Made by a program: the position numbers and the translations under genes | The notes under the pieces: model-generated | The model's input: only the letters and a program-made list of their open reading frames with translations | What the model was told of the DNA's origin: nothing | Database searches by the model: none | Shown here: positions 1 to 64,000 of the stretch, in pieces | Layout: each line of letters opens with the position of its first letter | Position numbering within the stretch: the first letter of the stretch is position 1 | Assembly (NCBI GenBank): GCA_965247095.1 | Contig: OZ251997.1 | Span: 1,216,001-1,280,000, forward strand | DNA length: 64,000 bases | Reading direction: 5' to 3' | Source: Candidatus Multivorans sp. | GTDB lineage: Bacteria > Acidobacteriota > Thermoanaerobaculia > Multivoradales > Multivoraceae

Positions 1-1
1 G

Positions 2-163
2 CTTGAGGCCTTCCAGTGGTATCTGGACATCCGCCGCTACGGCACGTTCGAGCACAGCGGCTTCGGCATGGGCGTGGAGCGCTTCGTCGCCTGGATGGCG
101 GGCGTCCGCCACCTGCGGGAGACGATCCCCTACCCTCGAACGATGGACCGGATCTACCCCTGA
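2..163 (+). CDS. asnS: asparagine--tRNA ligase, C-terminal fragment (gene begins before window)
   Basis: Manual translation of frame 2: ...[48 protein letters not shown], class II motif 3 typical of AsnRS. Confidence 0.88.
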
Positions 164-858
164 CCCTGGGTCCCGATCAACTCGAAGAGAAGCTCGGCTA
201 CCGGTTCGAGAACCGCGCGTTGCTCGACCAGGCCCTGACCCACACCTCCTTCGCCAACGAACAGGGGTTGGAGGAGCACAACGAGCGCCTCGAGTTCCTG
301 GGCGACTCGGTGCTCGGTCTGATCGCGACCGGCTGGCTCTTCAACAGCCGACCGCTGGCGCCGGAGGGCGACCTGTCAAAGGTCAAGTCCCGGGTCGTGA
401 GCGCGGAAGCGCTGGCACGCTGCGCACGGCGCCTGGAGCTCGGTGTGGCCCTCCGGCTCGGCCGCGGCGAGGAGCGCTCGGGGGGGCGCGACAAACAGTC
501 GCTCCTCGCCTGTGCGCTCGAAGCCGTGATCGGCGCTGTGTTCGTCGACGGCGGTCTGGAGGCCGCCAGCGCCCTGGTCGAGCCATGGATCGAATCGGAG
601 GCCGCTCTGGCAATCGACGATCCCGATGCCAAGTCGGACCTTCAGGAACTGCTGCAGGCGCAGGGCCTGGAGCCTCCCGTCTACCGCCACGTCGGCCGCG
701 AGGGCCCCGATCACGATCCGCTCTTCCACGTCGAGTGCTTGATCGACGGCGAGACTGCGGCCAACGCGACGGGCCGATCGAAGAAGGCGGCCGAGCGCCG
801 CGCGGCTGCCCGGGCACTGGCAGAGCTGTCCGCGCTCGACGTCGTCAGCGGCGCTTGA
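160..858 (+). CDS. rnc: ribonuclease III
   Basis: [10 protein letters not shown] signature and C-terminal dsRBD (AKSDLQE...GRSKKAAE). Start placed at CTG 160, overlapping the asnS TGA; start is uncertain. Confidence 0.95.
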
Positions 859-2761
859 ACCGGCGTTCCAGGTCGCGGTCGGTCAGTTCCAGCACCACCG
901 GCCTGCCGTGCGGGCAGGTGTACGGGTGTTCGCAGGCGAAGAGCTCCCCGATCAGACTCTCCATCTTCTCCGCCGACAGCGCCTGGTGCATCTTGACCGC
1001 GGCGCGGCAGGCGCGGCTGGCCGCCAACTGGGTCAGGAGGTACTCCGCCAGCGCCTCCTCCTCGCTCGGCAGCTCGTCGCCGCCGGCGACCCGGGTCGCG
1101 ATCCGCAGCACCAGGTTCTCCGCCTCGGCGTCGGGCAGCACGGCCGGAATCGCCGTGATCGCGGCGCTGCCGCCGGACAGGCTGCTGACCGAATAGCCGC
1201 ACCGCGCCAGCCCCGCGGAACATTCCTCAAGCGCCGCGTTCTCGGCCGCGGACAGTTCGAGAACCCGCGGCACGAGCAGACTCTGGCTGGCCGACTGCTG
1301 CTCGCCAAGACTGCGGCGGAACCGTTCGTACAGGATGCGCTCGTGGGCCACATGCTGGTCCACGACCAGCAGGGACTCCGGCCCCTCGAGCAGGATCATC
1401 GCGCCCTTGTACTGCCCGATCAGCCGGAGCGACTCGCGGCCGCGGCCCGACAGGGGTACCGGGGCGGAGGGCGCCGGCCTGTAGGCGACCTCCGCCAGCT
1501 TCCCCGCCGGCCCCACCTGCCCGCCGCCGTAACGGGCGGCGAGTTCCTCGGCCCAGGCGGGCGCCGCCGGCGCCGGATCGCCTTCCTCCCGGCCGCCGTC
1601 CCTGCCCGAGCCGGCGCGCCGCCAGGACATCCCACCGCCGGTCTCACGGACTTCTCCCATGCCGGTCCAGGCCGGGGGCGCCACCGGCCCGTCCAACTCA
1701 CGCAGCGGCGCCGGCTCCTCGCCCTTTGCCGCCTCCAGCCCCTTGCGGAGCGCACTGCCGATTCGCCCGAGCAGCGCCGCATCGCGGAAGCGGACCTCCG
1801 CCTTCTGGGGATGGACGTTCACGTCGACCGACTCCGGCGGCACGTCGAGGAACAGGAACAAGGCCGGCGCCGGGTCGCCCTTCATCAGGTCCCGGACCGC
1901 TTTGTAATAGATCCCGAGCACCGCCCGGTCCCGCAACAGGCGGCCGTTGACGAAGACGAACTGCCGCCGGCCCCTGGAGGTCTCCCGGTCGCCGACGAAG
2001 CCGTCGACACCCTGCCGCCTCCTGGCCTCGGGCAGCGGAATGAGGTGATTCGCCAGATCCGATCCGAACAACTGGGCGATCCGTTCAAGCCGGCCGGCCG
2101 AGTCGTTTCCGGTCGCCTGAGTGCGCAGCACCTCCCTCCGCGGAGACGCGCTGTCCGGGCTGTGGCGCAGGACGAAGGTTACATCGGGGCGCGCCAGGGC
2201 GTACCCCTGGACCACCGTCGTCGCATGCCGCAGTTCGGTCGCCGGCCGCTTGAGGAACTGCTTGCGCGCCGGCACGTTGTAGAACAGCGACTCCACCGTC
2301 ACCGTCGTGCCGCGGGGCCGGCTGACCGGCTCGTCGATCGTGACCTTCCCCCCCTCGACCAGGAGTCGGTGGCCGTCGCCGGCGGTCCGCGCCGTCAGCA
2401 GTTCGCACTTCGAGACCGCGGCGATCGAGGACAGCGCCTCGCCGCGAAAACCCAGCGTCGCGACTTCGAGAAGGTCCTCGAAGGAGCCGATCTTGCTCGT
2501 CGCGTGGCGTTCGACAGCCAGTATCGCTTCGTCGGCGGCGATGCCGCTGCCGTCGTCCACGACCACGATCAGGTCCTTGCCGCCATCCACAAGATCGACT
2601 TCGATCCGTGTGGCGCCCGCGTCGAGCGCATTCTCGACCAGCTCCTTGACCACCGACGACGGGCGCTCCACGACCTCGCCGGCCGCGATCTTGGAGATCA
2701 GCGTATCGGGAAGCCGCTGCAGCGGGCGGCGCCCGGGCGCGCCTTGCCGGTCCGGCCCCAT
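845..2761 (-). CDS. mutL: DNA mismatch repair endonuclease MutL
   Basis: IAAGEVVERPSSVVKELVENALDAG, GFRGEAL, DVNVHPQK, and endonuclease motifs DQHVAHERILYE, ACR and CPHGRP. Confidence 0.97.
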   Translation of the reverse strand: MGPDRQGAPGRRPLQRLPDTLISKIAAGEVVERPSSVVKELVENALDAGATRIEVDLVDGGKDLIVVVDDGSGIAADEAILAVERHATSKIGSFEDLLEVATLGFRGEALSSIAAVSKCELLTARTAGDGHRLLVEGGKVTIDEPVSRPRGTTVTVESLFYNVPARKQFLKRPATELRHATTVVQGYALARPDVTFVLRHSPDSASPRREVLRTQATGNDSAGRLERIAQLFGSDLANHLIPLPEARRRQGVDGFVGDRETSRGRRQFVFVNGRLLRDRAVLGIYYKAVRDLMKGDPAPALFLFLDVPPESVDVNVHPQKAEVRFRDAALLGRIGSALRKGLEAAKGEEPAPLRELDGPVAPPAWTGMGEVRETGGGMSWRRAGSGRDGGREEGDPAPAAPAWAEELAARYGGGQVGPAGKLAEVAYRPAPSAPVPLSGRGRESLRLIGQYKGAMILLEGPESLLVVDQHVAHERILYERFRRSLGEQQSASQSLLVPRVLELSAAENAALEECSAGLARCGYSVSSLSGGSAAITAIPAVLPDAEAENLVLRIATRVAGGDELPSEEEALAEYLLTQLAASRACRAAVKMHQALSAEKMESLIGELFACEHPYTCPHGRPVVLELTDRDLERRFKRR

Positions 2762-3525
2762 CACGGCGCCACATCCCGCAGCGTCCGCTGCATCACACCG
2801 TAGCTGCGCAGTTCCTTGCCCAGGAAGGCGCGCCGGACCTCGCGCGCAATCGCCTCCACCGACTTCAACGTCGCTTCCTCGACCCCTCCGTTCTCCTGGA
2901 GCCCCGGAAGGTCCGCGGCGCCGATGCGGCGCAGGAAGGAAAGGGCGGGCTCGGAGACCCGGCGATTCGCGCCCGCGCCGGCGCCGCACGCAGGGCACAG
3001 CAGGCCGGCCGCGTCGGCCGCCAGAACGGCCTCGTCACCGAGCGCGGCGCCGCAGGACGGACAGTGCCGGGGCGCCGGGAACACGCCGCTCAGCCGCAGA
3101 GTCCAACATTCCAGGTAGCGCGCCGCCAGCGAGCGATCGCAACCGGCGATCAGCGCCTGCACGGTCGAGTCCAGAAGCCGGTAGAGGTGGTTGTCCGGTT
3201 CGTGCTCCTGCGCGAACACCTGCATGTGCTCGGCGAGATACGAGGAGACGAGAATCCCCTCCAGGTCGTTGTGCAGGGCCCCGGGGCTCCTGATCATCTC
3301 CGCGTCACCGAGCCGGACCAGGTCCCGGTCGGGCTTCTCGAACCAGGACAGGTGCACCTTCGCCAGTTGCTGCAGTTCGCCGCCGAAGCGGCTGAAGCGC
3401 GCCCGGGCGCTGCGTGCGGCGCCTCGCTTGAGCCCCCAGTCGCGGCTGAGGAAGACGACGATCCGGTCGCGCTCGTGAAGGTCGATGGTCTGAAGCAGCA
3501 GTGCCTCACCGCTTCGCCGCTTCAT
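2761..3525 (-). CDS. recO: DNA repair protein RecO
   Basis: N-terminal OB fold (E.DRIV...SRDWG...RF.G.L) and Zn finger CPSC...CPAC. Confidence 0.9.
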   Translation of the reverse strand: MKRRSGEALLLQTIDLHERDRIVVFLSRDWGLKRGAARSARARFSRFGGELQQLAKVHLSWFEKPDRDLVRLGDAEMIRSPGALHNDLEGILVSSYLAEHMQVFAQEHEPDNHLYRLLDSTVQALIAGCDRSLAARYLECWTLRLSGVFPAPRHCPSCGAALGDEAVLAADAAGLLCPACGAGAGANRRVSEPALSFLRRIGAADLPGLQENGGVEEATLKSVEAIAREVRRAFLGKELRSYGVMQRTLRDVAP

Positions 3526-3540
3526 GGTTCCATCTTCCGC

Positions 3541-4911
3541 TCAGCGAACCAGCCAGTCGATCATCAGGGCGGCGAGGCCGAAGTACACGAGGATGCCGGT
3601 GATGTCGCTGAAGGTCGTGACCATGGGGCCGCTTGCCACCGCCGGGTCGATGCCCATCCGCTCGAAGGCCATCGGCAGGAGCGAACCGATCAGCGACGCG
3701 AGCACGATGGCGACGAACAGGGAACTCGCGACCACCGCGCTGAAGGCCGGGTTCTGTTCGAGGAACGCCGCGGCCCCGGCGGCGATCGTCGAGCAGACCA
3801 GGCCCACGACGAGACCGATGCGGATCTGCTGCATCAGGAAGCGCCGCATCCGGCCGCCGCCTTCGCCGATTCTGCCGGTGGCCAGACCGCGCACGGTCAA
3901 GGTCATCGTCTGGCTGCCGATGTTGCCGCCCATGCCCATGACCACCGGGGCGAAGGCGAGCAGAAAGACCGCGTCCAGTCTGAGCTGGAACTGCTTCATC
4001 AAGATGCCCGTCAACGTCAGGCCGATCAGGTTGACGAGCAGCCAGGGCAACCGGATACCCGCGACCCGCCAGGCTCGCTCGCGGTACAGCAACTCGTCGT
4101 CCGAGGTACCGACCATCTTGTAGAAGTCCTCTTCCGCCTCCTCCTGCACGATGTCGATCACGTCGTCGACGGTCACGAGACCCAGCAGACGGCGACGGTC
4201 GTCGACCACGGGGATGGCAAGGAAGTCATAGCGCGAGGTGAGCCGCGCCACCTCCTCCTGGTCCGTATCGGTGTTGGCGGTGACCAGACCGCGGTTCATG
4301 ATCTCGCCCAGGGTGCGGCTCGGAACCGAGAGCAGGAGCTGCCGCAGCGACAGGACCCCGACCAGGCGGCCCTCCGGATCGACGACATAGAGGTAGAAGA
4401 TCATCTCGACCTCGCCGTGCTCCTGGATCTTGGCGATCGCGTCGCCGACCGGGGTGTCCTCCGGCAGGGAGAAGAACTCCGTGTTCATGATCCGCCCGGC
4501 CGTGTCCTCCTCGTAAGCGAACTGCGTCTGCAGCTCGTCCCGGTCGGGCCGGTCGAGCAGCGCCAGCACGGACTCGCGCAGTTCGTCCTCGAGGCCGTCC
4601 ACGATCTCGACGCTGTCGTCGACCGCCAGCGGTGCGAGCAGCCCGGCGATCTCGCCCGGAGTGAGTTCCTCCAGCAACGGCCGCCGTTCGCCGGGCTCCA
4701 GCTCCAGCAGTACTTCGCCGGCCGAGTCCGGGTAGTCCTCGAGCGCCAGCCGGACCACGAACAACTGCTCCGTGGGCACCAGCTTCCGCAGCGCCGCGGC
4801 GACGTCTACCGGCCGCACCTTGCTCAGCACGCGCGACAGGTTTCGCCGCGCTCCGCGGCGCGCCAACCGGCGCATCGTGTCGCCGAGAATCTCTACCCGC
4901 TGGATGGACAT
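3541..4911 (-). CDS. mgtE: magnesium transporter MgtE
   Basis: MgtE N domain, CBS pair (TAGRIM, VTVDD), RLPWL, MGGNIGSQ and DPAVASGPMVTTFSD. Confidence 0.96.
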   Translation of the reverse strand: MSIQRVEILGDTMRRLARRGARRNLSRVLSKVRPVDVAAALRKLVPTEQLFVVRLALEDYPDSAGEVLLELEPGERRPLLEELTPGEIAGLLAPLAVDDSVEIVDGLEDELRESVLALLDRPDRDELQTQFAYEEDTAGRIMNTEFFSLPEDTPVGDAIAKIQEHGEVEMIFYLYVVDPEGRLVGVLSLRQLLLSVPSRTLGEIMNRGLVTANTDTDQEEVARLTSRYDFLAIPVVDDRRRLLGLVTVDDVIDIVQEEAEEDFYKMVGTSDDELLYRERAWRVAGIRLPWLLVNLIGLTLTGILMKQFQLRLDAVFLLAFAPVVMGMGGNIGSQTMTLTVRGLATGRIGEGGGRMRRFLMQQIRIGLVVGLVCSTIAAGAAAFLEQNPAFSAVVASSLFVAIVLASLIGSLLPMAFERMGIDPAVASGPMVTTFSDITGILVYFGLAALMIDWLVR

Positions 4912-4989
4912 GGCGGGCCGCATCGTACCAGCCGGGGACCAGCAACCCGCCCCGGAGTAGCGCCCGCGGCGCTTCTAAGCCAAGCCTCT

Positions 4990-5466
4990 TCAGGGAGTTG
5001 GACCGACCTCGAAGACGGCGTCGATCTCGACCGGCACATTGAACGGCAGCTTGTTCGTGCCCACCGCGAAGCGGGCGTGCCGCCCCTTGTCGCCGAACAC
5101 CTCCACCATTAGGTCCGAAGCGCCGTTGATCACCGCCGGGTGATTGTCGAAGTCGTCGCTGCAGTTGACGAAGCCGCCGAGCTTCACGCAGCGGCGGACG
5201 CGCTCCAGATCGCCGTCGCAGGCGGCCGCGACCACGGCGACGATGTTCACGCCGACCAGGCGGGCCGCCTCCCGGGCCTCCTCCAGCGAGTACTCCACGC
5301 CCACCTTGCCGCGGTAGGCCAGCCGCCCGTCCTTCACCGGCACCTGGCCGGAGACGAAGACGAGCGATCCCGTGCGCACGTAGGGCACGTAGTTCGCGGC
5401 CGGCGCCGCGGGCGCGGGGAGTTCCAGGCCGAGCGCCGCAAGGCGCTCCTTGACGGTGGTCGTCAT
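4990..5466 (-). CDS. RidA/YjgF/YER057c/UK114 family protein
   Basis: AANYVP...VSGQVP...NGASDL...GRHARFAVG...LP.NVPVEI. Confidence 0.92.
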   Translation of the reverse strand: MTTTVKERLAALGLELPAPAAPAANYVPYVRTGSLVFVSGQVPVKDGRLAYRGKVGVEYSLEEAREAARLVGVNIVAVVAAACDGDLERVRRCVKLGGFVNCSDDFDNHPAVINGASDLMVEVFGDKGRHARFAVGTNKLPFNVPVEIDAVFEVGPTP

Positions 5467-5491
5467 CTCAACGGCTCCTGCGAGTCCATCT

Positions 5492-6412
5492 CTACGAGTA
5501 AGCGGCGAACAGTTCCTCGAACGCCTTGAGCTGGTTGCCGGCCGCGGAGGACGGCACCAGGATGGGCGTGCCGATACCGGCGTCGATCCAGCGCTCGACG
5601 CCGTCGCGGACCTCCGCCGCGGTGCCGAACAGCGTGCAGTCGGCCAGCCAGCGGTCGGAGAGCAGACCCGGAATGCGGTCCATCTCGCGGCGTTCGACTG
5701 CCTGCTCCACGGCCTCCATCTCCTCCACGTAGCCGGCCGCCTTCCAGTAGTTGCGGTAGTTCGGCAGCAGGACGTACCGGGAGAGCGTCTTCCGGTTGCG
5801 CGCCACCGCCAGGTCGCGGTCGTCGCAGATCACGGTCGGGATCATGTTGCCGACGAAGAAACCCGGATCGGCGGCCCGCTTCCCCGCCGCCGCCAACGAA
5901 TGGCCCATGTGCGACCGTGCGCCGTTCGCGAACACCATGCCGTCGGCGATCTCGGCGGCGGTGGCGATCATTCGGTCGCGCAGCGTAGCGAGGACGATGG
6001 GCGGCAGTTCGCCGGCCCCCCGCACCGCCTTCAGCTCCTCCACGAAGGCGCGGATGTCGCCCAGCGGCTTGCCGGCGGTGACGCCCAGCCGCGCGTGAGC
6101 CGGCGCGTGGCTGACGCCGACGCCGAACCAGAAGCGGCCCTTCGACACCTCGTGGATGAAGGACGCCGTGTGGGCAAACTCCGTCACATGGCGCGTGTAG
6201 ATGTTCACGATCGAGGTGCCGAAGTGAATCCGGTCGGTACAAAGCGCAATCGCCTCGCAAAGCGCCAGACCGTCGCCCATGCTCGGGCAGTAGATGCCGC
6301 TGAAACCGCGGCGTTCGATCTCCGCGGCCAGGTCGAGGGTCAGCCGGCGCCGGCCGGGGACGGCGGCGAGCGAGATCGCGGGGGCGCGTTCGCCCATTGG
6401 TGAACTCGTCAT
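5492..6412 (-). CDS. LLM-class (luciferase-like) oxidoreductase, probably F420-dependent
   Basis: TDRIHFGTSIVNIYTR, SKGRFWFGVGVSH and AAEIADG motifs; F420 genes lie nearby. Confidence 0.85.
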   Translation of the reverse strand: MTSSPMGERAPAISLAAVPGRRRLTLDLAAEIERRGFSGIYCPSMGDGLALCEAIALCTDRIHFGTSIVNIYTRHVTEFAHTASFIHEVSKGRFWFGVGVSHAPAHARLGVTAGKPLGDIRAFVEELKAVRGAGELPPIVLATLRDRMIATAAEIADGMVFANGARSHMGHSLAAAGKRAADPGFFVGNMIPTVICDDRDLAVARNRKTLSRYVLLPNYRNYWKAAGYVEEMEAVEQAVERREMDRIPGLLSDRWLADCTLFGTAAEVRDGVERWIDAGIGTPILVPSSAAGNQLKAFEELFAAYS

Positions 6413-6485
6413 GGCCGCGGCAGGGTATCAGCGCGCCAGCGCCCGGCGGGCGACCCCGGCGGAGACCGCTACGCTACTGCGCGCA

Positions 6486-7742
6486 ATGAAAGCACTCCAC
6501 GCCAATCAGGTCGGCGATCTGCTCCGGCCCGGCATGAAGGTGGCCGTCTTCGGCGGGGCCAGCGAGCCGCGTGGCATCGCCGCGGCACTTCACCAGCAGC
6601 CCGAGGCGACCCGGGACGTCGAGTTCCTGGTCACCCGCATCCCCGGCGTTTCTTCCTCGACGCTCGAACCCTGGGCCGGCGCCACGGTGCGGTCCTTCTT
6701 CGTCACGCCGGAACTGCGGACCGGCTTCGAAGCCGGTTCGGTCCGCTTCGTGCCGATGCAGTACCGCCACATCTGGGATCACTTTCTCTCCAGTCCGATC
6801 GACCTGGCGATCGCCCAGTTCACGCCGCCCGACCGGCACGGGAACTGCTCGCTCGGCCTCGGCGTGGAGTTCCTGCCGGCGCTTCTCGAGCGCGCCGACG
6901 TTCCCTTCGTCGCCGAGTGGAACCGGGCCCTGCCCCGCCTGCCCGGCGCACCCACGGTACCGGTCGAGCGGTTCGACTACGCGGTCGAGACGGAGGTCGA
7001 GCCGCCGTCCCTCGCCAGCCCGCCGAGCCCCGCCGCCGAGCGCATCGGCTCTCGGGTCGTCGAGTTGATTCGGGACGGCGACTGCATCGAAACCGGGATC
7101 GGCGCGATCCCGGGCGCGGTGCTCGCCGCGCTGCGCTCTCACCGGGACCTGGGTTTCCACTCCGGCCTGCTCTCCGACGGCGTGATGAACCTGGCCGAGG
7201 CCGGAGCACTCAGCGGTGCGCGCAAGACGATCGACAGCGGCCGAATCGTCGCCGGCATGGTCCTCGGCTCGCCCGCGCTCTACGACTGGGCCCGCGAATG
7301 CCGCACCCTTGACCTTCGTGGGGCCGACTACACCCACGACGTACGCGTCCTGGCCCGGATCGACCGCTTCGTGGCAATCAACTCGGCGGTCGAGGTCGAC
7401 CTCTTCGGCCAGATCAACTCGGAAGTCGTGCGCGGACGCCAAATCAGCGGCACCGGCGGCGCGGTGGACTTCATGCGCGGCGCCCTGATGTCTCGCGGCG
7501 GCCGCTCGATCGTCGCCTTCGAGGCGACCGCGGGCGGGGGCCGATTCTCCCGGATCGTGCCCGCGTTGCCGGCGGGCAACGCCGCCACCGCGCTGCGCAC
7601 GGACGCGGACATCTTCGTCACCGAGTACGGCGTCGCCCGGGTCCGCGGGCTCGACGCCGTGGAACGCGCGCGAGCGCTGGTCCGCATCGCAGCCCCGCAG
7701 TTCCGGGGACGGTTGGAAGAGCAGGCGGCGGCCGGTCCCTGA
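6486..7742 (+). CDS. acetyl-CoA hydrolase / 4-hydroxybutyrate CoA-transferase family protein
   Basis: GIGAIP, INSAVEVDLFGQ, SGTGGAVDFMRGA..S.GG.S, VTEYGVA and RARALV.IA.PQFR. Confidence 0.88.
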   Translation: MKALHANQVGDLLRPGMKVAVFGGASEPRGIAAALHQQPEATRDVEFLVTRIPGVSSSTLEPWAGATVRSFFVTPELRTGFEAGSVRFVPMQYRHIWDHFLSSPIDLAIAQFTPPDRHGNCSLGLGVEFLPALLERADVPFVAEWNRALPRLPGAPTVPVERFDYAVETEVEPPSLASPPSPAAERIGSRVVELIRDGDCIETGIGAIPGAVLAALRSHRDLGFHSGLLSDGVMNLAEAGALSGARKTIDSGRIVAGMVLGSPALYDWARECRTLDLRGADYTHDVRVLARIDRFVAINSAVEVDLFGQINSEVVRGRQISGTGGAVDFMRGALMSRGGRSIVAFEATAGGGRFSRIVPALPAGNAATALRTDADIFVTEYGVARVRGLDAVERARALVRIAAPQFRGRLEEQAAAGP

Positions 7743-7834
7743 CGGCTGGGGCGCGGTGTCTCCCTGGGTTGTGGCAAGCTCGCCACGGTCCCCTTCGACT
7801 CAATAGTTGCCCCAACGCGCGGAAAGGAGCCCTC

Positions 7835-8668
7835 ATGACGCCACGCATTCACCGTCGCCTCGCCGTCCTCGCCGCCGCCGTGCTATCGACCGCGGCCAGC
7901 CTCCACGCCGAACAGTACGTCCGCTACGAACACGAGGGCGCCGTCTCCTGGGGGCGTCTCGACGGCTCGACCATCCACCAGCTCGACGGGGCGCCCTACG
8001 CCGGCGGCTCGGCGACGGGCACGACCGTCGCGGCGGCAGACACCCGGCTACAGGCGCCGGTCGCGCCGAGCAAGGTGTTCGCGGTCGGCCTCAACTACCG
8101 CAGCCACCTCGGCAACGCCGAACCGGCCAAGGAACCGCCGATCTTCCTCAAGCTGCCGACCAGCATCACCGGCCACGAGCAGCCGATCGTGCTGCCCGAA
8201 GGGTCCGAGAACGTCCACTACGAAGCGGAACTCGTCCTGGTGGTCGGCAAGCGGCTCAAGAACGCCACCCCGGAAGAGGCCAAGGACGCCATCTTCGGCG
8301 TCACCTGCGGCAACGACGTCTCCGGCCGCAACTGGCAACGGGCCGATCTGCAGTGGTTCCGGGCCAAGGCCAGCGACACGTTCGGCCCGGTCGGCCCCGC
8401 GGTCGTGACCGGCGTCGACCCGGACGACCTGACTCTGCGCGGCCGCCACAACGGCGAAGTCGTCCAGGAGCAGACGACCGGCGATCTCCTCTTCGGCTCG
8501 GTGGCGATCGTCTCCTTCATCAGCCACTACGCGACGATCGACGCCGGCGACGTGATCTTCACCGGCACCCCCGGCAGCACGAAGGCGCTTGAGCCCGGAG
8601 ACACCTTCGAGGTCGAGCTCGAAGGTGTCTGCAAGCTCAAAAACCCGGTGGAGGCCGCGGGCGGCTAA
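7835..8668 (+). CDS. fumarylacetoacetate hydrolase family protein with putative signal peptide
   Basis: VGLNY..H, FLK, HYEAEL, NDVSGR, RAKASDTF.P.GP and GDVIFTGTP motifs; GGAG Shine-Dalgarno before ATG 7835. Confidence 0.9.
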   Translation: MTPRIHRRLAVLAAAVLSTAASLHAEQYVRYEHEGAVSWGRLDGSTIHQLDGAPYAGGSATGTTVAAADTRLQAPVAPSKVFAVGLNYRSHLGNAEPAKEPPIFLKLPTSITGHEQPIVLPEGSENVHYEAELVLVVGKRLKNATPEEAKDAIFGVTCGNDVSGRNWQRADLQWFRAKASDTFGPVGPAVVTGVDPDDLTLRGRHNGEVVQEQTTGDLLFGSVAIVSFISHYATIDAGDVIFTGTPGSTKALEPGDTFEVELEGVCKLKNPVEAAGG

Positions 8669-8700
8669 GCAAGCTCAGATCGACCAACCGCGGCTGCCGT

Positions 8701-9288
8701 TCAGGCGCGCGGCAACATCTCCACGGTTTCGCATAGCAGGACATCGCCTTCGCCACGCAGTTCGTTAGCGCGGCCGTAGAGCGTTGCGCCGACAGCTATA
8801 CCGGCCTTCCGGGCGATGAACTCGTCGGCTTGGAGACAAAAAAAGCCCGATGGCCTGGCGCGGAAAGCGATGCCCGCGCCAGCCAGGATCTCCCCGAAGG
8901 GGCGGACGGCCTCGATAAACCCCACACGCAACAGTGCCGGGAACGCATCCAACACGATGCGTATGGCGGCCAGTTCCACTACGCGACAGTCCCCGCCCTC
9001 GGTGTACAGCGCGACGAAGCGGCAGAGCGAGCGGTCGTCGACAAGTAGGTCATCGGCTATCAAGTCCACGGCCAGCGGTTGACGCCAGTGCGCCTCAAGT
9101 GTGGCCGTCATCCCGCTCTTGTGGACCAGGAGCGAGTGGTAGCTGCCGGGCACTTGCTCCGGAGGCAAGACATGGGTTGCCGGTACTTCCATCGACAGGT
9201 AACCCCAAAGCTCGCGGACCAGGGTTTCGACCTGATCGCCCGGCTCCTCCCCAATCGACCACGGTTGCCCCTCAGATTCGATGGCCAC
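8701..9288 (-). CDS. putative chorismate pyruvate-lyase-fold protein
   Basis: LLVH..GMT.TLE...R.V.L....VE.A.IRI...PFGEIL...YGR...E.VE pattern resembles UbiC/Rv2949c-like proteins. Confidence 0.55.
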   Translation of the reverse strand: MAIESEGQPWSIGEEPGDQVETLVRELWGYLSMEVPATHVLPPEQVPGSYHSLLVHKSGMTATLEAHWRQPLAVDLIADDLLVDDRSLCRFVALYTEGGDCRVVELAAIRIVLDAFPALLRVGFIEAVRPFGEILAGAGIAFRARPSGFFCLQADEFIARKAGIAVGATLYGRANELRGEGDVLLCETVEMLPRA

Positions 9289-9453
9289 GGATGCTACGCA
9301 GGTCCGACCCAGGGCCAGTGAAGCGGCTCAACCGGTTCCTCGGCGGATGGCTGGAATAGCGTGAATCCTCGGGACATGGAGCGATTACCCTCTAGCGTCG
9401 GCCACTTGAACACGGGCGTCTCACCCGCAGCCGGCGCGAAGGTGATGGCGGAG

Positions 9454-10065
9454 CTACGCCTTGGCGCTCGGACGCGTCGACACGGCCTGGTGCCAGCGGA
9501 ACAGGTTCGGCGTCTCCTCAGTGACCTTGAAGCCAGAGACCCGGCCGAAGTCGATCCCGATCAGGGCAGTGATGTCGGCGATCGAATACTCGTCGCCTGC
9601 GATGAACTCCCGGTCCGCGAGTTCGTCCTCGAGCCACGCCAGCCGCTTCGTCGCGTGGCGGCGCTGGGCCTCGCCGTAGTCGGGCACCTGTTCGATGCGG
9701 CCGGCGAAGAACTTGTGGGTGTTGCGGAACACCTGCATCATCGGCAGCGCGAGCTCGAGCTCCATCCTTCGCTGCCACATCTCGATGGTCGCCGCGTGCT
9801 TCGGATCGTCGCCGCCCATCAGGGCCGGCTCGGGCTGCAGGTTCTCGAAGTACCGGCAGATGGCAATCGACTCGGCGATGAAGGTGCCGTCGTCGAGTTC
9901 GAGCACCGGGACGCCGCCCATCGGGTTCTTGCTCAGGAACGGCTCCTGGCGGTTCTCGGAGGAAACCAGGTCGACCGGCACGATCGGCACCTCGATGCCC
10001 TTCTCGGCCAGGAAGATGCGCACACGGCGGCAGTTGGGGGCGGTGGCGGCTTCGTGTAGCTTCAT
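9454..10065 (-). CDS. glutathione S-transferase family protein
   Basis: APNCRRVRIFLAEKG, NPMGGVPVLELDDG...ES.AICRY and YSIADI. Confidence 0.93.
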   Translation of the reverse strand: MKLHEAATAPNCRRVRIFLAEKGIEVPIVPVDLVSSENRQEPFLSKNPMGGVPVLELDDGTFIAESIAICRYFENLQPEPALMGGDDPKHAATIEMWQRRMELELALPMMQVFRNTHKFFAGRIEQVPDYGEAQRRHATKRLAWLEDELADREFIAGDEYSIADITALIGIDFGRVSGFKVTEETPNLFRWHQAVSTRPSAKA

Positions 10066-10235
10066 GGCGTGCGAGGGTCTCCTGGTATTCGGAAGCTGAG
10101 GATGTTCGAGCGAGGGTCCTTGGGAGCGCGCGGAGTCTATCCCCAGTCGTCGGCCGGCCGACCCGCGGACACGTATGCTCGGACCAGGTTGCACCCGCTC
10201 GGTTTCGCCCCGCAATCAACCCCGTCGAGGCCTCG

Positions 10236-11033
10236 ATGATCGACCTGCTTCTCCAGCCGTCCTTCTGGGCGGCGCTGTTCTCGGTGACGCTGATTCAGAT
10301 CGCGCTGGGCGCCGACAACCTGATCATCATCACGATCATCGCCAACAAGCTGCCGGCCACCCGCCGCAAGCAGGCGATCCAGCTCGGCCTGGTGCTGGCG
10401 ATGGCGCTTCGCATCCTGCTGCTCCTGGTCGTCAGCCTGGTGTTGCAGGCCGCGACCACTCAACTCTGGCACCCCGACGGCTCGTTCCTGGGCGTCGAGG
10501 TTTCCGGCCAGGTCGACGGCAAGTCCCTGGTGCTGGTGATCGGCGGTCTGTTCCTGATCTGGAAGGGCGTCAAGGAGCTCCGGATCAAGCTGAAGGCGGT
10601 GGAGCACGAGGTCGCGAAGGCGAGCCGGTTCGCCGAGGTCGTGACCTTGATCGTCGGCATGAACCTGATCTTCTCGGTCGACTCCATCCTCACCGTCGTC
10701 GGCATGACCGACATCTTCGCGGTCATGGTCGGCTCGGTGCTCATCTCGGTGGCGTTGATGCTGCTCTTCGCCGGCCCGATCTCGCGGTTCCTCAGCTCGA
10801 ACCCCGAGTTCGAGATCCTCGGCCTGTTCGTCCTCCTGCTGATCGGCTTCGTGCTCATCCTCGAGGGCGGCCACAGCGCCCACCTGACCGTGAACGGCGC
10901 CCCGACCCCGTATATCCCCCAGTGGATCGTCATCTTCATCCTGCTGCTCATGTTCGGGCTCGACCTCTACCAGAACTGGTGGGAGCGCAAGCAGGAGGTG
11001 GATGCGGTGGAGCTCCACCGGCGACGGAAGTAG
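10236..11033 (+). CDS. TerC family integral membrane protein
   Basis: LGADNL..I, FSVDSILTVVGM and multiple TM helices. Confidence 0.9.
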   Translation: MIDLLLQPSFWAALFSVTLIQIALGADNLIIITIIANKLPATRRKQAIQLGLVLAMALRILLLLVVSLVLQAATTQLWHPDGSFLGVEVSGQVDGKSLVLVIGGLFLIWKGVKELRIKLKAVEHEVAKASRFAEVVTLIVGMNLIFSVDSILTVVGMTDIFAVMVGSVLISVALMLLFAGPISRFLSSNPEFEILGLFVLLLIGFVLILEGGHSAHLTVNGAPTPYIPQWIVIFILLLMFGLDLYQNWWERKQEVDAVELHRRRK

Positions 11034-11135
11034 GGCCAGCAAAGCCGACGTCGGGGCGGTGTACGATCGCCGCCCTTGCGCCCGGGGCGCTCACCTGCAG
11101 CGCAGCAAACTTCACTGCAATCTACTGGATCCGCC

Positions 11136-11840
11136 ATGCCAGAGAACGAGTCCGCCAGTTCCACAAAACCCACCCTCGCCATGCTCGGCGCCACCGGCGA
11201 CCTGGGCGGCGGCTTGGCCCGGCGCTGGGCCGCAGCCGGCTACCCCATTGTCATCGGCTCGCGCTCGCGCGAGAAGGGCGCCGGCTCAGCCGAGGACGTG
11301 AACAAGCAACTCACCGCGCTCGGTCTGGCCCCCACGGTGCGTGGCACGGACAATCTGACCGCCGCCGAAGAGGGCGACCTCGTCGTCCTGACCGTGCCGT
11401 ACGCCTTTCAACGAGCCACCCTGGAGGGGGTCCGCGACGCGCTCCAGGGGAAGATCCTGATCGACTGCACGGTGCCGCTCGTGCCGCCGAAGGTGGCGCG
11501 CGTGCAGCTCCCCGACGAGGGCTGCGCCGCGGTCATCGCGCAACAGACTGTCGGCCCGGACGTGCGGGTGGTCTCGGCCTTCCAGAACGTCGGCGCCGCG
11601 CACCTGCGTGAGGACGACGCGGTGGACTGCGATGTGCTGGTGACCGGCGACGACCCGGCCGCACGCGCCAAGGTCATCGAACTGATCGAAGCGCTGGGGA
11701 TGCGAGGCTGGCACGCCGGACCGCTTGACAACGCGGCCGCCGCCGAAGCGCTGACATCCATCCTGATCCAGTTGAACCGGAAGTACGGCATCGCCGGCGC
11801 GGGGATCCGGATCACCGGCGAACCGACCCGCACGCCCTGA
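11136..11840 (+). CDS. npdG: NADPH-dependent F420 reductase (F420H2:NADP+ oxidoreductase)
   Basis: LGATGDLGGGLARRWA...IGSR, LTVPY, SAFQNV, GPLDNA..AEALT; first gene of the F420 cluster. Confidence 0.92.
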   Translation: MPENESASSTKPTLAMLGATGDLGGGLARRWAAAGYPIVIGSRSREKGAGSAEDVNKQLTALGLAPTVRGTDNLTAAEEGDLVVLTVPYAFQRATLEGVRDALQGKILIDCTVPLVPPKVARVQLPDEGCAAVIAQQTVGPDVRVVSAFQNVGAAHLREDDAVDCDVLVTGDDPAARAKVIELIEALGMRGWHAGPLDNAAAAEALTSILIQLNRKYGIAGAGIRITGEPTRTP

Positions 11841-11929
11841 AGACCGTTGGCCCGCGGCCGCCTCCCACGCGGCACTCGCCGCGACACGGCGGGTAGCCTT
11901 CGGACTCCGACCCTCGCACCTCCTGCACC

Positions 11930-12691
11930 ATGCTGAGCATCAAGTCCGTACCCGACCTTCCCCAGGTCCAACCCGGTGACGATCTCCCGGCCTTGATCGC
12001 CGAAGCGATGGGTCGCGCTCGCCTGAAGTTGCGAGCCGGCGATGTGCTCGTCGTCGCGCAGAAGGTCGTCTCCAAGGCCGAGGGGCGGATCGTCGAGTTG
12101 GCTACCGTGGAGCCCCGCGCCGAGGCCGTTCGGCTCGCAGGGGAGGTCGACAAGGATCCCCGCCTGATCGAGCTGATCCTTCGCGAGTCGAACGAAGTGC
12201 TGCGTACTGCGCCCGGCGTGATCGTCGTCGAACACCGGCTCGGTCTCGTGCTGGCGAATGCCGGCATCGACCAGTCGAACCTCCGACCCGGCGACGGCCA
12301 CGGTTACGCCCTGCTCCTGCCCGAGGATCCGGACGCTTCGGCGGCCGCGCTGCGCGACGCCCTGACGGCCCACTTCGGAATCGGCAACATCGCCGTCATC
12401 GTCAACGACAGCGTCGGCCGCGCCTGGCGGCTGGGAACCGTCGGTCTGGCTATCGGCGTCGCCGGCATGACGGCGCTCTGGGACCTGCGCGGCGAGCGCG
12501 ACCTGTTCGACCGCGAGCTCCTGGTTTCCGAGACCGGCATCGCCGACCAGGTCGCGAGCGCCGCCCAGATCGTCCAGGGCGAGGGCGCCGAGGGCACGCC
12601 GGTGGTCCGGGTCCGCGGTCTGCCGGAGCTCGGGCCGGCCCAGACCGCCCGCGCCCTGCTCCGACCACGCAACCAGGACCTGTTCCGGTGA
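11930..12691 (+). CDS. cofE: coenzyme F420-0:L-glutamate ligase (stand-alone, no nitroreductase domain)
   Basis: GDDL, AQKVVSKAEGR, ANAGIDQSN, LLPEDPDASA, DS.GRAWR.G and GEG.EG.P. Confidence 0.95.
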   Translation: MLSIKSVPDLPQVQPGDDLPALIAEAMGRARLKLRAGDVLVVAQKVVSKAEGRIVELATVEPRAEAVRLAGEVDKDPRLIELILRESNEVLRTAPGVIVVEHRLGLVLANAGIDQSNLRPGDGHGYALLLPEDPDASAAALRDALTAHFGIGNIAVIVNDSVGRAWRLGTVGLAIGVAGMTALWDLRGERDLFDRELLVSETGIADQVASAAQIVQGEGAEGTPVVRVRGLPELGPAQTARALLRPRNQDLFR

Positions 12692-13695
12692 ACACCGTCC
12701 CCGGCCGCTGCCTCGCGCTGTCGGGCGGCGTCGGCGGCGCCAAGCTCGCCCTCGGGCTGTCGCGGGTCCTGCCGCCGGAGGCCCTGACCGTCGTCTGCAA
12801 CACCGCCGACGACTTCGACCATCTGGGCCTCCGGATCTGCCCCGATCTCGACACGGTGATGTACACGCTTGCCGGGGTCGCCAACCGCGTCACCGGTTGG
12901 GGACAGGCGCACGAGACCTGGTCGTTCCTCGAGGCGCTTTCGCAGCTCGGCGGAGAGACCTGGTTCCGGCTCGGCGACCGCGACCTCGCGACCCATGTGG
13001 AGCGGACCCACAGGCTCAGCGCCGGCGAGAGCCTGACCGCGGTGACCGCCCGCCTGTGCCGGGGACTCGGCGTCGAAGCCGAGGTCCTCCCGATGAGCGA
13101 CGACCCGGTCCGGACCGTCGTCCGCACCCCGTCCGGCGAACTGAGCTTCCAGCACTACTTCGTGCGCGACCGCTGCGCCCCGGCGGTGACCGGGTTTCGC
13201 TTCGACGGCATCGAACGCGCACGTGCGGCGCCGGACTTCATCGCGGCGTTGGAAGACGATGCGACGGCGGCGGTCGTCATCTGCCCTTCAAACCCGTTCG
13301 TCAGCGTCGATCCGGTGCTGGCGTTGCCGGGAGTCGAAACGGCGCTGCGCGACACGCCGGCGCCGGTGATCGCGGTCTCACCCATCGTCGGCGGCCAAGC
13401 CATCAAGGGTCCGGCGGCCAAGATGATGGCCGAACTGCAGATGCCCGTGACGGCGGCGGCCGTTGCCCGCCACTACCGGGAGCGCGACCTTCTAGACGGC
13501 TTCATCGTCGACCACGCGGACGCTTCCGAGGCAGCGGAGATCGAGCGCACCGGTCTGCCGACCCTGGTCACCGGCACGGTGATGGAAAGCCTGGCCGACC
13601 GGGAGCGTCTGGCGCGTGAGGTGCTCGACTTCGCCGGCACACTGGACCTCCGGCCGAGCGTTCCGGTCGAAACGGCGCGGGACACCGAACCGTGA
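12688..13695 (+). CDS. cofD: 2-phospho-L-lactate/PEP transferase (FbiA)
   Basis: LSGGVGGAKL, NTADD, CPDLDTVMY, WFRLGDRD and PSNPFVS. Confidence 0.96.
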   Translation: MNTVPGRCLALSGGVGGAKLALGLSRVLPPEALTVVCNTADDFDHLGLRICPDLDTVMYTLAGVANRVTGWGQAHETWSFLEALSQLGGETWFRLGDRDLATHVERTHRLSAGESLTAVTARLCRGLGVEAEVLPMSDDPVRTVVRTPSGELSFQHYFVRDRCAPAVTGFRFDGIERARAAPDFIAALEDDATAAVVICPSNPFVSVDPVLALPGVETALRDTPAPVIAVSPIVGGQAIKGPAAKMMAELQMPVTAAAVARHYRERDLLDGFIVDHADASEAAEIERTGLPTLVTGTVMESLADRERLAREVLDFAGTLDLRPSVPVETARDTEP

Positions 13696-14402
13696 CCACC
13701 GGCGGTCTCTGGACCGTCCTGCCGGTCAAGGCCTGGGCCGAGGCCAAACGGCGGTTGTCCCCGGTGTTGAGCGGCGAGGAGCGCCAGGAACTCGCCCGCT
13801 CGATGCTCGACGACCTGCTGGGGGCGATCGGGGGCGCCGCCCGGGTCACCGGCGTGCTCGCCGTCACCTCGGACCGGGTGGCCGGCGAGTACCTGGCCAG
13901 CGCCGGCTGCGAGATCCTTCCCGAACCCCGGCGCGGCCTGAACCGGGCGCTGGGCACTGCCGCCGAGGAACTCAAGGGCCGCGGCGCATCGACGATGCTG
14001 GTGTTGCCGGTCGACCTGCCGCTGGTCACGGCACGGGACCTGGACGCACTCTGCGCACACCATCGGGAGAGCCGGAACGAGGGTGGCGGGGATCGGGCCG
14101 CGCGAGCCGCAGTCACCGTCGCGCCCGACCGTTTCCGTTCCGGCACCAACGCCCTCGTCTGTTCGCCGCCCGGCTGTATTCCGTTCCGCTTCGGCGACGG
14201 CAGTTTCCACGCGCATCTACGCGAAGCGGAACGGTCCGGCGCCGCGGCCTCCAGCCTCGACCTCGACGGACTGAGCCTCGACGTCGACCATCCGGACGAC
14301 CTGGCCGAACTGCTGCGCCGCGACAATTCGAGCCGGAGCTCCCGCTTTCTAAACGCCATCGGCACAGCAAAGCGGCTGGAAGCCCGCCAAAGTCCGGGCT
14401 GA
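13692..14402 (+). CDS. cofC: 2-phospho-L-lactate/PEP guanylyltransferase (FbiD)
   Basis: PVK....AK.RLS, GLN.A, DLP, APDR..SGTNAL, FGDGS and DVD.PDDL. Confidence 0.93.
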   Translation: MTTGGLWTVLPVKAWAEAKRRLSPVLSGEERQELARSMLDDLLGAIGGAARVTGVLAVTSDRVAGEYLASAGCEILPEPRRGLNRALGTAAEELKGRGASTMLVLPVDLPLVTARDLDALCAHHRESRNEGGGDRAARAAVTVAPDRFRSGTNALVCSPPGCIPFRFGDGSFHAHLREAERSGAAASSLDLDGLSLDVDHPDDLAELLRRDNSSRSSRFLNAIGTAKRLEARQSPG

Positions 14403-14446
14403 TACCGTTCGCTCTCCGCCGTTCCCGCCTGGCCTGCAGATCAACC

Positions 14447-16978
14447 GTGTCCCTGCCGACTACCACCTATCTCGACCGCCGTCCGACGCCGGACGAGGCG
14501 CGCGCGCTCAGCCAGATCGGTTCGGGCAACGGTCTCGACGAGCTGATCGAGGTCGCCGGCGAACTCCGCGACCAGGGCCACGGCAATCTCGTCTCCTACT
14601 CGCGCAAGGTGTTCCTGCCACTGACCCACCTGTGCCGGGACATCTGCCACTACTGCGTCTTCGCCCGAGCCCCGAAGAAGGGCGAGGCGGCCTACATGCC
14701 GCTCGACACCGTCCTGAACCAGGCCCGCCTCGCCGCCGCCGCCGGCTGCAAGGAAGCGCTGTTCACGCTCGGCGACAAGCCGGAGTTGCGGTACAAGGCC
14801 GCCCGCGAAGGCCTGGCCGAACTCGGCCACGACACGACCCTCTCCTACCTGCGCGAGGCCGCCGAACGGGTACTGACCGAGACCGGACTCCTGCCCCACC
14901 TGAACCCGGGCCTGATGACCGCCGAGGACATCGAGCGTCTACGCCCCGTGTCGCCGTCCATGGGCATCATGCTTGAGAGCGTCTCGATGCGCCTGCACGA
15001 GAAGGGCCAGGCGCACTACGGCTGCCCCGACAAGGTGCCGGCGCGACGGCTGGAGACGCTCCGGCTGGCAGGCGAGGCGCGGGTGCCCTTCACCTCCGGC
15101 ATCCTGATCGGCATCGGCGAGACCCGCGAGGAACGGATCGACGCCCTGCTCGCGATGCGCGACCTGCACGACGAGTACGGGCATATCCAGGAAGTCATCA
15201 TCCAGAACTTCCGCGCCAAGCCCGAGACCCGGATGGCGGACGCACCCGAGCCGACGCTCGAGGATCTGCTGTGGACGATCGCCGCGGCCCGCCTCGTGCT
15301 CGGACCCGAGATGCACATCCAGGCGCCGCCCAACCTGAGCCCGGGCGTCCTGCCGCAACTCGTCGCGGCCGGCATCGACGACTGGGGCGGCGTGTCGCCG
15401 GTCACGCCCGACTTCGTCAACCCGGAGGCGCCCTGGCCGCACCTCGAACGCCTGGCCGAAGAGACCGCCTCCGCCGGCAAGACCCTGATCGAGCGGCTGA
15501 CCGTCTACCCGGAGTGGGCTATCTGTGGGGAGCGTTGGCTCGACGACGGCCGCGCCCAGAGCCGCGACATCCGCCGCATGGGCGGTGTCCGCGCCGCAGT
15601 GCTGCAGCGGATCGACGCCACCGGGCTGCCCCGCACGGACGAATGGTCTCCCGGCGAACAGACGCCGCCCCCACGCGAGCTGCTGGACGCGGTCACGTGG
15701 CCGGCGGGCTGGAACGGCAATGGCAGCAGGAACGGCAACGGCGGCCGGGCGACCATCCAGGCGATCCTCGACCGCGCCCGCGCCGGCGAGGACCTGACCG
15801 AGGGCCAGATCGCCACCCTGTTCGGCGCCCGCGGCGCCGACTTCACCGCTGTCTGTTCCGCCGCCGACCAGATCCGTCGCGACACCAACGGCGACACGGT
15901 GACCTACGTCGTCAACCGGAACATCAACTACACGAACGTCTGCTACTTCAAGTGCCAGTTCTGCGCCTTCTCCAAGGGGAAGCTGAGCGAGAACCTGCGC
16001 GGCAAGCCCTACGACCTCGAACTCGAGGAGGTCATGCGCCGCACCGTGGAGGCGTGGCAGCGCGGCGCGACCGAAGTCTGCATGCAGGGCGGCATCCATC
16101 CGGACTACACGGGCAAGACCTACATCGGCATCTGCCGCGCGGTGAAGGAGGCGGTGCCTGAGATCCACGTCCACGCCTTCTCGCCGCTCGAGGTCTGGCA
16201 GGGGGCGGCGACACTCGACATGCCGCTGCGCGACTACCTGCTGCGCCTCAAGGACGCGGGGCTGGGCACCCTCCCCGGCACCGCCGCCGAGATCCTCGAC
16301 GACGAGATTCGCGCGATCATCTGCCCCGACAAGCTGAACACGGACCAGTGGCTCGAGGTGATGGAGACCGCCCACGGCATCGGCTACCGCACCACGGCGA
16401 CGATCATGTACGGCCACGTCGACCGTCCCCGCAACTGGGCCCGCCACCTGCTCCGCCTGCGCAACCTGCAGAAGCGCACCCGCGGCTTCACAGAGTTCGT
16501 GCCCCTGCCCTTCGTGCACATGGAGGCGCCGCTCTACCTCAAGGGCCGCGCACGCAAGGGACCGACCTTCCGCGAGGCCGTGCTCATGCACGCGGTTGCC
16601 CGCCTCGGGCTGCACCCCTGGTTCGAGAACATCCAGGCCTCCTGGGTCAAGATGGGGCCGGAGGGCGTCGCGGCCTGCCTCCGGGCCGGCGTGAACGACC
16701 TCGGCGGCACGCTGATGAACGAGAGCATCACCCGCGCCGCCGGCGCCGAGCATGGCCAGGAACTGCCGCCGTCGGAGATGGAGACGCTGATCCGAAGCGC
16801 CGGCCGCATCCCGAGACAGCGGACGACCCCGTACGGCACGCCGCCGCCGGAACGGGTCGAGGCGTCCTTCCAGGCCGCGGAGCTGGCCGCCGTCCTGAAC
16901 ACGCCGGCCCACCGCTACGAGCGCACCGCCCCGCTGCGGCTCGTGCGGCCGGGTCTGGAAGCGGACGGTAGCGGCTAG
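14447..16978 (+). CDS. fbiC: bifunctional FO synthase (CofG-CofH fusion)
   Basis: Two radical-SAM CxxxCxxC motifs (CRDICHYC, CYFKCQFC), DWGGVSPVTPD and NDLGGTLMNESI; start placed at GTG 14447. Confidence 0.95.
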   Translation: MSLPTTTYLDRRPTPDEARALSQIGSGNGLDELIEVAGELRDQGHGNLVSYSRKVFLPLTHLCRDICHYCVFARAPKKGEAAYMPLDTVLNQARLAAAAGCKEALFTLGDKPELRYKAAREGLAELGHDTTLSYLREAAERVLTETGLLPHLNPGLMTAEDIERLRPVSPSMGIMLESVSMRLHEKGQAHYGCPDKVPARRLETLRLAGEARVPFTSGILIGIGETREERIDALLAMRDLHDEYGHIQEVIIQNFRAKPETRMADAPEPTLEDLLWTIAAARLVLGPEMHIQAPPNLSPGVLPQLVAAGIDDWGGVSPVTPDFVNPEAPWPHLERLAEETASAGKTLIERLTVYPEWAICGERWLDDGRAQSRDIRRMGGVRAAVLQRIDATGLPRTDEWSPGEQTPPPRELLDAVTWPAGWNGNGSRNGNGGRATIQAILDRARAGEDLTEGQIATLFGARGADFTAVCSAADQIRRDTNGDTVTYVVNRNINYTNVCYFKCQFCAFSKGKLSENLRGKPYDLELEEVMRRTVEAWQRGATEVCMQGGIHPDYTGKTYIGICRAVKEAVPEIHVHAFSPLEVWQGAATLDMPLRDYLLRLKDAGLGTLPGTAAEILDDEIRAIICPDKLNTDQWLEVMETAHGIGYRTTATIMYGHVDRPRNWARHLLRLRNLQKRTRGFTEFVPLPFVHMEAPLYLKGRARKGPTFREAVLMHAVARLGLHPWFENIQASWVKMGPEGVAACLRAGVNDLGGTLMNESITRAAGAEHGQELPPSEMETLIRSAGRIPRQRTTPYGTPPPERVEASFQAAELAAVLNTPAHRYERTAPLRLVRPGLEADGSG

Positions 16979-16996
16979 AACCTACGACCCGGATCC

Positions 16997-17020
16997 TGGG
17001 CACGCGGGCATCCTGCCCGC
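16997..17020 (+). repeat. REP-like palindrome (TGGGCAC + GCGGGCA-TCC-TGCCCGC)
   Basis: Perfect 7-bp stem with 3-nt loop in an intergenic region; same architecture as 17851-17874. Confidence 0.55.
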
Positions 17021-17100
17021 ATCCAGCGCGAAAGCGCCGGCTTCGCTGGCGCCGGCATGAGGAAGGCCTGGAGTAGGATCTCCGCTGCAGGAGGCTTCTC

Positions 17101-17379
17101 ATGGAACTCGCGATCACCAAGGCCAAAGCGCGCCTATCCGAGCTCGTCACCGCCGCTCAGAACGGCGAGCGTGTCGTCATCACGAAGCACGGCGAACCCG
17201 CCGTCGAGCTCATCGGCTGCCGCAAGCGCCGCCGCGGCGGGTTCGACTGGAAGAAGCTTGAGGCCAACCGCCGCCGGCTCGGTATCAAGGAGCCCTCGCC
17301 TGAAGAAGCGGCGGCCTGGAAAGCCGACTTCGAAGACGCCGCCTTCAGCAGGACGGTTCTAGGCCTCGACGAAGGCTAG
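17101..17379 (+). CDS. Phd/YefM family antitoxin (copy 1)
   Basis: ITKAKARLSELV.AA..GERVVITKHG.P..EL; GGAGG SD; directly upstream of a PIN toxin. Confidence 0.92.
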   Translation: MELAITKAKARLSELVTAAQNGERVVITKHGEPAVELIGCRKRRRGGFDWKKLEANRRRLGIKEPSPEEAAAWKADFEDAAFSRTVLGLDEG

Positions 17380-17393
17380 TCGGCTAACCGTCG

Positions 17394-17789
17394 TTGCGCA
17401 TTCTTCTGGACACCTTCTATCTGTACCGTCTGATGACGGGCTACGGGCGGTTTCGCGATCCCGAGCGCCGCTTCTTCGACCAGAACGCTGCAGAGCTTCA
17501 CGTCAGTGCCGTGTCGATCTGGGAGATGCGGCTCAAGTACAACTCGCGACGCGCCTCGGGCGAGCGGAAGAGCCCATTCGACCCGAACGACGTTCTGGCC
17601 ACGCTTGAAGGGCTCGGCATCGCTCTCCTCACGATTACTCCACACCATTCCGCCCGGGAACTGGCTACTCCCATTCCCCACAGCGACCCCTTCGACGAAC
17701 TCCTCCTCGTGCAGGCCCAAGAGGAAGATCTCAGGCTCCTCACAACGGACCGTCAGCTCATCGATCACCCCCTCTCCGTCACGCCATAG
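17394..17789 (+). CDS. vapC: VapC/PIN-domain toxin (copy 1)
   Basis: RILLDT, VSAVSIWE, H.DPFD.LL..QA..E and LLT.D. Confidence 0.92.
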   Translation: MRILLDTFYLYRLMTGYGRFRDPERRFFDQNAAELHVSAVSIWEMRLKYNSRRASGERKSPFDPNDVLATLEGLGIALLTITPHHSARELATPIPHSDPFDELLLVQAQEEDLRLLTTDRQLIDHPLSVTP

Positions 17790-17850
17790 ACGCCCGGCGC
17801 CTGAACGCGTTTCATCCTCGTCCCCGACGATCGGCACGCCGAGCGGTTCG

Positions 17851-17874
17851 TGGGCGCCCGGCGCGGAGCGCCGG
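17851..17874 (+). repeat. REP-like palindrome (TGGGCGC + CCGGCGC-GGA-GCGCCGG)
   Basis: Perfect 7-bp stem with 3-nt loop behind a TGGGCRC tag. Confidence 0.5.
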
Positions 17875-17937
17875 CACCCGCGAGTCCCGCTACGCATCAC
17901 TGTCCTGCGTTCCCATCCCCGACGCAGGAGGTTCAGC

Positions 17938-18216
17938 GTGGAACTCGCAATCACCAAGGCCAAGGCGCGCCTCTCCGAACTCGTGACCGCCGCCCAAAAC
18001 GGCGAGCGGGTCGTCATCACGAAGCGCAGCGAGCCCGCCGTCGAACTCGTCGGCTGCGCCGAGCGCCGCAAGGCTGGCTTCGAATGGGACAAGTGGGAGG
18101 CGACGCGCCGCCGGCTTGGAATCAAGGATGCGCCTCCTGAAGAGGCCAAGGCGATGCGGGATGCGTTCCACGACGCCGCGCTGAGCCGGCGTGTCCTCGG
18201 CCTCGAAGACGATTAG
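17938..18216 (+). CDS. Phd/YefM family antitoxin (copy 2)
   Basis: GTG start with GGAGG SD; 92 aa like copy 1, N-terminal half nearly identical. Confidence 0.9.
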   Translation: MELAITKAKARLSELVTAAQNGERVVITKRSEPAVELVGCAERRKAGFEWDKWEATRRRLGIKDAPPEEAKAMRDAFHDAALSRRVLGLEDD

Positions 18217-18238
18217 GTCCCCCAGGGACGTCTCGGAA

Positions 18239-18630
18239 GTGCGTGTCCTCCTTGACACGTCGTTCTTGTACGACCTGATGGAGTCCTACGGTGAGTTCCC
18301 GGAGTCGATTGGGGTCTTTCTCGAGGAGCACGGGGCCGACCTGTCGTGAGCGCGGTCTCGATCTGGGAGATGAGGCTGAAGTACCGAGCGCTCCATCCCT
18401 CGGGTGACCGCAAGAGCCCCTACGATCCGAATCAGGTAGTCGCCATGCTCAAGGGCCACAAGGCGAATTTCGTACCCCTTAAGGCGCAGCACGCTGCGTG
18501 CGAACTCGAGACCCCGATTCCCCATAAGGACCCCTTCGACGAGCTGCTGCTCGTGCAGGCCCAGGAAGAGGGTCTCAAGTTTCTCACCGAGGATCGGCAG
18601 CTTTCGGGACACCCGCTGGCCGTCACGCCT
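18239..18630 (+). pseudogene. vapC: VapC/PIN toxin (copy 2), frameshifted and lacking its native stop
   Basis: VRVLLDTSFLY...GADLS* (18239-18349) continues in another frame as VSAVSIWE...HKDPFDELLLVQAQEE...LAVTP. There is no stop where copy 1 ends; the frame stays open to 18951. Confidence 0.8.
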
Positions 18631-18646
18631 ACAGTCTCGAGAATCC

Positions 18647-19408
18647 TTGACCGGGGGGACCCGCGAGCTACCGTACCGCTCCCGAGTGTTCCCATTGCCC
18701 AAGACACACCTGATCGAACACCAGGACGCTACGGAAGACGACCATCTCGACTTCATCGTGTGGGTCCTGTCGTTCTTCGTCGGCATGCGACTGACGACGA
18801 CCGAGGCGGGCTTTCTCGACGCCACTCCGATACGCAGAGGAATGCTCGTCGATTTCGTCTTGGTGGGCCAAAGCCTGATTCGAGCGCTCGAACTCGCCGA
18901 CTTGTTCTGGACCGAGAACCCTCCCGAGACGCGCAATGCCCAGCGCTTTGAGGCGGCAGTGAACGCCCTGTTTCTCGGCCAGTATCCGCAGGCCTTGCAA
19001 TTCGAGAGGTTCATCTACCTCTACACGGCGATTGACGCGTGCTATCGCTTGACGGCAGCCCTCAGGAACTTCAAGAACCGGCACTCCCATAGTCAAAGGA
19101 TCGAGCGGATGTGCCAAGAACTCGGAGTCGAGATACCAGCTTGGGCCGAGTCCTCGGAGACTGATCTGGGAACAACCAAAGTGTCGCCGATCCGGAACGA
19201 CGCCCTGCACGAAGCCCTATTCAAGGGCGAGCCGTTCGGCTTCGCAGTGCACAGGTTCAACTCCGAAGGAAGACCCGAACTCCCAATCGACTTCGAGATG
19301 AGAAACCTCGTGTGCCGATTGCTCGTCGCACTCATCGGCGGAAACGATCTCTCCTACCTCAAGTCGCCGGTGAACTCCCGGCAACGCCGCGGTCTCACTC
19401 TGAGCTGA
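18647..19408 (+). CDS. HEPN-motif protein (ApeA-like C-terminus), probably 5'-truncated
   Basis: ERFIYLYTAIDA helix plus RNDALH (Rx4H) at 19193-19210; only a weak TTG start with no clear SD. Confidence 0.6.
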   Translation: MTGGTRELPYRSRVFPLPKTHLIEHQDATEDDHLDFIVWVLSFFVGMRLTTTEAGFLDATPIRRGMLVDFVLVGQSLIRALELADLFWTENPPETRNAQRFEAAVNALFLGQYPQALQFERFIYLYTAIDACYRLTAALRNFKNRHSHSQRIERMCQELGVEIPAWAESSETDLGTTKVSPIRNDALHEALFKGEPFGFAVHRFNSEGRPELPIDFEMRNLVCRLLVALIGGNDLSYLKSPVNSRQRRGLTLS

Positions 19409-19470
19409 GCGATTGTGGAGTGCCGCCCGGCAGGCGCACTTCTTCTATCTCCCCTAGCGGGGCAACCGAC

Positions 19471-20511
19471 CTACAGCACCGCCTCCGCGATCGCGTCCAG
19501 GGCTTCCGGCTGCTGGCAGCCGAGCAGCATCGAGGCGACGTGGCCCTTGCCGGCGGCTTCCTTCCACGCCGCCAGACGGTCGATGATCCGCTCCTTCGGG
19601 CCGACCAGGGCGACGTCGTCGACAAGGGCGTCGGGCACGGCGCCGATCGCCTCGCTCCGCTTGCCGCCGAGGAAGTTGTCCTGGATCGCCCTGGCCTCGT
19701 CCGGGTAGCCGAGGCGCTTGGCGTAGTCGTTGTAGAAGTTCTTGTCGCGCGCGCCCATGCCGCCGATGTAGAGGGCCATGTTCCTCTTGACCGGTGTCCG
19801 GCACTGCTCCACGTCGTTTCCCATGACGACGGTGACGAAGGGCATGACCTTGAAGTCGTCGAGGCTCTTGCCGTTGCCGGCCTTGGCCAGGCCGCGATCG
19901 ATGGCGTCCTCGAACACGTCGAAGCGTTCCGGGTTCATCCACACGGGGAACACGCCGTCGGCGACTTCGGCGCTGCACTCGACGCCCTTGGCGCTGATCG
20001 AGGCGGTGTAGATCGGGATCGACGTATCGGCCGCCAGGATGCTCTTGAGCGGCTTGCCGAGACCCGTGCCGTCCTCGCCCCGGTACGGCAACTGGTAGTG
20101 GTAGCCGTCGTGGGTGACCGGCGCCTCCCGGGCGAAGACCTTGCGCATGATCTCGATGTACTCCTTCGTGCGCGTCAGCGGACGGCCGTAGGCGACGCCG
20201 TGCCAACCCTCGATCACCTGAGGGCCGGACGGTCCGAGACCGAGCAGGAAACGTCCGCCGGAAAGCTGGTTCAGGGTCATCGCCGTCATCGCGGTCATCG
20301 CGGGGCTGCGCGCCGGCATCTGCATGATCGCCGTGCCGACCTTGATCTTCTCGGTCTGGGCGAGGATCCACGCCGCCGGCGTCACCGCGTCGGAGCCGTA
20401 GGCCTCGGCCGTCCAGACGGACGTGAAACCGGCGCTCTCCGCCTGGCGGATGCGGTCGATCGGGAGTTTCATCTGGCTGCCGAAGGCGCCGGCGAGCAGT
20501 CCTAGTTCCAT
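19471..20511 (-). CDS. LLM-class F420-dependent oxidoreductase
   Basis: VWTAEAYGSDA, GTAIMQMPARSPAMTAMTA.TL..LSGGRF.LGLGPSGPQVIEGWHG and ALYIGGMGA...NFYN. Confidence 0.93.
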   Translation of the reverse strand: MELGLLAGAFGSQMKLPIDRIRQAESAGFTSVWTAEAYGSDAVTPAAWILAQTEKIKVGTAIMQMPARSPAMTAMTAMTLNQLSGGRFLLGLGPSGPQVIEGWHGVAYGRPLTRTKEYIEIMRKVFAREAPVTHDGYHYQLPYRGEDGTGLGKPLKSILAADTSIPIYTASISAKGVECSAEVADGVFPVWMNPERFDVFEDAIDRGLAKAGNGKSLDDFKVMPFVTVVMGNDVEQCRTPVKRNMALYIGGMGARDKNFYNDYAKRLGYPDEARAIQDNFLGGKRSEAIGAVPDALVDDVALVGPKERIIDRLAAWKEAAGKGHVASMLLGCQQPEALDAIAEAVL

Positions 20512-20722
20512 GGTCCGGTCTCCAAAGTCACTGGTTTCTTTGTGGGTTCCTGGAGCGAAACGGGCGCGCCGCCAGAAGCTTGGGCCGCAGAACGTAGCGG
20601 AGTGAGTTCCAAGGCGCAAGGTCTAAGGTGAGGTGGGGGCTGGGGCCAAACACGGAGTCTGCGACGAGTTTGGCGGCGAGCAGCCCTCCGGGCGGCCGGC
20701 GCGTCGGGCATAGACTCCGGCC

Positions 20723-21553
20723 ATGTCACCGGTCAGCGAACCGCCCGGCCAGGGCGACGCGAGAGGCGCACGCAGGCCCCGCAGCCAGGTGCTGTGGCCC
20801 CTTGCCTTCGTCACGCTGACCCTGGGGTTGATCGTGGTGATCGTCATCGGCTTCGTGATCATCCGCGTCATGTCCATCCCGGGGGACGTGGTCTCGGGCA
20901 CCCGCGAACTCGCTCGCGATGCGGCCCTTGCCGTCGAACGGATTGCAGAGGCGTTTCAAACCGGCACCGTCCAGACTTCGTTCGTGAGCTACGCCACGGA
21001 GATCTCGGGCAGCGCCTTTCTCCAGTTCGCGACTCTCGACCAGACCGAGGTGCTGCAGCGCACCGACTCGGCCAGCCTGCTGTGGGGCCGGCTCAGGCTG
21101 CCGGACGTCATGGTCGAGGCGCGGGTTCCGGTCCGCTACACCTACTACCTGGACCTTGAGGCCGAGTGGCTGCTGACCCTCGAGGGAACGACGGTCACCG
21201 TACTGGCGCCCGGCGTGCGCGCGAACCGGCCGGCCGTGGACGCCTCGGCGATCGAGTACCGGGTGCAGGCGGATTCGGTCCTTCGCGACGCGGACGCGGT
21301 GCTCGAGCAGCTCCGTCTCCGCATCTCGGACCAGTTGGCCGCCCGCGCCGGCGAGAACATCGCTCTGGTGCGCGAATTGGGGCGCCGCAAGACGGCCGAT
21401 TTCGTGCGCACGTTCCTGCTCGCGCAGTTCGGCGACGACGTGGAGAGCTACCGGATCGAGGTGCGTTTCCGCGACGAGGTCGACGGCCTGCCCGCGTCGC
21501 CCGAGCCTGACCTCGGGCTTTCGCAGGGTGTGACCGAGGAAGAGCGGAATTGA
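20723..21553 (+). CDS. membrane-anchored hypothetical protein (DUF4230-like)
   Basis: Single N-terminal TM helix followed by V.A.VPV.Y.YY.DL...W pattern. Confidence 0.6.
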   Translation: MSPVSEPPGQGDARGARRPRSQVLWPLAFVTLTLGLIVVIVIGFVIIRVMSIPGDVVSGTRELARDAALAVERIAEAFQTGTVQTSFVSYATEISGSAFLQFATLDQTEVLQRTDSASLLWGRLRLPDVMVEARVPVRYTYYLDLEAEWLLTLEGTTVTVLAPGVRANRPAVDASAIEYRVQADSVLRDADAVLEQLRLRISDQLAARAGENIALVRELGRRKTADFVRTFLLAQFGDDVESYRIEVRFRDEVDGLPASPEPDLGLSQGVTEEERN

Positions 21554-22857
21554 CTGACCGGCTGGCGCGCCGGCGCCAGCGACTCCGGGCGCGACAGGCG
21601 GACCGTTTCGGCCGCATGGCGGAGCAGGTCCACGTCCACAACCGCTTCTACCGCGCGAAGTGGATGGCCGCCGGGTTCGACCGCCCGCCCACGCTGGACG
21701 ACTTGAGGGATCTGCCGTTCACCACCAAGGACGAACTCGCCGCCGACCAGAACACGAGTTCGCCTTGGGGCACCAACCTCACCTTCCCGCTCGATCGCTA
21801 CGTCAGGGTCCACCGCACTTCGGGAACCACCGGCCAACCCCTCCGCTGGCTCGACACGCCGGCGAGCTGGCAGTGGTTCCTCGACTGCTGGCTCGCGGTC
21901 TATGAGGGCGCCGGCGTTACTCCCGCTGACCGGGTCTTCACGGCCTTCGGTTTCGGTCCCTTCATCGGCTTCTGGACCGCGTTCGAGGCGGCGCAGCAGC
22001 TTGGCTGTCTGGTCATGCCGGGAGGTCACCTCAGCACCGAGCAGCGGCTGCGGCTCATGCTCGATGACCAGGCCACGGCGCTGCTGTCGACACCGACCTA
22101 CGCCCTGCGCCTGCTGGAGGTCGCGTCCCGCCTCGGCGTCGACATCGCTGGCAGCACCGTCCAACGAACGATCCATGCCGGCGAGCCGGGCGCGGGCGTC
22201 CCGGCAGTCAAACGCCAACTCGCTGAGGGATTCGGCGCCCAGGTCTTCGACCACGCCGGCGCCACGGAGGTCGGCGCCTGGGGCATTCCCTGCGGCGTCG
22301 CCGAACACCTTCACATCCACGAGGAGGAGTTCGTCGTCGAGTGGCTCGACCGGTCCACCGGCGAACTGATCGAGCCGCTCGATCCCGAATCGCACGCGCA
22401 TGAGGACCCAGTCCTCGGCGAACTCGTACTGACCAACCTGGGCCGGATCGGCAGCCCCGCCGTCCGTTACCGCACCGGCGACGTCGGTCGCCTGTACGCC
22501 GCCGGCTGTCCCTGCGGCCGCCCGACCGTGTACCTCGACGGCGGCGTTCTCGCACGTGCCGACGACATGTTCATCGTCCGCGGCGTCAACGTCTACCCGA
22601 GCGCGGTCGACGCGCTGATCCGCGAGGCCGGCGGCATCGTCGAGTACCGCGCCAAGGTGCGGCGACGCCGGCAGATGGTCGAGGTCGAACTGGAGGTCGA
22701 ACCGGAACCAGGCCGGGACGCCGGAGTTGTCCGGGCCCGGCTCCAGGAGCTGTTTCAGGAGCGCCTCAGCCTGCGGGTACCGGTGCGGATCGCGGCCGCC
22801 GGCTCCCTGCCCCGCTACGAACTGAAGGCAAACCGGCTGACGTTCGAGACGACGTAG
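21550..22857 (+). CDS. phenylacetate--CoA ligase / F390-synthetase family adenylate-forming enzyme
   Basis: LPFTTKDEL, TSGTTG, AGEPG, HAGATE, RYRTGD and RADDM..VRGVNVYPS. Confidence 0.88.
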   Translation: MTDRLARRRQRLRARQADRFGRMAEQVHVHNRFYRAKWMAAGFDRPPTLDDLRDLPFTTKDELAADQNTSSPWGTNLTFPLDRYVRVHRTSGTTGQPLRWLDTPASWQWFLDCWLAVYEGAGVTPADRVFTAFGFGPFIGFWTAFEAAQQLGCLVMPGGHLSTEQRLRLMLDDQATALLSTPTYALRLLEVASRLGVDIAGSTVQRTIHAGEPGAGVPAVKRQLAEGFGAQVFDHAGATEVGAWGIPCGVAEHLHIHEEEFVVEWLDRSTGELIEPLDPESHAHEDPVLGELVLTNLGRIGSPAVRYRTGDVGRLYAAGCPCGRPTVYLDGGVLARADDMFIVRGVNVYPSAVDALIREAGGIVEYRAKVRRRRQMVEVELEVEPEPGRDAGVVRARLQELFQERLSLRVPVRIAAAGSLPRYELKANRLTFETT

Positions 22858-22917
22858 CTGCAGCCAAACCGCCGACCAGCGCAGCCGCACCATGGACGGA
22901 AGCTACGAGCATGAACG

Positions 22918-22932
22918 GTAGGGCCGCCCTAC
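22918..22932. repeat. GTAG-type palindrome GTAGGGC-C-GCCCTAC
   Basis: Perfect 7-bp inverted repeat just upstream of the island promoter. Confidence 0.45.
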
Positions 22933-22933
22933 T

Positions 22934-22962
22934 TTGGTTCCAGCAGGTTCTCGACGCATAAT
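22934..22962 (+). promoter_or_regulatory. putative sigma70 promoter (TTGGTT-N17-CATAAT), leaderless start of the dual-OB/DUF488 operon
   Basis: The -10 hexamer lies 6 nt before ATG 22969 and there is no SD. Confidence 0.5.
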
Positions 22963-22968
22963 CAACCG

Positions 22969-23640
22969 ATGCCGCACGTCAAACGCATCCTCTGCTCCCG
23001 GAAACTGAGCGGGCGGTGTCTCGCCGGGCGGGAGTTCGACGGGCTCAAGGCGGGGCCGTGGATCCGGCCAGTTAGCGACCGCGAGCACGAGGAGGTCTCC
23101 GAGTACGAACGCCAGTACGAGGACGGAAGCGATCCGCGGGTTCTCGACGTGGTCGACGTACCGCTCCGCGAACCGCGTCCAAGCGGATACCAGGTTGAAA
23201 ACTGGCTGCTCGATCCGGAGTACTACTGGCAGAAAGCGGGGCGACTGCCCCAGACTGAGCTGCCGAAGTTCAGCGAGCCGCACCGGACTCTCTGGATCGA
23301 CGGGCACAGCACTAGGACCGGTAGGAACGACAAGATCCCGCTGGACCTCCTGCCGTGTGTCCAGAGTTCGCTCTGCCTGATCCATGTCGACACCCTGACA
23401 CTCGCCGTGTTCGCGCCAAGCGAGGCCTTCGGCAACCCGAAGCGCCGGGTGCAGGGTCGCTTCGCGCATGCCGGCAGCGACTACGCCTTCTGGGTCACTG
23501 ACCCGTCCTTCGAGAGGAAGTACCTGGCGCAGCCTGATGCCAACTACGAGATCGGCGAGAGCTACCTGACCGTCAGCGTGGGCGAGCCCTACCGCGATGC
23601 CTGCTACAAGCTGATCGCAGCCGTGATCGAGATCGACTGA
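22969..23640 (+). CDS. dual OB-fold domain protein
   Basis: SRKLSGRCLAG...WIRPVS...LDVVD.P....P..YQ.ENW...SL.LI...F...G.DY...VTDP...LTVS.GEP....CYKLIAAVI. Confidence 0.75.
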   Translation: MPHVKRILCSRKLSGRCLAGREFDGLKAGPWIRPVSDREHEEVSEYERQYEDGSDPRVLDVVDVPLREPRPSGYQVENWLLDPEYYWQKAGRLPQTELPKFSEPHRTLWIDGHSTRTGRNDKIPLDLLPCVQSSLCLIHVDTLTLAVFAPSEAFGNPKRRVQGRFAHAGSDYAFWVTDPSFERKYLAQPDANYEIGESYLTVSVGEPYRDACYKLIAAVIEID

Positions 23641-23647
23641 GACATCG

Positions 23648-24292
23648 ATGAGGCGCACTCACTGCTCCACGGTCTTCACCGTCGGCCATTCGAACCACCC
23701 GATCGAACGGTTCGAGGAACTGCTGCACATGTATGGAGTCACGGCCGTCGCCGACGTTCGCTCGGCGCCCTACAGCCGTTTCAGTCCGCAGTTCAACAAG
23801 GAAGAACTCTCCGCATGGCTGCACGACACTGGCATCGCCTACGTGTTCCTGGGGCGCGAGCTGGGTGGCCGCTCCGGCGATCCGTCCGACTACGAGGACG
23901 GGCGCGTCCGTTACGACCGGTTGGTGGCGAAACCGACCTTCGAATCCGGCATCGAACGTGTCCTGCGTGGGGCGTCGGTGGAGAGAATTGCCCTACTCTG
24001 CACTGAACGGGAACCGCTCGACTGCCACCGCACTTTGCTCGTCGCCCGCGTCCTGGCCGAGCGGGGTGTCCGTATTGAGCACATCCTCGCCGACGGCTCT
24101 TTGGAGAACCACGACCAGACGATGGACCGTCTGCTCGAGATGACAGGCCTGAAGCAGGCGAGCCTGTTCAACCGGGCCGGCGCGAGTGTCCGCAAAGCCG
24201 TCGACCCGATCACCGAAGCCATCGCGCTGCGCGCGGCACAGGTAGGCCACACGCGGACCGAACCGCCCACCAAGCACGAATCGAGACGCTGA
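23648..24292 (+). CDS. DUF488 family protein (long form)
   Basis: TVGHSNH, DVRS.PYSR..PQFN, ELGGR and LLCTEREPLDCHR...HI. Confidence 0.9.
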   Translation: MRRTHCSTVFTVGHSNHPIERFEELLHMYGVTAVADVRSAPYSRFSPQFNKEELSAWLHDTGIAYVFLGRELGGRSGDPSDYEDGRVRYDRLVAKPTFESGIERVLRGASVERIALLCTEREPLDCHRTLLVARVLAERGVRIEHILADGSLENHDQTMDRLLEMTGLKQASLFNRAGASVRKAVDPITEAIALRAAQVGHTRTEPPTKHESRR

Positions 24293-24729
24293 TGAGACTT
24301 TCCACAATCGGCTTCACGAAGAAGCCGGCATCCCGCTTCTTTAGCCTCCTGCGCAATTCCGGCGCCAAGAGGGTCGTCGATGTGCGGCTCCACAACGTGT
24401 CTCAGCTCGCCGGCTTTGCCAAGCGAGACGATCTGGCCTACTTTCTCCGCGAGATCTGCGGCATGGAGTACATCCACGTCCCGGAACTCGCCCCCACGAA
24501 GGACATCCTCGACGACTACAAGAAGCGCCACGGCGACTGGGAGACCTACGAGGTCCGCTTCCGCAAGCTAATGCGCGAACGCCGCATCGAGGAAACGGTC
24601 ACGAGAGAGATCATCTCGGAAGGCTGCCTCCTGTGCAGCGAGCACGAACCTCACCACTGCCACCGCCGCCTGGTCGCGGAGTACCTGAACGAACACTGGG
24701 GCGACATCGACGTAGCCCACTTGCAGTAG
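24292..24729 (+). CDS. DUF488 family protein (short form)
   Basis: TIGFTKK, DVRL.N.SQLAGFAK, LAPT and LLCSEHEPHHCHRRLVAEYL; TGATG coupling to the previous gene. Confidence 0.9.
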   Translation: MRLSTIGFTKKPASRFFSLLRNSGAKRVVDVRLHNVSQLAGFAKRDDLAYFLREICGMEYIHVPELAPTKDILDDYKKRHGDWETYEVRFRKLMRERRIEETVTREIISEGCLLCSEHEPHHCHRRLVAEYLNEHWGDIDVAHLQ

Positions 24730-24784
24730 GCCGTCCTGATCTGAGGACCAGCCTTGCTCCAGGCCCCCGACCCCCTTGGCTAGG

Positions 24785-26992
24785 CTAGGCCTGAACAACC
24801 ACCGGTCGGTTCAGGAACGCCAGCGCCGCGAACAGGACCGCGCCCAGACCATTCACCGCGATGCCCAGCGCGGGACCGCCCAGGTCGGGGACGAGCAGCA
24901 GAGCCGCGGCGACCAGCATCAGCGCCCGCAGCGGCGGACTCAGCGCGGCGCGCAGATAGCCGCTGATCCCGGCGGCCAGGGCAAGAATCCCGACCACCGC
25001 CGCGCCCAGCGCCAGCAGCAGGGGCGGCAGGCCCGCTGCCCCGGCCGCGAACAGGCTCGCCCCGTCGTCGTCCATCAGCAGCAGTGCCGGCCGGTACACG
25101 AACATGAAGGGCAGGGTGAACCCGACCAGGGAAAAACGGAACGCGGCCAAGGCCGTCGGCATCACCGGCGCCTGCGCCAGGCTGGCACTCGCATAGGCAG
25201 CGAGCGCGACCGGCGGCGTCACCATGGACATCATGCCGAAGTAGAAGATGAACAGGTGCGCGGCGAGCGGGATCACGCCGAGCTCCGACAGCAGCGACCC
25301 CATGAGTGTCGCCATCAGCAGGTAGCAGACCACGGACGGCACGCCCATGCCGAGGACGAGCGACGTGACCATGATCCCGAGCAGGGCCAGGAACAGGTTG
25401 GTCGCCACGACCGACTTGATCGCGGCGCTGAAGTCCACGGCGATCCCGGTCTGCTGCACGATGCCGATGATCGTGCCCACGCAGGCGCTCGCTGCCACCA
25501 GCGCAATCCCGTTGCGCGCCGCCTTGGTCAGCGCACCCAATATGTGCGGCCTCCAGGCGTGATGAATCAGCCCGAACACCAGGAGTCCGAGCATCGCTAC
25601 GATGCCCGAGGACAGCCACGATTCGAAGAGCTGCCGGAACGACGGGTCCGCCGGCGTGTCCGCCCACGCGAGTTGATGGACGATCGCCACCGCCGCGAAG
25701 CAGCCTGATGTCAGGTACCGCAGCCTCCGCGGCAGATCGAGCTCCTTGCGCAGCACGGCCAGGAGCAGGATCACGATCAACGAGCCAGTGACCGCACGGA
25801 ACGGAGAGAAGCGAAGCACCAGCAGCAGGATCAGCGTCCCGAGCGCGGAAACGAAGACGACCGCGTCGAAACGCCGGACCGGCGGCGGCTCGGCCTTCCG
25901 TTCCGGCGTCCCGATCCGTCTCGAGTAGAAGTGGACGATCAGGAAGATCGACAGGTAGAAGAGCACCGCGGGAAGCAGAGCCGCCTGCACGATCTGCAGG
26001 AAGGTCACCTGCGGCTCGACGATCTCGAGCATCATGTACGCGCCGGCGCCCATGACCGGAGGAACCAGCGCGCCGCCCGAGGCGGCGGCGGCCTCGACCG
26101 CGGCGGCGATGTGGCGCTTGAAGCCGTTGCTGCGCATCATCGGGATGGTGAAGGCGCCGGTGGTCACGGCATTCGCGACCGCGCTGCCGGACAGGGAGCC
26201 CAGGAGGCCGCTGCTGATGACGGCCACCTTCGCCGGCCCGCCCGGCTTGGTTCCAAACGCCCGTTCGGCGAAACGCATGATGAACTGCGTCGCTCCGGAC
26301 ATCTCGAGGAAGGCGCCGAAGACAACGAACAGGAAGACGTAGCGGAACATGACCGAGGCGGCCGGGCCGAACACGCCCAGACTCTGCAGGAACGTGGTGC
26401 TGACGACGTCGCGGGGGTTCTGGCCGGCGTGCGGGAAGAGCCAGTCCGGCAGCACCGGCCACCCGTTGCGGAGGCTGTAGAAGCAGTACAGCGTGTGGGC
26501 GACGAAGGCCAGGGCCAGCGCCGGCACGATCCAGCCGATGCTGCGGCGAGCCGCCTCGAGGACGAGCACCAGGCCGATCAGTCCCAGCACGATGTCGGCG
26601 CCGGTCTCGATGCCCGCCCTGTTTCCCAGCGACCTGCCACCCGACCAGAGGTGCTCGAAGGCCGGCTCCGTCTGCACGACGACGTAGGCGCAGGCTGCCG
26701 CGGCGCCAAGTCCGAGAACGAGGTCGAGACAGCGCAGCCAAGCCTTCGAAGCCAGCCTCGAGTGGACCGGGAAGGCGAGAAAGCAGAGCAGCAGACCCGA
26801 GCCGACGAACACCGCCAGGGACGACTGCGGCAGCAGGAGGTTGAAGTTCACCTCGAACAGGACGAAGAAACACAGGCCGACGCCCAGCGCCCCGATCAGG
26901 GCGCGGCGAAGGCTCTCAAGCCGCGCCGGGCCGGCGCCCGGCGCCGCGGCGCCGGCGGCGACTGGCGTAGGGGACTGCTCTGGCGCGCTCAA
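24785..26992 (-). CDS. TRAP transporter fused 4TM/12TM permease (TAXI type)
   Basis: GGPAKVAV.SS...GS.SGSAVAN..TTG.FTIP, PPVMGAGA, LGMG.P and TPPVALAAY. Confidence 0.94.
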   Translation of the reverse strand: MSAPEQSPTPVAAGAAAPGAGPARLESLRRALIGALGVGLCFFVLFEVNFNLLLPQSSLAVFVGSGLLLCFLAFPVHSRLASKAWLRCLDLVLGLGAAAACAYVVVQTEPAFEHLWSGGRSLGNRAGIETGADIVLGLIGLVLVLEAARRSIGWIVPALALAFVAHTLYCFYSLRNGWPVLPDWLFPHAGQNPRDVVSTTFLQSLGVFGPAASVMFRYVFLFVVFGAFLEMSGATQFIMRFAERAFGTKPGGPAKVAVISSGLLGSLSGSAVANAVTTGAFTIPMMRSNGFKRHIAAAVEAAAASGGALVPPVMGAGAYMMLEIVEPQVTFLQIVQAALLPAVLFYLSIFLIVHFYSRRIGTPERKAEPPPVRRFDAVVFVSALGTLILLLVLRFSPFRAVTGSLIVILLLAVLRKELDLPRRLRYLTSGCFAAVAIVHQLAWADTPADPSFRQLFESWLSSGIVAMLGLLVFGLIHHAWRPHILGALTKAARNGIALVAASACVGTIIGIVQQTGIAVDFSAAIKSVVATNLFLALLGIMVTSLVLGMGVPSVVCYLLMATLMGSLLSELGVIPLAAHLFIFYFGMMSMVTPPVALAAYASASLAQAPVMPTALAAFRFSLVGFTLPFMFVYRPALLLMDDDGASLFAAGAAGLPPLLLALGAAVVGILALAAGISGYLRAALSPPLRALMLVAAALLLVPDLGGPALGIAVNGLGAVLFAALAFLNRPVVVQA

Positions 26993-27969
26993 CCGGCGGC
27001 TTCTGGCCAGACGCCGACCTCGCGGTAGTAGCGCTCGGCGCCCGGATGGAAGGGCGTGCCGGTGTTGCGAGCAGCGTTCGCCTCGTTGATCGCGCGGCCG
27101 GCGGGATGCTTGTCGGCCACCGACTGGCGGTTCTCCCAGATCGTCTTCGTGATCTGATAGATCATCTCCTCATCCGCATCGGCTGACGTGATCAGGTGCA
27201 TGGAACCCACGTTCAGACCCGGATAGTCCTCCGTGAGGTCGGAGTAGGCGTCGGCCGGAATGCTCGCAAGCTGGAAGAAGGGATAGTCCCTGGCTAGCTG
27301 CTGCCGCTTCTCCTCGTCGAAGGGCAGGAAGCGGATGTCGTGAGTGCTGCAGGCCTGGGTCACCGCGCCGGTGGGCACCGCCCCGCCCAGAAAGGCGGCG
27401 TCGATCGAACCGTCGCCCAGCATGTCGACCGCGCCGCTCTGCGTGCTGTAGACCTGGGTGAAGTCGTCGTAGGTCACGCCGTGGGCGGCCAGTAGCGGTT
27501 CAACAAACATCTCGAAGCCGGCGCCGGCGACTCCCACCATTGCTCGCCGCCCCGCCAGATCGCTCATGCTCATCACGCCGGAGTCGGCCTTGGTGATGAA
27601 GGTCGCGATGTTCGGCGCCAGCGTCACGACCGCGCGGATGTCGTAGCTCTGCTCCCAACCCGACTCCCCGAGGACCGCGAAGTAGCTGATCGCCGAGTTG
27701 GACATCGCGAGTTGCAGCTCGCCGCGCACCAGCCGGCGGATGTTCTCCTGCGATCCCTTCGTGCCGCGCGGCTGCACCCGCCACTCGTTCTCGCCCCGGT
27801 TCTCGTTCAGGACCTCGGCGATCGCACCGCCGACAACCGGAAAGGCGCCGCCGACCGGCGCGGTTCCCATGCTCAGGAACTGCGGGCTGCCGGCGCCGCC
27901 GTCGCCAGCGTCACCGCAGGCGAGGAGAAGGGCGAACAGCGGGAGTGAAACGAGCGAACGGATCTTCAT
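26989..27969 (-). CDS. TAXI family TRAP solute-binding lipoprotein
   Basis: Lipobox LLAC, GTA..GG.F...G, T.GS.EN and P.HPGA.RYY.E. Confidence 0.93.
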   Translation of the reverse strand: MKIRSLVSLPLFALLLACGDAGDGGAGSPQFLSMGTAPVGGAFPVVGGAIAEVLNENRGENEWRVQPRGTKGSQENIRRLVRGELQLAMSNSAISYFAVLGESGWEQSYDIRAVVTLAPNIATFITKADSGVMSMSDLAGRRAMVGVAGAGFEMFVEPLLAAHGVTYDDFTQVYSTQSGAVDMLGDGSIDAAFLGGAVPTGAVTQACSTHDIRFLPFDEEKRQQLARDYPFFQLASIPADAYSDLTEDYPGLNVGSMHLITSADADEEMIYQITKTIWENRQSVADKHPAGRAINEANAARNTGTPFHPGAERYYREVGVWPEAAG

Positions 27970-28037
27970 GCGGGACTCCTCTCGGACCGCGAAAATGCAA
28001 GGACCGCCTGTTACGGAGCACGCGATCCTACCAGCCC

Positions 28038-29339
28038 TCAGCCGTCCGTCGCGGCGATGCAGTAGAGGAAGCTCGCGGTGCGCAGATAGAGCCTGCCGGG
28101 CGCCACGCCGAGCGACGACAGGGTGAAGCCCTGGACCTGGTTTGTGGCCAGGATCTCGAACTCTGGGCCGTCGCGGACGACCGTGGTCACCCCGTCCTCA
28201 TTCGTGGCATAGACCTTGCCGTCGGCAACCAGGAGCGACGCGCTGTAGGTGCCCGGGGTCAGGCGCTGGTCCTTCCAGACCGGCTCACCCGTGACCGCAT
28301 CGAGCCGCGACAGCAGACCGTTGTCCCGCAGCAGGTAGAGCGTCTCGCCGTCGGTCGCCGGCGTCGGCACGTCCGGTCCGCGGTCCGTCTGCCACAGCGT
28401 CTCCGGCTCGCCGCCGTCCCCCAGCCGCAGCGCCTTCATCGGATTGACGCGAGTGGGCACGAACACCAGGTCGCCGACCGAAACAGGCGACGCGACGACC
28501 CGGTACATCGGGCTGTCCCTCGGGTTGAAGCCTCCCACCCGCCACAGCTCGCGGCCGCTCTCCGGGTCGTGGCCGGTGGCGTAGTCGCCGCCGTTCAAGA
28601 CCAGCACGTGGCCATCGCCGCTCTCGACCAGGGCAGGCGTGATGTAGGCGTCCGGCGACTCCATCCGGGCGTCCGTGGGGCGCTCCTGCCGCCAGATCGT
28701 CTCGCCCGAATCGGCGTCGACCGCCAGCAGGTAGGACGGGTCGTCCGTCTTCATGCCGTGCAGCACAGGCACGTAGAGCACACCCTCCCACAGCAGCGCC
28801 GAGGAGCCGTAACCGTGGTTCAGGCCGAAGGCGCCGTAGTCCTGTTCGAGTTCGCGCGCCCAAAGCCGGTTGCCGCCCATGTCGTAGGCCTGCAGGGCGC
28901 CGGTGCCGGTCAGCACCCAGACCCGCTCGCCGTCCGTCACCGGCGACGGCGACGACATGTTGTGCTTGCGCTGGAACCGGTTGCCGCCAGAGATCGGCCG
29001 CCGCCAGACGACCTCCCCGGAGTCCGCGTCGACCAGCCACAGGGAGAGATCGTCCTCCTCGGCCACGTTCAGGAAGATCCGCTTGCCGACCACGATCGGC
29101 GTGGCGCCCGAGCGATCCGGGAGCGGCAGCTTCCAGACGATGTTCCGCTCCGATTCGCCGTCGTGCGACCACTCGACCGGCAGACCGGTGTGGGCGCTGT
29201 ACCCGTTGCGGTCGGGGCCCCGCCAGTTCGGCCACTCCGATGCCCCGACCGCCGCGGCGGCGAGGATCGAAAGGGACGCACAAAGGACGCGAACCGCGCG
29301 GCGGGATCGAACCGGGGACCGCAGGCAGATGCGGCTCAC
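28038..29339 (-). CDS. PQQ-binding-like beta-propeller repeat protein, exported
   Basis: Signal peptide, WPNWRGP, SPSPVTDG and repeated D..SGE..W units. Confidence 0.88.
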   Translation of the reverse strand: MSRICLRSPVRSRRAVRVLCASLSILAAAAVGASEWPNWRGPDRNGYSAHTGLPVEWSHDGESERNIVWKLPLPDRSGATPIVVGKRIFLNVAEEDDLSLWLVDADSGEVVWRRPISGGNRFQRKHNMSSPSPVTDGERVWVLTGTGALQAYDMGGNRLWARELEQDYGAFGLNHGYGSSALLWEGVLYVPVLHGMKTDDPSYLLAVDADSGETIWRQERPTDARMESPDAYITPALVESGDGHVLVLNGGDYATGHDPESGRELWRVGGFNPRDSPMYRVVASPVSVGDLVFVPTRVNPMKALRLGDGGEPETLWQTDRGPDVPTPATDGETLYLLRDNGLLSRLDAVTGEPVWKDQRLTPGTYSASLLVADGKVYATNEDGVTTVVRDGPEFEILATNQVQGFTLSSLGVAPGRLYLRTASFLYCIAATDG

Positions 29340-32278
29340 GCGGCGTCCCTCGCCGCGGCCGGCGCCCCGGCTTCCCCGCCGGCCGCCTCATCCGGCGCCT
29401 CGGACGCCTCCGGCATCAGCAGCACCCGGATCAGGTTCTCGCCGCCGAGATAGTCGCGGGCGGCGCCGCGGATCATGTCCGCGTCGAGCTGGTCGAACAG
29501 TTCTTCGTACTCCAGGATGCTGAGAGGCTCCTCGCCGAATCGGTACACGGTCTGCAGCACCCCCAACCAGAAGCCGTTGGTTTCCTTGGCTGTCTCGCGG
29601 CCCCGCCGCTGCTGCTCCCGGATTTGGGCGATCTCCTCGTCCGTGGCCGGGTCGGTCCGGATAGTGGCAATCTCCTCGTCCACCGCCCGAAGCAGCTCCT
29701 CGACCCGGTCGGGATCGCAGCCGAAGCTGATCTGCACGGCAAATGTCGAAACCGGGATCCTGTCCGAGCCTCCGCCCACGTTCGCGCCGTAGGTGCCGCC
29801 GAGTTCCTCCCGCAGGCGCTCGCGCAGACGGTCCCGCAGTAGCGAAATCATCGAGTTCAGCCGGTAGCGGTTCACCTGGCTCTGCTCGAAGGGGCCGCTA
29901 TGCACCAGGGCGATCTGGCTCTGCGCCTCCAGGCCCTTGTACACCGTCCGCTCGATGCGGCCCTCCGGCGTGCGCACGCCGATGTCCCGCCAGGCTTCCT
30001 CCCGGCCGGTGGACGGGAGGCCGCCGAGCCAGGTCTCGACCAGGGGTTCGATCGCGTCGAGCTCGAAGCTGCCGGCGAAGAAGAACGTGAAGTCGGAGAA
30101 GTCGCGGAACCGGTCCTCGTAGACGGCGAAGACGCGGTCCTGATCGAGTTCCGCCAGCATCTCCTCGGTGATCATGCGACGCCGCGGATGCTCCTGAGTC
30201 GCGATCTCCGTCAGCGCCTTGATGAAGGCGTACCTCGGCATCGCGCTCTGGTTGCGCAGCAGGGCGCCCTGGCGGGTCAGGAAGGACTCGTACGCCTCCG
30301 CGTCGCGGCGGGGTGACGTCGCGCTCAGATAGATCAGCTCGAACAGCGTCTCCAGATCCTTGGGCGAGCCCCGACCGCTGATGCCCTCGAAGAGGGGGCC
30401 GATGACCGGGCCGACCCGCGCCACCTTGCCGGCCAGCGCCTTGTTCAACTGGGTCAGGCTGAAGTTCCCGAACCCGGAAAGCTGGGCCACCGAGGTCGCC
30501 ACGTTCGCTTCGAGCCAGTCGTCGTCCGAAACCAGGGAGATGCCTCCGGGACTGAAGGAGGCGACCAGGATCTCGTCGTTCTTGAAATCGCTGGGCCGCA
30601 GCACGACCCGGACGCCGTTCGACAGGCGCCACTCCGTGACCCCGAGTTCCTCGATCGCCCTTCGCTCCGTGATCTCGCCGGGAGCCGGCGGATCCGGCAC
30701 CAGAGCGCCCTCGCCGACATCGTCCTCGTAGGCAACGACCTCGACCTGCTCAACCCGGTCGAAGACAGCCAGCAATTCCTCCTCGTGCGGCTGCTCGAGC
30801 CCCTCCTTCTCGGGGCCGCTGGCGAGAATCACGCGGTCGTGGTCGTGGATCCAGGAATCCGCGACCCCGTTCACTGCAGCCAACTCGATCTCGGGCACGT
30901 ACCGCCGCGCCAGCTCCCGTTCGTAGACGATGCCCGGAAACGGCTCGTCGGTCAGGAAGTTCCGCGAGTACTCGCCGGCATAGGCCGCCGAATGGGTTTT
31001 GTCGCGCTCATCGTACGCCCGGTCCATCGACCGCAGGGTGTTGACCTTCGCCCGTTCCAGCTCGCTCTCTTCGAAACCGTGGCGGCGGGCCCGCTCCAAT
31101 TCGGTCAGCACGGCTTCGAGCGCCCGCACCGCGCCGCCCTCGCGGGCGCCGGCCGAGAGCATGTAGAGGCTGCGCGTGCGGGCCAGACTGCCCCTGCTGC
31201 TGGTCGCGCCGATGAAGGGCGGATCCGCCTGCTCGGCCCGCTCCGCCAGACGGTTGTTCAGCATGCCGTTGTACAGGCCCCGGATCAGCCGGCTGCGGTA
31301 GTCGGCAACCGTGTGGAAGGGATCGTCCGGGCCCTTGTAAGCGACCGAGACCGAGGTGCCCGGCAACTCCGGATCGGCGAACACCGAGACCAGCGTCTCG
31401 CGGTGGGGAGGGATCTCGGCCTCGAAGCGCTCGCGCGGCTCTTCCCGGGCCGCGAGCTTGCCGAAACGGCTGCGCACCTCTGCCGCGATCGCCGCGGCAT
31501 CGAAGTCGCCGACCGCGATGACCGCCATCAGGTCGGGCCGGTACCAGTCCCGGTAGAAGTCCCGCAGCCGGTCCGGCAGAGCTTCCCGCAGGATCTCCGG
31601 GTCGCCGATCGGCAACCTCTCCGCGTAGCGCGAGCCGTGGAACCGGTACGGGATCTCGGCATCGAGGCGGCGCGCGCCGGCGCCCCGGCCGCCCCGCCAC
31701 TCCTCGATCACGACCCCGCGCTCGCTCTCGATCTCCTCTTCCTCGAAGCTGACGCCGGACGCCCAGTCCTCGAGCACCAGGAGCGCCGTGTCGAGAATCT
31801 CCGGGTCGTCCGTCGGCACTTCCAGCATGTAGACCGTTTCGTCGAAGCCCGTGTAGGCGTTGACGTCCGGCCCGAAGCGCATGCCGATGCCCTGCAGGTA
31901 GTCGAGCAGCTCGGTCTTCTCGAAGTTCCGCGTGCCGTTGAACGCCATGTGTTCGACGAAGTGGGCCAGGCCGAGCTGGTCGTCGTCCTCGAGCACCGAG
32001 CCGGCGCGCACGACGAGGCGCAGAAAGGCTCGGTTCTCGGGCCGGCCGTTGCCGCGCACGTAGTAGCGGAGACCGTTCTCCAGTTGACCGGTCAGCACCG
32101 CCGGATCCTGTGGCAGGACCTCGGTCAGCTCGTAAGTCCAGTCGCCGCCGGCTTCCTGCTGGGCGACAGCGACGCCGACCCCGAGCGAACACACCCAGGC
32201 GGTGAGCAACGCAGCGTCCACCGCCACTCGGGACAAGCCCGGTCTGCGGGACATTGGAAGGACACTTCGCTCGATCAT
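29336..32278 (-). CDS. M16 family zinc peptidase (PqqL-like), exported
   Basis: GLAHFVEHMAFNGT (HxxEH), NAYTGFDETVY, ERLPIG, WYRPD and LREELGGTY; start may be 32254. Confidence 0.93.
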   Translation of the reverse strand: MIERSVLPMSRRPGLSRVAVDAALLTAWVCSLGVGVAVAQQEAGGDWTYELTEVLPQDPAVLTGQLENGLRYYVRGNGRPENRAFLRLVVRAGSVLEDDDQLGLAHFVEHMAFNGTRNFEKTELLDYLQGIGMRFGPDVNAYTGFDETVYMLEVPTDDPEILDTALLVLEDWASGVSFEEEEIESERGVVIEEWRGGRGAGARRLDAEIPYRFHGSRYAERLPIGDPEILREALPDRLRDFYRDWYRPDLMAVIAVGDFDAAAIAAEVRSRFGKLAAREEPRERFEAEIPPHRETLVSVFADPELPGTSVSVAYKGPDDPFHTVADYRSRLIRGLYNGMLNNRLAERAEQADPPFIGATSSRGSLARTRSLYMLSAGAREGGAVRALEAVLTELERARRHGFEESELERAKVNTLRSMDRAYDERDKTHSAAYAGEYSRNFLTDEPFPGIVYERELARRYVPEIELAAVNGVADSWIHDHDRVILASGPEKEGLEQPHEEELLAVFDRVEQVEVVAYEDDVGEGALVPDPPAPGEITERRAIEELGVTEWRLSNGVRVVLRPSDFKNDEILVASFSPGGISLVSDDDWLEANVATSVAQLSGFGNFSLTQLNKALAGKVARVGPVIGPLFEGISGRGSPKDLETLFELIYLSATSPRRDAEAYESFLTRQGALLRNQSAMPRYAFIKALTEIATQEHPRRRMITEEMLAELDQDRVFAVYEDRFRDFSDFTFFFAGSFELDAIEPLVETWLGGLPSTGREEAWRDIGVRTPEGRIERTVYKGLEAQSQIALVHSGPFEQSQVNRYRLNSMISLLRDRLRERLREELGGTYGANVGGGSDRIPVSTFAVQISFGCDPDRVEELLRAVDEEIATIRTDPATDEEIAQIREQQRRGRETAKETNGFWLGVLQTVYRFGEEPLSILEYEELFDQLDADMIRGAARDYLGGENLIRVLLMPEASEAPDEAAGGEAGAPAAARDAA

Positions 32279-32294
32279 GGCTTCCCCTTCGTCA

Positions 32295-33065
32295 CTAGCT
32301 GTTCCCTGCAACCGCGGACGCTCCCGATGAGGAACGGCCGCCCTCCACGCGCACTACGGCGTTGCTCGGCAGGGCCTCCACCAAGGCTTCCACCGCGAGG
32401 TCCGCGGCGGAGCGGCTGCGGCTGTCCACCGTCAGCTTGACCCGATAGTCCCCGTCCATCACCGGATAGCTGCCGATCTCGACCTCGTTGTGAGCGGCGA
32501 CAACGAGGTCGAGCATCTCGGCAATGTCCGTCTCGCGGCACAGCGTGTAGACGGCGCGGCTGTAGAACCGCCGGCCGGCCGCCAACCGGTCGCGCAGCAA
32601 GGGCAGCTTCATGCGGAAGATCCGCGGCACCCCTGGCAGCACGTAGACGTTGTCCATCACCACGGAAGGCCATGGCACTTCCGGCGTGCTGACCAGGTCG
32701 GCGCCCTCCGGCACGTCAGCCATTCGAAGGTGGCCCTCGGTGCAGCGTTCCCCCACCATCTCGCGGATCTTGGTCACCAGTTCCGGCGAGCGCACCAAGG
32801 GCCGGTCGAAGGCGTCAGCCACCGCCCGCAGAGTGACATCGTCATGGGTCGGACCGACGCCGCCCGACGTGATCACATAGTCGAAACGGGCTCTGAGCCT
32901 CTGAATGTCCGCCGCGATGCCGGCGATATCGTCCGGGCAGACGACCACCCGCCGCAACTCGATTCCCAGACCGAACAACTCCCGCGCCAGCAGGGTCAGG
33001 TTCGCCTCCTCGACCTTGCCGGTGAGGATTTCGTTCCCGATGATCAGCGCCGCCGCGGTGGGCAT
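32295..33065 (-). CDS. CinA-like molybdopterin-binding / competence-damage protein
   Basis: IIGNEILTG, V.PDD, TSGGVGPTHDDVT, LPGVP and IGSYP. Confidence 0.9.
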   Translation of the reverse strand: MPTAAALIIGNEILTGKVEEANLTLLARELFGLGIELRRVVVCPDDIAGIAADIQRLRARFDYVITSGGVGPTHDDVTLRAVADAFDRPLVRSPELVTKIREMVGERCTEGHLRMADVPEGADLVSTPEVPWPSVVMDNVYVLPGVPRIFRMKLPLLRDRLAAGRRFYSRAVYTLCRETDIAEMLDLVVAAHNEVEIGSYPVMDGDYRVKLTVDSRSRSAADLAVEALVEALPSNAVVRVEGGRSSSGASAVAGNS

Positions 33066-33092
33066 CGCGGTAGCTTACTCTTCACTCAGCAC

Positions 33093-33884
33093 TCATCGGC
33101 CGTCGAAACGGGGCGATCGCCGCTCGGTGAGGGCCTGCACGCCCTCGCGCGCATCGGCGGTGCCGAAGGTGATCTCCTGCTCCGCACTCTCGAGGTCGAG
33201 CGCCTCGTCGATCGTCCGCTCCAAGGTGCCGCGCACGGTCCGCTTGGTCGCCTTCACCGCCACCGGGCCGGCAGCCGAGATCTCCAGTGCCAAGTCCTCG
33301 ACGACCTGGTCGAAGTCCTCGTCCGCCTCGCGGCTGGCGATGCCCCACTCGACCGCAGTTGCGGCGTCGATCAGCCGGCCGCTGTAAAGGAGCTCGGCGG
33401 CGCGGGCGGGGCCGATCAGGCGCGGGAGCGTCCAGGTCGCGGCCATTCCCGGGTGGATTCCGAGGCGCACGAAGGTCATCCCCACCCGCGCGCCGGTCTT
33501 GATCACCCGCATGTCGCAGCCGAGCGCGAAGCACAGGCCGGCGCCGATCGCGTGGCCGTTGATCGCCGCGATCGACGGCGCCTCGAGGTCGCGGACCGAA
33601 AGGTAAAGACGGTAAAAGTTCGAGCCGCCGCCGAGGCCGGGTCCCGCGCCCGGATCCTCGCTGACCTCCTCCTGGATGGTCTTCAGGCTGCCGCCGGCGC
33701 TGAACGCGCGGCCGGCGCCGCGTACGATGACCACCCGGGTCTCGTCCCGGTCATTGATCAGCGGCACGGCGTCCCGGATCTCGGTGCCCATGGCCGACGT
33801 CATCGCGTTCAACTTCGACGGCACGTTGAGGGTCAACCGCGTGATCGGACCCTGGTGGTCCAGCAGGATGTGCTCGAAACTCAT
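33093..33884 (-). CDS. enoyl-CoA hydratase/isomerase family protein
   Basis: LN.P.KLNA, GRAFSAGG, IAAINGHAIGAG...ALGCD.R and D.REG..A..ERR.P.F.G. Confidence 0.92.
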   Translation of the reverse strand: MSFEHILLDHQGPITRLTLNVPSKLNAMTSAMGTEIRDAVPLINDRDETRVVIVRGAGRAFSAGGSLKTIQEEVSEDPGAGPGLGGGSNFYRLYLSVRDLEAPSIAAINGHAIGAGLCFALGCDMRVIKTGARVGMTFVRLGIHPGMAATWTLPRLIGPARAAELLYSGRLIDAATAVEWGIASREADEDFDQVVEDLALEISAAGPVAVKATKRTVRGTLERTIDEALDLESAEQEITFGTADAREGVQALTERRSPRFDGR

Positions 33885-33920
33885 GACACAGGTTCCTCCT
33901 TCGGCGATACAATGCGGCAC

Positions 33921-34487
33921 ATGCTAACGATCACCGAGCTGGCACAGAAGCAGGTCGCCGAAGCGATGAAGGACGAGGAGCGCGACGACCTCGCCCTCCG
34001 CATCTCGATCACCGGCCGCACCGGCGGCGGCTTCCGGTACCTGATGGACCTGGTCGGACTCGACGAAGCCCGACCCGGCGACGCGGTGGTGGAAACCGAC
34101 ACGTTCAAGGTCTACGTCGACTCCGAGAGCGCCCCGGACCTCGAGGGCACGACGATCGACTTCGTCACCCGCCTGTCCGAGAGCGGTTTCAAGTTCGAGA
34201 ACCCGAACTCGGCCTGGGGCGACTCGGTGGCGGCCGACGTCCAGCGCATCCTGGACGACCAGATCAATCCGCAGATCGCTGCCCACGGGGGCTTTGTCAC
34301 CCTGCTCGAGGTCAAGGACGAGACCGCGTTCATCACCATGGGCGGCGGCTGCCAGGGCTGCGGCATGGCCGATCTCACCCTGAAGCAGGGTGTCGAGCAG
34401 GCGATCCTGGATGCGGTGCCGACCGTCACACGCGTGCTCGACTCGACGGACCACGCGGCCGGCACAAACCCGTACTACGCGCCGTAG
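33921..34487 (+). CDS. nfuA: Fe-S biogenesis protein NfuA (degenerate A-type domain plus Nfu domain)
   Basis: GFKFENPN, INPQIAAHGG, GGGCQGC and TDHAAGTNPYY. Confidence 0.92.
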   Translation: MLTITELAQKQVAEAMKDEERDDLALRISITGRTGGGFRYLMDLVGLDEARPGDAVVETDTFKVYVDSESAPDLEGTTIDFVTRLSESGFKFENPNSAWGDSVAADVQRILDDQINPQIAAHGGFVTLLEVKDETAFITMGGGCQGCGMADLTLKQGVEQAILDAVPTVTRVLDSTDHAAGTNPYYAP

Positions 34488-34572
34488 GGCGCGGTCCGGG
34501 AGTCGGAACATCGGATCGGCGGCGCGGCCGGTTTCCGGTCGGGTGGCGAGAGTTCTTGCCGTCCGGAGGCAG

Positions 34573-35544
34573 TCAGATGGGTTCCATTTCGTCGACTCGC
34601 CGCAGGAACTCGCCCGCATCGCGGCAGGTGAATGCGAGCCGAATCACGCCTGCCGGATCGGACGAACCGTCGCAGCCGGCGAGCCATCGCTTCAGCGCGA
34701 CAGAAACCGGGATGCCGCGCGAAACGAACGCCTCGGTGACCGCCGCGCGGACGAGTTCGGCGGCGGCTTCCCTGCGCTCCTGGCGCAGGAACGGATCGTC
34801 GTCCGGCCCGGTGCCCTCGGCAGCGCCCAGCGCTCGGCCCACCCGGCGCAGGACGGAGACTGTCTCGGCTGACTCTTCCTGCTCGTTCAACGCGTGGTGG
34901 ATTTCCACGGCAGTCCATCCCGGGAAGGCGCGGCTCGTCGGCGCCGCGACGTATCGGTCACCCTCCCACAGGAAGATCGTCAGGCCCGAGCGCCGCCTGC
35001 CCCGCAACCAGGGAGGGTCCGGCACTTCCACCCACACTTCCGGCAGCCTCCAGGCCGCGTAGTCCTCCAGCTTGCCGCGGCGGCCGCCCCGGCCACGCCG
35101 GACATCGGTCGTGTAGTCCACCTCCAGCACGACATCCGGCAACGAATCGCTGTCCACCTCGATGTAGGGGCCGGCGGGCGCGTCTCGCTTGGGGTGAAGG
35201 TAGATCGTCGCGTCGGCCTGAAGGACCAACTCCCGGTGGCCAGCAGCGCTCCGGGCGACCAGGTCGGCCGAACCGGCCGAGAAGATCGCTGAACCGCGAA
35301 CATGAGCGATCGACCGGATCAACTGGACCAGCCGGCTTGCGCACGCGTCGTGCTGGACGCTCGGCTCCCGCAGCACCATCGCGATCTGCGTCCTCGCGTC
35401 CCAACACTCCACCCGGCGGCCGTCGCCCTCGTCGAACTCGGCGAGCGTCATGGGGACGGCGTCGCAGCCCAGGTACTCGCGGGGAGCAGACTGTGCGGCC
35501 GCACGACGGATTTCCGACAACCCCGAACCGCTCGCACCTTCCAT
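34573..35544 (-). CDS. Uma2 / PD-(D/E)xK-like putative endonuclease
   Basis: QAD...YLHP and PDVVLEVD.TT....K...YAAW..PEVWV; ATG 35544 lies 7 nt after TAGGAT. Confidence 0.7.
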   Translation of the reverse strand: MEGASGSGLSEIRRAAAQSAPREYLGCDAVPMTLAEFDEGDGRRVECWDARTQIAMVLREPSVQHDACASRLVQLIRSIAHVRGSAIFSAGSADLVARSAAGHRELVLQADATIYLHPKRDAPAGPYIEVDSDSLPDVVLEVDYTTDVRRGRGGRRGKLEDYAAWRLPEVWVEVPDPPWLRGRRRSGLTIFLWEGDRYVAAPTSRAFPGWTAVEIHHALNEQEESAETVSVLRRVGRALGAAEGTGPDDDPFLRQERREAAAELVRAAVTEAFVSRGIPVSVALKRWLAGCDGSSDPAGVIRLAFTCRDAGEFLRRVDEMEPI

Positions 35545-35792
35545 GGTTCGGATCCTAACCGAGTCCAGCACCGAATCTGAGCACCGTCCCGGCAAGAGGC
35601 CCTCTCGGCAAGCATGGCCCTCGTTCCGTCCGGCCGAAGCCGGCAGCCGCCGGCTGAGCCGCTGACGCCCCGGCCGTATTGCCGATACCCCATCGTTGTG
35701 GAATAGTCCCTCACTGGTCGAGCGACGCGTTCCGATTCGCCATCGCTCGCCGGACTAGAGCTCGATCGCCGGAATAGAGCACGTCACAATCG

Positions 35793-37202
35793 ATGGGCAC
35801 GCACCGTTTCAGACGGGGACTGAGCCTGCCCATCTCGGGCGCTCCCGAGCAGACGGTCGCCGACGCCGCGGCGCCCGGGACGGTAGCGGTCACGGCCGCC
35901 GACTACCCCGGCATGAAGCCGGCGATGCACGTCTCGCCGGGCGACGCCGTACGGCGCGGACAACTCCTGTTCGAGGACCGCAAGCAGCCCGGTGTCCGCC
36001 TCACCTCGCCTGCCGCCGGCACGGTCGTGGCCGTGAACCGGGGCGCCAAGCGAGCCCTGATCTCGGTCGTGGTGCGGGTCGATCCCTCGGACCAGGCGGC
36101 ATCGGGCGGCGCCCAGGTCGACTTCGCGAACTACACCGGGCGTCACCCGAGCGCTCTGAGCCGCGAGGAAGTGCAGGCGCTGCTGGTCGAGTCCGGCGAC
36201 TGGACCGCCCTGCGGGCGCGCCCATTCGGGCGCACCGCCGCCCTCGGGTCGATGCCCAAGTCGATCTTCGTCACCGCGATGAACAGCGAACCCTTCGCCC
36301 CCGATGCGGACCGAATCGCCGAGGGACGCGCCGGCGACCTGGAACGCGGTCTGGCGGCCCTGGCCCGGCTGACTGACGGCCCGGTCTATCTCTGCCGCGC
36401 GCCGGGAACGCTGGCGGCCGTCGAGACGAGCGGCCAGGTGCGGATCGAGGAATTCGTCGGCCCCCACCCCGCCGGCGCTCCGGGCCTGCACATTCACACC
36501 CTGGATCCGGTCGACCGCAGCAAGCTCGTATGGCAGATCGGACTCCAGGACACCGTCGCGATCGGCCGGCTGTTCGCGACCGGGGAGTCCGACGTTGTGC
36601 GCATCGTCGCTCTCGCCGGCCCGCCGGTGCGCGCTCCGAGGCTGCTGCGCACGCGGCTCGGCGCCTCCCTCGCCGATCTTGTGCGGGCCGAGACGAGCAA
36701 CACGGGCGAAGCTGACGGCGACGTCGCAGCGCGTGTCATCAGCGGCTCGCCTCTCAGCGGCCGAACCGCGATCGGGAAGGGCGCGCCGGCCGACCTCCAC
36801 GGCTACCTGGGCCGCTTCCACGACACGGTCTCGGTGCTCGAGGACGACCACAGCCGCCGCTTTCTGGGCTGGCTGCAGCCCGGCTTCGGCGCTTTCTCGC
36901 GCGCCCGCGCCTTCGGCTCCACGCTGCTGCCTCGCCGGTCCTTCGCCATGACCACGACGACCTGGGGTTCACCGCGCGCCATCGTGCCGATCGGCCTCTA
37001 CGAGAGCGTCTTTCCTTGGGACTTGCAGCCGACCTTCCTGCTCAAGTCCCTGGTGGCCGGGGACATCGAGCGGGCCGAAGAACTCGGCTGCCTGGAGTTG
37101 CTGGAGGAGGATCTGGCGCTCTGCACCTTCGTGTGCCCCGGCAAGACCGAGTACGGCCCCTACCTGCGCGACGCGCTCGAACTGATCGAGAAGGAAGGTT
37201 AG
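35793..37202 (+). CDS. nqrA: Na+-translocating NADH:quinone reductase subunit A
   Basis: GL.LPI.G.P, DY.GMKP.M.V, GPHPAG, LG.LEL.EEDLALC.FVCPGK.EYG and IEKEG. Confidence 0.96.
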   Translation: MGTHRFRRGLSLPISGAPEQTVADAAAPGTVAVTAADYPGMKPAMHVSPGDAVRRGQLLFEDRKQPGVRLTSPAAGTVVAVNRGAKRALISVVVRVDPSDQAASGGAQVDFANYTGRHPSALSREEVQALLVESGDWTALRARPFGRTAALGSMPKSIFVTAMNSEPFAPDADRIAEGRAGDLERGLAALARLTDGPVYLCRAPGTLAAVETSGQVRIEEFVGPHPAGAPGLHIHTLDPVDRSKLVWQIGLQDTVAIGRLFATGESDVVRIVALAGPPVRAPRLLRTRLGASLADLVRAETSNTGEADGDVAARVISGSPLSGRTAIGKGAPADLHGYLGRFHDTVSVLEDDHSRRFLGWLQPGFGAFSRARAFGSTLLPRRSFAMTTTTWGSPRAIVPIGLYESVFPWDLQPTFLLKSLVAGDIERAEELGCLELLEEDLALCTFVCPGKTEYGPYLRDALELIEKEG

Positions 37203-37218
37203 GGCCCTTCGGCTGGCA

Positions 37219-38475
37219 ATGAAGTTCCTGCGCAAAATCCTCGACCGTCAGGCCCGCCACTTCGAGCCGGGCGGCCGCTTCGAGCGCTTCTACCCCCTCT
37301 ACGAAGCGCCCGACACGTTTCTCTACACGCCCGGCAAGACGACCGCCGGCGCCGCCCACGTACGCGACGCGCTCGACCTGAAGCGCCTGATGATGACGGT
37401 CGTCGTCGCGCTGGCGCCGTGCGTGCTGATGGCCATGTTCAACACGGGACGCCAAATCCACCTGGCGATCGCGGGTGGCGCCACCCCCCTGCCCAACTGG
37501 CGCACCGACGCGATGGAGCTGCTGGGGCTGCCCTTTGATGCGAGCAGCGTGCTCGCCAACTCGGTTCACGGCGCGCTTTACTACCTGCCGGTCCTGATCG
37601 TGACCTTCGCCGTCGGCGGCGCGTGCGAAGGGCTGTTCGCGGTCGTCCGGCGCCACGACATCAACGAGGGCTTCCTGGTCACCGGCATGCTCTTTCCGCT
37701 GGTCCTGCCGCCGACGATCCCCCTTTGGCAGGTTGCGATCGGCATCGCCTTCGGCGTCGTCGTCGGCAAGGAGATCTTCGGCGGCACCGGCTACAACGTG
37801 CTGAACCCGGCGCTTACCGCGCGCGTCTTCCTGTTCTTCGCCTACCCGGTCCAGATCTCGGGCGATGCGGTGTGGATCGCGGCCGGCACTTCGGCCGACG
37901 GGTACAGCGGCGCCACCGCGCTCGGCGTCATCGCGGCGCATAAGGCTGAACCCGATTCGAGCGTCGCCGTGCTCGACGGGCTGGCCGCCATCAAGGACGA
38001 CGTATCGTGGATGCAGGCCTTCCTGGGCGACATTCCGGGTTCGTTGGGCGAGACGTCCACCGTCGCCTGCCTGATCGGCGCCGCCATCCTGATCGCCACC
38101 GGCATCGGCTCCTGGCGCATCATGGTTGCCGCCACCGCGGGATCCCTCGCCATCTCCCTGCTGCTGAACCTGGCCTCGTCGGCGACGAATCCGATGCTCT
38201 CCGTGCCCTTCCACTGGCACGTGGTGCTCGGCGGCTGGGCCTTCGGCATGGTCTTCATGGCCACCGATCCGGTCAGCGCGGCGCAAACGAACCGGGGCCG
38301 GTATATCTACGGTTTCCTGGTCGGCGTGCTGGCGATCCTGATCCGCACCGTGAACCCCGCCTTTCCGGAAGGCGTGATGCTCGGGATCCTGTTCATGAAC
38401 CTGTTCGCGCCCCTGATCGACCACTACGTCCTGAAGGCGAACATGAAGCGCCGTCAGGCGCGCTACGCACAATAG
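37219..38475 (+). CDS. nqrB: Na+-NQR subunit B
   Basis: HVRD.LDLKR.M, KEIFGGTG.N.LNPAL, SGAT FMN site and FMATDPVS. Confidence 0.97.
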   Translation: MKFLRKILDRQARHFEPGGRFERFYPLYEAPDTFLYTPGKTTAGAAHVRDALDLKRLMMTVVVALAPCVLMAMFNTGRQIHLAIAGGATPLPNWRTDAMELLGLPFDASSVLANSVHGALYYLPVLIVTFAVGGACEGLFAVVRRHDINEGFLVTGMLFPLVLPPTIPLWQVAIGIAFGVVVGKEIFGGTGYNVLNPALTARVFLFFAYPVQISGDAVWIAAGTSADGYSGATALGVIAAHKAEPDSSVAVLDGLAAIKDDVSWMQAFLGDIPGSLGETSTVACLIGAAILIATGIGSWRIMVAATAGSLAISLLLNLASSATNPMLSVPFHWHVVLGGWAFGMVFMATDPVSAAQTNRGRYIYGFLVGVLAILIRTVNPAFPEGVMLGILFMNLFAPLIDHYVLKANMKRRQARYAQ

Positions 38476-38496
38476 ACTGGCTGGCGGAGCTTCCCG

Positions 38497-39279
38497 ATGC
38501 CCAACCGACAGGCCACCGGCTACACCCTTCTGTTCGCGACCGCGATCTGCATCGTCTCCGGTATCCTCGTTTCCTCGTCCGCGGTCACCCTCGAAGATCG
38601 CCAGAACGCGAACGCCGCTCTGTACAAGCAGAAGCGGGTGCTCGAAGCGGTGGGACTGCTCCAACCCGGCGAGTCGGTTACCGCGGAACAGGTGGCCGAG
38701 CGCTTCAAGCCGATCGAACCGGTGATCGTCGACCTCGCCTCGGGCGAACCGCAGGCCGACGCCGACGCGGCCACCTTCGACCAGCAGCGGCGGGCCCGCG
38801 ACCCGGCCACCAGCACCGAAGCGCCGACCAACCCGGCCAAGGTCAAGCGGGTCCCCGACCAGGCACTGCTCTACGAAGTGCGAGACGACGACGGCGAGCT
38901 CGAGATGGTCGTTCTGCCGATCGAGGGCCTCGGACTCTGGGGCACCCTCTACGGCTTTCTGGCGCTCGGCGCCGACACCACGACGGTGCGCGGCATCACC
39001 TACTACCAGCACAAGGAGACGCCGGGCCTGGGCGGCGAGGTCGACAACCCGCGCTGGAAGAACCTGTGGCCGGGGCGCCGGGCCTTCGACGACGACGGCT
39101 CGTTCCGGCTGGAGGTGATCAAGGGCCAGGCCGCCAGCGCGGAGCAGGATCCGTACCGCGTCGACGGTCTGAGCGGCGCCACGATCACGAGCCGGGGAGT
39201 AACGAACATGCTTGACTTCTGGCTCGGCGACAAGGGCTTCGAGCCCTACCTCGACCGGATCCGCGCGGAGGCGAACTGA
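38497..39279 (+). CDS. nqrC: Na+-NQR subunit C
   Basis: [26 protein letters not shown] and [14 protein letters not shown]. Confidence 0.96.
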
Positions 39280-39905
39280 TGGCGATCAAGAAGAGCGAAG
39301 CGGCGCTCGATCCGCTGTGGAACAACAACCCCATCGCACTCCAGGTGCTCGGCATCTGCTCGGCGCTGGCGGTGACCACGAAGATGGAAACCTCGCTGGT
39401 CATGTGCGCGGCCGTCATCTGCGTGCTGACCGTCTCCAATCTCACGATCAGCCTGCTCCGCCATCAGATCCCGAACAGCATCCGGATCATCGTCCAGTTG
39501 ACCGTGATCGCTTCGCTCGTCATCGTCACCGACCAGATCCTCAAGGCCTACGTGTTCGAGATCAGCAAGCAGCTCTCGGTGTTCGTCGGGCTGATCATCA
39601 CCAACTGCATCATCATGGGACGGGCTGAGGCGTTCGCGATGCAGAACCCGCCGTCCCTCGCGATCATGGACGGCATCGGCAACGGCCTCGGCTACAGCGC
39701 GGTGCTGATGGCCACTGCGGTGCTGAGGGAGCTGTTCGGCTCCGGGAAGCTGTACGGCGTCTCCATCCTGCCCACCGTCTCCGAGGGCGGCTGGTACCTG
39801 CCGAACGGCCTGATGCTGCTGTCGCCCGCCGCGTTCTTCATCATCGGCGGCATCATCTGGGCGCTCCGCGTCTGGAAGCCCGCACAGGTCGAGATGGACG
39901 GCTAG
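39279..39905 (+). CDS. nqrD: Na+-NQR subunit D
   Basis: [18 protein letters not shown] and [20 protein letters not shown]. Confidence 0.97.
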
Positions 39906-39920
39906 GGAGGACTCCGGACG

Positions 39921-40538
39921 ATGCTCGAGGACTACCTGAACCTGGCCGTGAAGGCCATCTTCGTCGAGAACATGGTATTGACCTTCTTCCTCGGCCTGTG
40001 CTCGTTTTTGGCCGTGTCGAAGAAGGTGGAGACCGCCGTCGGCCTGGGGCTGGCGGTGATCTTCGTGCTCACCGTCACCGTGCCGATCAACAACCTGATC
40101 CAGACCTACCTCCTGAACGAGGGCGCCCTGGCCTGGATCAGCCCCGAGTTGGCCGCCTACGACCTCACCTTCCTGAACCTCCTCTGCTTCATCGGGAGCA
40201 TCGCGGCGATGGTCCAGCTCGTGGAGATGACGACCGACCGCTTCTTCCCGGCGCTTCACGCCAGCCTGGGCATCTTCCTGCCCTTGATCGCGGTGAACTG
40301 CGCGATCCTGGGCGGCTCGCTGTTCATGGTCGAGCGTGACTACGACCTCGGCGAGAGCGTCGTGTTCGGCCTCGGCTCGGGCATCGGCTGGTTCCTTGCC
40401 ATCGTCGCCCTGGCGTCGATCCGCGAGCGCCTGCGCTACAGCAACGTGCCCCACGGACTGCGCGGCCTGGGCATGACCTTCATCGTCACCGGCCTGATGG
40501 CGTTCGGCTTCATGGCCTTCGGAGGCATCCAACTGTGA
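39921..40538 (+). CDS. nqrE: Na+-NQR subunit E
   Basis: [22 protein letters not shown] and [19 protein letters not shown]. Confidence 0.97.
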
Positions 40539-41755
40539 TCACCGAAGCCCTGCTCGGGGTGGTGATGTTCACGGTCGTCATCCTGGCTCTCGTTCTGATC
40601 CTGATGCAGGCCAAGGCCCGCCTGGTCGCCGGCGGCGAAGTGCAGATCCTGATCAACGACGAGAAGTCGCTGACCGCGACGACCGGCGGCACCCTCCTCA
40701 GCACCCTGGCCGAGCATCAGATCTTCATTCCGTCGGCTTGCGGAGGCCAGGGCACGTGCGGCGTCTGCACCGTCGACGTGCTCGACGGCGGCGGCGCGAT
40801 GTTGCCGACCGAGAAGACCCACATCAGCCGTCGCGAGGCCCGCGAGGGCTGCCGCCTGAGCTGTCAGGTGAAGATCAAGGAGGACATGAAGATCGCGGTC
40901 CCGGCCGAGGTCTTCGGGGTCAAGAAGTGGCAGTGCACCGTGCGCTCGAACGAGAACGTCGCCACCTTCATCAAGGAGCTGATCCTCGAGCTCCCGGCCG
41001 GCGAGGAGGTGCCCTTCCGGGCCGGCGGCTACATCCAGATCGAGTGCCCGCCGCACGAGGTGGACTACAGCACGTTCCAGATCGAGGACGAGTACCACGG
41101 GGACTGGGACCGCTTCAAGCTCTGGAATCTGGTGTCCAAGGTCGACGAGACCGTCATCCGCGCCTATTCGATGGCGAACTACCCGGAGGAAAAGGGCATC
41201 ATCATGCTGAACGTGCGGGTGGCGACGCCGCCGCCGCGCCAGATGGACCTGCCCCCGGGCCAGATGTCGTCCTACATCTTCGATCTGAAGCCGGGCGACG
41301 AGGTGACGATCGCGGGCCCCTTCGGCGAGTTCTTCGCCAAGGATACCGACGCCGAGATGGTCTTCGTCGGCGGCGGCGCCGGCATGGCGCCCATGCGCTC
41401 CCACATCTTCGACCAGTTCCAGCGCCTCCAAGCCAACCGCAAGGTGTCCTTCTGGTACGGCGCCCGCTCCTACCGCGAAGCCTTCTACACCGATCACTTC
41501 GACCGCATCGCGGCCGAGAACCCGAACTTCACTTGGCATCTCGCGCTCTCCGACCCGCTCGAGGAGGATCACTGGGAGGGCTACACCGGGTTCATCCACC
41601 AGGTCCTGTACGACAACTACCTGAAGGACCACCCCTGTCCGGAAGACGTCGAGTACTACCTCTGCGGACCGCCGCTGATGCTCCAGGCCTGCATGAAAAT
41701 GCTCGACGACCTGGGAGTCGAGCCTGAGAACATCGCCTTCGACGACTTCGGCTAG
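40535..41755 (+). CDS. nqrF: Na+-NQR subunit F
   Basis: [43 protein letters not shown] and FDDFG. Confidence 0.97.
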
Positions 41756-41861
41756 GAATCCGCGCGGCCGGGTTGAGGTCGTCGGTAACACCCGTCTGGC
41801 GCGGGTCCGGTGGGAGGGGTCCCGAAGGGGGAATCAGTCCAAGCGGGACGGCGGACGGAGT

Positions 41862-42908
41862 ATGCCGCTGCTACTAGTCCTTGCCGGCCTGGTCGTGGGC
41901 TGCGCGCAGGCGCCGAGCGAGGTCGTGCTGCAGGGGCCAACGATGGGCACGTCTTACCGCGTCCGGGTCCTGGCCGGTTCGGACAAGCGCGAAGCGATCC
42001 GAGCGCTCGTTGAAGAGAAGCTGGCCACGGTCGACCGAGAGATGTCGACCTACCGGGAGGACTCGGAGATCTCTCGTTTCAACCGGCTTTCGGCCGGCGA
42101 GTCGCTCGTGTTCTCCGAAGACACGTGGTCGGTCCTGGAACTTGCCTGGCGGGTGCGCGATGAGAGCGGTGGAGCGTTCGATCCGACGGTGGGGCCCCTG
42201 GTCGACGCCTGGGGCTTCGGCGCGCCGGGACGCGGCTTGTCGCCGACCCCTCCCGCCGATGACCATCTCACCGAGTTGCAACGGGCGGTGGGCGCTATCG
42301 AACTATCGCCGGCCGCTCGGCAGGCGACGAAGCTCGACAGTGCTGCGGCGCTCGATCTCTCGGCTGTTGCCAAGGGTTGGGCCACGGACCGGGTCTCCGA
42401 GGCCTTGGCGGCGGCCGGCTACACGAAGCACCTGGTCGAAGTCGGTGGCGAGGTGCGCACCGCCGGCTACAGCAGTTCCGGCGGTCCGTGGCGTATCGCC
42501 ATCGAGCGACCGCCCGCCAAGGTGGCGGAGCCAGAGAACGACGCTCCTGCCGAAGCGACGACGGAAACTACTCCGCCCCGTCTGCAGCAGGTGCTGGGGA
42601 TCACCGACGGCGCCCTGGCGACCTCGGGCGACTACCGGAATTACTGGGAGCGCGATGGGGTCCGCTACTCCCACACGATCGAACCCAGGACCGGCCGGCC
42701 GGTGGTCCACGCACTGGCGTCGGCGAGCGTGATCCACGAGCGCTGCGCGGTGGCGGACGCCTACGCCACCGCCCTGATGGTGCTCGGGCCTGAAGACGGT
42801 CTGCGCTGGGCGGACGAGAACGGCGTGGCGACGTTGCTGCTGGTTTACGGCGAGTCCGGCATCGAGGAGTTGACGAGCGCGGCCTTCCGCGAACGCTTCG
42901 GGAGCTAG
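41862..42908 (+). CDS. apbE: FAD:protein FMN transferase lipoprotein
   Basis: Lipobox VVGC, G.TMGT.Y, FDPTVGPL, DLSA.AKG...D, ATSGDYR and ADA.ATA. Confidence 0.95.
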   Translation: MPLLLVLAGLVVGCAQAPSEVVLQGPTMGTSYRVRVLAGSDKREAIRALVEEKLATVDREMSTYREDSEISRFNRLSAGESLVFSEDTWSVLELAWRVRDESGGAFDPTVGPLVDAWGFGAPGRGLSPTPPADDHLTELQRAVGAIELSPAARQATKLDSAAALDLSAVAKGWATDRVSEALAAAGYTKHLVEVGGEVRTAGYSSSGGPWRIAIERPPAKVAEPENDAPAEATTETTPPRLQQVLGITDGALATSGDYRNYWERDGVRYSHTIEPRTGRPVVHALASASVIHERCAVADAYATALMVLGPEDGLRWADENGVATLLLVYGESGIEELTSAAFRERFGS

Positions 42909-42920
42909 ACTCTCCGCGAG

Positions 42921-43103
42921 ATGGCCCTCCTGCTTCTAACCATCACCGTCATCGCCGCTTGCGTGATCCTCATGTCGGTCGGCGTGCTGTTGAACGGCCG
43001 CTGCCTGCGCGGCTCCTGCGGCGGCCCGGACATCCTCGGACCCGACGGCGAGCCCCTCAGTTGCGCCAGTTGTCCCCTGCGACGTGCGCGGGAGGAAACC
43101 TGA
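42921..43103 (+). CDS. nqrM: Na+-NQR maturation protein NqrM
   Basis: TM helix followed by L.GSCGG...C..C; follows apbE. Confidence 0.8.
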   Translation: MALLLLTITVIAACVILMSVGVLLNGRCLRGSCGGPDILGPDGEPLSCASCPLRRAREET

Positions 43104-45292
43104 TCGTCACCGAGGGTGGTCCCGAGCGCCCGATCCAGATCACCCACGACGGCGAAGCGCAACCGTTCTCCCGTGGGCTGCTTGCGCGCAGCCTCTACGC
43201 GGCCGGACTCGACTTCGACCGGGCCTACCGCCGGGTGGAGCAACTGCAGCGACAGTTGCAGCGGGAAGGCACGACCAGCCTTGAGAAGCAGCACCTCGCG
43301 CAGAGGATCGCCGAACTTCTGGAAGCGGAAGAGGGCGCGGACACCGCTTCACGCTACCGGCTGATCCGTCGCCTGCGCCGGCTGCCGAAACCCCTGATCC
43401 TCTATATCGGCGGCGGCGCCGGCACGGGCAAGTCCACCCTGGCGCTCGATCTGGCGCCGCAACTGCGCATCTACCGGATCAACGCCACCGACACCGTGCG
43501 TCAGGTGATGCGGATGGTGTTTTCGCCGGCGATCCTGCCGGCACTCCACGTCTCGAGTTATGAGACCCCCGCCGATTCTGCGAGCGAGTTCGCTACCGCC
43601 GGCGGCAACACACAGGTAGCGACCCTGGAAGAGCAGGCCACCAGGGTGTGCGTCGGCGTCCGGGCGGTGGTCGAACGGGCGATTGCCGAGAACCTCAGTC
43701 TGGTCGTCGAGGGCGTCCACCTCCTGCCCGGTCTGGTTCCGTTCACCGACCTCGATGGCGAGGCCTACCAGTTCTTCACCGTGCTCTCGACCCCTGACGA
43801 GGAAGTGCACCGCAGCCACTTCCTCGCGCGCGAGTCCTTTGCCGGCAGAAGGCCGAACCGGCAGCTCGACCACTTCCGGGTCATCCGTGAACAGCAGAGC
43901 CACCTGTTGCGACTGGCTCGGGAATCGGGGATCCCGATCCTCGACACGACGGACCGGGAGGAGTTGCTTCCGACCGCCATCGCCCTGCTCGGGCAGAGCC
44001 TGTCCCAGCGACTGCCCTGGCTCACCCAGGCGTCGATGCGGTTGCTGAGCGAGCGCCGTACCCCGGCTTTCCTGCTGGTGATCGACGGTCTTCCCGACCG
44101 GCCGCTGCGCTCGCTCGGGGCGCGGACGCCGCTGGAAGCCGCGCGAACGCCTACGCTCGACCGGCTGGCCCGGGAAGGCGCCTGCGGTCTGGCCGACCCG
44201 ATAGCGCCCGGCGTGGTTCCGGATACGGCATCGGGAAACCTCGCCCTGTTCGCCCAGTCGCCGAGGGTGATGACCCGAGGACCCATCGAGGCACTGGGCG
44301 CCGGCCTCAAGCTGAAGACCGGAACGATCGCCATCCGCGGCAATTTCGCCACCCTCGACGAGCGCGGTTTTGTCGTCGACCGCCGGGCCGGCCGCATTCG
44401 CGAAGGGGCCAAGATACTCGCCAAGGCACTCGACCGTCTGGAACTTCCCGCCTCGGACCCGGTCAAGGTCCGCGTGCGGGCCACGACGGAGCATCGACTC
44501 GCGATCACTCTGCGCGGAGAAGGTCTCACGTCGGCCATCGAAGGCTCCGATCCGGGCGACGGCGCACCCTCTGGACGACCGCTGGCGCCGAGGCCTGTCG
44601 ATCCGAACGACGACAGCGCCGAGCGCACTGCACGCGTCCTGGCCCTGTTCGAGCAGGAGGCGCGGCGAGTGCTGGCGCGGCATCCGGTGAACGAGGAACG
44701 GCGTGAGAACGGCGAACTGCCGGCGAACGCGGTCCTGACTCGAGGAGTGGGCCGGGTCCACCGGCTTCTGCCCCTGGAGCCGGGCGGTCTGCCGCTCAGC
44801 GCGGCCTGCATCGGCGGCGACCGGACGGTGATGGGCATCGCCTCGGCACTCGGCGCCTCCGTCATCCGCCGTCGCGGCATGACCGCGAACGTGGACACGG
44901 ACTTAGGCCTCAAGTTCGATAGCGCCGCCGAAGCGCTCAAGGAGCACGACCTGGTCATCGTTCACGTGAAGGGCGCCGACATCGCCGCTCACGATCGCCG
45001 CCCCGATCTGAAGGTCGCCTTCCTCGAGCGCCTCGACCGCGAACTCGGCGCCCTGATCGAGAGGCTGAAACAGCCGATCCGTGTCGCCGTGACGGCCGAC
45101 CACGCCACCCTGTCCGAGGTCGGCGCCCATGGCGCCGATCCGGTGCCGGTGCTGATCTGGGGCGACGGGATCGCACCCGATGCGGTGACCAGCTACGGCG
45201 AGCGTGCCGCCAGCACCGGCAGGCTGAACCGGTTCCCGCTCCAGCTCCTGGTGGAGCGGCTGTTTGAGCAGTACGGCGACGAGGCGTCCTGA
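43100..45292 (+). CDS. fusion of ATP-cone + 2-phosphoglycerate-kinase-like P-loop domain + ApgM-type cofactor-independent phosphoglycerate mutase-like domain
   Basis: PFSRG.LA.SL; GGGAGTGKST, TD.VR.VMR, P.LH.SSY, V.EGVHL.PG; then IDGL.D, TPLEAA.TP.LD.LA.EG..G, RGNFAT, DRRAGRI, HVKG.D.A.HD, TADH.T, H.ADPVP. Start inferred at CTG 43100 after GGAGG. Confidence 0.85.
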   Translation: MIVTEGGPERPIQITHDGEAQPFSRGLLARSLYAAGLDFDRAYRRVEQLQRQLQREGTTSLEKQHLAQRIAELLEAEEGADTASRYRLIRRLRRLPKPLILYIGGGAGTGKSTLALDLAPQLRIYRINATDTVRQVMRMVFSPAILPALHVSSYETPADSASEFATAGGNTQVATLEEQATRVCVGVRAVVERAIAENLSLVVEGVHLLPGLVPFTDLDGEAYQFFTVLSTPDEEVHRSHFLARESFAGRRPNRQLDHFRVIREQQSHLLRLARESGIPILDTTDREELLPTAIALLGQSLSQRLPWLTQASMRLLSERRTPAFLLVIDGLPDRPLRSLGARTPLEAARTPTLDRLAREGACGLADPIAPGVVPDTASGNLALFAQSPRVMTRGPIEALGAGLKLKTGTIAIRGNFATLDERGFVVDRRAGRIREGAKILAKALDRLELPASDPVKVRVRATTEHRLAITLRGEGLTSAIEGSDPGDGAPSGRPLAPRPVDPNDDSAERTARVLALFEQEARRVLARHPVNEERRENGELPANAVLTRGVGRVHRLLPLEPGGLPLSAACIGGDRTVMGIASALGASVIRRRGMTANVDTDLGLKFDSAAEALKEHDLVIVHVKGADIAAHDRRPDLKVAFLERLDRELGALIERLKQPIRVAVTADHATLSEVGAHGADPVPVLIWGDGIAPDAVTSYGERAASTGRLNRFPLQLLVERLFEQYGDEAS

Positions 45293-45293
45293 A

Positions 45294-45803
45294 TTGGCGA
45301 AGAAGATCGAGCGCCCCGTCCAGCGACGCGCTGACCTGGCCGGCGGCCGGGGCTTCGCCTGTGTCGCGCTGGACCGGCCCGCCGATCCAGTGAACGTCGG
45401 CCACGTCCTGCGCGCGGCGCTCTGCTTCCAGGCCCGCATGATCATCCTGAGCCAGCCCTCGGGAGACATCGACATCCGCCGGCTACCGACGGATCCCACC
45501 CGGGCCTACCGGCACGTGCCGGTGATCGAGGTCGAGGATCTGATCGAAGCGACCCCTCGCGACACGGCTCTGGTTGCAGTCGAGATCGTGCCGGACGCCA
45601 TCGCACTTCCCGACTTCGTACACCCCGAGCGGGCCTGCTACGTCTTCGGACCGGAGAGTGGCGCGGTTTCCGACCGCATCCTAAAACGGAGCGACCACCG
45701 GATCCGGGTTCCGACTGCCGTGTCGCTGAATCTCGGCATGACGGTCGGCGTCGTGCTCTACGACCGCTGCGCCGACCGCTGGCGCCGGAACGGCGAAGCA
45801 TAA
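45294..45803 (+). CDS. TrmH/SpoU family RNA methyltransferase (short)
   Basis: P....NVG..LRA, HPERA.YVFGPE.G and SLNL. Confidence 0.85.
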   Translation: MAKKIERPVQRRADLAGGRGFACVALDRPADPVNVGHVLRAALCFQARMIILSQPSGDIDIRRLPTDPTRAYRHVPVIEVEDLIEATPRDTALVAVEIVPDAIALPDFVHPERACYVFGPESGAVSDRILKRSDHRIRVPTAVSLNLGMTVGVVLYDRCADRWRRNGEA

Positions 45804-45804
45804 G

Positions 45805-46497
45805 TCAGTTCTCGGACGACGACGCAGCCGGCTCGGCAAACAGAGACAGCAGCGGAAGCCCGAGACGCTCGCGCACGGAGCGGCGCACCAGGCGCTGCCT
45901 GAGCTCCGGCAACCGGTCCTCGTCCACTCTTCCGGCCATCCGAGCCAGCGCCTCGCCGGCGCCCGCCACGACGGCTTCGCGGTCCGCCGGCGCCAGGGAC
46001 TCGAACGCCTGCGCCAAAAGTTCGATATCCAACTCGGCCAGCCGGGCTTCGACGTCGGGGGCCGGACCGCTCAGCCCGAGCAGCCTGCTCTGCCAGACGT
46101 CGCCACCTTCCAACGTCGCCGGTAGCGCGGACGCCAAGGCCGCAAGCCGCGCCGGCACATCGATCGCGGCCGGCCGCCGGCGCACCGGCGGTACCGCCCC
46201 CAACTCCCGGTAAACCGCCCATGCCTTCTCCACCGCCGCCCGGCAGTACCGCAAACTGCTCACCCGTCTCTTCGGCGCCTCCGGCGAGGCGGCCGCCCGC
46301 TCGGCCCGGCGCGCGAACACTTCGCGGATGCTCTCGAGGACCAACGAGAGCGGCACGCCCTCCAGCCGCCACTGCTGCGCCAAGCGCCAGTCGGCGGGAC
46401 TCAACAGCAACGGCGCTCCACGCAGCCGGATGAACTCTTCCTCGATCGCCTCGAAGTAGTCGCGGTCCCCGCTCTCAGGATCCGCTCCCGGGGTCAC
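45805..46497 (-). CDS. conserved hypothetical protein
   Basis: Coupled to birA (GTGA); YF..IEE.F..LRG..LLLSP.DW.....W...GVPL and SL.YC..AV; GC3-biased codons. Confidence 0.7.
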   Translation of the reverse strand: MTPGADPESGDRDYFEAIEEEFIRLRGAPLLLSPADWRLAQQWRLEGVPLSLVLESIREVFARRAERAAASPEAPKRRVSSLRYCRAAVEKAWAVYRELGAVPPVRRRPAAIDVPARLAALASALPATLEGGDVWQSRLLGLSGPAPDVEARLAELDIELLAQAFESLAPADREAVVAGAGEALARMAGRVDEDRLPELRQRLVRRSVRERLGLPLLSLFAEPAASSSEN

Positions 46498-47312
46498 GCC
46501 TCGATGACCTCGCCCGAGGCGATCGTGCGCAGACCGGCCGCCGTCTCGAGGCGAAAGCGGCCGCCGTCATCGAAGCCCGCGAAACGGCCGGAGAGCGTCT
46601 CGCCGCCGATCCGGCAGCTCACCTCGTCGCCCTCGCGATGGACGCTGCAGGGGCGGTAGGCATCCAGTGCGTACACGGGGTCTCCGGCGTGGCTCAGCTC
46701 GCGTTCCAGCGAGGTCGCGAGCCGTTCGACGACGGCCGCCCGCGAAGGCACGCGCTCGGTCTCGAGCGCGAGCGATGTCGAGACCGGCGTCGGCAGTTCG
46801 CCCCCGGCGCCGAAGTCGTAGTTCACGCCGAAACCAATCACGGCGACCATGCCGCCTTCTCGGCCGACGACCGTCTCGATCAGGATCCCCGCGATCTTGC
46901 GGCCGCCCACGAGCACGTCGTTGGGCCACTTCAGGCCCGCTCGGCCGCCTGTGAAGCCCGCCAACGCGCGGCACACCCCGACTCCGGCCAGCAGCGGCAG
47001 CGCACCGAGCTGATCCTCCACCGGGCCCGCCCCCGCGATCGGCAGCGGCTGCAGCCAGGTGCAGTAGAGACCGCGTCCCGCGGTGCTGACCCAGGAACGA
47101 CCCTGTCGACCCCGGCCCGCGGTCTGCTCAAAGGCCACCACCAGCGCCGTCTGGGGCGTGGATTCCTCCTCCAAAAACCGTTCGGCCAGAGCCTTGACGA
47201 AACGGTTCGTCGAGTCGACCGTGTCCATCAACACCAGGTTGTCCGGCAGGCGCCGCGAACGGGACCGAAGTTCCCCGACAAATTGGTCGAAATCGTTGGA
47301 GCGGTCCGCCAT
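46494..47312 (-). CDS. birA: biotin--[acetyl-CoA-carboxylase] ligase (no HTH)
   Basis: DSTN, QTAGRGRQGRSW, KWPND and KIAGIL.E. Confidence 0.95.
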   Translation of the reverse strand: MADRSNDFDQFVGELRSRSRRLPDNLVLMDTVDSTNRFVKALAERFLEEESTPQTALVVAFEQTAGRGRQGRSWVSTAGRGLYCTWLQPLPIAGAGPVEDQLGALPLLAGVGVCRALAGFTGGRAGLKWPNDVLVGGRKIAGILIETVVGREGGMVAVIGFGVNYDFGAGGELPTPVSTSLALETERVPSRAAVVERLATSLERELSHAGDPVYALDAYRPCSVHREGDEVSCRIGGETLSGRFAGFDDGGRFRLETAAGLRTIASGEVIEA

Positions 47313-47345
47313 TGGGGCGGGAAGCCTAACCGAGTCGGCGCCGGC

Positions 47346-50063
47346 TCAGTGCGCCAGGATCTCGCTCACCCGGTTGCGCTGCTCCTCCAGTTCGGCGAGA
47401 CGGGCGCGGTTGCCCTCGACAACGTGGGCTGGCGCCTTTTCGAGAAACGCGGCGTTCGAGAGACGGCCCTCGGCGCCGGCGATCTCGGCGTCGATCTTTT
47501 CCAGCTCCTTGGTGAGCTTCGTCCGTTCGGCCTCGCTCATCGCGGGGGCTTCGACCTCGAATGCCAGGTTCAGGCCCCCCGCCCGGTCCCGGACCGACCC
47601 GGCCGGACCCTGGCCCGCGCTCACCTGGCTGACGCCGGCGACGGCGCCAAGGAGGGACGCCTGCTCGACGACGAAGGCGATCAGGTCCGTGTCGCCGTCC
47701 TCGACGAAGACCGCCATCTTCGCGGCGCCGGTGAGGTTCCGTTCGCGGCGTAGACTCCGGGTGGTCTGGACCACGGCGACCAGAACGTCCATGCCCCGCT
47801 CGATCTCATTCGAGACAAGGTCGTCGTCGCCCAGCGGGTAGGCCGCAACAGCGATGCTCCGGGGTCCGGCGGACTCCGGCGCCGCCCCTCGCGGCAGGCG
47901 CTGCCAGAGCTCCTCGGTCAGGTGCGGCATCACGGGGTGCAGCAGTCGGAGACTGGCGTCGATCGTGTAGAGGAGGGTCTCGGCGACCCGCGGGCGCGCA
48001 GCGACGCCGGAGAGGGCGGGCTTGGCGAACTCGATGTACCAGTCGCAGAGTTCGTGCCAGAAGAAGTGGTAGAGCGCGTTGCAGGCGCGGTCGAAACGAA
48101 ACTCTGCCAGGGCCGCGTTGACCGCGACCGCGGTCGCCGACAGGCGCGAAAGGATCCACCGCTCCGGAGCGGCCAGGTCGCTACCCAGCAACTCGGCAAC
48201 CGACGCCGGAGTACTGGCGCCCCCGGTGCGCGCCAGGGCGAAGCGGACCGCGTTCCAGATCTTGTTGCCGAAGGCGCGGTACCCCGCCATGCGCTCCAGG
48301 TCGAGCGGGATGTCGCGTCCCGGCACGTCCAGCACCGCCAGAGTGAAACGCATCGCGTCAGCGCCGTACTCCTTCACCAGGTCCATCGGATCGACCGTGT
48401 TGCCCTTGGTCTTCGACATCTTCTCGCCGTGCGCATCCCGCACCAGACCGGTCAGATGGACGGTGCCGAACGGGATATCGCCGTAGAAGTGATTGGAGAG
48501 CATGACCATCCGCGCCACCCAGAAGAACAGGATGTCGTGGCCGGTGATCAGGACGTCCGTCGGGTACCAGGTTCGCAAGTCCGGCGCGTCCTCGTCGGGC
48601 CAACCGAGAGTCGAGATCGGCCACAGCCCGGACGAGAACCAGGTGTCCAGCACGTCGGGGTCGCGGGTCAGTTCGGCCGTGCCGGCCAGTTCCTCGGCCT
48701 CCCCACGGTTCATCGCCACGTAGCAAGCCCCGTCCTCGTCGTACCAAGCCGGAATACGGTGTCCCCACCAGAGTTGGCGGGAGATGACCCACGGCCGGAT
48801 GTTCGTAAGCCAGTGCTCCCAGGTCTTGTCAAAGGAGTTCGGGATCAGCTCGAGGCGCCCGTCGGAGGCCGCGGCCAGCGCCTCCTTCGCCATGCCGGAA
48901 ACGTCGGCGAACCACTGGGGCGACAGCATCGGCTCGATCGGTTCGCCGCTCCGTTGCGAATGTCCCACGCTGTGGACGTGCCGCTCGGTCTTGACGAGGC
49001 GCCCCTCCGCCTTAAGACGCTCGACGACGCGGCGGCGGGCCTCGAAGCGGTCCAGACCTTCGAAGTCGGCGCCCGCCTCGGCCGTCATCCGGCCGTCCAG
49101 GCCGATCACCCGCAGCCCGGGCAGATCATGCCTCTGCGCGATCTCGTAGTCGTTCGGGTCGTGGAACGGGGTGACCTTGACCAGTCCGGTGCCGAACTCC
49201 GGGTCGACGTACTCGTCGGCGACCAGCCGCAGGCGCCGGCCGAGAATCGGCAGCCGCGCGAAACGCCCCGCAAGGTGACGGTAGCGCTCGTCCTCGGGGT
49301 GGAAGGCGACCGCGGTGTCGCCTAATACGGTCTCGGGACGGGTGGTCGCGACGATCAGCGGTTCCTCGCCGGCGTCGCCGCTTCCCTCGTCCGGCTCCAA
49401 CGCATAGGCCAGGTGGTAGAGCGCGCCCTCGACCTCGCGGTTCTCGACTTCCAGGTCGGACACCGCGGTCCGCAGCACAGGGGACCAATTGACCATGTAC
49501 TCGCCCCGGTAGATCAGGCCCTCACGGTAGAGCCCGACGAAGGCCGTGCGGACCGCCCGCGCCAGCCCCTCGTCCAGGGTGAACCGCTCCCGGGACCAGT
49601 CGCAGGAGGCGCCCAAGCGCTGCAACTGTCGCTTGATGTTCGCGTGGTACTCGTCCTTCCACCGCCACACCCGCTCGAGGAACTTCTCCCGCCCGAGTTC
49701 GAGCCGGCTCGTACCCTCCTGCTCGAGTTGCCGTTCGACCATGAGCTGGGTCGCGATACCGGCATGGTCGGTGCCTGGAAGCCACAGGGCGTTGTCGCCT
49801 CGCATCCGGCGCCAGCGGGTGACCAGATCCTGCAGGGTGCTCTGGAGGGCGTGCCCCATGTGCAGCTTGCCGGTCACGTTCGGCGGCGGGATCAGGATGC
49901 AGTAGGGAGTCCGTCCCCCGCCTTCCGGATCCTGCGGACAACGGAACAGTTCCTGCTCCTCCCACCACGCCTGCCACCTGCTCTCGTAAGAGGCGGGGTC
50001 GAAGCGCTTGTCCATCGCCGCGCCCGCCGCTCGGGCGCCGGCCGCAGCCTCGTTGTCCGCCAT
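47346..50063 (-). CDS. valS: valine--tRNA ligase
   Basis: PPPNVTG.LHMGH, DHAGIATQ, ISRQLWWGHRIP, DVLDTWFSS, KMSKT and C-terminal coiled coil. Confidence 0.97.
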   Translation of the reverse strand: MADNEAAAGARAAGAAMDKRFDPASYESRWQAWWEEQELFRCPQDPEGGGRTPYCILIPPPNVTGKLHMGHALQSTLQDLVTRWRRMRGDNALWLPGTDHAGIATQLMVERQLEQEGTSRLELGREKFLERVWRWKDEYHANIKRQLQRLGASCDWSRERFTLDEGLARAVRTAFVGLYREGLIYRGEYMVNWSPVLRTAVSDLEVENREVEGALYHLAYALEPDEGSGDAGEEPLIVATTRPETVLGDTAVAFHPEDERYRHLAGRFARLPILGRRLRLVADEYVDPEFGTGLVKVTPFHDPNDYEIAQRHDLPGLRVIGLDGRMTAEAGADFEGLDRFEARRRVVERLKAEGRLVKTERHVHSVGHSQRSGEPIEPMLSPQWFADVSGMAKEALAAASDGRLELIPNSFDKTWEHWLTNIRPWVISRQLWWGHRIPAWYDEDGACYVAMNRGEAEELAGTAELTRDPDVLDTWFSSGLWPISTLGWPDEDAPDLRTWYPTDVLITGHDILFFWVARMVMLSNHFYGDIPFGTVHLTGLVRDAHGEKMSKTKGNTVDPMDLVKEYGADAMRFTLAVLDVPGRDIPLDLERMAGYRAFGNKIWNAVRFALARTGGASTPASVAELLGSDLAAPERWILSRLSATAVAVNAALAEFRFDRACNALYHFFWHELCDWYIEFAKPALSGVAARPRVAETLLYTIDASLRLLHPVMPHLTEELWQRLPRGAAPESAGPRSIAVAAYPLGDDDLVSNEIERGMDVLVAVVQTTRSLRRERNLTGAAKMAVFVEDGDTDLIAFVVEQASLLGAVAGVSQVSAGQGPAGSVRDRAGGLNLAFEVEAPAMSEAERTKLTKELEKIDAEIAGAEGRLSNAAFLEKAPAHVVEGNRARLAELEEQRNRVSEILAH

Positions 50064-50118
50064 CAGTCGCCGGCCCCGAGGGCCCTGCCCGCGGTTTCGT
50101 CCGCTAACCACAGTGTCT

Positions 50119-50538
50119 TCATTGCGACCCGAGGCGCCGGTTCAGGTACTCGATGATCGCGGCAGTGCTGGAGCCCGGGGGAAAGACCTCGTCCACGCCG
50201 GCAGCCTTGAGCCCTTCGATATCCATCTCCGGGACGATGCCGCCGGCGAACACCAGCACGTCGCCGGCGTCCGCGGCGCGCAGCCCCTCGACCACTTCGG
50301 GGAGGAGGGTGTTGTGGGCGCCGGAAAGGATGGACAGGCCGACGGCCCGGACGTCCTCCTGCACGGCGGCCGAGACGATTTGCTCGGGCGTCTTGCGCAA
50401 CCCGGTGTAGATCACCTCGAAGCCGGCGTCGCGCAGCGCCCGCGCCACGACCTTGGCGCCACGGTCGTGACCGTCAAGCCCGGGCTTGGCGACCACAATC
50501 CGGTGCGGCGTCGCCGCGCCGGGTCGCGCCGGGCTCAA
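50119..50538 (-). CDS. cobalamin-binding domain protein (methylmalonyl-CoA mutase C-terminal subunit)
   Basis: [13 protein letters not shown] (DxHxxG), GLSILSGAH and GGI.P; TTG start overlapping the upstream stop. Confidence 0.92.
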
Positions 50539-51890
50539 GGCGAGTCCTCCCGGCGCAGGCCGTGCTGGTCCATCTTCTTGTACAGGTTGCTTCTCGGGGT
50601 TCCGATCGCCTTGGCGGTCCGGGTCACGTTCCAGGCATGCTCCTCGAGTTTCTTCGCCAGGTAGAGACGTTCCGCGGTATCCCTGCACTCCCGCAGGGTC
50701 GCCACCGCGAGAATAGCCTCCGACAGCTCCCCGCGCTCCGGACCGGCGAGCCGGAGAACGTCTCCGCGGTCGATCTCGTCACCCGGCGTGAGGATCAGCA
50801 GACGCTCCACCAGGTTCTTCAGCTCACGGACGTTGCCCCGCCACGGCATCGCCTGCAACTGCCGGGTCGCCTCCCCGGTCAGGGTCTTCGGCCGGTAGTT
50901 GTTCTCCACGCCAAAGCGCTCGATGAAGTGGTCGACCAGGAGCGGCAGGTCGTCCAGGCGCTCCCGCAGCGGCGGCACGTACACCGGGACCACGTTCAGC
51001 CGGTAGAAGAGATCCTCACGGAAACGGCCCGCCTCGATCTCCGCCACCAGATCCCGGTGGGTCGCTGCCACCACCCGGACATCGACGGTCACGGTCGTGC
51101 GGGCGCCGACCGGCTCGATCTCGCCGCTCTGCAGCGCCCTCAGCACCTTCGCCTGGGTGCGGGCGGACATGTCCCCCACCTCGTCCAGGAAGATCGTGCC
51201 GCCATCGGCGGCCGTGAACTTGCCGATCTGGCGGCCTACGGCGCCGGTAAAGGCGCCCTTCTCGTGGCCGAACAGCTCGGACTCGATCAGTTCGTCGGGA
51301 ATCGCGGCGCAGTTGACCTGCACGAGCGGCATTTCGCTGCGCGGGCTGCCAGAGTGAATGGCGCGCGCCACCAACTCCTTGCCGACACCGCTCTCGCCGG
51401 TGATCAGCACGGTGGCCGGGGTCGGCGCAGCGCGCTCGATCGTGGCCCGAAGCTCCTGCATCGGGGCGGACTCGCCCACCAACTCGAACGGCGCGCCACG
51501 CAACAGGCGGTTCTCGTCCTCGAGCCGCTGGAACTCGACGGCGTTGCGAAGGGCCAGCAGCACGCGGTCCCGTTCGAGCGGCTTCTCGAGGAAGTCGTAG
51601 GCCCCCAGCCGGATCGCCTCGACCGCGGCAGCGATGTCCCCATGGCCGCTGATCATCACAACCGGCATGTCGTGGCCGCGCTCCCGGAGACTCGAGAGCG
51701 TGGCCAGACCGTCGATTTCGGGCATCTTGATGTCGAGCAGAACGGCCGCCGGAGGCCTGGTCATCACCCGTCGCAGCGCCTCCCTCCCGGTCGACGCCTC
51801 CTCGACCCGGTAGTGCTCAAACTCGAGGATCATCCGCAACGAGCTTCGGATCGACTCCTCGTCGTCGACCACGAGCACCCGAGGGCCCAT
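50535..51890 (-). CDS. sigma-54-dependent response regulator (NtrC/NtrX family)
   Basis: REC domain (VVDDE, LDIKMP), [23 protein letters not shown] and Fis HTH. Confidence 0.95.
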
Positions 51891-51895
51891 GGGGG

Positions 51896-53407
51896 TCAGG
51901 GTACTTCGATGACCGAGTAGAACCGCTGGCCGCCAGGAACCACCGCCTCGACACGGACCAGGTCACCGGAATTCAGACCGGACATCGCCTGCTCCACGTC
52001 ATCCAGATCGCGAATCGCGGTGTCGTCGATGCCGGTGATCACGAACCCCGCCTGGAATCCCCGCTCGGCGAAGACGCTGCGGGCCGAGACATCCGACACG
52101 AACACCCCCCGCTGCCGCCGGTCCAGGCCGGAGCGCTCCCGAAGATTCGAGGTCAGAGGCCGCAACTCCAGACCAAGCCACTCCATGCTTTCGTCCCGCG
52201 TCGGCGCCGGCCTGACAGAGTCGTTCTCGGCAACCTGGGGCGGACGTTCCTCCAGCACGATGTCGCGCTTGATCCGCTTGAAGTCGCGGAGGATCTCCAG
52301 TTCGACTCCCTCACCGGGCGCCAGCGCCGCCACGTAGTCGATCAGATCGCGCGTGCCCACGACCTCGTGGTCGTCGACGCCGAGGATCACGTCTCCGGAT
52401 TCGACTCCAGCCTTCTCCGCCGGCGTGTCCGGCTGCACGCCCTGCACCAGGGCGCCGTTCGGCTCGTCCAACTTGTAGTAACGCGCTTCGATGTGCTCCA
52501 GGTCGCGGATCTGCACGCCCAGATAGCCCCGCCGGACCCGGCCCTCGTCCCGCAACTGCGGAAGCACTCCCTCGAGGACATCCACCGGCACGGCGAAGCC
52601 GATGTTCTCGGCCCACGCCATCGCGGTGGCGATTCCGACAACCTCGCCGGCGGTGTTCACCAGCGGTCCTCCGGAGTTTCCCCGGTTGATCGCGGCGTCG
52701 GTCTGGATGTAGTTCGCGAAGCTGCTGTCCCCACGCTCGATACCGAACGAGCGCCCCTTCGCGCTGACCACGCCCACCGTCACGGATGCCTCGAAGCTCA
52801 GCGGGCTGCCGATCGCCATGATCCAGTCGCCGACCCGCAGTTCTTCCGAGTCTCCGAGCGAAAGGAACGGCAGTTCCTCGTCCACGGCGATCTTGATCAG
52901 AGCCAGGTCCGTCTCCTTGTCGCGGCCCCGGACCTCCGCCTCGTACTCGCGCCCGTCGAGACGGACCGTGATGTCGTCCGCCCCGTCGATCACGTGGTTG
53001 TTCGTCACGATCCAGCCGTCGGCGGAGATCAGGAAGCCGCTCCCCGCGCCCTGAAGCCGTTGCTCGTCCGGTTCAGCCTCGCGATCCGGCTGGCGCTGGA
53101 ACGGATTGCGGCGGAAGAAGAAGTCGGACGCCGAACTCTCTTCGATCCTCGCCACTTCGACTGTGACCACGGCCGGCAGCACCGCCTCCGCCAAATCGGC
53201 GAAGCTCTCGATCGACGTCCTGGCGTGGCCTTCGACCCGCCTCGCCTGCGCGCTGCTTGAGTCCTCCTCCGAAGCCGCCGCGATCCGACCAGCCTCCTCG
53301 GCCCGGGTCGGTTCCGTGAGGTTCAGGCCGCCGGCGATGATCATGCCGAAGACCAGGGCGCCGAAGACCATCAGGGCGGTAAAGAGGAGCTGTTTCTTCG
53401 TATTCAT
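51896..53407 (-). CDS. HtrA/DegP-type serine protease with two PDZ domains
   Basis: GSGF, TNNHV, DLAL and QTDAAINRGNSGGPL; N-terminal TM/signal. Confidence 0.94.
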   Translation of the reverse strand: MNTKKQLLFTALMVFGALVFGMIIAGGLNLTEPTRAEEAGRIAAASEEDSSSAQARRVEGHARTSIESFADLAEAVLPAVVTVEVARIEESSASDFFFRRNPFQRQPDREAEPDEQRLQGAGSGFLISADGWIVTNNHVIDGADDITVRLDGREYEAEVRGRDKETDLALIKIAVDEELPFLSLGDSEELRVGDWIMAIGSPLSFEASVTVGVVSAKGRSFGIERGDSSFANYIQTDAAINRGNSGGPLVNTAGEVVGIATAMAWAENIGFAVPVDVLEGVLPQLRDEGRVRRGYLGVQIRDLEHIEARYYKLDEPNGALVQGVQPDTPAEKAGVESGDVILGVDDHEVVGTRDLIDYVAALAPGEGVELEILRDFKRIKRDIVLEERPPQVAENDSVRPAPTRDESMEWLGLELRPLTSNLRERSGLDRRQRGVFVSDVSARSVFAERGFQAGFVITGIDDTAIRDLDDVEQAMSGLNSGDLVRVEAVVPGGQRFYSVIEVP

Positions 53408-53494
53408 CGTCAGGAGTACCTCGTTGAAGAAGGGAAGCATACAACCGTCGCGGCCGCCCTCCCCACGCGGGTGCGGTCGGCCGCGCCGCTAACG

Positions 53495-53511
53495 TGCAAT
53501 CCGCCTGCCAA
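53495..53511 (-). promoter_or_regulatory. sigma-54 (-24/-12) promoter upstream of the htrA gene
   Basis: Minus strand reads TTGGCAGGCGGATTGCA, i.e. TGGCA...TTGCA with exact GG-N10-GC spacing. Confidence 0.7.
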
Positions 53512-53522
53512 CCCGGGAACGG

Positions 53523-53551
53523 TTGCCCGCCCCAACCATCAGTTGTATAGT
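53523..53551 (+). promoter_or_regulatory. sigma70 promoter of the rimP-nusA-infB operon
   Basis: TTGCCC-N17-TATAGT. Confidence 0.65.
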
Positions 53552-53675
53552 CTGCGCCCAACTGCCGGCGCTTCTCCCACGCTTCTCCCAGAAGAGGGGG
53601 GATCGCCTCTGAGATCGGGGACAGTCTTCGGCCTCCGGGGCGCGCGAATCCGCCGAAAACCGGCAGGCGGCTGCT

Positions 53676-53709
53676 GAGAGTGGGTGCTTCGGCCCGCTCT
53701 CTTTTGTTT
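53676..53709 (+). terminator. rimP-leader intrinsic terminator/attenuator
   Basis: GAGAGTGGGTGC-TTCG-GCCCGCTCTC followed by TTTTGTTT, in the 5' UTR of rimP. Confidence 0.8.
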
Positions 53710-53865
53710 AGGGACCCCTCAGTTCTAGAGACCCATTCTTCGTTCCAGAGACCCGTCAGCGAGACCACCACCCGAAACCGTATGCCCTCTCCCCAACCCA
53801 CCTCCGATCTCCAGGCGCCCTATGGACCGCCAGCCGTCGGATCGGTTTCGGGACCGCGCCACGCC

Positions 53866-54333
53866 ATGGGAACCGCCATCGACTCCGACCTTCTTGGGCG
53901 CCTCGAGCGCCTCGTAGCGAGCTACTCCTGCGAATTGCTCGACGCCGCTTTTCGAGGCGGCAGCCTGCGGTTGGTGATCGACCACCCAGACGGCGTGACC
54001 CACGAGCACTGCGCCGGCGTTTCCAGAGAGGCGTCCGTCCTCCTCGACGCGGAGGACTTCGGCCCGACCTCCGGCTACCTGCTGGAAGTCAGTTCGCCGG
54101 GCCTCGACCGCGAACTCTACTCACCGGGCGACTACGAACGCTTCCGCGGACGGCGGGCCAAGGTGACCTTCACCGACGCCGCGACGGGAAGCCGGCGCAC
54201 GGTGCGTGGTCTCCTGGAGGGTCTGAGCGCCGAGGCTCCAGGTGTCGCACTCATCCTCGAGGACGACAGCGGCGACACTTTGCCCCTAACCATCGACAGC
54301 ATTCACAAGGCCAGACTACTGGTCGAACTCTGA
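53866..54333 (+). CDS. rimP: ribosome maturation factor RimP
   Basis: LRL.ID...GVT...C..VSR..S..LD and Y.LEVSSPGLDR.L; alternative start at 53782. Confidence 0.93.
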   Translation: MGTAIDSDLLGRLERLVASYSCELLDAAFRGGSLRLVIDHPDGVTHEHCAGVSREASVLLDAEDFGPTSGYLLEVSSPGLDRELYSPGDYERFRGRRAKVTFTDAATGSRRTVRGLLEGLSAEAPGVALILEDDSGDTLPLTIDSIHKARLLVEL

Positions 54334-54350
54334 CTCCGGGGACTCTGACA

Positions 54351-55790
54351 ATGGCTCAGCCACACACTCCCGAAGTGAACATCAACGAGGTCCTCAGGCA
54401 GGTCGCCCACGAGAAGGACATCGATCTCGACCGGTGGATCGTCGCCCTCGAGGACGCGGTGGCCTCCGCGGCCAAGAAGCAGCACCACATCAAGGAGCCG
54501 GTGCGCTCCTACATGGACCGAGAGACCGGCCAGTTCAGCGCCTTCCTCTACCGGCAGGTGGTGGAAGAGGTTGAAGACCCCTTCGCCGAGTGGACCCTCG
54601 AAGAGGCCCGCGAGCACAAGGAGGACGCCGAGATCGGCGAGGAGATCGAGCTCCCGATCTCCACCGATGGGCTCGGACGGATCGCCGCCCAGTCGGCGAA
54701 GCAGGTGCTCTACCAGCGTGTCCGGGAAGCCGAACGGGAGAAGATCTTCGGCGAGTTCGAGAATCGCGTCGGCGAAGTGGTCAACGGCACGGTGCGACGC
54801 TTCGAGCGCGGCGACATCATCGTCGACCTCGGCCGCACCGAGGCGATCGTTCCCCGCAGCGAGCAGTCCCGCCACGAGCGCTACAGCCAGGGTGAGCGAA
54901 TCCGCGGAGTGATCGTCGAGGTCCACAAGCAGCCCAAGGGACCTCAGATCGTGATGTCCCGCACCGACCCCCGCCTGCTGGTCAAGCTGTTCGAGATGGA
55001 AGTGCCCGAGATCTACGACGGCACCGTGGTGATCAAGACCGCGGTGCGCGCTCCCGGCGAACGCGCCAAGGTCGCCGTCATGAGCCGGGAACGCGATGTC
55101 GACCCGGTCGGCGCCTGCGTCGGCATGAAGGGATCGCGCGTGCAGTCGATCATCCGCGAACTCCGCGGCGAGAAGATCGACATCATCGAGTACTCGGAAG
55201 ACCAGGTGACCTTCGCGCAGAGCGCCCTGGCGCCGGCGCGGATCACCCGCGTATCGGTGACCCACGCGGGCGCCACTCCGCACCTCGACGTGATCGTCGA
55301 GGACGAGCAGCTCTCGCTTGCGATCGGCAAGCGGGGCCAGAACGTGCGCCTGGCCAGTGAACTCATCGGCGCCAGAATCGACATCAAGAGCGAAACGGAC
55401 GTCAAGGACGAGGTCGCCGACGCGTTGGCCAGGATGCTGAACGTCGACCGCGGCGCGGACGAGCTCGACCTGACCGAGATTCCGGGCGTCGACGGGGACA
55501 TCGCAGCCGCCCTCTCCGGGGCAGGCTTAGGTGAACTCGAGGCCCTCGAGAACGCCGGTGTGCAGGCTCTGACGATGGTTCCGGGGGTCGACGACACTTT
55601 GGCTGCGGCGATTCTCGAGTGGGCGGCCGAACGCTCCGGGTCTGCCGGGGCCGAAGACGCCGCCGCGGAGAGCGACAGCCCCGCGATGGACGAAGACGAT
55701 TTCATGGCGGCGCTGACACGCGTGCTCGAGGAAGAGACCGGTAACGCCGACGAGGGCGGCGACAACGACACGGGGAACGGCGCAGCCTAG
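54351..55790 (+). CDS. nusA: transcription termination factor NusA
   Basis: GRIAAQSAKQV, S1 and KH domains, DPVGACVGMKGSRV and LAIGKRGQNVRLA. Confidence 0.97.
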   Translation: MAQPHTPEVNINEVLRQVAHEKDIDLDRWIVALEDAVASAAKKQHHIKEPVRSYMDRETGQFSAFLYRQVVEEVEDPFAEWTLEEAREHKEDAEIGEEIELPISTDGLGRIAAQSAKQVLYQRVREAEREKIFGEFENRVGEVVNGTVRRFERGDIIVDLGRTEAIVPRSEQSRHERYSQGERIRGVIVEVHKQPKGPQIVMSRTDPRLLVKLFEMEVPEIYDGTVVIKTAVRAPGERAKVAVMSRERDVDPVGACVGMKGSRVQSIIRELRGEKIDIIEYSEDQVTFAQSALAPARITRVSVTHAGATPHLDVIVEDEQLSLAIGKRGQNVRLASELIGARIDIKSETDVKDEVADALARMLNVDRGADELDLTEIPGVDGDIAAALSGAGLGELEALENAGVQALTMVPGVDDTLAAAILEWAAERSGSAGAEDAAAESDSPAMDEDDFMAALTRVLEEETGNADEGGDNDTGNGAA

Positions 55791-55831
55791 GGGCGCCTGA
55801 GCCGATACGACGACGGGGAACCGAGGACTCA

Positions 55832-58237
55832 ATGGCAAAAATCCGGCTGCAGGATCTGGCCAAGCGGATGAACGTGGCCGAACAGGACTTGCTGTTCAAG
55901 TTCCGATCGATCGGTGTTCGCGTAGAAGGCGAAGACGCGATGATCGACACGGAAATCATCAAGGCCCTGCTGGAAGGCAAGAAGATCGCCGGTCCCCAGC
56001 GCGAGGTCATCCTGCGCGACCGCGCGGCGCCACCGGCCGCGCCCCGGCGCCGTCCCATTTCTAGCCTCAGGCCGCCTTCCGGGCCGATGCGCCCGAATCG
56101 ACGGCGACAGGTCGTCCACAAGCACATGATCCGCACCCTGACGCCGGCCGAGTCGAAGCCGAAGCCGCCGACGCCGGAGGAGATCGCTGCAAAGGAGATC
56201 GCGGCCGAGGAGGCCGCCAGGCCGGGCACGCCGGTGCCGGGAAGCCGGGATACGCCACCGCCGCCAGCCGAGACCCCAGCCGCCGCTCCGACTGCCACGC
56301 CGACATCGTCCCCGGCAGCGCCGCCGCCCGCGGTGGCGCCGCCCGCCCCGTCTACGGCGCCCTCGGAAGCTCGGGCAGCGGCGCCTCCTGCCCTCGATCT
56401 GCGCAGCCGCCGGGAGCGCCAGCAAGAGCGGCGGGCCGAGACGGCTGCCGAGGACGGCCCGCGCCGCACTCTGACCGTGTCGGACGGCCTGCTGGTCCGG
56501 GACCTGGCCGAGAAGATGGGCGTCAAGACGAAGGACCTGCTCAAGATGCTGTTCGAGCGCGGCGTCATGGCGACGGTAAACCACGTCCTGGAACCGGAAG
56601 TGGCGGTCGAACTCGCGGAGCAGATGGGTTTCGACGCCCTGGTCGTCTCCTTCGAAGAGGAAATCCAGTTCGAGCATGAGGAAGAACTGGAGGCCAGCGG
56701 CGAGAGCGCCGATGGGACGGCCGAGGTCGAGCGACCGCCGATCGTGACCATCATGGGCCACGTCGATCACGGCAAGACCTCCCTGCTCGACGCGATCCGC
56801 AAGTCCAGGCTCACCGAAGCCGAGTTCGGCGGGATCACGCAGCACATCGCGGCCTACCAGGTCGAGCACGGCGATGGTCGCATCACGTTCCTCGACACCC
56901 CCGGCCACGAAGCGTTCACCCTGCTCCGGGCCCGGGGCGCCAAGGTCACGGACATGGTGGTCCTGGTCGTTGCCGCAGACGACGGCGTGATGCCCCAGAC
57001 CCTTGAAGCGCTCGACCACGCCCGCGCCGCGTCGGTGCCGATCCTGGTTGCGATCAACAAGATCGACCGGCCGAACGCCAACGTCGACCGGGTCAAGCAG
57101 CAGTTGGCGGAACGCGACCTCATGGTCGAGGACTGGGGCGGCGACGTGATCGCGGTGCCGATCTCCGCCCTCAAGGGCGAGGGAATCGGCGATCTGATCG
57201 AGATGCTCACGCTGACCGCGGAGGTGGCGGAGCTTCGGGCAAATCCGGAGTTGCAGGCCCAGGGCGTCGTGATCGAAGCGAGCAAGGAAACCGGCCGCGG
57301 CCCGGTCGCGACGATCCTGGTTCAGAACGGCACTCTCCGCGTCGGCGACGTCTTCGTCTGCGGTTCGACCTGGGGCCGGGTCCGGTCTCTCATGAACGAT
57401 CTGGGCAAGCGGGTCAAGGAAGCTCCGCCGTCCATGCCGGTCGAGGTCGCGGGCTTCAACGGTCTTCCCGACGCGGGCGACTCGTTCCAGGTCGCAGCCA
57501 GGGAGGCGAAGGCTCGCTCGATCGCCCAGTTCCGGAGCGAGGAGAAGCGTCGCGTCGAACTCGCTCCCACCGCGAGCGGCGTTTCCCTCGAAAGCCTGTT
57601 CGCGAGTCTGAAGGAAGGCGAGGTCAAGGAACTGTCCGTCATCCTCAAGGCCGACGTCCAGGGATCGGTCGAGGTGCTCCGGGATACGCTGCAGAAGGTC
57701 TCGACGGACAAGGTCAAGGTAAACGTGATCCGCGCCGCGGTCGGCGCCGTGACCACGCACGATGTGCTCCTGGCATCGGCTGGGGGAGCGATCATCTACG
57801 GCTTCAACATCCGCCCCGAGCGCAACGCCGCCGACCTTGCCGCCAAGGAAGATGTCGAGGTGCGGCTGCATACGGTGATCTACGAGCTGACGGAAGAACT
57901 CCTTGCGGCGATGACCGGACTGCTGGAGCCGATCTACCGAGAAATCTCCATGGGCCGCGCCGAGGTGCGCGAGGTCTTCAAGGTGCCCAAGGTCGGCATG
58001 GTCGCCGGCTGCCACGTGGTCGCGGGTGTCATCCCGCGCCGCGCGCAGATTCGCCTGGTACGCGACAGCGTGGTCGTCCACGAGGGCAAGATCGGCTCGC
58101 TGCGCCGATTCAAGGAGGACACGGCGGAGGTGCGCAGCGGCTTCGATTGCGGTATCGGCATCGACCGCTATCAGGACGTCAAACCCGGCGATCTGATCGA
58201 GGCCTTCGACCACGAAGCCGTCGCCCCGACCCTCTGA
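55832..58237 (+). CDS. infB: translation initiation factor IF-2
   Basis: RPPIVTIMGHVDHGKTSLLD, GGITQHI, DTPGHEAF, NKID and KADVQGS. Confidence 0.98.
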   Translation: MAKIRLQDLAKRMNVAEQDLLFKFRSIGVRVEGEDAMIDTEIIKALLEGKKIAGPQREVILRDRAAPPAAPRRRPISSLRPPSGPMRPNRRRQVVHKHMIRTLTPAESKPKPPTPEEIAAKEIAAEEAARPGTPVPGSRDTPPPPAETPAAAPTATPTSSPAAPPPAVAPPAPSTAPSEARAAAPPALDLRSRRERQQERRAETAAEDGPRRTLTVSDGLLVRDLAEKMGVKTKDLLKMLFERGVMATVNHVLEPEVAVELAEQMGFDALVVSFEEEIQFEHEEELEASGESADGTAEVERPPIVTIMGHVDHGKTSLLDAIRKSRLTEAEFGGITQHIAAYQVEHGDGRITFLDTPGHEAFTLLRARGAKVTDMVVLVVAADDGVMPQTLEALDHARAASVPILVAINKIDRPNANVDRVKQQLAERDLMVEDWGGDVIAVPISALKGEGIGDLIEMLTLTAEVAELRANPELQAQGVVIEASKETGRGPVATILVQNGTLRVGDVFVCGSTWGRVRSLMNDLGKRVKEAPPSMPVEVAGFNGLPDAGDSFQVAAREAKARSIAQFRSEEKRRVELAPTASGVSLESLFASLKEGEVKELSVILKADVQGSVEVLRDTLQKVSTDKVKVNVIRAAVGAVTTHDVLLASAGGAIIYGFNIRPERNAADLAAKEDVEVRLHTVIYELTEELLAAMTGLLEPIYREISMGRAEVREVFKVPKVGMVAGCHVVAGVIPRRAQIRLVRDSVVVHEGKIGSLRRFKEDTAEVRSGFDCGIGIDRYQDVKPGDLIEAFDHEAVAPTL

Positions 58238-58241
58238 TCCC

Positions 58242-58577
58242 GTGACATCCGTATCCCAGGCCCGCGCACGCGATCTGCTGCGCCGGGAGTTGACTGACAT
58301 TCTGCGGCGCGAAGTCCAGGATCCCCGAGCGGCTCTCGCCAGCATCGCCGATCTGACCCTGAGTACGGATCGCGGTCACGCGCGCATCCTGCTCTCCGTG
58401 CTTGGCGACGACGATGAACGCCAGACGGCGATCAGAGCCGTGCAACGGGCAGCCGGCTTCATTCGCGGCCGCCTGGGGCGGCGCCTGCGTCTGAAGCGGA
58501 CGCCGGAGCTCCACTTCGAACTCTACCGCGGCGCGGAACACGCCGAGCGGATCGACCAGCTCCTGAGTGAGTTGTGA
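58242..58577 (+). CDS. rbfA: 30S ribosome-binding factor RbfA
   Basis: DPR and A.GFIR..LG.RL.L..TPEL.F; follows infB. Confidence 0.9.
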   Translation: MTSVSQARARDLLRRELTDILRREVQDPRAALASIADLTLSTDRGHARILLSVLGDDDERQTAIRAVQRAAGFIRGRLGRRLRLKRTPELHFELYRGAEHAERIDQLLSEL

Positions 58578-59605
58578 ACGCTGGAAGCCTCTCCCCTACC
58601 GTCCCCGAGGAGTTCGTCGCCGCCCTGCGCGGCGGCAGGAGTTTCCTGCTCTCCAGCCACACCCATCCGGACGGCGACGCAATCGGCTCCGAGGTGGCGC
58701 TCGCGCGGATCCTCCGATCGACCGGACGATCCGCCACGATCTGGAACGTCGATCCGGCCCCGGCAACCTATGCCGGCGTCATCGGAGACACGCCCATTCA
58801 CGTCGGCCGGACGCCGCCGCCCGGCTTTCCCGGCGGCTTCGATTTCGCGCTGCCGCTCGAGTGTCCCCAGCTCGACCGCACCGGCCTCGAACAGGCGCTC
58901 TGCCGGATGAAGCTCCTGAACATGGACCATCACCTGGGCAACCGTCTCTACGGAGCGGCCAACTGGGTCGACACCGAGGCGCCGGCCGTGGCCGAGATGG
59001 TGCTCCACCTGGCGCATGCCTTAGACGCCCCCATCGACGCGGCAACCGCGAACGCGCTCTACCTCGGGCTCTCGACCGATACCGGCAGCTTCCGGTACTC
59101 CAATGCCACCCCGCGGGCCTTCGACGCGGCCGCTGAACTCGTCCGCTGCGGCGCCCGCCCGGAGCAGATCGCCGGGTGGCTCTACGAGTCCCAGCCGCCC
59201 GGCGCTGTACGGCTGCTGGGCGAGATGCTTGGAACGCTGGAACTCCACTGCGACGGGCGCGTCGCCAGCGTTCGGCTTGAGTTGCAGATGTTCGAACGGG
59301 CCGGCGCGGCGGCGACGGACTCCGAAGGCCTGATCGACTACCCGCGGTCGATCCGCGGCGTCGAGGCGGTGGCGCTGTTCCGCGAACGCCCCGAAGGAGA
59401 CGTCAAGGTCTCCCTGCGCAGCCGCGGCAAGGTCGATGTCGGGACGATCGCCAGCCGGCGCGGCGGCGGCGGCCATCGCAACGCCGCCGGCTGTCTGATC
59501 GACGGGGGGACGGACGAGTCCGCAGTGATCGCCGAATTGGCGGCCGCGGTCGAGGCGACCATGGGGAGTTCCCGGCACGCGACGGTTTCGGAGGACGCGA
59601 CGTGA
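58574..59605 (+). CDS. nrnA: DHH/DHHA1 phosphoesterase (NrnA-like)
   Basis: H..PDGDAIGS, DHH, TDTGSF, SLRS and GGGH.NAAG. Confidence 0.88.
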   Translation: MNAGSLSPTVPEEFVAALRGGRSFLLSSHTHPDGDAIGSEVALARILRSTGRSATIWNVDPAPATYAGVIGDTPIHVGRTPPPGFPGGFDFALPLECPQLDRTGLEQALCRMKLLNMDHHLGNRLYGAANWVDTEAPAVAEMVLHLAHALDAPIDAATANALYLGLSTDTGSFRYSNATPRAFDAAAELVRCGARPEQIAGWLYESQPPGAVRLLGEMLGTLELHCDGRVASVRLELQMFERAGAAATDSEGLIDYPRSIRGVEAVALFRERPEGDVKVSLRSRGKVDVGTIASRRGGGGHRNAAGCLIDGGTDESAVIAELAAAVEATMGSSRHATVSEDAT

Positions 59606-60549
59606 CCCAGGGACCCGAGCGCCACGGCCTGCTCCTGGTCGACAAGCGACCGGGAGGCACTTCCCACGACGTGGTAAAGGCAGCGCGGCGCGCGCTGGGC
59701 GAGCGGAAGATCGGTCACTGCGGCACCCTCGATCCGAACGCCACCGGCCTGCTGCTGCTGACCGTCGGCCGCGGCACCCGTCTGACCCGCTTTCTGATCG
59801 GCGCGCCCAAGGTCTACGAAGGCGAGATCCGGTTCGGCGTCGCCACGGACACCTACGACGCGGCCGGCCAGGTGACCCTCGAGGGCAGCACCGCGGACCT
59901 GACGCACGAGCAGGTCATTCGGGCAATGCGCGACTTCGAGGGATCGCAGCACCAGTTGCCGCCGCCCTACTCGGCCAAGAAGATCGGCGGTCGCAAGTAC
60001 TATGAACTCGCGCGCCGGGGAGAGGAGTTCGAACGCCAGGGCAAGGACGTCGAGATCTTCCAGTTCGAGGCGACCGGCCCGCTGGGAGGACCTGGCCCCG
60101 ACCGGATCCCCTTCCGGCTGAGTTGCTCCACGGGGGCCTATGCGCGCTCGCTCGCCCACGACCTGGGCGAGCAGCTCGGCTGCGGCGGGCATCTTGCGAC
60201 ACTCCGCCGACTTCGCATCGGCTCCTTCGAGCTCGAAGCCGCGCTCGACGCGGAACGGCTCGAGGCGGTCGAGCGAGGCGCCGAACCGCTCGCGACCAGC
60301 GATCTGGGAGTCGCCTGGGTACCCTTCGACGACATTCCTCTCCCCTTTCCCCGCGTCACGATGGACGCGACCCAGGAACGCCGCATCGCCCACGGACAGT
60401 CCGTGCTGGCGCCGGGAAGCGAGGCCGAAGAGGGAGACTGGGTACAGATTACGGACAACCGCGGGCGGTTCCTCGCCGTGGGCGCCGTCGCGGAGCGGAT
60501 CGGCGACCGCGGCCTCGCCGTCGTGCAGCCGAAGATCGTCTTCCAGTAG
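59602..60549 (+). CDS. truB: tRNA pseudouridine(55) synthase
   Basis: VDK..G.TSHDVV, GH.GTLDP.ATG, PP.YSAKK..G...Y.LAR and CS.G.Y.RSLA.DLG. Confidence 0.96.
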   Translation: MTQGPERHGLLLVDKRPGGTSHDVVKAARRALGERKIGHCGTLDPNATGLLLLTVGRGTRLTRFLIGAPKVYEGEIRFGVATDTYDAAGQVTLEGSTADLTHEQVIRAMRDFEGSQHQLPPPYSAKKIGGRKYYELARRGEEFERQGKDVEIFQFEATGPLGGPGPDRIPFRLSCSTGAYARSLAHDLGEQLGCGGHLATLRRLRIGSFELEAALDAERLEAVERGAEPLATSDLGVAWVPFDDIPLPFPRVTMDATQERRIAHGQSVLAPGSEAEEGDWVQITDNRGRFLAVGAVAERIGDRGLAVVQPKIVFQ

Positions 60550-60716
60550 CGCCGCCAAACGCCTCACAGAGAGCGACTTTGGAGAAACGCGCCGGTAGCC
60601 TGACCGTGCTACACTGCGCGCCGCGAAAGGACAGAGGAACGACGAAGGAACCGTAAGAAGGCAACACAGAGAAACCAACCAGAACGGAACAAGCAGAGTC
60701 AGCGAGGAATCAGAGA

Positions 60717-60986
60717 GTGCCACAGACAACCGTAGTGAAAGACGAGATCATCCGTGACTTCCGTGTCCACGAGACGGACACGGGATCCCCCGAGGTCCAG
60801 GTCGCGCTCCTGACGAATCGCATCAACGAACTCACCGAGCACTTCAAGGTCCACAAGCACGACCATCATGGCCGTCGCGGTCTGCTGAAGATGGTCGGGC
60901 GCCGCCGTCGGCTGCTCGGCTACCTCCGCAGCCAGAGCTTCGAGCGCTACCGGACGACGATCGAGCGCCTCGGAATTCGCAGGTAG
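60717..60986 (+). CDS. rpsO: 30S ribosomal protein S15
   Basis: [19 protein letters not shown]...[20 protein letters not shown]. Confidence 0.98.
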
Positions 60987-61247
60987 CGAGCATCCGCAGG
61001 TAGACCCCAGAGCCCGGAGCCGCCAGTCGGTTCCGCCTCTCCGGAACCGACCGGTTCGCCCGACAGGTGAGTTCGGATCCGACAACGGATCCAACAGACG
61101 AGACTTCCCGTTCCGGGAAGGAAGTCGCAGGAAGGAAGCCGAAGTGCTCTTCGGGTCACTCCCCCGAACATTCGCCGATGAAGGCACATGCCCGCCACTC
61201 AAGTCGCCGGGCGCAAACAACAGAGTAAGGAAGACAAGAGAACAGCA

Positions 61248-63563
61248 ATGAAGTTCACCAAGGACATCCCGATCGGGAACTCCACCATGACCCTGGAATC
61301 CGGGCGCCTGGCCAAGCAGGCCAACGGTTCCTGCACCGTCCAGCTCGGCGAGACCATCGTGCTCACCACCGCCTGCATGGCGCCGGACAGCACCCCGCGC
61401 GGCTTTCTGCCCCTCACCGTCGACTACCGCGAGTACACATCGGCGGCGGGTCGCATCCCGGGCGGCTTCTTCAAGCGCGAGGGACGCCCCTCCGAGAAGG
61501 AGATCATCACCTGCCGCCTGACCGACCGGCCGCTGCGGCCGCTCTTCCCGTCGGGATACTTCTACGAGACCCAAGTCATCAGTTTCGTCCTCTCGGCCGA
61601 CCAGGAGAACGACCCCGACATCCTCGCGATCAACGGTGCGTCGACGGCGCTCGTGCTCTCCGACATCCCCTTCTACCACCCGGTAGGCGCCGTCCGCGTC
61701 GGAATGATCGACGACGAGATCGTCTTCAACCCGACCGGCGCCGAGCGTGACGTGTCCGACCTTGACCTGATCGTCGTCGGCACGGAGGAAGCGGTGACCA
61801 TGGTCGAGGCCGGCGCCAACCAGCTCGATGAGAGCGTGATCCTCGATTGCATCTTCGCGGGCCACCAGGAGCTGCAGAAGATCGTTCGCGCGCAGCAGGA
61901 CCTGTTCCGCGAGATGAACCTGGAGAAGCCCGACTGGAAGGCCCCCGAGGCCTACACGGCCGAGTTCCAGCAGCAGGTCGAGAGCGCGATCTGGGACGAC
62001 TTCACCGCGGCGCTCAACACGCCCGAGAAGTTCGAGCGCCGCGACGCCGTCAAGGCCGTGGTCAACGGCTTCCTCGAGCAGCTTCCCGAGGACGACGAGC
62101 GCCGCGCCCAGGTCGGCAAGATCGTCAGCGAACTCGAGGACAAAGCGCTGCGTGAGATCGTGATGAAGGAGAGCAAGCGCTTCGACAACCGGGCACTCGA
62201 CGAGATCCGGTCGCTCGACTGCGACACGGGTCTCCTGCCCCGCGTACACGGTTCGGCGCTCTTCACCCGCGGCGAAACCCAGGCTCTCGCCTCGGTCACG
62301 CTCGGCACCCGCCGCGATGCGCAGCTCATCGAGGAGTACGAGGGGGAGACCCACCAGAAATTCCTCCTCCACTACAACTTCCCACCCTTCTCGGTGGGCG
62401 AGGTGCGGTTCCTGCGCGGTTCCAGCCGGCGTGAGATCGGCCATGGCGTTCTGGCCCGCCGCGCCCTGATTCCCGTGCTCCCGACCGAGGACGACTTCCC
62501 CTACACGGTCCGGGTGGTCTCGGAGATCCTGGAATCGAACGGTTCCTCGTCGATGGCCACCGTCTGCGCCAGCTCCCTGGCGTTGTTCGACGCCGGCGTG
62601 CCCATGCTGGCCCCGGTCGCGGGCGTCGCCATGGGTCTGGTCAAGGCCGGCGAGGACTTCGCCGTGCTCAGCGACATCGCGGGCCAGGAGGACCACCACG
62701 GCGACATGGACTTCAAGGTCGCCGGCACGCGCGGCGGCATCACCGCCCTGCAGATGGACATCAAGATCGCCGGCGTGACCCGCGACATCATGGGCCAGGC
62801 GCTGACCCAGGCGAAGGCCGGGCGGCTGCACATCCTCGACCACATGGCCGCCGAGATCGGCGAACCGCGAGAGGAGATGTCGGAGCACGCACCGCGCCTG
62901 CACGTGATGATGGTCGCCCGCGACCGGATTCGCGACGTGATCGGACCGGGCGGCAAGACGATCCGCGGCATCACCGAGGAGACCGGCTGCCAGATCGACA
63001 TCGAGGACGACGGTCGCGTCGTCGTCGCCTCGCCGAACTCCACCGCGGCTGGACACGCGATCGCGATGATCGAGCGGCTCACCGAGGTGCCCGAGGTCGA
63101 CAAGGTCTACACCGGCCAGGTGCGCAGGGTGGAACCGTTCGGCGCGTTCGTCGAGATCCTCCCCGGCACCGACGGCCTGGTCCACATCAGCGAACTCGCT
63201 CCCTATCGGGTCGGCGAGATTCGCGACCTGGTGACGGAAGGCGACGAGATGACGGTCAAGGTGATCGACATCGATCCGTCAGGCAAGGTGCGGCTCTCCC
63301 GCAAGGCGGTCATCATGGACGATCCCGACTTCGACCCCAAGGACTACGAGGGCATGGGCGTCCCGGCGCCCGCCGGCGGCGACCGCAGGGGCGGTCCCGG
63401 TGGGCGCGACGACCGCAGGGGCGGTTTCGGCGGACGCGGCGGACGCGGCGGCGGACGCGGCGGCCCCGGCGGTGGTCGCGGCGGCCCCGGCGGTGGACGC
63501 GGTCCTGGTGGACGCGGCCCTGGCGGGCGCGGTCCGCGACCCGGCGGCGGCGGACGGCGCTAG
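61248..63563 (+). CDS. pnp: polyribonucleotide nucleotidyltransferase
   Basis: GRIPGGF.KREG, RLTDRPLRP, FTRGETQ, ESNGSSSMA, GDMDFKVAG, KH and S1 domains. Confidence 0.98.
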   Translation: MKFTKDIPIGNSTMTLESGRLAKQANGSCTVQLGETIVLTTACMAPDSTPRGFLPLTVDYREYTSAAGRIPGGFFKREGRPSEKEIITCRLTDRPLRPLFPSGYFYETQVISFVLSADQENDPDILAINGASTALVLSDIPFYHPVGAVRVGMIDDEIVFNPTGAERDVSDLDLIVVGTEEAVTMVEAGANQLDESVILDCIFAGHQELQKIVRAQQDLFREMNLEKPDWKAPEAYTAEFQQQVESAIWDDFTAALNTPEKFERRDAVKAVVNGFLEQLPEDDERRAQVGKIVSELEDKALREIVMKESKRFDNRALDEIRSLDCDTGLLPRVHGSALFTRGETQALASVTLGTRRDAQLIEEYEGETHQKFLLHYNFPPFSVGEVRFLRGSSRREIGHGVLARRALIPVLPTEDDFPYTVRVVSEILESNGSSSMATVCASSLALFDAGVPMLAPVAGVAMGLVKAGEDFAVLSDIAGQEDHHGDMDFKVAGTRGGITALQMDIKIAGVTRDIMGQALTQAKAGRLHILDHMAAEIGEPREEMSEHAPRLHVMMVARDRIRDVIGPGGKTIRGITEETGCQIDIEDDGRVVVASPNSTAAGHAIAMIERLTEVPEVDKVYTGQVRRVEPFGAFVEILPGTDGLVHISELAPYRVGEIRDLVTEGDEMTVKVIDIDPSGKVRLSRKAVIMDDPDFDPKDYEGMGVPAPAGGDRRGGPGGRDDRRGGFGGRGGRGGGRGGPGGGRGGPGGGRGPGGRGPGGRGPRPGGGGRR
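63378..63560 (+). repeat. Gly/Arg-rich (RGG/GPGGR) coding repeats in the pnp tail
   Basis: GDRRGGPGGRDDRRGGFGGRGGRGGGRGGPGGGRGGPGGGRGPGGRGPGGRGPRPGGGGRR. Confidence 0.85.
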
Positions 63564-63567
63564 CCGT

Positions 63568-63594
63568 CGGCCGGCCGACACCGGCCGGCCGTTT
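63568..63594. terminator. hairpin between convergent pnp and larC
   Basis: CGGCCGGCCG-ACAC-CGGCCGGCCG followed by TTT. Confidence 0.65.
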
Positions 63595-64000
63595 CAGTCG
63601 GCCGCGCTGAGGGCAGCGCGATAGATCGCCCGGAAGGGGACTCCCCTCTCTCGGGCGATCCGTCGCACATCCTCGTACTCCGGCGCCGCTCCCAGGGACC
63701 GGCCGCCGATCAAGGCCGTCTTGACCCTGACCTCGCCGAAGGCCGTCGTCACCGACACGGTCGACCGCTCGGCCTCCAGCCGATCCACGACCGTCCGCCG
63801 GCAGCCCAGAGAACCCGTCTCGAGGAGTAGCCGCTCGGCGAGTTCGGATGCCTGCTCGGGGCGGCAGATGACGGTGACGGCGACGCCCGGGCGCGACTTC
63901 TTCATCTGCACCGGGGTGGCGAAGACATCGAGCGCGCCGGCCTCGAGCAGCGCCTCCCCGGCGTAGCCGATCGCCTCGCCGGTCGCGTCGTCGACCTGAC
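63594..64000 (-). CDS. larC: nickel-pincer cofactor biosynthesis protein LarC, C-terminal part (runs off window)
   Basis: QVDDATGE.IGY....LLEAGALDV...P.QMKK.RPG, ETGSLG.R and PEYED. Confidence 0.9.
   Translation of the reverse strand, partial: QVDDATGEAIGYAGEALLEAGALDVFATPVQMKKSRPGVAVTVICRPEQASELAERLLLETGSLGCRRTVVDRLEAERSTVSVTTAFGEVRVKTALIGGRSLGAAPEYEDVRRIARERGVPFRAIYRAALSAAD

Follow-up and report, generated by a model that had tools for sequence, protein, structure and literature searches.

A long open reading frame in the genome of the acidobacterium Candidatus Multivorans sp. joins in one polypeptide a weak, putative ATP-cone, a P-loop kinase of the 2-phosphoglycerate kinase (2PGK) family and a metal-dependent phosphoglycerate mutase of the ApgM type, and it raises the question of which reaction, or series of reactions, such a protein would carry out. 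Both halves belong to known families, but for their fusion, for the threonine-type ApgM clade to which the mutase half belongs and for bacterial 2PGK-like kinases our literature search turned up no experimental work; new here is a recurrent link of the gene to phosphate genes. We report an analysis of this gene in a 64-kb window (the whole stretch of DNA that was analysed, 64,000 nucleotides), in the remainder of the host genome and among its homologues. Reading from sequence, we propose a candidate enzyme that would take 3-phosphoglycerate (3-PG) through 2-phosphoglycerate (2-PG) to 2,3-bisphosphoglycerate (2,3-BPG) at a rate set by the ATP-cone, with a serine-type paralogue serving glycolysis and the fused enzyme having a phosphate or polyphosphate role. 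We consider this proposal, taken as a whole, plausible, if somewhat short of probable.

The program-made list of open reading frames for the window holds one uninterrupted frame on the + strand, 42959..45292, which translates from 43100 to 730 residues with no stop, just as the initial annotation had it, and every motif quoted there lies at the place given. Position 43100 is a CTG codon inside the frame of the gene; the true start is probably the TTG at 43061, from which the protein would be 743 aa long, the length of its closest homologues (Table 1; residue numbers count from 43100). Homologues of this family are annotated automatically as 2,3-bisphosphoglycerate-independent phosphoglycerate mutase. 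No characterised protein of such architecture was known at the outset, and our literature search found no paper describing a kinase-mutase fusion.

Table 1. The fused gene, its parts and its immediate neighbours (positions in the window)
Feature	Position	Strand	Basis or remark
apbE, last large gene of the upstream Na+-NQR cluster	41862..42908	+	PF02424, 271 bits
60-aa nqrM-like ORF, its end overlapping the fused-gene start	42921..43103	+	read from sequence
Whole fused gene	43061..45292	+	743 aa from TTG 43061 (probable start), stop 45292
Single weak ATP-cone repeat	43142..43381	+	PF03477, 22.4 bits (gathering score 25.8)
COG2074 P-loop kinase domain (2-phosphoglycerate-kinase family)	43388..43984	+	PRK12337 and PRK04220 matches
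ApgM-type metal-dependent phosphoglycerate-mutase domain, Thr-nucleophile clade	44063..45253	+	TIGR00306, PDB 2zkt
Thr376 codon, at the phospho-Ser nucleophile position	44225..44227	+	alignment to 2zkt, 3kd8 and 3idd
SpoU-family methyltransferase gene, overlapping the fused-gene end by 29 nt	45264..45803	+	PF00588, 70.4 bits

The fusion is not an artefact of assembly, because fused genes recur in other genomes and independent contigs span the junction, and the suggestion that a sequencing error has joined two genes, to which we give virtually no chance, is refuted on both counts. Of 301 Acidobacteriota genomes sampled, 29 have a full-length fusion (30 stop-free matches), with 10 more in 10 of the 251 genomes of a second group (that of G004), and the best 120 of 721 matches in a homology search with the fused protein are all fused proteins or fragments of them, at 58-97% identity; the open frame is far beyond what chance would give. 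Two other studies yielded contigs that run through the domain junction with 0 gaps (X8, record 22, 42909-45333; X5, record 15, 42972-44614); contigs from RNA libraries (X19, X20), in which DNA carry-over is possible, cover parts of the stretch. The three-part architecture recognised by the initial annotation is real and conserved across homologues, and two of the outcomes that it named as fatal, a stop or frameshift between the domains and homologues that are always separate genes, have not come about.

At the N-terminus, described initially as ATP-cone-like, we see a single putative repeat, weak and degenerate, that falls below the gathering score of PF03477. In alignment its counterpart in stand-alone 2PGK-like proteins is their second ATP-cone repeat, and in the AF2 model residues 13-94 form a beta-hairpin and helices; the stand-alone relatives have two or three such repeats, and PF03477 is also found in longer homologues (about 820 aa), a two-cone form. 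A structure model had been suggested as a check, and that of the whole protein is confident (pLDDT 89.3, pTM 0.83).

The kinase domain, whose fold is similar to that of NMP kinases in structure comparison, contains the Walker A sequence GGGAGTGKST (residue 104, 43409-43438) and the motifs TDTVRQVMR, LHVSSY and EGVHLLPG. It matches the two 2PGK models with 246.2 bits (PRK12337, NF008994) and 220.7 bits (PRK04220, NF003259), below their equivalog cut-offs of 603 and 343, and the mevalonate-3-phosphate 5-kinase model with 41.5 bits. The element GxxGxGKS is intact in 120/120 fused homologues (the best 120 of 721 matches). The fused kinase has all the polar residues that do not vary among the 2PGKs linked to cyclic 2,3-DPG synthetase (cDPGS): K111, T130, D131, R134, R138, H150, S153, Q179, R193, E197, H207, R244 and R250 are common to 11/11 of these proteins, and S152 and E204 are likewise listed as common to cDPGS-linked 2PGKs. 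In a tree, the fused kinases form a clade of their own, apart from most cDPGS-linked 2PGKs. Our literature search found no bacterial 2PGK-like protein with an assay in print.

The second half of the protein passes the subfamily cut-off of TIGR00306 apgM (327.6 bits; cut-off 320) and reaches 366.6 bits on the PRK04024 equivalog (NF003104), below its cut-off of 489, which the unfused kinase-linked ApgMs of loci L080 and L174 pass with 494 and 493.4; on the PhpG model it scores 244 bits (cut-off 545). In Pfam the protein matches PF10143 with 113.8 bits and PF01676 with 116.2 bits. It matches PDB 2zkt with an E-value of 5.6e-69 and, in Foldseek, 2zkt_B with a TM score of 0.84 (normalised to the target). 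The motifs IDG, HVKGADIAAHD, TADH and HGADPVP are present, and the initial claim of intact metal ligands stands: D329, D627, H631, D667, H668 and H677, which we take from iPGM chemistry to be those of a binuclear metal site, are conserved in 11/11 tier-1 and 10/10 tier-2 fused rows, as are the predicted substrate-binding Arg/Lys positions R393, R413, R428, R429, R432, R466, R534, R548, K605 and K624. Nearly all of the 74 columns conserved at >=80% in 63 Ser-type ApgMs are kept in the fused proteins.

The nucleophile loop is indeed altered from that of canonical ApgM, as was first noted: it reads PDTA (residue 374, 44219-44230), and Thr376 aligns with the GSD serine of 2zkt, 3kd8 and 3idd, so that the Ser/GSD signature of ApgM is absent. 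The exchange of Ser for Thr is not, however, peculiar to this protein, but marks a whole clade (59/125 tree rows, SH-aLRT 98) that contains every kinase-fused and kinase-adjacent ApgM examined; stand-alone Thr-type representatives number 34. The census of architectures and nucleophiles proposed by the initial annotation gives, besides the counts of fusions above, Thr in 120/120 fused homologues (again the best 120 of 721 matches), in each of the 26 tree-set rows that are fused or kinase-linked and in 5/5 unfused kinase-linked ApgMs. The loop of the last, GTDVGHL, keeps the Asp and His of GSDxxH, which the fused acidobacterial proteins (PDTA[SA]G) have lost; because of that loss, the chemistry at the nucleophile of the fused protein may have changed. 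A related mutase, the phosphopentomutase of Bacillus cereus, offers an analogue in which a Thr nucleophile is functional, and PDB entries found by structure search describe its T85 variants and its phosphorylated form. Since all other ApgM-conserved residues are kept, the domain is more likely, on its sequence, to be an active mutase supplying the kinase than a dedicated phosphatase. The tree set holds no solved structure from within the Thr-type clade, and to our knowledge no member of it has been assayed.

The two activities are also associated where they are not fused. Separate kinase and ApgM genes are adjacent or overlapping in G020, G141 and G195 and lie within one operon in G017, and at L080 a Thr-type ApgM sits inside a 2PGK-cDPGS-ApgM operon; at none of the 24 loci with a stand-alone Ser-type ApgM does a neighbouring gene encode a kinase. 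Together, the fusions and the adjacent gene pairs point to a common pathway for kinase and ApgM. The three overlapping split pairs have only an RsbW-like HATPase_c_2 gene in common.

Is this pathway simply glycolysis? The automatic annotation, together with our failure to find GpmI or canonical GpmA in the host genome, would suit an ordinary glycolytic cofactor-independent mutase whose kinase-like part is a dead, non-catalytic module for nucleotide sensing. Such a protein would hardly need a Walker A intact in all of the 120 best matches or kinase catalytic and substrate residues conserved across groups, and the host has a second, Ser-type ApgM (L002:1465-2817) that scores above its equivalog cut-off (NF003160, 482.3 bits; cut-off 468), a second ApgM match being listed in most fused-gene genomes. 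We find the ordinary-mutase reading very unlikely; the glycolytic role probably belongs to the separate Ser-type paralogue.

Nor does the cyclic 2,3-DPG pathway appear to be present. That the window holds no cDPGS had been noted initially, and the search of the host genome proposed then, in a closed assembly (single contig, 98.96% complete), gave none either. The profile used was made from 8 cDPGS-like proteins, among them L103, a neighbouring member of the cDPGS cluster that matches PDB 8ORU at 1e-117; three held-out positives scored 440-650 bits and the best host match 8.6 bits (E 1.5). A Walker-A screen of all long host ORFs returned 102 motif matches and no clear cDPGS candidate, and cDPGS is also absent from 5 other fusion-bearing genomes.

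In the route that we propose, the mutase domain would convert abundant 3-PG to 2-PG, with Thr in place of Ser as phospho-acceptor, and the kinase domain would use ATP to convert 2-PG to 2,3-BPG, the rate being set by adenine nucleotides at the ATP-cone. Because the host genome lacks cDPGS, the end product there would be 2,3-BPG itself and not cyclic 2,3-DPG. Both predicted active sites are intact, the kinase scores 220-246 bits on 2PGK models against 41.5 on that for mevalonate-3-phosphate 5-kinase and a Ser-type ApgM is available for housekeeping, all of which argue for the route. Against it are the position of the fused kinases in a clade separate from most cDPGS-linked 2PGKs, the absence of Asp and His from the nucleophile loop of the acidobacterial fusions and the want of an evident consumer of 2,3-BPG in the host, which has neither cDPGS nor a canonical dPGM, its genome containing a 227-aa cobC-like histidine phosphatase.

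The COG2074 family also includes kinases that act on other substrates, among them mevalonate-3-phosphate 5-kinase and plant LPA1 (phytate synthesis), and the relatives of ApgM include PhpG and a proposed homoserine kinase. The same architecture might then act on some other phosphorylated acid or polyol and yield a multiply phosphorylated product other than 2,3-BPG, a reading to which the separate kinase clade and the scores of both domains below their equivalog cut-offs (PRK04024, PRK04220) lend support. Identity of the kinase-core polar residues with those of cDPGS-linked 2PGKs, identity of the mutase cap residues with those of canonical ApgM and the low scores on the mevalonate-3-phosphate 5-kinase and PhpG models count against it, and we judge another substrate to be unlikely.

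Comparison with characterised enzymes brings out the same mixture of likeness and difference. The 2PGK of Methanothermus fervidus (Lehmacher and Hensel 1994, as cited in PMC10690619 and PMC6384925) is an enzyme of the cDPG pathway, and according to those two papers the archaeal enzyme serves thermoprotection. Like it, the fused protein has a COG2074 P-loop kinase, here following a putative ATP-cone, and matches PRK04220; unlike it, the kinase shares its polypeptide with a mutase, does not reach the equivalog cut-off, falls in a separate clade and is found in a mesophile-type bacterium with no cDPG synthetase in its genome. With the archaeal ApgMs of Pyrococcus horikoshii (PH0037, 2zkt) and Thermoplasma acidophilum (3kd8/3idd) the mutase domain shares its fold, its ligand-position and Arg/Lys residues and a pass on TIGR00306, but it differs in having Thr for Ser, in the lost Asp and His of GSDxxH, in its score below the PRK04024 cut-off and in the fused kinase. 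The bacterial 2PGK-cDPGS operon at L080 likewise pairs a 2PGK-like gene with a Thr-type ApgM, whereas the fusion genomes checked lack cDPGS, and phosphate-gene neighbours, seen at fused loci, occur at 0/11 cDPGS-linked loci.

What the product might be for is suggested by the neighbourhoods. In the host the gene follows apbE and a small ORF, which we presume to be NqrM, that consists of one hydrophobic helix and then GSCGG...C..C and gave no match in a Pfam search. The order nqrF-apbE-fusion-spoU is conserved in own-genus-like loci, SpoU also lying downstream in close relatives. Elsewhere PPK1, PPX, PhoU, DUF47, phosphate transporters and phosphate porins recur beside orthologues: a phosphate-related gene flanks 7/18 diverged tier-1 fused loci, 8/10 tier-2 fused loci and 1/4 split pairs, against 0/35 controls (0/24 Ser-type ApgM loci and 0/11 cDPGS-linked 2PGK loci), a comparison in which the neighbour queries came from the fused loci, the controls partly from distant taxa, and PhoU or transporter genes that have diverged there may escape tblastn. 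From this recurrence in two bacterial groups we infer a role in phosphate homeostasis; it points to a product that would serve phosphate or polyphosphate homeostasis, as a Pi buffer or status signal, and not glycolysis. Set against such a role are the own-genus neighbours, which are nqr, apbE and spoU rather than phosphate genes, and the fact that 13/22 identity clusters, counting both fused and split loci, have no phosphate-related neighbour. Homologous metallophosphoesterases, 28-31% identical, are encoded close to some of the fused genes and, at 9 loci, upstream of cDPGS. Other genes near the fusion, at L048 and L037 (an AI-2E transporter, M16-like peptidases, GcvT, a beta-CASP nuclease and HutH), were set aside as unrelated and not conserved, and the conserved neighbours of stand-alone double-ATP-cone kinases (a ParA-like ATPase with AMPK1_CBM, MerR, M48 and S49 peptidases and an RlmN-like protein) give no metabolic lead.

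PFK-2/FBPase-2 and PPIP5K/Vip1 are eukaryotic bifunctional kinase-phosphatases that set the level of a phospho-messenger, and the products of PPIP5K report phosphate status. Like them, the fused protein combines in one polypeptide a kinase and a phosphoryl-transfer domain, putatively acting on one small phosphorylated metabolite, but it has no sequence or fold relation to them and its second domain is of the alkaline-phosphatase superfamily, not a histidine phosphatase. By analogy, the kinase could make 2,3-BPG and the Thr-type domain hydrolyse it through a phospho-Thr, under control of the ATP-cone. A loop changed beyond Ser to Thr in the acidobacterial fused clade would fit such a switch; so would the phosphate regulators and transporters nearby, which suit a signalling metabolite, and the small His_Phos_1 gene directly upstream of the fusion in several loci, phosphatases thus travelling with it. 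We nevertheless regard the switch as doubtful: the mutase cap has all of its conserved substrate-binding residues, the split pairs retain the Asp and His, and in the 2PGK-cDPGS-ApgM operon a mutase is sensible but hydrolysis of 2,3-BPG would serve no purpose.

A plant protein offers a further parallel. Rice LPA1 (low-phytic-acid 1), a 2PGK homologue, is genetically tied to a phosphorus-storage pathway, and 2,3-BPG is discussed in PMC6417671 as a regulator of inositol-phosphate phosphatases; the link of this homologue to a phosphorus-storage compound counts in favour of a substrate other than 2-PG. The fused protein resembles LPA1 in its COG2074-type kinase and, putatively, in a tie to phosphorus storage, but LPA1 is eukaryotic and without a mutase domain, and the homology is weak.

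At its least, the proposal replaces the vague label 'phosphoglycerate mutase' with a candidate route from 3-PG to 2,3-BPG in bacteria without cDPG, and it offers the clade-wide change from Ser to Thr as a marker of mutases partnered with 2PGK-like kinases, together with the recurrent genomic link to phosphate genes. Its confirmation would bring a new metabolite into bacterial phosphate homeostasis and account for the retention of 2PGK homologues in bacteria. A bolder version, which we think improbable, is that the enzyme, fused or split, is the maker, and perhaps the breaker, of an ATP-cone-gated signal of phosphate and energy status, 2,3-BPG or a close relative, acting on PhoU/DUF47-controlled transporters and on PPK1/PPX. 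Were that true, bacteria would have an equivalent of the eukaryotic inositol-pyrophosphate/SPX system, and PhoU-family proteins a candidate ligand.

The fused gene, which joins a weak ATP-cone, a P-loop kinase of the 2-phosphoglycerate kinase (2PGK) type and an ApgM-type mutase, is a real gene. The mechanism best supported, held tentatively and at a little under even chances, is that its mutase part feeds an adenylate-controlled synthesis of 2,3-BPG (not cDPG), with 3-PG and ATP as starting materials, and that the enzyme would have a role in phosphate or polyphosphate homeostasis. Translation from 43100 runs for 730 residues without a stop, and the uninterrupted ORF and the motifs reported in the initial annotation were all recovered at their coordinates; the true start is probably the TTG at 43061, giving 743 aa, a length matching that of the nearest homologues. 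The best 120 of 721 database matches are all fused proteins or their fragments, at 58-97% identity, and contigs of two further studies run gap-free through the domain junction (X8 record 22, 42909-45333; X5 record 15, 42972-44614); that assembly created the fusion by joining two genes is a proposition to which we give practically no weight. Full-length, stop-free fused matches occur in 29 of 301 sampled genomes of the phylum (30 matches, distributed across families f1, f3, f4, f14, f32 and f56), and the wider tally of 97 genomes with any match takes in G054, flagged as unpublished, of which the fused-gene counts are independent. Among 251 genomes of the group to which G004 belongs, 10 carry full-length examples of more distant fusions (tier 2, the acidobacterial set being tier 1), 36-39% identical, and one additional copy is interrupted. 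Metatranscriptomic contigs from two libraries cover parts of both halves, one spanning the nqrM-like ORF into the fused gene (42982-43210), and give a weak hint of expression, since DNA carry-over could account for them. A full-text search of the main texts of openly accessible papers found no paper describing a kinase-ApgM fusion and none tying 2PGK or 2,3-BPG to bacterial phosphate regulators.

The kinase domain would yield 2,3-BPG, spending ATP. Two NCBIfam 2PGK models match residues 60-350 below their cut-offs, PRK12337 at 246.2 bits and PRK04220 at 220.7 bits, and the mevalonate-3-phosphate 5-kinase model reaches no more than 41.5 bits. A confident AF2 model built from 38 fused sequences (pLDDT 89.3, pTM 0.83) predicts a kinase part resembling UMP/CMP and adenylate kinases (TM ~0.6 to the targets). 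The polar residues that are invariant in kinases linked to cDPG synthetase (cDPGS) are all retained in the fused kinases (K111, T130, D131, R134, R138, H150, S152/S153, Q179, R193, E197, E204, H207, H237, R244, R250 and R263), as would be expected if the two shared a substrate; that the fused enzyme acts on another substrate is, in our judgement, unlikely. A kinase tree of 92 domains groups tier 1, 8 of 10 tier-2 fusions and 12 rows counted as stand-alone into one clade (SH-aLRT 99) and places 10 of the 11 cDPGS-linked 2PGKs in another. Six of those 12 rows nest within fused groups and, from their lengths, look like fragments. Two tier-2 fusions, P0128 and P0131, do not join the main fused clades in either the kinase or the mutase tree, which suggests that the fusion arose at least twice.

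Adenylate control of 2,3-BPG synthesis would be exerted through the N-terminus, where Pfam matches the ATP-cone of the initial annotation only below threshold (22.4 bits vs a cut-off of 25.8). Stand-alone kinase relatives (~390 aa) carry two ATP-cone-like repeats, three in some, and fused acidobacterial proteins of ~820 aa carry two; the window's genus retains the second alone. Upstream of stand-alone two-cone 2PGK-like genes, a MerR-family regulator and a ParA-like ATPase with an AMPK1_CBM glycogen-binding domain recur.

The ApgM domain would feed the kinase from 3-PG. Pfam finds PhosphMutase (PF10143, 113.8 bits) and Metalloenzyme (PF01676, 116.2 bits); the C-terminal 400 residues fall in the apgM subfamily (TIGR00306, 327.6 bits vs a cut-off of 320), and the ApgM equivalog PRK04024 is missed (366.6 vs 489). 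The modelled C-terminal part matches 2zkt_B (TM 0.84, target-normalised), followed by iPGMs and phosphopentomutases. The altered nucleophile loop reported earlier is genuine: Thr376 aligns with the Ser of GSD in the solved ApgMs 2zkt, 3kd8 and 3idd, and the loop Asp and His are also replaced (GSDTAHL to DTASGNL), with Thr and an intact Walker A present in 120/120 fused homologues (the best 120 of 721 matches). The Ser-to-Thr change is not peculiar to the fused protein, and a tree built from 125 ApgM domains shows it to be clade-wide: one clade of 59 rows (SH-aLRT 98) takes in all 21 fused rows, all five unfused ApgMs adjoining a 2PGK-like gene and 31 of 34 stand-alone Thr-type rows, and leaves all 63 Ser-type rows outside; the tree is a quick IQ-TREE run without a mixture model, so its deep branches call for caution. 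The unfused kinase-linked ApgMs retain Asp and His (GTDVGHL), and no kinase gene was found in the flanks of 24 stand-alone Ser-type loci. The rest of the domain is canonical: nearly all of the 74 columns conserved at ≥80% in Ser-type ApgMs are retained, among them ligand-position Asp/His and cap Arg/Lys residues. Mutase chemistry of this superfamily can accommodate a Thr phospho-acceptor: T85 variants and phosphorylated forms of Bacillus cereus phosphopentomutase are among the fold matches of the model. We regard a kinase/phosphatase switch as improbable.

The product of the proposed mutase-fed synthesis would be 2,3-BPG itself. The earlier observation that the window lacks cDPGS extends to the whole genome (a single 4.62-Mb contig, 98.96% complete), in which two homologue queries and an eight-protein profile found none; with filters off, the best profile match was 8.6 bits vs 440-650 bits for three held-out positives. 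Five other fusion-bearing genomes searched gave none either, except for one 18.6-bit P-loop match. GpmI was not found in the window's genome, whose top dPGM-like hit is a histidine phosphatase of 227 aa resembling cobC. The genome also encodes a second ApgM, stand-alone and with a Ser loop (TPGSGPGHL; NF003160, 482.3 vs a cut-off of 468), which is likely, from its sequence, to be the glycolytic mutase, and most fusion-bearing genomes have a second ApgM match; that the fused enzyme is a plain glycolytic PGM with a kinase-like regulatory module seems very unlikely.

Besides the fusions, unfused genes that lie together elsewhere speak for a joint use of the kinase and mutase activities. Separate kinase and ApgM genes are adjacent or overlapping in genomes G020, G141 and G195, and share an operon in G017. 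Metagenome operons yielded cDPGS homologues, and the compact operon of locus L080 (two-cone 2PGK-like kinase, cDPGS homologue, Thr-type ApgM with loop STDVGCL) is, as read from its genes, a bacterial-style cDPG cassette carrying its own mutase. Three identity clusters (L037, L039, L049, L043, L048) have a calcineurin-like metallophosphoesterase ~3 kb away from the fused gene. It is 28-31% identical to the one in the phosphoesterase-cDPGS-2PGK gene order of nine metagenome loci and may act, in both locus types, as a breakdown enzyme for the kinase product.

Features of the window and of related loci
Feature	Position	Strand	Remark
Na+-NQR run (nqrB-, C-, D-, E-, F-like ORFs), then apbE	37219-42908	+	
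nqrM-like ORF, 60 aa	42921-43103	+	downstream of apbE, between apbE and the fused gene
Fused-gene open frame	42959..45292	+	single ORF in the window's ORF listing
230-aa ORF between spoU and birA	45805-46497	-	no Pfam match at E 0.001
169-aa His_Phos_1 (SixA-like)	L036:9043-9552	as fused gene	between divergent PPK1 and fused gene
His_Phos_1 counterpart, window's genome	G000 4194734-4195213		unlinked to the fusion
Metallophosphoesterase near fused gene	L037:15189-16073		
Kinase-cDPGS-ApgM operon	L080:2201-6032		
MerR/ParA-like arrangement	L093:4054-5783		and 16-20 further metagenome loci
cDPGS homologue	L103:4583-5965		matches PDB 8ORU at 1e-117
Phosphoesterase before cDPGS-2PGK	L087, L103, L104, L106, L107, L134, L144, L151, L156		

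In the window's genus the gene order is nqrF, apbE, nqrM-like ORF, fusion, spoU. The nqrM-like ORF, which resembles the Na+-NQR maturation factor NqrM, has no Pfam match and encodes one hydrophobic helix followed by GSCGG...C..C; its end overlaps the fused gene, with its stop inside the probable start region, and the 3' end of the fused gene overlaps the SpoU-family methyltransferase gene. The nqrF and apbE genes lie upstream throughout the genus-level group; loci L040 and L046 also have them there, at 45-77% identity.

A link to phosphate genes, absent from the first reading, emerges in the orthologous loci. In distant tier-1 loci a divergent PPK1 and a 169-aa His_Phos_1 gene stand directly upstream (L036, L037, L039, L044, L164, L165, L178, L185, L188), the latter, a candidate partner phosphatase, having counterparts placed as in L036 in L039, L044, L165, L178, L185 and L188. 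Others have a Na/Pi cotransporter and a PhoU-domain gene directly upstream (L038, L040, L045) or farther away with PPX (L044, L178, L185), and the G017 operon reads Na/Pi cotransporter, PhoU, PPX, ApgM, CBS protein, kinase. As annotated, the tier-2 neighbours are of other gene families with the same phosphate theme: phosphate-selective porin O/P (L204, L207, L210, L212), DUF47/PhoU_div (L204, L205, L208, L211), PHO4 transporter (L204, L205) and PPK1 (L053). When fused and split loci are grouped at 75% identity, PPK1, PPX, PhoU or Na/Pi lies within ~8 kb in 9 of 22 clusters and in none of the other 13, the own-genus cluster (35 loci) among them. One common tblastn screen counted loci with at least one phosphate-related gene: 7/18 diverged tier-1 representatives, 8/10 tier-2 loci, 1/4 split pairs, 5/32 stand-alone two-cone kinase loci and, as controls, 0/24 Ser-type ApgM and 0/11 cDPGS-linked 2PGK loci, where weakly conserved families may be under-counted since fused loci supplied the queries and distant taxa some of the controls. 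PPK1 is present in the window's genome, as are PPX-like and SixA-like genes, none linked to the fusion. Since L040 carries nqrF, apbE, Na/Pi, PhoU and fusion consecutively, we infer that the window shows a reduced version of this order. From these neighbourhoods we also infer the role of the product: 2,3-BPG made by the fused enzyme would serve phosphate or polyphosphate homeostasis.
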